UHGV virus genome: UHGV-0246870
Origin: a virus
Reading direction: 5' to 3' (one strand)
Length of the DNA: 21,952 bases
In this document: positions 1 to 21,952 of the stretch, one piece after another
Layout of the letters: every line of letters begins with the position of its first letter
How positions within the stretch are numbered: the stretch's first letter is position 1
Position numbers and translations under genes: made by a program
The notes under the pieces: model-generated
What the model was told of the DNA's origin: nothing
The model's database searches: none
The model's input: only the letters and a program-made list of their open reading frames with translations

Positions 1-148
1 TGACCGGCTCACCTTTTTCGTTCTGCTCATTACAGAAAAAATAACGTTCTCCACCGACCTCTGTCAGATCGATTTCCCAGAGCACCGCGCTGGCCGACTG
101 CTCCGCACGGGTGCATTCACTCTGTGTTTCCTGCCGGATATCCTGCAT
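1..148 (-). CDS. L: Tail tip assembly protein L, N-terminal part only (gene runs off the window start)
   Basis: Reverse-strand ATG at 148-146 overlaps the M stop (TGATG). Translation MQDIRQETQSECTRAEQSASAVLWEIDLTEVGGERYFFCNEQNEKGEPV resembles the lambda gpL N-terminus as I recall it. Frame is open to position 1. Confidence 0.8.
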   Translation of the reverse strand, partial: MQDIRQETQSECTRAEQSASAVLWEIDLTEVGGERYFFCNEQNEKGEPV

Positions 149-477
149 CAGTTCACCACCTGTTTAAACTCTGCGCTGAACTCAACACGCAACATACTGA
201 CCCGCGACGACCATTTTGCGCAGGTCACCTTTATCTGCCGGTAGCCATAAGGCGGCGTCCACAGAAAGGCTTTCCAGCCCCCGTGCTCTGCCAGAAACGA
301 CTCCAGCGCCGTGGCCTCCCAACGGGGGACAGAAAGCGTCACGCTGTACGTTTTCAGGTCGGCATTCAGCCCGGCAGGCGCTCGCTGGGAGTAACCATCC
401 CCAAAACGTACTTCCCTGACTAAAGGAGTCGAAGCCACCTCCATACCAGGTTTTACCTTCCAGTGAAACGTTTTCAT
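148..477 (-). CDS. M: Minor tail protein M
   Basis: 109-aa ORF MKTFHWKVKPGM...SAEFKQVVN, near full-length match to lambda gpM by memory. Lies directly downstream of the tape measure gene, as in lambda. Confidence 0.85.
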   Translation of the reverse strand: MKTFHWKVKPGMEVASTPLVREVRFGDGYSQRAPAGLNADLKTYSVTLSVPRWEATALESFLAEHGGWKAFLWTPPYGYRQIKVTCAKWSSRVSMLRVEFSAEFKQVVN

Positions 478-3400
478 CGCCCGCCTCCTGAATACAGTCC
501 GCCATCACGGGACTGCTGTTGCATAAAGTCCGCTGCCGCTTTTTTCCCGAGATCATAAACCACCTTCAGGGCAGCCGGACCTATCTGCCCGTTCGTGCCG
601 TCGTTATTGATCTCGATGTTGTACTGCGGGGCAAACATCGCCATACCTGAACCACCAATATCCGCCACAACCCCCAGCTTACCGTCAGCACCACGACGCA
701 GTGGCAGAATGGCTTCAGGTCCAGCTTCCCCCATCACACCCGCGCCTTTTGCAAAAGCAAAAAATGTTGGACGGTTAACCACCGTGCCACTGTAGCGACT
801 CAAATCAGCAGACTGATAAACACCGCCATCAGCATTAGCCGTAAAGCCAAATAAAGAACCGACGCCCTTTACCGCCTGCATCATAGTCATCTGCGCCATA
901 ATTTTTGCCATATCTGACAACAGGGAAGAGGTGAAGGATTTGAAATTGAGTTTGCCAGTGGTACAGAATGTCGCCAGCCCGTCGCTCGCACTGCTGAATG
1001 CCGATGTAAACATTTGTTCAGCAGTTCCTGCCGCATTATCCGCTTCTGCCGTAAAATTCTGAAACGCACGTATGGCACCGTTTTTCCAGTTACCCTGCAC
1101 AACTTCAAGCTGTTGCCAGTAGCGGCGATTCTCATTCAGTTGTCGGTTCAGGCTCTCCGTCAGCGCCTGCTCGGCCTTTCTGTAGTCATCCGTGTTATAT
1201 GTCCCTTTCTGCTCACTATCCCGCCTCAACTGCTCCAGCTGTTGCTGGTATTTCTGGCGAAGACTCAGTTGTACCTGATACCGCTGCCGCAGCTGTTCGC
1301 CCATACCCACCGTGGCGATATCCAGGTCATGTTGCTGACGCAGAGTCCGTTCCTCTTCCGCCAGCTGGCTGGCAAGCTGAATTGTTTTTTTCTTCAGCTC
1401 ATTAAGTGCCGTCTGTTTCTGAAGCTCCTGCTGTTTTACATCCAGCAGCGTCAGTGCCTGAATCAGTTCATCTTTACGGGCCAGCACACTCTTTTCATCT
1501 GCCGTCAGTTTTTTTCCGTCCAGGTCGCTGATGCGCTGCTGCAGAGCCAGAAGCTGTTTATGCGCTTCTGTCATCTTTTCAGTGGCAATGCCTGCTGACT
1601 GTCTGGCAGCAGCAATCTGCCCTTCCACCTGTGCCTGTTGCTGACTGTACTGCAGCAATAACCGGGTGGCCTCATCATTACGGGGAGCGCGTGTTTTTTT
1701 CTTAATGGCTTTTTCGTAACGTTCATTTTCACGCTGTATTGCCGCATCCCTGACGGACTGATCGGCGTACTGCATGGCATTGATGCGCGCGATTTCCCGC
1801 TGATGCCGGAGCGCTTCCGTTTCATTCATCCGGTTCAGTGCAGCATTTTCAGCATTACGGCGTTTCTGTTGCTCCTGATAATTCCGCTCTGCCTGCTCTT
1901 TTGCATCCTGCAAATCCTTCTGGCGTTTTTTCTCCTGAAGATCGTTAAGACGCTGCTGATCGTACTCCACCTGAGTGGATGAATTCGTCCACGAAAACTT
2001 TTTCGCCCGTTGAATTTTTTCCTGTAAGGCAGCTATCTGCCCATCCAGTGAATCTTCACGACCGATGTTCAGGGCCGCGTCCCAGAAACGGCTCCACAAA
2101 TCAGACAGATATTTCAGCGTACTGCCCAGCGCATTAAGATTATTATCAATATCCGCAGTACGCCGACCGGTTTCCTCTGCCAGTGCAGACATAGCTATCC
2201 GTGCAGCATCACTGGACCGTCCCTGTTCCCCAAGGACGCGTATCTGCTCAAGCTGAGTGGCAGTAAGAAAATGCAGCTCATTGTCCAGAGCCTTCGCGGC
2301 ATTTACAGGATCATCCTTCAGCCGCTTAAACTGATTTATGGTATCGCTGACCGACTGACCAACCGATCGCTCCATCTGTGCGGCAGCTCTCGCCACCATA
2401 CCGATATCGTTTCCACGAAATGCACCACTCCCCACCACCTGAGCCAGCGCACCGGCTGCAGCATGTTGCGTGATACCATTCCCGGAAATAGCACGACTGA
2501 GCGTCCACAGCTGCCCGGCAGTGACTCCGGCATAATGCCCCGTCAGCGACAGCTGGCGGTTAAATTCTTCCCCCTCCTTCTGACCGTCATACCAGGCTTT
2601 ACCCAGACCATAGACGGCCGCGGCAATACCGCCAATAACCCCGCCCAGCATCATACCTTTCGGTGACATCAGTGTGTCTATCCATCCGGCACGGTTAGCC
2701 AGCGTTATCCCGGATCCCCTCAGCGCCCCTAAATTGCCACGAGCCAGTTCACCTATCAGAACGCCGATCTCCCGGCGAGCCGCTGCACTTTTCAGCCCCA
2801 GCGAATGCGTGGCTTTTCCTGCCTGCTCCATTTTGCGGATATACACTTCTGCAGCACTGCTTACCCCCAGCTGGGCAGCCTTAGCACGAAGCAACTCAGA
2901 AGAAGAAAGATTCTGGCGGGTTGCCTGCTCTTTAAGCTGACGGATAAACGCCACTTTCTGTCGGGTAGCCTCTTCCTCAGCCTGTGTAAGAACACGGGTT
3001 TTCGCAGTAACCTCAGAAATCAGCGCCAGATAATCCTGCTGACCAATCCCGCCACTGTTTCTGGCCTGTCGGATCTGCTGCTGAATACGCTGTAATTCCT
3101 GCAGCCCCGCACTGGCCTGTTTCACACTGTCAATCTGACGATAAAACGCGGCAGCCGCTTTATCCTGAGCCTCCGCCAGAACCATGGCCTGTGCCTGTTC
3201 CTCGCGCATTTTCTGGTTCAGCGCCTCCATGCGCTGGCGGGTTTGCTCCACCTCGCTGGCCATGCGTTCATGAGCCTGTGCGCTCTTCTCCACCGTCTGC
3301 GCATGGACGAATGCGGCTGTTGCAGCCGAAGAAGCCGCCTGCGTTGTCTGCCGGGCGGCCTGAGTCTGACGCTCCATAAAACGCTGCATACGGGCAGAAG

Positions 3401-3515
3401 ACCGTTCTGCATCGCTGGCTGCACCATTCAGAAGGTTTTTGATACGGGGAATTTCATTTTTAAACTCTGCCGCATCAATCCCTAAATCAATGACCAGGTT
3501 GGCTATCTGGTCCAT
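474..3515 (-). CDS. H: Tail tape measure protein (gpH-like)
   Basis: About 1013 aa, long Q/E/R/A-rich coiled-coil region, C-terminus NNDGTNGQIGPAALKVVYD...DGGLYSGGGR resembles lambda gpH C-terminus. Start placed at ATG 3515 (MDQIANLVIDLGID), preceded by GGAGGTG; the track ORF begins further upstream at 3545. Confidence 0.9.
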   Translation of the reverse strand: MDQIANLVIDLGIDAAEFKNEIPRIKNLLNGAASDAERSSARMQRFMERQTQAARQTTQAASSAATAAFVHAQTVEKSAQAHERMASEVEQTRQRMEALNQKMREEQAQAMVLAEAQDKAAAAFYRQIDSVKQASAGLQELQRIQQQIRQARNSGGIGQQDYLALISEVTAKTRVLTQAEEEATRQKVAFIRQLKEQATRQNLSSSELLRAKAAQLGVSSAAEVYIRKMEQAGKATHSLGLKSAAARREIGVLIGELARGNLGALRGSGITLANRAGWIDTLMSPKGMMLGGVIGGIAAAVYGLGKAWYDGQKEGEEFNRQLSLTGHYAGVTAGQLWTLSRAISGNGITQHAAAGALAQVVGSGAFRGNDIGMVARAAAQMERSVGQSVSDTINQFKRLKDDPVNAAKALDNELHFLTATQLEQIRVLGEQGRSSDAARIAMSALAEETGRRTADIDNNLNALGSTLKYLSDLWSRFWDAALNIGREDSLDGQIAALQEKIQRAKKFSWTNSSTQVEYDQQRLNDLQEKKRQKDLQDAKEQAERNYQEQQKRRNAENAALNRMNETEALRHQREIARINAMQYADQSVRDAAIQRENERYEKAIKKKTRAPRNDEATRLLLQYSQQQAQVEGQIAAARQSAGIATEKMTEAHKQLLALQQRISDLDGKKLTADEKSVLARKDELIQALTLLDVKQQELQKQTALNELKKKTIQLASQLAEEERTLRQQHDLDIATVGMGEQLRQRYQVQLSLRQKYQQQLEQLRRDSEQKGTYNTDDYRKAEQALTESLNRQLNENRRYWQQLEVVQGNWKNGAIRAFQNFTAEADNAAGTAEQMFTSAFSSASDGLATFCTTGKLNFKSFTSSLLSDMAKIMAQMTMMQAVKGVGSLFGFTANADGGVYQSADLSRYSGTVVNRPTFFAFAKGAGVMGEAGPEAILPLRRGADGKLGVVADIGGSGMAMFAPQYNIEINNDGTNGQIGPAALKVVYDLGKKAAADFMQQQSRDGGLYSGGGR

Positions 3516-3816
3516 AACGCACACCTCCGGAAATACCTTCCCCAAGATGCATCAGTTCTTCGTCCGTTCGCTCCGGTATCCCGTTCTCTTCCGGTAAAAG
3601 GCTGAAATCAGCCACCGCAGCATCACTGCTGCCGGACACCATTCTCACGATCAATGCCTTCAGCGAGGCAAACTGCGCATCCATCCACACATCACTGAAG
3701 CTCTGCATCCGGAAATAATCGCCCCACTCACCAAGCTCAGTGGCCGACATTTCCGACAACATCCGCCGCCAGTCTGCCCGCCGGAACTCCCGGGCAAGCC
3801 GCATGACAAACTGCAT
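3487..3816 (-). CDS. T: Tail assembly chaperone, T segment (expected to be made as a G-T fusion by -1 frameshift)
   Basis: ORF in the -1 frame relative to the G C-terminal frame, directly downstream of G and overlapping the H start. Frame is open upstream across the G stop. Position and size match lambda T. Confidence 0.65.
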   Translation of the reverse strand: MQFVMRLAREFRRADWRRMLSEMSATELGEWGDYFRMQSFSDVWMDAQFASLKALIVRMVSGSSDAAVADFSLLPEENGIPERTDEELMHLGEGISGGVRYGPDSQPGH

Positions 3817-3824
3817 TTCCCGCG

Positions 3825-4210
3825 TCAGGACTTTTCCGGCGTCAGCACCTCATGCTCCAAATCCCCGGCATTCTCAATGGCTCCCATACCGCTCAGCGAC
3901 AGAACCATCTCCGCCCCCGCTCCCAGGGCATCATACGACCATGTTGTAATAACGGATGCGCAAAGCGCCTCCACATCCTGAGACTGATCCGCATTCCACA
4001 GGGAGCGGGAAACCAGCCAGGCATTGATATCCATCCCCATCCGCAAAAAAGCAATCTGTCGTTCAGCCTCCGGCAGTTCTCCCTCCCCGGCATCAAACTT
4101 TGCCGTTCGCTGCTGAACAAACGCAGATATTCAATTCTCTGCAGCCCGGACAGCTCACTGAGCACCACGGACTGTTTTTCATAATTAAACGTGCCCTGTT
4201 TCAGAAACAT
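3825..4210 (-). pseudogene. G: Tail assembly chaperone G, interrupted by an apparent 1-nt frameshift near 4122-4126
   Basis: N-terminal MFLKQGTFNYEKQSVVLSELSGLQRIEYL (frame from ATG 4210) resembles lambda gpG. After EYL the frame decays into W/R-rich sequence. The G-like continuation (AFVQQRTAKFDAGEGELPEAERQIAFLRMGMDINAWLVSRSLWN...EVLTPEKS) is in the adjacent frame ending at 3825. Span is 386 nt, not a multiple of 3. Confidence 0.6.
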
Positions 4211-4272
4211 CATGTTCTCCACCTGCAAAAAAAAGCCCCGGATAACCGGGGCAAATGATGAGTATCGTCCTG

Positions 4273-5016
4273 TTAACCTGCGGCGCTGACAGTCACCGCA
4301 GCCACAGCCACAAAATTCCCATCAGCGGTCATGCCCACAATGCTGACACTGCCCTGCTTCACGCCTTTCACCGTGGCCACAAGCCCGCTCAGGGTCACCG
4401 TGGCAGTCTGTGGATCTGACGAATGCACACTGATCGCTTTGTCACTGGCTCCGTCAGGTTTTACTGTAAAGGTCAGCGTGGTGGTTGCTCCCTCTTTTAC
4501 ACTGGCAGATGTCGGTGCCACCGTCAGCCCGGTAACGCTCACGGTTTCAGTGCCTTCCTCTGCCAGATACGGACGCCCCACACCGCTGATTTTCACAGTG
4601 CGGGTCATCACGTCTTTTGAGGCAATGGTTTTCCCCAGTGAGCTCAGCCAGCCGCGGAAAACATCAACAGTGCCGTTGGGATATTTGATACGAAACGCGC
4701 AGACTTCACCGGAGTCGAACAACTGAACCAGTTTTTTCTGCCCACTGTCACCCGGACGCCAGGCCAGCGTCGCCGAAGTATCACCAACGGATTTCTGCCC
4801 CTGGGTTGTCGTTTTCCAGTCTGCATCTTCATCATCGAGATAAGTGTCATCTTCTGCATCAGCGGTCATTTCGCCAGGTTGCAGATCCTTCACCATCGCA
4901 AGACGCAGCCAGTCAGTGTCCGACAAAGGGTTCGCAAACGCATCGCCGTTGCCGGTATACATCCAGAACGTCGTCCCCGCACCTTTCGTCTTTGCCAGTG
5001 GATTTGGTGTGGTCAT
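4273..5016 (-). CDS. V: Major tail protein (gpV-like) with C-terminal Ig-like (Big_2-type) domain
   Basis: Start ATG 5016 preceded by AAGGAGGTGGTA. C-terminal roughly 90 aa T/V/S/A-rich beta-type segment typical of a Big_2 Ig-like domain as in lambda gpV. Position between U and G. Confidence 0.85.
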   Translation of the reverse strand: MTTPNPLAKTKGAGTTFWMYTGNGDAFANPLSDTDWLRLAMVKDLQPGEMTADAEDDTYLDDEDADWKTTTQGQKSVGDTSATLAWRPGDSGQKKLVQLFDSGEVCAFRIKYPNGTVDVFRGWLSSLGKTIASKDVMTRTVKISGVGRPYLAEEGTETVSVTGLTVAPTSASVKEGATTTLTFTVKPDGASDKAISVHSSDPQTATVTLSGLVATVKGVKQGSVSIVGMTADGNFVAVAAVTVSAAG

Positions 5017-5026
5017 TACCACCTCC

Positions 5027-5428
5027 TTAATTCGTGTACGTGATCTGGTACGTGATTTCCGCCATCGCCCAGGTGGCCATCTCATTATCACGTTGATAGT
5101 TAAAACCGAGTGGGTTCAGGGTGTCGATGAGTCCGGAAAGGGCCGGCATATCACTCAGGGCCGGAAAAATGGTGCTCTCCATCCACGTATCCAGCTCCGA
5201 ATCCGGCGCCTGTGCCCGGATGAAGACGGCAATATGCAGAACAGCCTGCCAGTCATCTTCATCCGTCATTTTTCCGGTGTACTGAGCATCACTCAGCCAC
5301 ACCGCCACGGCAGGCAGTTCCTGCGCATCAATAAATGCCGGAAGCCCGTCAAAAAACGTGGCGCTGTCTCCACACTGTTCCCGAAGGCGTGCCAGTACGG
5401 CCTGGCGGATTTGTGTATGTCGGTTCAT
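5027..5428 (-). CDS. U: Tail terminator protein (gpU-like)
   Basis: MNRHTQIRQAVLARL...ATFFDGLPA...PAVAVWL...PDSELDTWMES...ITYQITY matches the lambda gpU pattern. ATG 5428 overlaps the Z stop (ATGA). Confidence 0.8.
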   Translation of the reverse strand: MNRHTQIRQAVLARLREQCGDSATFFDGLPAFIDAQELPAVAVWLSDAQYTGKMTDEDDWQAVLHIAVFIRAQAPDSELDTWMESTIFPALSDMPALSGLIDTLNPLGFNYQRDNEMATWAMAEITYQITYTN

Positions 5429-6003
5429 CGGGTCAGCCATAACCTCAGTTGTTGTTTCAGTGCATACCCCAGCTGTTTCGGCATTTCCGCAGCAATAATG
5501 CGGTCGCGGGCATCTTCAAATGCCTGTGTCAGCGGTCCGGACAGCGGGACTTTCACCACATCAATGGGGTAACGATTTTTGCCATCAATACGCCGCATCA
5601 CATGCCAGCGACCATTCGCCAGTTGCTGAATAAACGCATCCCGGAAAAGATATTTACCCACCTTCAGCACACTGCCACGGTACTGCAGTTTTCCACCACG
5701 CCGGGCCAGTCTGACCCGGGCTGTCCCCAGCTTAATAGCGGGCAGATTGCCCCGGTTAACGCGGATCCTGGCCGTCATTTTTCCTGACGGACTGGCTTTA
5801 AACACCCGGACACGCTGACGTACCAGTTTCAGGGGGATCCCTTTCACCTGGTTATCTCCCGCAACGGTATTCCCGGCAACCTGCCGGGTGGCGACCGAGA
5901 CCGCTTTCTGTGCCACACGGTTTATCGCCCATGCGCTGGCCTGTGGCACCATACGGGTATCAAGGCTGTTCAGATTACGGATGGCATTCTCAAGCCCCTT
6001 CAT
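5425..6003 (-). CDS. Z: Tail completion protein (gpZ-like)
   Basis: 192 aa, MKGLENAIRNLNSL...NGRWHVMRRIDGKNRYPIDVVKVP...LGYALKQQLR, close to lambda gpZ by memory and same length. Confidence 0.8.
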   Translation of the reverse strand: MKGLENAIRNLNSLDTRMVPQASAWAINRVAQKAVSVATRQVAGNTVAGDNQVKGIPLKLVRQRVRVFKASPSGKMTARIRVNRGNLPAIKLGTARVRLARRGGKLQYRGSVLKVGKYLFRDAFIQQLANGRWHVMRRIDGKNRYPIDVVKVPLSGPLTQAFEDARDRIIAAEMPKQLGYALKQQLRLWLTR

Positions 6004-6014
6004 CCCACACCTCT

Positions 6015-6290
6015 TTACTCAATAAAGATCATTGGCTTACCGTTAAAGCGTTCATGCCGTGTGACCGTCCATTGTTGTCCGTCATAAACAACGCGATCCC
6101 CGCGCCGTGGGCGGTATCCCGAAGAAAACACCACCAGAGAGACCGCAGGTCCGGACAGAGCATTCAGCTCTGCCAGTGTTTCTCCCGGGATCACAGTCAT
6201 ATCGGCATCATTAATCGAGGCTGTCTTTCCCATCTTTCTGACCGTGATCGCATCCATACGCGCTGCCAGCCGGGAAAAGGGATCAGACAT
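6015..6290 (-). CDS. Head-tail joining / head completion protein (FII-like)
   Basis: 91-aa ORF at the FII position between a head protein and Z. ATG 6290 overlaps the upstream stop. Only weak recalled similarity to lambda FII. Confidence 0.5.
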   Translation of the reverse strand: MSDPFSRLAARMDAITVRKMGKTASINDADMTVIPGETLAELNALSGPAVSLVVFSSGYRPRRGDRVVYDGQQWTVTRHERFNGKPMIFIE

Positions 6291-6606
6291 TGAGTTTTAC
6301 CGGCACTTCTTCTGCACTGGTTCCGGCATCTGCCCAGACAACCCCGACCAGCGGATCAGAGCCGCTGTTAGTCAGCTGAACTTTTCCGGACTTCAGATAA
6401 ACCTTCTTACCCGTTTTCATGTCATCCGTTTTCAGCTTAGGCAGCATAAACACACCTTCGGTCATGCCGTCGCCTGTTTCACCCTGTGGAATATCGGTCA
6501 GCGCCACCGCAAAAACATCACCCACCTGCACCAGATCTCCGCTGCTGATGGCTGCACTGGCAACAATCGCCACCGTTTTTCCTTCTTCTACAAAATTCTT
6601 TGCCAT
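6283..6606 (-). CDS. Small phage head protein, DUF2190-like (possible decoration or head-fibre protein)
   Basis: 107 aa from ATG 6606 (MAKNFVEEGKTVAIV...). Lies immediately downstream of the capsid gene. Gly/Val-rich small beta-type protein. Family assignment is from memory. Confidence 0.45.
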   Translation of the reverse strand: MAKNFVEEGKTVAIVASAAISSGDLVQVGDVFAVALTDIPQGETGDGMTEGVFMLPKLKTDDMKTGKKVYLKSGKVQLTNSGSDPLVGVVWADAGTSAEEVPVKLNV

Positions 6607-6692
6607 AACTGTCTCCGCACAGCCCCGTTCAGGGGCTGATTTCAGGTACAAAAAAAGCCCTTACGGGCCATCAGAGTTGTTGTCTGCGACGT

Positions 6693-8753
6693 TTACGCCG
6701 TACATTTCACCAGACCGCGGTGATCAACTGGCGCGACACCAGCGTCAATACGCACTTTCGTTGTCACGCCATCCACACTGAAGCCCTCCATCTGATCAAT
6801 ATATGGCGTATCCACACCGTTGAGATAAGCCACTTCGATGGTATCCGTACCTTTCGCCGCAGCCAGATAAAAGGTGGTCTGGCTGTTATCATCAAGACGA
6901 GGCTCTGCAATAACTGTCGCAAAATCTTTCACCGGGTTAATAATACCGGCGTTAATGTCAGCCCCCTTGACACTTGAGGAACGAATGACCTGGTTAGCAA
7001 CAGACTCCATCGCTGTCGGTACCAGTACGAACGCAGGACGAATATTCAGATGACGCTCCCCCTCTTTCTGAACGCGCATCAACTGACGGGCTTTATCCAG
7101 TGATGCCACGTCCATTGCAGCGTTCTCCAGTACGTTTGCATGTTTCGCTTTATCGAACAGGCTCACATTATCCGTGGAGATTTTCGGGTTAGATGTCAGA
7201 ATGGCATAAACCAGATCGGCAATCGTGGATTTTGCCGCACGCCCCAGTTTCATCGGAACATCGGTCAGCATATTCAGATCATCGTTGATAATGGCCTGAC
7301 GGGTGATGCTGAACAGTTCACCATAGGTCGCCAGTGCAATCGTGGCCTGTTTATCTCCGGTGGTGACGTATTTATATTCCGCCCCCTCACGCACCTGACG
7401 CAGAGCACTGAAGCCCCCCATCCCCACACGATGGGCAATTTTAAAATCAGACAACTGACCTTTCCGGGTCCACTGTTCGTAAGTCTCAGGGGCTTCTTCC
7501 CATCCCTGCAGAATGGCTTTGTTCGCGACATCCAGCAGAATATTACCGAAATCAGACGTACTGTGCGTAAACGCTGCCCCGACCATCTGCATCGGGTTAT
7601 ACCCGGAAACCCCAATCCCCCGTTCTGTCAGTGACATTCGGGCATATTCACGCAGGGTCATCCCGTTATAGACGTTATCCTGTTCACGCTCAGCAAATCC
7701 GGCACGCGCCATCAGCGCCTGACGGATCCCGTCCCCCACAAAATTACCGTTTCCAGCATAAATATGGGCCGGGGTATTTTTATTTGATGGTGAAAATTCC
7801 TTACCCATTTCGTTAAGTAATTTCTCACGGGCCTGCTCAAGCGAGCACTCCGGATCGGAAAGACAACTGGCCTGCAATGTCTGATAGCGCCCGCCAAACA
7901 TACCAAACAGTTCATTAATACCACTCACACGTGCTTTTTGCTCTGCCAGTACCTGCGCACGGATACTGCTTTCATCTGCGGAAGGTGCATTTGTGGTAGT
8001 CGCGGTTGTGGCAACCGGAGCCGTAGTCTGATCCTGTGTCTGAGATGCAGTATTTTTGTTTTCAGGTTCACGCGTTGCACTGTTGCGTGGCGGGATAATC
8101 ATATTTCGAATGGATTCCGGCATTTTTTTAAATTCCTCTGTACGTTTTGACTGAATACATGCCATTGCCTTAACGGCTGGCGTTACCTGGTCAGCAAATC
8201 CGTGTGCCAGACATTCGGCACCGGACATCCAGGTTTCATCCGCCAGCATGGCAGCAATTTCATCGGTGGTTTTCCCGGTTTTCTGCGCATAAGCAGGCAA
8301 CAGGACCGACTCAACTTTATCAAGCAGGTCGGCATAATCACGCATATCATCCGCATCGCCACCACTCACTCCCCATGGTTTATGGATCATCATGAATGCG
8401 TTTTCCGGCATGATGACGGGATCACCCACCATTGCAATGACCGATGCCATGGATGCCGCGACACCATCCACATAAACAGTGATGGACGCCCCATGATTTT
8501 TCAGCGCATTAAAAATGGCGATGCCTTCAAAGACATCGCCACCCGGTGAATTGATATGGAGATTAATGTGGATGATATTACCCAGCGCATTCAGATCGCT
8601 GACAAACTGCTTCGCCGTAACTCCCCAGAAACCAATCTCGTCATAGATATAAATATCTGCGTCACTTTTATGACCCGCCTTCATTCTGAACCAGGAATTA
8701 TTCTTCAGGCTGGCCTTCGGTTCGCCGCGAAACCACGCGTTCTGTTTCAGCAT
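6693..8753 (-). CDS. Prohead protease (ClpP/S14-like) - scaffold/linker - HK97-fold major capsid protein fusion
   Basis: Single roughly 686-aa ORF. N-terminal ClpP-like segment (IYIYDEIG...INSPGGDVFEG...MASVIAMVGD...MMIHKPWG), Thr/Ala-rich linker, C-terminal capsid-like domain. Start chosen at ATG 8753 with strong SD AAAGGAGGTGGTA; alternative ATG at 8684. Confidence 0.8.
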   Translation of the reverse strand: MLKQNAWFRGEPKASLKNNSWFRMKAGHKSDADIYIYDEIGFWGVTAKQFVSDLNALGNIIHINLHINSPGGDVFEGIAIFNALKNHGASITVYVDGVAASMASVIAMVGDPVIMPENAFMMIHKPWGVSGGDADDMRDYADLLDKVESVLLPAYAQKTGKTTDEIAAMLADETWMSGAECLAHGFADQVTPAVKAMACIQSKRTEEFKKMPESIRNMIIPPRNSATREPENKNTASQTQDQTTAPVATTATTTNAPSADESSIRAQVLAEQKARVSGINELFGMFGGRYQTLQASCLSDPECSLEQAREKLLNEMGKEFSPSNKNTPAHIYAGNGNFVGDGIRQALMARAGFAEREQDNVYNGMTLREYARMSLTERGIGVSGYNPMQMVGAAFTHSTSDFGNILLDVANKAILQGWEEAPETYEQWTRKGQLSDFKIAHRVGMGGFSALRQVREGAEYKYVTTGDKQATIALATYGELFSITRQAIINDDLNMLTDVPMKLGRAAKSTIADLVYAILTSNPKISTDNVSLFDKAKHANVLENAAMDVASLDKARQLMRVQKEGERHLNIRPAFVLVPTAMESVANQVIRSSSVKGADINAGIINPVKDFATVIAEPRLDDNSQTTFYLAAAKGTDTIEVAYLNGVDTPYIDQMEGFSVDGVTTKVRIDAGVAPVDHRGLVKCTA

Positions 8754-17495: not shown

Positions 17496-17679
17496 GTCTG
17501 TAACAACCGAACTGATAATCTGCCAGACCCGCCATAACAAGCTGGGTCAGTATTAACTGACAGCGTTCGCGTGAAAGGTACGTATTCTGCGCAATTTCCC
17601 CGACGGTCGCCGGTTCGGTGACGCTTAATTCATTAAACACCACTCTGGCGGTTTCGGTCATATCCTGCTGTTTTAGCAT
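17482..17679 (-). CDS. Small hypothetical protein (about 65 aa), possible HTH-type
   Basis: ORF taken from ATG 17679 (MLKQQDMTETARV...). Followed by a terminator. Lies between the tR'-like terminator and the DPPY methyltransferase. Function not recognisable. Confidence 0.35.
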   Translation of the reverse strand: MLKQQDMTETARVVFNELSVTEPATVGEIAQNTYLSRERCQLILTQLVMAGLADYQFGCYRRLPQ

Positions 17680-17801
17680 GTCTTTTTCCCTTTTCTGGTT
17701 AACGTGACATACCAATAACTCTTGTCGAAAAAGCCAGCAAGGTGAAAAGTTGGTATCCACAACCACCGAAACGTTTACCGTACTGCCCCCACGTCCAGGG
17801 C

Positions 17802-17821
17802 AAAAAAAAACCGCACGGCGG
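17802..17821 (-). terminator. Candidate terminator, minus strand (tR'-like position)
   Basis: Short GC hairpin CCGC-ACG-GCGG followed on the minus strand by nine T (plus-strand A-run 17802-17810). Confidence 0.4.
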
Positions 17822-17933
17822 CGGGTTTAAGCTGTGTGGCGAAGTAACCACTCTTAACACGATACTGTAGCTTTTGCGTACGCGTTAGCATTTTTGTAAA
17901 ATACCTTACCTTCACATCACTTTAGTCGAAAAA

Positions 17934-19724
17934 ATGAACAACCATTTAAAACTAAAACAAATTATGGCATCCGCTCAGATTGAGCCATTTATTAGACATA
18001 TTCGTTTCCCATTTTTCAAAAACCTCGCCGAAGGAAGCAAAATCGATTTTGATTATCCAGTCACGGCGTTGGTCGGTCAAAATGGAACGAATAAAAGCTC
18101 AGTTTTAAGAGCCCTTTTCGGCTCACCAAACAACTATTCATTAGGTAGCCTATGGTTTTCTACAGATGTGGATGAAATTAAAGACGGTGGTCGCTCAAGA
18201 TTCATTTATGGATATTATGATAAAGCTACTGATTCTATTGTTGAAGTAATCAAAACCCGAATTTCTAAAGAAAATGATCCTGACTACTGGGAACCTTCTA
18301 GGCCTCTAAAATCAGATAATATGGCTACTATGCCTGATACAATACTTTCGGATAACCAATTAAAAACACGATGGAAAGCCATTGATAAAAATGTAATCTA
18401 TTTAGATTTCAGAGCAACGATAAGTGCATTCGATAAATTCTTTTATCATTCTGACTTTCATACATATCCCAAGAAGGATTATCTTAGAAAACGCAGTCAA
18501 ATGCTAAGAGAAATCATCGATAACGATCTAAAAAAATATCAACCCCACAAAGGTAAAAAAGATAAACTCTTTGTCAATACTTTATTAGGCAAAAATAAAG
18601 TTGAGGCAATCAGCAAAATTTTAGGGCGAAAATACACTAGTATTAGACTTATCGAGCATTGCTTATTTACGAATGACAAAGCTCCAACAATTATACTTCA
18701 GTCAGAAAACTTAAAATATTCTGAAGCATTCGCTGGTAGTGGAGAATTCGCCGTATCTATTTTAGTACATAAACTAATAGACAGTCCAAACGCATCACTA
18801 ATTCTTTTAGACGAACCTGAAGTATCGCTTCACCCTTCAGCACAATGCCAATTAATGGAATTTTTATCTGAACAAGCAATTAAAAAGAAACATCAAATTG
18901 TGATATCCACTCATTCATCAACAATAGTAAAAGACTTACCGAAAAATGCTATAAAATTATTTTGCCTGAATGATAAATTAGGAAAAGTTGATGTTCTGCA
19001 AAATGTCAGCCCAGAAGAATCTTTCTTCATCCTTGGTGAGCGAATCGAGAAGAGAACAGTTATTGTAGAAGATCGCTTGGCTAAGAGGTTTGTAGAGAAA
19101 GCTCTTAAAGCAGGTGGTGAAGCATTATTAAACTCCTTTGAAGTCAAGCACTTTCCTGGAGGGGCCGGAAGTATTTTTCAAACTTTAGCAGCCCCATTAT
19201 GTGTTGCTAACGTTAAAAACGTTATTTTTTTGCTAGATGGTGATCAATCTATTGTTGATAACTACCCAACCTCTGACTCAATACCAGAAAACGAGAACCC
19301 TAATCTTCAGGATATTATAAAATCAATAACAAACCAAGACATCAAATTTAACTGCGATGGCTCTAAAGGTGTAGCTAATCATAGCCAAAAATATAAAATG
19401 CAAAGAGATTTCATCGATTTCATTCACGATAGCATCGGTTTCCTTCCTGTTTACACGCCTGAAATATTTCTTATTGAAAATGTCTATGGAGACTACAAGG
19501 AATATAAAGAATTAATTTCGAAAGACGTTCAAGATGCTAAACAAATTACTAAGGAAATTTGTAAACTCGATACTGGGCTGGATAATGTTACTAGTGATGA
19601 TATCTTTGAAACTCAAATTAGAATGCTAAATAAAATACCGAATGATCATGAAATGTTAACGAAAACTCGAGAGTTGCTGCAAATCTTTTTAGATAATGAT
19701 ACTATCAGACCAAGAGTGAGGTAG
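17934..19724 (+). CDS. OLD-family-like ATP-dependent nuclease candidate (N-terminal ABC/AAA ATPase, C-terminal Toprim-like)
   Basis: 596 aa. Walker A GQNGTNKSS, Walker B ILLDEPEVSLHP, H-loop ISTHS. C-terminal VIVED ... FLLDGDQS resembles the Toprim Glu and DxD motifs. AT-rich codon usage unlike the flanking phage genes. Confidence 0.7.
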   Translation: MNNHLKLKQIMASAQIEPFIRHIRFPFFKNLAEGSKIDFDYPVTALVGQNGTNKSSVLRALFGSPNNYSLGSLWFSTDVDEIKDGGRSRFIYGYYDKATDSIVEVIKTRISKENDPDYWEPSRPLKSDNMATMPDTILSDNQLKTRWKAIDKNVIYLDFRATISAFDKFFYHSDFHTYPKKDYLRKRSQMLREIIDNDLKKYQPHKGKKDKLFVNTLLGKNKVEAISKILGRKYTSIRLIEHCLFTNDKAPTIILQSENLKYSEAFAGSGEFAVSILVHKLIDSPNASLILLDEPEVSLHPSAQCQLMEFLSEQAIKKKHQIVISTHSSTIVKDLPKNAIKLFCLNDKLGKVDVLQNVSPEESFFILGERIEKRTVIVEDRLAKRFVEKALKAGGEALLNSFEVKHFPGGAGSIFQTLAAPLCVANVKNVIFLLDGDQSIVDNYPTSDSIPENENPNLQDIIKSITNQDIKFNCDGSKGVANHSQKYKMQRDFIDFIHDSIGFLPVYTPEIFLIENVYGDYKEYKELISKDVQDAKQITKEICKLDTGLDNVTSDDIFETQIRMLNKIPNDHEMLTKTRELLQIFLDNDTIRPRVR

Positions 19725-19727
19725 ATA

Positions 19728-20768
19728 ATGACTAAAAAGATACATGTATACGATTTTTTTTCCGGCTGCGGAGGCACTAGTGCAGGCCTAAAAGCAGTGG
19801 GTATGGAAATTATATTTGGTTTAGATATTGATCTAGACTCGTCTAATACCTTCAAGAAAAACAATCCATTAGCACATTTCATCAATGGTGATATCAAAGA
19901 TACACATGTTGAAGATATTAATCATCTAATTTCTGACTCAAAAAAATGTAAAGCCCTGACTTTGTTTTGCGGATGTGCCCCATGTCAACCATTCTCAAAA
20001 CAGAACAAAACACGGAACAACGACGATCCCAGGAAAGATCTCCTGACTGAATTTGCACGTTTTGTATCTTATTATGTTCCTGATTTCGTACTGATAGAAA
20101 ATGTGCCTGGAATCCAAAACGTCGATATCAATAACGGAAACTTCCAGAAATTTCTTGAAGTTTTAACTCATCATAACTACAACGTTGATTTTGGTGTTGT
20201 TCCTGCTTTGTGGTTCGGAGTTCCTCAGACCCGTGAACGTTTTGTTTTGCTGGCGTCAAGACACACACATATTAAGCTCCCACCCAAAACTCATGACGGA
20301 GTAGAAACTCCGTTTGCAACGGTAAGAGATTGGATCGGTAATTTACCACCTATAGCTGCAGGTGAAACTCATAAAGAGATAATTGATCACACAGCAGCCA
20401 GGCTGTCCGAACTGAATATTAAACGCATAAAAGCTACCCCAGAGGGAAAAGGAAGGGAGTCTTGGCCTGAGAATTTGATCTTAGAATGCCATAAGAAATA
20501 TAAAGGGCATACGGATGTTTATGGACGTCTTTCATGGGACAAACCTGCAAGTGGCTTAACGACTAGGTGTATAAGCTATTCGAATGGACGTTTCGGGCAT
20601 CCTGAACAAGACCGAGCAATTTCAGTTAGAGAGGCTGCGTTATTACAGACATTCCCATTAGACTATTCCTTCACGGGGTCGTTAGTATCAAAAGCAAAAC
20701 AAATTGGGAATGCGGTTCCTCCCAAGATGGCTGAAGCACTTGGGAGAGCTATAATTTCGTCGATTTAA
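19728..20768 (+). CDS. DNA (cytosine-5)-methyltransferase
   Basis: 346 aa with C5-MTase motifs: I FSGCGG, IV GCAPCQ (catalytic Cys), VI ENV, VIII QTRERF, X GNAVPP. ATG is 3 nt after the upstream stop, with GAGG within the upstream gene end. Confidence 0.85.
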   Translation: MTKKIHVYDFFSGCGGTSAGLKAVGMEIIFGLDIDLDSSNTFKKNNPLAHFINGDIKDTHVEDINHLISDSKKCKALTLFCGCAPCQPFSKQNKTRNNDDPRKDLLTEFARFVSYYVPDFVLIENVPGIQNVDINNGNFQKFLEVLTHHNYNVDFGVVPALWFGVPQTRERFVLLASRHTHIKLPPKTHDGVETPFATVRDWIGNLPPIAAGETHKEIIDHTAARLSELNIKRIKATPEGKGRESWPENLILECHKKYKGHTDVYGRLSWDKPASGLTTRCISYSNGRFGHPEQDRAISVREAALLQTFPLDYSFTGSLVSKAKQIGNAVPPKMAEALGRAIISSI

Positions 20769-20790
20769 GCGAAGCCCTATTGGGCTTCGC
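20769..20790. terminator. Perfect 9-bp stem hairpin between convergent genes (candidate bidirectional terminator or insert boundary)
   Basis: GCGAAGCCC-TATT-GGGCTTCGC. Starts 1 nt after the C5-MTase stop and contains the last codons and stop of the Q-like gene. No strong U-tract on either side. Confidence 0.4.
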
Positions 20791-21133
20791 TTAACAGCGA
20801 CAAAACACCTGATATGAACCCCATAGCTGTTTGAAGTTCTTTGCGAATAGTTCCATCACAACATTTTCTTCTTTTTGCAATCGTCCTCAGTGAAATCCCG
20901 ATAACAAAGTGGGCAATGATCAGCTCATATTCTTCTGGTTTATATTTCCGCAGGCGGGCCACACAACCGTCTATCATAATACCTTCATCATCATCACACT
21001 GGAGGCGTGACTTTTTACCGTGTGGTAGAAGCCCCTTGAAGCCTGCCGCTATCGACTGCCAATCGACACCACTATTTTCTGCTGCAGCCCATGCCCCCCA
21101 GCGGTCTAAAACCTCATACATATCACGCCCCAT
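20777..21133 (-). CDS. Q: Late-gene antiterminator Q (small QuuD-like type)
   Basis: About 118 aa from ATG 21133 (SD GAGGTGA). MGRDMYEVLDRWGAWAA...GFKGL...CDDDEGIMIDGCVARL resembles the DLP12 QuuD-type Q as I recall it. Directly downstream of rusA, as in lambdoid nin regions. Confidence 0.65.
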   Translation of the reverse strand: MGRDMYEVLDRWGAWAAAENSGVDWQSIAAGFKGLLPHGKKSRLQCDDDEGIMIDGCVARLRKYKPEEYELIIAHFVIGISLRTIAKRRKCCDGTIRKELQTAMGFISGVLSLLSEAQ

Positions 21134-21494
21134 TACTATCACCTCTAATTTCGCAAATCTTCACGCCCAACCGACCACCAGGAACGACCTTACCGCGCAC
21201 TATATTGATTTCATCAAACTGCTCGTCATCGATAAGCAGTCCCGCATGCGTTAGTGCATCCAGCGGTGCTTTCAGGATATTGTCCAGGTCACGACGGCGC
21301 TTATCCGGCGGCTCTGCAATGATCTTTATCGCCAGCCTTCCGGACAGGTTTAATTTCAGCCGCTGCTGGCGAACAATAAGCGCCACATCACGGCGATAAC
21401 GCTCACCGGCTTTTGATACAAAATATGTGCTGCCACGACGACGCCAGTAGGTGTTCACCGTCGGCGGGTAAGGCAAAACAAACTCTATACGCAT
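21123..21494 (-). CDS. rusA: Holliday junction resolvase RusA
   Basis: 123 aa. VLPYPPTVNTYWRRRG ... PDKRRRDLDNILKAPLDALTHAGLLIDD matches the RusA family pattern. Confidence 0.85.
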   Translation of the reverse strand: MRIEFVLPYPPTVNTYWRRRGSTYFVSKAGERYRRDVALIVRQQRLKLNLSGRLAIKIIAEPPDKRRRDLDNILKAPLDALTHAGLLIDDEQFDEINIVRGKVVPGGRLGVKICEIRGDSNGA

Positions 21495-21506
21495 CAGTAA
21501 CCTCTT

Positions 21507-21839
21507 TTACCCGAGCACGCCGGTTGCAAAGGCGCGATCAAGAAAACGAAAAATTAAATCAATCTGGGAACCATGCTTTTCTTCAAATGCCAGCGGATCA
21601 GCATGAAGTTCGTTGTGATGCTCCCGGCACAACGGTAACGTGAAAATATCGTGGGCTTTTGTCCCTATTCCGCCCTGACCATGACCAATCAGGTGATGGG
21701 GATCGTCTGCTGGCTTACCACAACACGCACACGGCTGTGTCTTCACCCAGCGTGTGTATTTCTCGTTAACCCAGCGGCGACGTTTAGGTCGTTTCATGAA
21801 AGATTCCGGAGACTCAGGATCAACGGCAATGCTGACCAC
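21507..21839 (-). CDS. nin-region protein with HNH-like Cys/His zinc-binding motif (DUF968/DUF1364-like), N-terminus uncertain
   Basis: CACCGKPADDPHHLIGHGQGGIGTKAHDIFTLPLCREHHNELH motif. Sits upstream of rusA. The reading frame stays open to the window end (21952), so the true start may be the internal ATG at 21797 or lie outside the window. Confidence 0.55.
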   Translation of the reverse strand: MVSIAVDPESPESFMKRPKRRRWVNEKYTRWVKTQPCACCGKPADDPHHLIGHGQGGIGTKAHDIFTLPLCREHHNELHADPLAFEEKHGSQIDLIFRFLDRAFATGVLG

Positions 21840-21952
21840 CGTCTTTTCCTGTGGTGGGTTCTGTTGCTGGTGGGCGTGAGGCAGCGGCGCAAGATTTTTT
21901 GTGCGCTGTTTCAGTATGCTGGTGGCGGTCTGCTCTCCCGGTACGATGTCGC

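Follow-up and report, generated by a model that had tools for sequence, protein, structure and literature searches.

A single-nucleotide frameshift in the tail assembly chaperone gene G of an mEp460/cdtI-type lambdoid prophage

The tail assembly chaperone gene G of the prophage described here is interrupted by the deletion of a single base, and comparison with intact homologues confirmed that the frameshift noticed in the initial annotation was correctly observed. The stretch of DNA that was analysed (21,952 nt; hereafter the window) comprises the late region (head, tail and lysis genes) of a lambdoid prophage of the mEp460/cdtI type, which is encoded on the minus strand; its host is most probably E. 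coli. We consider it probable (approximately 80%) that the deletion is real in the DNA and is an ordinary, recent, gene-inactivating mutation. By analogy with lambda, the prophage is predicted to be freshly inactivated, i.e. tail-defective and unable to yield infectious particles.

Reading frames of gene G and the site of the deletion

Gene G starts at ATG 4210-4208 (minus strand), with an additional in-frame ATG at 4213. As now read, it forms an ORF (ORF1) encoding MFLKQGTFNYEKQSVVLSELSGLQRIEYL followed by 75 residues rich in W, R and C, which ends at TGA 3895-3893. The native part of ORF1 comprises 29 residues (MFLK...LQRIEYL), and the 75 residues that follow are out of frame. Relative to ORF1, the -1 frame opens at 4130, directly past TGA 4133-4131, and reads ISAFVQQRTAKFDAGEGELPEAERQIAFLRMGMDINAW...EVLTPEKS (ending ...LEHEVLTPEKS). 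The initial annotation had described a start at ATG 4210, a plausible reading as far as ...LQRIEYL, a switch to a W/R/C-rich stretch, and a continuation in the adjacent frame through ...EVLTPEKS to position 3825; frame reading bore out each of these elements, and all of the coordinates given were correct. The features of the tail module, including both parts of G, are presented in Table 1.

Table 1. Features of the tail module in the window (coordinates refer to the whole stretch)
Feature	Position	Strand	Details
Tape measure protein gene	474..3515	-	Intact, 1013 aa; would be the client of G and G-T, as gpH is in lambda
T frame	3487..3816	-	Intact, 109 codons from the annotated ATG; Pfam Phage_tail_T (PF06223), E 3.9e-15
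Presumed G-T programmed -1 shift site	3831..3839	-	CCG GAA AAG before UCC UGA (3839-3825); predicted function
Displaced rest of G	3825..4130	-	-1 frame relative to ORF1; starts ISAFVQQRTAKF, ends EVLTPEKS; stop 3827-3825
ORF1 (broken G as now read)	3893..4210	-	ORF list and frame reading
1-nt deletion site	4122..4126	-	Alignment; string check (22 loci); base-by-base comparison with L015 and L022
Intrinsic terminator-like hairpin between V and G	4227..4252	-	GCCCCGGTTATCCGGGGC then T8; hairpin 4252-4235
Major tail tube protein gene V	4273..5016	-	Intact, 247 aa; would be the partner of the T domain, as gpV is in lambda

Gene callers report only pieces of the displaced frame, starting at TTG 4046 (73 aa) or ATG 4034 (69 aa), and the 69-aa Phage_TAC_2 product was called in three loci (L012, L013 and L017). 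Exact-protein look-ups of the ORF1 product, in its 106-aa and 105-aa versions, retrieved no record, because the gene callers had skipped this ORF. An antisense ORF (3852-4184, plus strand) was also considered and was rejected as a gene: it has no Pfam match, it is annotated in no related record and its composition is junk-like.

An alignment was made of 490 nt of the window with three relatives, namely the E. coli prophages VTB97432v and ETEC1717 and phage mEp460. Where these have ATCTGGCGTTT or ATCTGACGTTT, the sequence of the window is ATCT-GCGTTT. At 4126-4122 it contains CTGCG (CTG CGT), and the homologues contain CTGGCG (Leu29-Ala30) or, in one relative, CTGACG; the missing base is formally one of two G's between 4124 and 4123. 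Re-insertion of one G restores a protein of 128 aa. The initial annotation had suggested the loss of one base within CTGCG, where an intact gene would read CTG GCG, and had proposed an alignment against intact lambdoid G genes as a check; this alignment places a single-base gap precisely there. The deletion is one identified base difference with respect to a large homologous set, and a chance expectation is not applicable to it.

Within the 811-nt G-T region, the sole other length difference lies in the T-run of the V-G terminator, which consists of T8 in the window and in its nearest relative (L015, see below) and of T6-T7 in the E. coli and mEp460 relatives. Records shorter than the 811-nt query (by a net 1 base) seemed contrary to a deletion in the window. 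This was resolved by the alignment, since the two extra T's in the terminator of the window outweigh the missing G. The V-G hairpin is annotated in mEp460 as a rho-independent terminator, and it may set the ratio of V to G/T/H expression.

Distribution and origin of the broken allele

Matches to the 811-nt G-T region with at least 80% coverage were found in 1,841 of 5,426 complete E. coli genomes and in 17 phage records, nearly all of them at 95-99% identity. When an 80-nt query centred on the deletion was used, none of the 1,834 matching complete E. coli records was identical to it; 1,833 of these records fell within the 95-99% identity band, and the best 30 of the 1,834 have 81 record bases per 80 query bases, i.e. 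one extra base. A deletion-specific 39-mer was absent from the GTDB representatives (one genome per species), the JGI metagenome contigs and IMG/VR. The string check of 22 related loci revealed CTGGCG or CTGACG in 19 of them; CTGCG is present in only three (L009/L012/L017 and L013), which are 100% identical to the window.

Beyond the window, the broken allele was found only in two contigs identical to it: (i) ENA ERZ27298380 k119_63505 (21,349 nt), corresponding to window positions 604-21952, and (ii) Logan contig SRR6060216_19427, corresponding to positions 925-11038 (100% identity in both cases). In each of these contigs only the 69-aa Phage_TAC_2 piece of G was called. The window runs 603 nt (positions 1-603) beyond the otherwise identical ENA contig k119_63505, the end at 21952 being shared; it therefore represents a further assembly or record, and the sample behind it is the same or a very similar one. 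A literature search for ERZ27298380 and SRR6060216, concerning a possible common sample, found no paper.

Near-identical copies of the prophage were identified by exact-protein look-ups with the tape measure, tube and terminase proteins of the window; the tape measure protein has an exact match in two other contigs with intact G. The prophage designated L015 (ENA ERZ28643684 scaffold_140, 54 kb) aligns with window positions 413-21952 with three mismatches and one gap in 21,541 columns, and L022 (Logan SRR29080179) exhibits the same four differences from the window over the 12.6 kb that it covers. The only gap of both relatives with respect to the window is the deletion in G, and both encode an intact 128-aa protein. 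The three SNPs comprise synonymous changes at 9841 and 12227, located in the portal and large terminase genes, and a Leu/Ile change at 12564 in a DUF1441 small-terminase-like gene. Since these intact copies come from other samples and differ from the window by only the deletion and three SNPs, the deletion is judged from the sequences to be private and very recent.

It is unlikely, yet has to be weighed, that the missing base reflects a sequencing or assembly error, in which case the true DNA would read CTGGCG, the prophage would be intact, and a low-coverage consensus or a read error would have been passed to each assembly of one run. One base and three SNPs in 21.5 kb separate the window from the intact copies, which is the look expected of a one-off error, and the allele is seen nowhere else in the databases searched. 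The three carriers are 100% identical in their overlaps, which is compatible with a single dataset; the two carrier contigs may stem from the same reads or sequencing run as the window. Several observations argue against an error. At least two assembly pipelines (a MEGAHIT-style ENA contig and Logan) agree, and their contig ends differ from each other and from those of the window; the k119_ naming of the ENA contig is taken by us to mean MEGAHIT. The deletion is the sole indel in 21.5 kb with respect to the nearest relative, and indels seldom enter the consensus of short-read assemblies. Its position is a GG dinucleotide and not a long homopolymer, unlike the signature of error-prone long-read or 454-type sequencing. 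In addition, the three SNPs mark the lineage of the window as truly distinct from the intact copies. A real mutation is favoured because the same sequence emerges from different assemblers. Contigs from metagenomes are consensus sequences, and the broken allele may share its population with intact ones.

Predicted consequences for tail assembly and possible rescue

In lambda, gpG is produced by standard translation, and approximately 1 ribosome in 30 slips by -1 at the sequence G GGA AAG near the end of G (listed in Table 1 of PMC3296357), which gives gpGT (PMC5009743; PMC3296357). Binding to the tape measure protein involves G as well as the G portion of GT, the T portion is what binds gpV, the tube protein, and lambda requires both gpG and gpGT (PMC5009743; PMC3296357).

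The corresponding part of the window is consistent with this arrangement. T, for which relatives carry the annotation 'phage tail assembly protein T', occupies the -1 frame; its reading frame opens before the G stop (GADAGKVLTREMQFV...), overlaps the 3' end of G and has no expression signals of its own. Members of this gene family normally produce T solely within the G-T fusion, of which it forms the C-terminal part. At the presumed shift site the -1 frame reads GCC GGA AAA GUC and continues into T, and all four aligned sequences have the same presumed slip site. In the sequence G GAA AAG, slippage from AAG to AAA in the A site is retained as in lambda, and the P-site GAA re-pairs imperfectly with GGA. 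No significant RNA structure was detected 3' of the G-T site (z -0.7).

The proposed course of inactivation is as follows. One G:C base pair would have been lost from the Leu29-Ala30 codons of G (CTG GCG to CTG CG), at a point 285 nt upstream of the presumed slip site. Ribosomes starting at the ATG of G would quit the native frame after residue 29 and terminate at 3895-3893. Because this stop lies short of the slip site, which would never be reached from the G start, neither full-length G nor the G-T fusion would be made, and T would be left with no expression route of its own. According to the lambda model, the tape measure protein becomes coated with G and GT, and recruitment of the tube protein falls to the T domain; the prophage would still package DNA into heads and lyse the cell, yet it would build no tails. 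A specifically tail-less phenotype is predicted because the other morphogenesis genes are full length: in comparison with relatives, this applies to the small and large terminase, portal, protease-capsid fusion, head-tail connectors, Z, U, V, T and the tape measure protein. This phenotype, which the initial annotation had also suggested as a possibility, is extrapolated from lambda, whose G is only 33% identical.

Two ways in which a real deletion might be more than an inactivating accident were considered. The first is that it has been kept as useful to the host, the virions being disarmed with the lysis genes, the methyltransferases and a defence-type ATPase-plus-C5-methylase cassette retained, or that it is partly rescued by low-level -1 slippage, so that the prophage would be leaky. 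This is improbable in our estimation; selection is not favoured by the data, because a single lineage is concerned and the event is extremely recent.

The second is that the frameshift is compensated, a -1 ribosomal shift between 4130 and 3895, or slippage of RNA polymerase, restoring enough G and G-T (a 'savior indel'). Corrective frameshifting has been documented in other systems (PMC5009743). The shift needed is -1, the direction already used at the G-T site, and G contains a run of T6 at 4050-4045 (minus strand; GCTTTTTTGCGG), at which re-pairing of an ORF1 UUU codon in the -1 frame is possible; TTTTCT stands in its place in the E. coli and mEp460 relatives. We nevertheless give this very little credence. 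A scan of ORF1 from the deletion to the stop revealed no canonical X XXY YYZ heptamer in frame; the XXXYYYZ heptamers that are present (TTTTTTG at 4050 and TTTCCCG at 4012) are both in the wrong phase for tandem slippage. Any downstream shift would also leave out-of-frame residues within the chaperone domain (approximately 24 if it occurred at T6). Moreover, T6 is present, with no mismatch, in L015 and L022. As it is common to these nearest relatives with intact G, the run is not compensatory and is unrelated to the frameshift. Efficient transcriptional slippage requires a run longer than T6. A slip by a single tRNA on UUU within the run is conceivable, and low-level spontaneous -1 slippage or internal initiation (at TTG 4046, ATG 4040 or ATG 4034) could yield traces of partial products.

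With an ordinary inactivating mutation as the preferred reading, the two short ORFs at 3825-4210 should be annotated as one frameshifted gpG pseudogene, and the prophage should be predicted to yield no infectious particles. It would illustrate cleanly how prophage decay begins, with one base lost relative to intact copies in other samples. In kind, this is already known: textbook lambda genetics covers G, its partner in the G-T frameshift and what follows when they are lost, and no new biology is involved.

Family assignment and comparison with known tail modules

The Pfam entry PF06894 (Phage_TAC_2) is described as 'Bacteriophage lambda tail assembly chaperone, TAC, protein G'. The repaired G protein matches positions 1-116 of the 126 of this profile with 133.7 bits (E 4.1e-39; cut-off 27 bits). 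ORF1 alone matches only positions 1-33 (with its residues 1-33; 41.1 bits), and the 73-aa downstream ORF alone only positions 50-116 (62.6 bits). In a BLASTP comparison with lambda gpG, the repaired protein shares 33% identity over 117 aligned columns (E 3e-16), and the alignment runs unbroken across the deletion site (LQRIEYLAFVQQ versus LQRIEHLALMKR). The gene is placed between the tail tube and tape measure genes, as is typical of the synteny of the family; the chaperone frame itself breaks after codon 29. From its sequence, we classify the locus as a pseudogene of the Phage_TAC_2 family and not as a functional member.

A single G gene is annotated in mEp460, cdtI, phi458, Ayreon, Tritos and HannyBb, as well as in all of the E. 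coli records listed, and it comprises 128-129 codons in all four annotated regions that were opened. The phages with a single-ORF G include laboratory-propagated ones. The notion that two genuine genes, a short N-terminal ORF and an independent one downstream of it, naturally make up G in this family can point to the lone 69-aa Phage_TAC_2 ORF annotated by gene callers on public contigs, but its chance is negligible and it is refuted by the alignment, the split Pfam domain and the walk against the nearest relatives: homologues outside the lineage of the window have one G ORF, the two pieces fall on consecutive parts of one Pfam domain, the 75-residue W/R/C-rich tail of ORF1 has no family match, and the nearest relatives differ at the site by exactly one base. 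The initial annotation had itself named such a family, with G really ending at the first stop and an unrelated ORF after it, as the finding that would speak against a frameshift; what was found instead were single-ORF homologues and one domain divided between two frames.

The window also contains, at 17934-20768 (plus strand), a two-gene cassette oriented opposite to the phage late genes and situated between the antiterminator Q gene and an N6/N4 methyltransferase gene. It encodes (i) a 596-aa AAA_15/AAA_21 ATPase, whose best PADLOC models are HEC-04 (2.7e-35) and ATPase-Toprim_I-B (1.2e-23), and (ii) a 346-aa C5 cytosine DNA methylase (PF00145, 2e-59; PADLOC MTase_II, 3.6e-91). The cassette is present in L015 and L017 and is missing at the same position in the related prophages L004 and L016. 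Judging from these matches, it looks like a moron of defence or restriction-modification type.

The tail module of the window shares with lambda gpG/gpGT (PF06894 and PF06223) the gene order V, G, T, H and the Pfam families. In both, T is in the -1 frame and overlaps the end of G, and the shift site contains the Lys codon AAG. It differs from lambda in that G is broken by a 1-nt deletion after codon 29. Furthermore, lambda G comprises 140 residues, compared with 128 in the repaired G of the window, and its slip site is GGGAAAG, compared with the presumed GGAAAAG. Much closer are mEp460, cdtI, phi458, Ayreon, Tritos and approximately 1,830 E. coli prophages (RefSeq 'gpG: phage tail assembly chaperone G'), which exhibit 97-98.5% nucleotide identity over the 811-nt G-T region. 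The flanking genes in these phages and prophages are identical to those of the window. All relatives that were aligned or string-checked, apart from the window-identical contigs, have the extra base and a single G ORF.

Point-mutated defective or cryptic lambdoid prophages of E. coli are similar to the window in carrying a single inactivating lesion in an essential morphogenesis gene, with the late operon otherwise intact. The window is free of IS insertions or deletions, and in comparison with defective lambdoid prophages it would represent the earliest stage of this process, with one indel and three SNPs in 21.5 kb.

Follow-up and report, generated by a model that had tools for sequence, protein, structure and literature searches.

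A predicted OLD-family ATPase–Toprim nuclease linked to a C5-cytosine methyltransferase: a candidate methylation-gated defense module in a lambdoid prophage

OLD-family nucleases rank among the commonest components from which bacterial immunity is built. The known classes are defined according to partner, which may be none, a helicase, a retron or, in the split form, the combination of AriA and AriB. How these classes discriminate between self and non-self is a central question in the field. Class 1 consists of stand-alone genes, and a methyltransferase partner is found in none of classes 1–4 (PMC10568477). The characterized relatives of the protein described here (among them P2 Old, GajA, the effector of retron Eco8, AriB and HEC-04) are all anti-phage nucleases. 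Defense by HEC-04 requires its Walker A motif and the Toprim E/D/D residues E319, D375 and D377, which are experimentally essential. Here, a prophage locus is described in which a gene for a predicted nuclease of this family is followed by a gene for a C5-cytosine methyltransferase.

A two-gene insert in a lambdoid prophage

The window (the whole stretch of DNA analyzed, 21,952 nucleotides of the virus genome UHGV-0246870) carries two plus-strand open reading frames at 17934–19724 and 19728–20768. The first encodes a protein of 596 amino acids, here named AT, and the second a methyltransferase (MTase) of 346 amino acids. All of the flanking genes that were identified lie on the minus strand. 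The gene calls thereby bear out a first-pass annotation, which had placed a plus-strand pair amid a minus-strand lambdoid region between the Q antiterminator and the late genes. It had also judged the pair by eye to have about 35% GC, compared with 50% in the flanks. This is accurate for the AT gene (34.4%) and for the remainder of the window (51.2%), but the MTase gene has a GC content of 40.5% and is therefore less AT-rich than had been estimated.

At the junction of the two genes (19718–19730, plus strand), the TAG stop codon of AT (19722–19724) is separated by a 3-nt spacer from the ATG of the MTase gene at 19728, and the Shine–Dalgarno sequence of the latter, GAGG (19718–19721), is contained within the 3′ end of the AT gene. 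Read from the sequence, this layout fits co-transcription of the two genes and a coupling of their translation. Both open reading frames are real genes under strong purifying selection, with dN/dS values of 0.042 for AT and 0.059 for the MTase relative to an allele at 84% nucleotide identity. An alternative start of AT at M11 (17964) is possible, because many database homologs are annotated as 586 amino acids long.

The MTase gene is convergent with the gene of the Q antiterminator (20777–21142, minus strand; phrog_79 at 4.8e-45), which lies outside the module across a gap of 8 nt and also neighbors the pair in E. coli and Hafnia-type prophages. Beyond it, on the minus strand, are RusA (21123–21494) and an HNH/NinG-like gene (21507–21839). 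The other side of the insert is occupied, again on the minus strand, by the gene of a second DNA methyltransferase of the prophage (16285–17331), two tRNAs (15963–16116), a holin (15009–15401) and an endolysin (14361–14747). As a moron, the insert occupies the space that separates Q from the late-transcription/lysis region of a lambdoid prophage.

The intergenic region upstream of AT (17810–17933) has a terminator-like hairpin with a T-run on the minus strand at 17822–17810. Positions 17700–17903 are common to Stx and other lambdoid phages, and homology to phage records stops near 17903. The intergenic region probably comprises the late promoter/terminator region of the phage and a divergent promoter of the insert. 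A promoter scan gave matches no more numerous than in shuffled sequence, no flanking repeats of significance were found around the insert, and Rfam detected no RNA gene in the window in addition to the two tRNAs. The search for an insert-free phage with the same Q gene found none, as rusA alone was matched.

Domain architecture and conserved residues

AT is an ABC ATPase fused to a predicted Toprim nuclease domain of the OLD type. The same architecture had been proposed in the first-pass annotation, and it is upheld by Pfam, by PADLOC, by Foldseek searches with an AF2 model and by the conservation of E379/D380 and the DGD motif. Pfam matched AT with AAA_15 at 1.6e-15 and AAA_21 at 1e-13. The best PADLOC profile was that of HEC-04 (2.7e-35), spanning AT residues 210–457 and profile positions 156–397 of 494, while the profile of the retron I-B effector, ATPase-Toprim_I-B (1.2e-23), spans residues 43–467 and the AriA profile covers the ATPase part only. 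In addition, phrog_3940 matches AT over nearly its full length at 1e-63. The best full-length Foldseek match to the AF2 model (pLDDT 87) was the Thermus OLD structure 6p74, followed by GajA structures in second to fourth place.

Pfam gave no match, OLD and Toprim models included, to the C-terminal 236 amino acids of AT alone, so that the evidence for a Toprim domain comes from PADLOC profiles, structure and conservation. Comparison of the AT family alignment with the single sequence of P2 Old by hhalign aligned only the segment from Walker B to the H-loop and is thus silent on the Toprim domain. No Pfam RE_* model matched AT, and REase_II models were absent from its 25 best PADLOC hits. By contrast, neighbors of AT in other loci were recognized as restriction enzymes (c5 by RE_HpaII at 5e-143 and c4 by REase_II at 6e-25).

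All of the AT motifs are encoded on the plus strand. The Walker A motif or P-loop, GQNGTNKSS (18075–18101; residues 48–56), contains G48, N50, G51 and K54, which are kept in at least 95% of 69 homologs. Conservation within the family is highest in the ABC signature-like segment YSEAFAGSGEF (18717–18749; residues 262–272), which served as the pattern for homolog searches. The Walker B/D-loop segment LILLDEPEVSLHP (18798–18836; residues 289–301, with D293 and E294) aligns with the Walker B motifs of TsOLD (6p74) and of P2 Old, and the H-loop STHS (18906–18917; residues 325–328) provides H327. The Toprim catalytic glutamate motif VIVED (19059–19073; residues 376–380, with E379 and D380) lies on the first strand of the Toprim fold in the model. 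The Toprim DxD was read as D435-G436-D437 within LLDGDQS (residues 433–439). Its codons are at 19236–19244, one base above the 19235–19243 of the first pass. E379/D380 and D435-G436-D437 are invariant in alignment A1 and retained by at least 95% of the 69 homologs, and the 56 residues from glutamate to DxD equal the spacing in HEC-04.

The helical region past the Toprim core contains P509-E510 and K536 (19458–19541), which at least 95% of sequences retain. The helical domain of Bp OLD supplies E508 as the second-metal glutamate and K562 as the catalytic lysine (PMC6755086). E510 and K536 are candidates for these roles in AT, although their spacing is unlike that of the putative Bp OLD equivalents.

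By its sequence, the second protein is a complete C5-cytosine DNA methyltransferase. The presence of all canonical motifs in a gene 3 nt past the AT stop, as first claimed, agrees with the Pfam result and with our reading of motifs and junction. PF00145 matched at 2.2e-59 over positions 2–323 of 324 (202 bits; cutoff 22), TIGR00675 dcm at 6e-42 (score 144; cutoff 100.65) and PADLOC MTase_II at 3.6e-91, which is the ordinary Type II kind of C5-MTase. PADLOC hits to DruM and DrmMII are generic C5-MTase matches. The protein also matches the catalytic domain of DNMT1, M.HaeIII and M.HhaI. Its motifs follow the canonical order on the plus strand: I, FSGCGG (19758–19775); IV, PCQ with the catalytic C86 (19980–19997); VI, ENV (20097–20105); VIII, QTRER (20226–20240); IX (20628–20657); and X, GNAVPP (20706–20723). 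The sole hint on the target sequence is the label 'HgiDII', probably automated, on a homolog with 69% identity.

Linkage of AT and the methyltransferase across genomes

Conserved co-occurrence in other genomes, which the first-pass annotation had set as a test of its proposal, was found. In species-representative genomes, a C5-MTase gene lies within 6 kb of the AT homolog in 70 of 80 loci, spread over many phyla such as Proteobacteria, Actinobacteria, Bacteroidota, Firmicutes, Planctomycetes, Patescibacteria and Melainabacteria. About 48 of the 80 have the two genes directly side by side in one orientation, with either of them first, and gaps between linked genes are usually below 50 bp or replaced by overlaps. 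On viral contigs, 63 of 68 AT loci have an MTase gene, adjacent in 61. A reciprocal look-up from the MTase found an AT gene directly upstream of four out of four homologs. Moreover, the two proteins diverge in a correlated manner (Mantel r = 0.50, p = 0.001), and their genes have similar dS. The linkage is far beyond chance, near-obligate and co-inherited.

The contexts that were closely inspected are all mobile elements or defense hotspots, namely the Q–lysis gap of lambdoid prophages (in E. coli and on a contig of Hafnia type), islands flanked by integrases and the tail regions of phages. The plasmid collection held a single full-length AT homolog, which is distant (26% identity). In this survey the module thus turned up on prophages, on viral contigs and on islands in chromosomes, and plasmids were essentially free of it. 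The AT family forms about 550 clusters at 50% identity and is therefore neither a singleton nor ubiquitous.

One AT clade partners three different MTase families. Segment-wise co-variation between AT and the target-recognition region (TRD) of the MTase gave no specific signal, with partial r values of about −0.04 to −0.15 overall and a uniform 0.40–0.54 within the clade. The most conserved non-catalytic part of AT is the ATPase insert, which does not differ between MTase families.

Some loci have further partners. In seven, a complete M.HpaII/R.HpaII pair precedes AT in one operon with 4-bp overlaps, R.HpaII lying between the MTase and AT genes; in an eighth HpaII locus, R.HpaII is downstream of the MTase–AT pair. 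A GHKL protein, recognized by the PADLOC REase_II models, adjoins AT in eight loci, with its gene between those of the MTase and AT in the seven that are complete; the eighth contig lacks the MTase end. Five or six loci have a two-component-like gene pair in this position (M5-HEF_HK-receiver-AT). Mza genes are found beside AT in several loci and MzaB/C/D in only a few, such as L060 and L066. AT co-occurs with Vsr and does not replace it. The GHKL, Vsr and Dcm neighbors are accounted for in a study of MORC/paraMORC R-M systems, without an ABC-Toprim partner (PMC2292703). AT stands behind an HpaII R-M pair, a GHKL gene or a two-component-like gene in about 20 loci, and therefore an abortive, guard or accessory role is possible.

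Possible roles and comparison with described systems

Our preferred reading, held tentatively and at a little under an even chance, is that AT and the MTase form a mobile, methylation-gated, R-M-like defense module with an OLD-family nuclease. The C5-MTase would mark a short sequence in prophage and host chromosome alike. The SMC/Rad50-type ABC ATPase heads of AT would bind and hydrolyze ATP, probably in a DNA-bound dimer or larger complex, and the two-metal Toprim site (E379, D435, D437 and probably E510 and K536) would nick or degrade incoming unmarked DNA. Methylation would block AT and so shield self DNA, as the first-pass annotation had suggested, its substrate would be DNA, and a superinfecting phage would be excluded. 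This reading builds on the observed architecture, conserved catalytic residues, operon-like coupling, cross-phylum linkage and mobile-element location, and it is supported by AT being the only candidate nuclease beside the MTase in the two-gene form. In the HpaII and GHKL loci, nevertheless, AT does not stand alone as a restriction component, or is not the obvious one. The lack of TRD-specific co-variation and the sameness of the ATPase insert across MTase families argue against a matched sequence specificity of AT. The nuclease-first order, the apparent translational coupling and the lack of a C-protein are awkward for a constitutive restriction enzyme entering a new host, and cleavage of tRNA rather than DNA by P2 Old and AriB counts against a DNA substrate.

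These two tRNases suggest methylation-gated abortive infection, in which the ABC ATPase would sense unmethylated (foreign, replicating) DNA, the Toprim domain would act on something other than DNA (for instance, as a tRNase) and the MTase would mark self, with translation arrest or cell death as the outcome and not breakdown of the incoming DNA. In P2 Old and PARIS AriB the Toprim tRNase is accompanied by an ABC ATPase part that senses DNA structures or phage proteins, HEC-04 is toxic upon induction, and a generic sensor would need no specificity region co-varying with the TRD, as observed. The conserved MTase linkage would be explained equally well. We nevertheless regard abortive infection as unlikely: GajA, TsOLD, Bp OLD and the Class 1 OLD of Vibrio are DNA-cutting enzymes, and an abortive reaction set off by any unmethylated DNA would be a burden during ordinary DNA uptake. 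The loci with further partners could point to a guard or back-up effector on a C5-MTase R-M system, as with PrrC or PARIS, which the MTase or R-M complex would keep inactive and which would fire when a phage inhibits, depletes or evades the system. The two-gene form would then be a reduced one, with the MTase acting mainly as bait. The HpaII operons (seven loci), the GHKL–AT (eight) and M5-HEF_HK-receiver-AT (five or six) arrangements, the Mza genes beside AT in several loci and the pairing of three MTase families with one AT clade all fit such a role. There are analogies in PrrC, an ABC-like NTPase-nuclease whose gene lies inside the EcoprrI R-M locus, and in PARIS, which senses anti-restriction proteins. 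A guard function is distinctly unlikely all the same, given that about 48 of 80 loci, and almost every copy carried by a phage, offer no restriction gene to guard, and that inhibition of Type II C5-MTases by phages is not known as a common threat.

It is improbable that AT is a damage-mitigation accessory akin to Vsr, processing lesions of C5-methylation (such as covalent MTase–DNA adducts or T:G mismatches from 5mC deamination) and not foreign DNA. The characterized OLD-family relatives are all defense nucleases, the locations of AT are defense hotspots on prophages, Vsr is accompanied and not substituted by AT, and most C5-MTases work without such a partner. The pair might also be two independent morons, an orphan C5-MTase evading host restriction and a stand-alone, HEC-04-like abortive nuclease. 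Orphan MTases are frequent in phages, as the second MTase of this prophage illustrates, and HEC-04/IbfA and Class 1 OLD act as single genes. Independence is, however, very improbable and strongly disfavored by the linkage counts, which span unrelated phyla, non-phage contexts and both gene orders, and by the tight gaps and correlated divergence.

More broadly, it is possible, if somewhat doubtful, that the pair represents a widespread unnamed class of methylation-gated immunity. AT would read C5-cytosine methylation as a self mark, either as the first Toprim-fold restriction nuclease, which would represent a new catalytic class among R-M enzymes, or as an abortive effector licensed by unmethylated DNA. 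The joining of the AT module to HpaII-type R-M, GHKL, two-component-like and Mza sets suggests a general '5mC-aware' effector cassette. If true, an MTase-partnered OLD class would give a simple, testable answer to the self/non-self question for one branch of the family, an epigenetic self mark, and restriction-modification biology would gain a nuclease fold and a type of motor that are new to it. At 2.8 kb the module is compact, and it is found in E. coli lambdoid prophages at the site where Stx phages carry toxin genes; it is therefore experimentally tractable and relevant to phage–host range and phage therapy.

As the first-pass annotation had supposed, no PADLOC v2 model, OLD class or paper was found that matches the pair, nor did any PADLOC v2 model fit the whole AT protein. 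The literature searched yielded no description of the pairing, an earlier mention in the 2020 ABC-ATPase classification being possible. AT has the features of the OLD family at large, an ABC ATPase (Walker A, signature, Walker B and H-loop) plus a Toprim domain at the C terminus (catalytic glutamate and DxD). Class 1 OLD proteins (P2 Old; Thermus scotoductus OLD, 6p74) stand alone, whereas AT is near-obligately MTase-linked, and sequence similarity to AT is limited to the ATPase motifs. HEC-04/IbfA shares the fused architecture and the Glu-to-DxD spacing, but it is a single gene embedded in Hma systems, while AT is about 100 amino acids longer than the 494-position profile, matches only part of it and has an MTase neighbor. 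When plasmids were searched by tblastn with AT (E ≤ 1e-8), none of the records obtained carried an ibfA annotation.

Gabija GajA (Class 2) and the retron Eco8 effector (Class 3) have the same two-domain fold as AT. The partner in Gabija is the UvrD-like helicase GajB instead of an MTase; the window has no helicase, and no UvrD helicase is among the recurrent neighbor clusters of AT, L035 alone having one nearby, in a defense island. The reverse transcriptase and msr/msd ncRNA of Class 3 retrons were not found beside the pair among the open reading frames or by Rfam of the window, nor are they part of the typical AT locus. PARIS (Class 4) has separate AriA and AriB (DUF4435) proteins, whereas AT is a fusion in one reading frame of 596 codons. 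WonAB and the PD-T4-4 type are likewise prophage-borne two-gene modules with an OLD-clade ABC ATPase; identity with WonAB was rejected, as it has a separate PD-(D/E)xK nuclease and no MTase (PMC12137116). Mza, Druantia II and DISARM were rejected because MzaB/C/D, DruE/F/G and DrmA/B/C are absent from the insert, which consists of two genes only.

PrrC–EcoprrI and PARIS tie an ABC-type NTPase and a nuclease to R-M or anti-restriction sensing, as in the M-R.HpaII-AT and M-GHKL-AT operons. They occur with Type I R-M or alone, without a dedicated C5-MTase, whereas most AT loci are without a restriction gene. To our knowledge, restriction nucleases have PD-(D/E)xK, HNH, GIY-YIG, PLD or half-pipe folds and SF2 or AAA+ motors, and not an OLD-type ABC ATPase with a Toprim domain; neither Pfam nor the 25 best PADLOC hits place AT in a known restriction-enzyme family. 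Nevertheless, the pair resembles Type II R-M in its adjacent, co-oriented and co-inherited MTase and predicted nuclease on mobile DNA, and it is reminiscent of Type III Res/Mod, in which an ATP-using nuclease stands beside a specificity-bearing MTase.

Architecture and setting of the two-gene insert

ORF calling recovered the two plus-strand genes exactly as the first-pass annotation had described them: a gene for a 596-aa ABC-ATPase/Toprim protein (17934–19724) and one for a 346-aa C5-cytosine DNA methyltransferase (19728–20768). The second gene was read to start 3 nt past the first stop (TAG at 19722–19724, then ATG at 19728), as had been claimed, and GAGG is found 6 nt upstream of this ATG. 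The GC content is 34.4% for the ATPase–Toprim gene, 40.5% for the methyltransferase gene and 51.2% for the remaining window. The true N-terminus of the ATPase–Toprim protein is uncertain, since many database homologues are annotated as 586 aa, starting at the equivalent of M11, and neither candidate start (17934 or 17964) has a clear Shine–Dalgarno sequence. Relative to an 84%-identical allele, dS is similar for the two genes (1.16 for the ATPase–Toprim gene and 0.95 for the methyltransferase gene), with dN/dS of 0.042 and 0.059, respectively.

All motifs quoted in the first-pass annotation were found; the codons of the DGD motif lie at 19236–19244, one base higher than the position it gave. 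The OLD-family ATPase plus Toprim architecture that it had proposed is seen in both profile and structure searches. Pfam matches were to the ABC-type ATPase families AAA_15 and AAA_21, while the top PADLOC profiles were HEC-04 (2.7e-35, residues 210–457) and the retron type I-B ATPase-Toprim effector (1.2e-23, residues 43–467), both of which cover the proposed Toprim motifs. An AlphaFold2 model calculated with 30 homologues as input was confident (pLDDT 87), and a Foldseek search of the PDB with this model gave Thermus OLD (6p74, E 2.5e-13) and three structures of GajA as the best full-length matches. Across 69 homologues, K54, D293/E294, H327, E379/D380, G409/G410, D435-G436-D437, P509/E510 and K536 are conserved in at least 95%; these include the Toprim residues E379 and D435/D437. 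The Glu-to-DxD spacing of 56 residues is the same as in HEC-04, in which mutation of the Glu and DxD residues abolishes defence. In addition, phrog_3940, a phage family of unknown function, matches the protein over nearly its full length.

The second gene encodes an ordinary, complete C5-cytosine methyltransferase, in keeping with its motifs (PF00145, 2e-59; TIGR00675; PADLOC MTase_II, 3.6e-91). Among solved structures, it is most closely related to the DNMT1 catalytic domain, M.HaeIII and M.HhaI. The sole pointer to a target sequence is a 69%-identical homologue labelled 'HgiDII', probably by automated transfer.

The identified genes around the pair are typical lambdoid prophage genes, and all of them lie on the minus strand, as was first noted. 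The Q antiterminator (20777–21142), RusA and an HNH/NinG-like gene lie on one side, and a small phrog_331 ORF, the holin and the endolysin on the other. The stretch from the insert to the tRNA and lysis genes includes a further DNA methyltransferase (348 aa; 16285–17331, minus strand), which matches phrog DNA methyltransferase families and is of N6/N4 type by its sequence motifs; the prophage therefore carries two methyltransferases. The tRNA-Gly(TCC) and tRNA-Thr(TGT) genes (15963–16116, minus strand) are upstream of the holin, and related E. coli prophages with the pair (homologue locus L001) have tRNA-Ile, Arg and Arg in their place. Within 17700–17933, sequence conserved among lambdoid phages, Stx phages included, stops near 17903, and a minus-strand hairpin with T9 at 17822–17810 possibly represents the late terminator tR'. 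An imperfect direct repeat of 31 nt, with GTCGAAAAA at its end, has copies at 17702–17732 and 17903–17933, the second of which directly abuts the ATG of the nuclease gene. A second AT-rich stretch (12000–14100, 40–45% GC) between the lysis and terminase genes has small ORFs only, for example a Cys-rich 71-aa ORF (13528–13743) and a 69-aa ORF (13867–14076), both on the minus strand, and may be a further moron slot. Another prophage with the same pair, on a metagenome contig (locus L085), has a 754-aa protein with DNA_methylase (C5) and Dam domains (6444–8708, minus strand) upstream of the DUF968 and Q genes; this prophage encodes the methyltransferase found in Hafnia alvei (homologue P0139).

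Linkage of the two genes across genomes

The main result is that the pairing is real. Co-occurrence of the two genes, for which the first-pass annotation had proposed a survey of homologues, is conserved in genome, viral-contig and reciprocal surveys. Eight complete E. coli genomes carry the pair at 84% nucleotide identity and other E. coli genomes a more diverged pair (about 70%); the three loci inspected all place it in the gap that separates Q from the late or lysis genes, on the strand opposite to theirs. A pattern search over 185,579 species-representative genomes identified 80 loci of the ATPase–Toprim gene in many phyla. A C5-methyltransferase was present inside the 6-kb flanks in 70 of these and directly adjacent on the same strand, upstream or downstream, in about 48; the ten loci without it include four truncated contigs and the three most distant homologues (27–28% identity). 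Among near-full-length loci on viral contigs, the methyltransferase was found in 63/68 and was adjacent in 61.

The reciprocal test was started from four methyltransferase homologues (59–67% identity) picked regardless of their neighbours. All four had a gene of about 590–606 aa directly upstream, which matched AAA_15/AAA_21 on one or more contigs per homologue, in settings that comprised the lambdoid Q–lysis gap, positions next to integrases and positions amid phage tail genes. Moreover, the pairwise divergences of the two proteins are correlated (Mantel r = 0.50, p = 0.001). At E ≤ 1e-30, 554 representatives of 50%-identity clusters belong to the ATPase–Toprim family, which is essentially absent from plasmids.

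Further partners of the nuclease gene

As an unexpected complication, the neighbourhoods of the 80 loci showed that the methyltransferase sometimes has partners other than the nuclease gene. In seven loci (L018, L023, L027, L032, L042, L059 and L064), an M.HpaII-type methyltransferase and the ATPase–Toprim gene flank a genuine R.HpaII (PF09561, 5e-143), with 4-bp stop/start overlaps (e.g. L018:2438–6530); an eighth HpaII locus, L070, has the order ATPase–Toprim, methyltransferase, R.HpaII. In these operons, the nuclease thus also joins a classical Type II system as its third component. Vsr is near the nuclease gene in 15 loci, and in L059 and L064 it precedes the HpaII operon.

In eight loci, the ATPase–Toprim gene is adjoined by a GHKL ATPase (HATPase_c_3 with a Hypoth_Ymh C-terminus) matching PADLOC 'REase_II' models. 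It is placed between the two genes in 7/7 loci where the methyltransferase is present (L013, L024, L026, L034, L041, L063 and L075); in L028 the contig ends at the methyltransferase side. A GHKL/HEF_HK protein occupies this position in five to six Bacteroidota loci, with a Response_reg_2 receiver protein following it in four (L025, L030, L077 and L072). L025, L030 and L077 have the methyltransferase first and the nuclease last, L033 and L069 do so with no receiver ORF called, and in L072 the HEF_HK and receiver genes precede a disrupted nuclease gene, with no methyltransferase in the flank. Mza components are neighbours in several actinobacterial and betaproteobacterial loci.

Three different methyltransferase families are paired with one ATPase–Toprim clade, and no segment of this protein was found to co-vary specifically with the methyltransferase target-recognition region (TRD). 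Taken together with the alternative partners, these results show the protein to be a portable nuclease cassette on C5-methylation-based systems rather than a restriction enzyme that brings a closely matched recognition domain of its own. The TRD is well conserved within the clade to which the window's pair belongs (48–74% identity to the window), so that pairs of this clade probably have one shared specificity.

Proposed function and relation to known systems

The best-supported reading, advanced here tentatively, is that the pair is a methylation-gated, R-M-like module. The methyltransferase would mark host and prophage DNA, and the OLD-type enzyme would attack unmarked DNA via its ABC heads and Toprim two-metal site; a lysogen might thereby exclude superinfecting phages. 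The analysis establishes the architecture, the catalytic residues, the coupling of the genes, their co-inheritance and their placement on mobile elements; sensitivity to methylation, DNA as the substrate and a defence phenotype are inferred. The first-pass interpretation stood in every testable respect, with nuance added by the comparative data, and the function is a proposal. Mere co-location of the two genes is effectively excluded by the linkage data: C5-methyltransferase genes are generally rare in genomes, so that chance adjacency at the observed frequency is judged not credible.

Three rivals keep the functional link. Methylation might instead gate abortive infection through a non-DNA target, to which P2 Old and AriB, both tRNases, lend support by analogy. 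The nuclease might also be a PrrC/PARIS-like guard of C5-methyltransferase-based R-M, which the three-gene operons favour, or a Vsr-like accessory that mitigates damage.

As for precedent for the R-M-like module, RefSeq labels the first protein 'ATP-dependent nuclease' or 'AAA family ATPase' and the second 'DNA cytosine methyltransferase', and nothing further. In PADLOC v2, no model fits the whole ATPase–Toprim protein, and REase_II is absent from its top matches. The first-pass annotation knew of no named system for the pair; none was found in PADLOC v2, nor was an OLD or ATPase-Toprim system with a C5-methyltransferase described in the full-text literature searched; an earlier computational mention may exist elsewhere. 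In the OLD classification published to date, the gene stands alone, is linked to a helicase or to a retron, or belongs to PARIS (PMC10568477, PMC6755086). HEC-04/IbfA is a single-gene system, whereas the present protein is paired with a methyltransferase, and WonAB is a different system; the pair is rated as an R-M-like partnership built around a nuclease of the OLD family.
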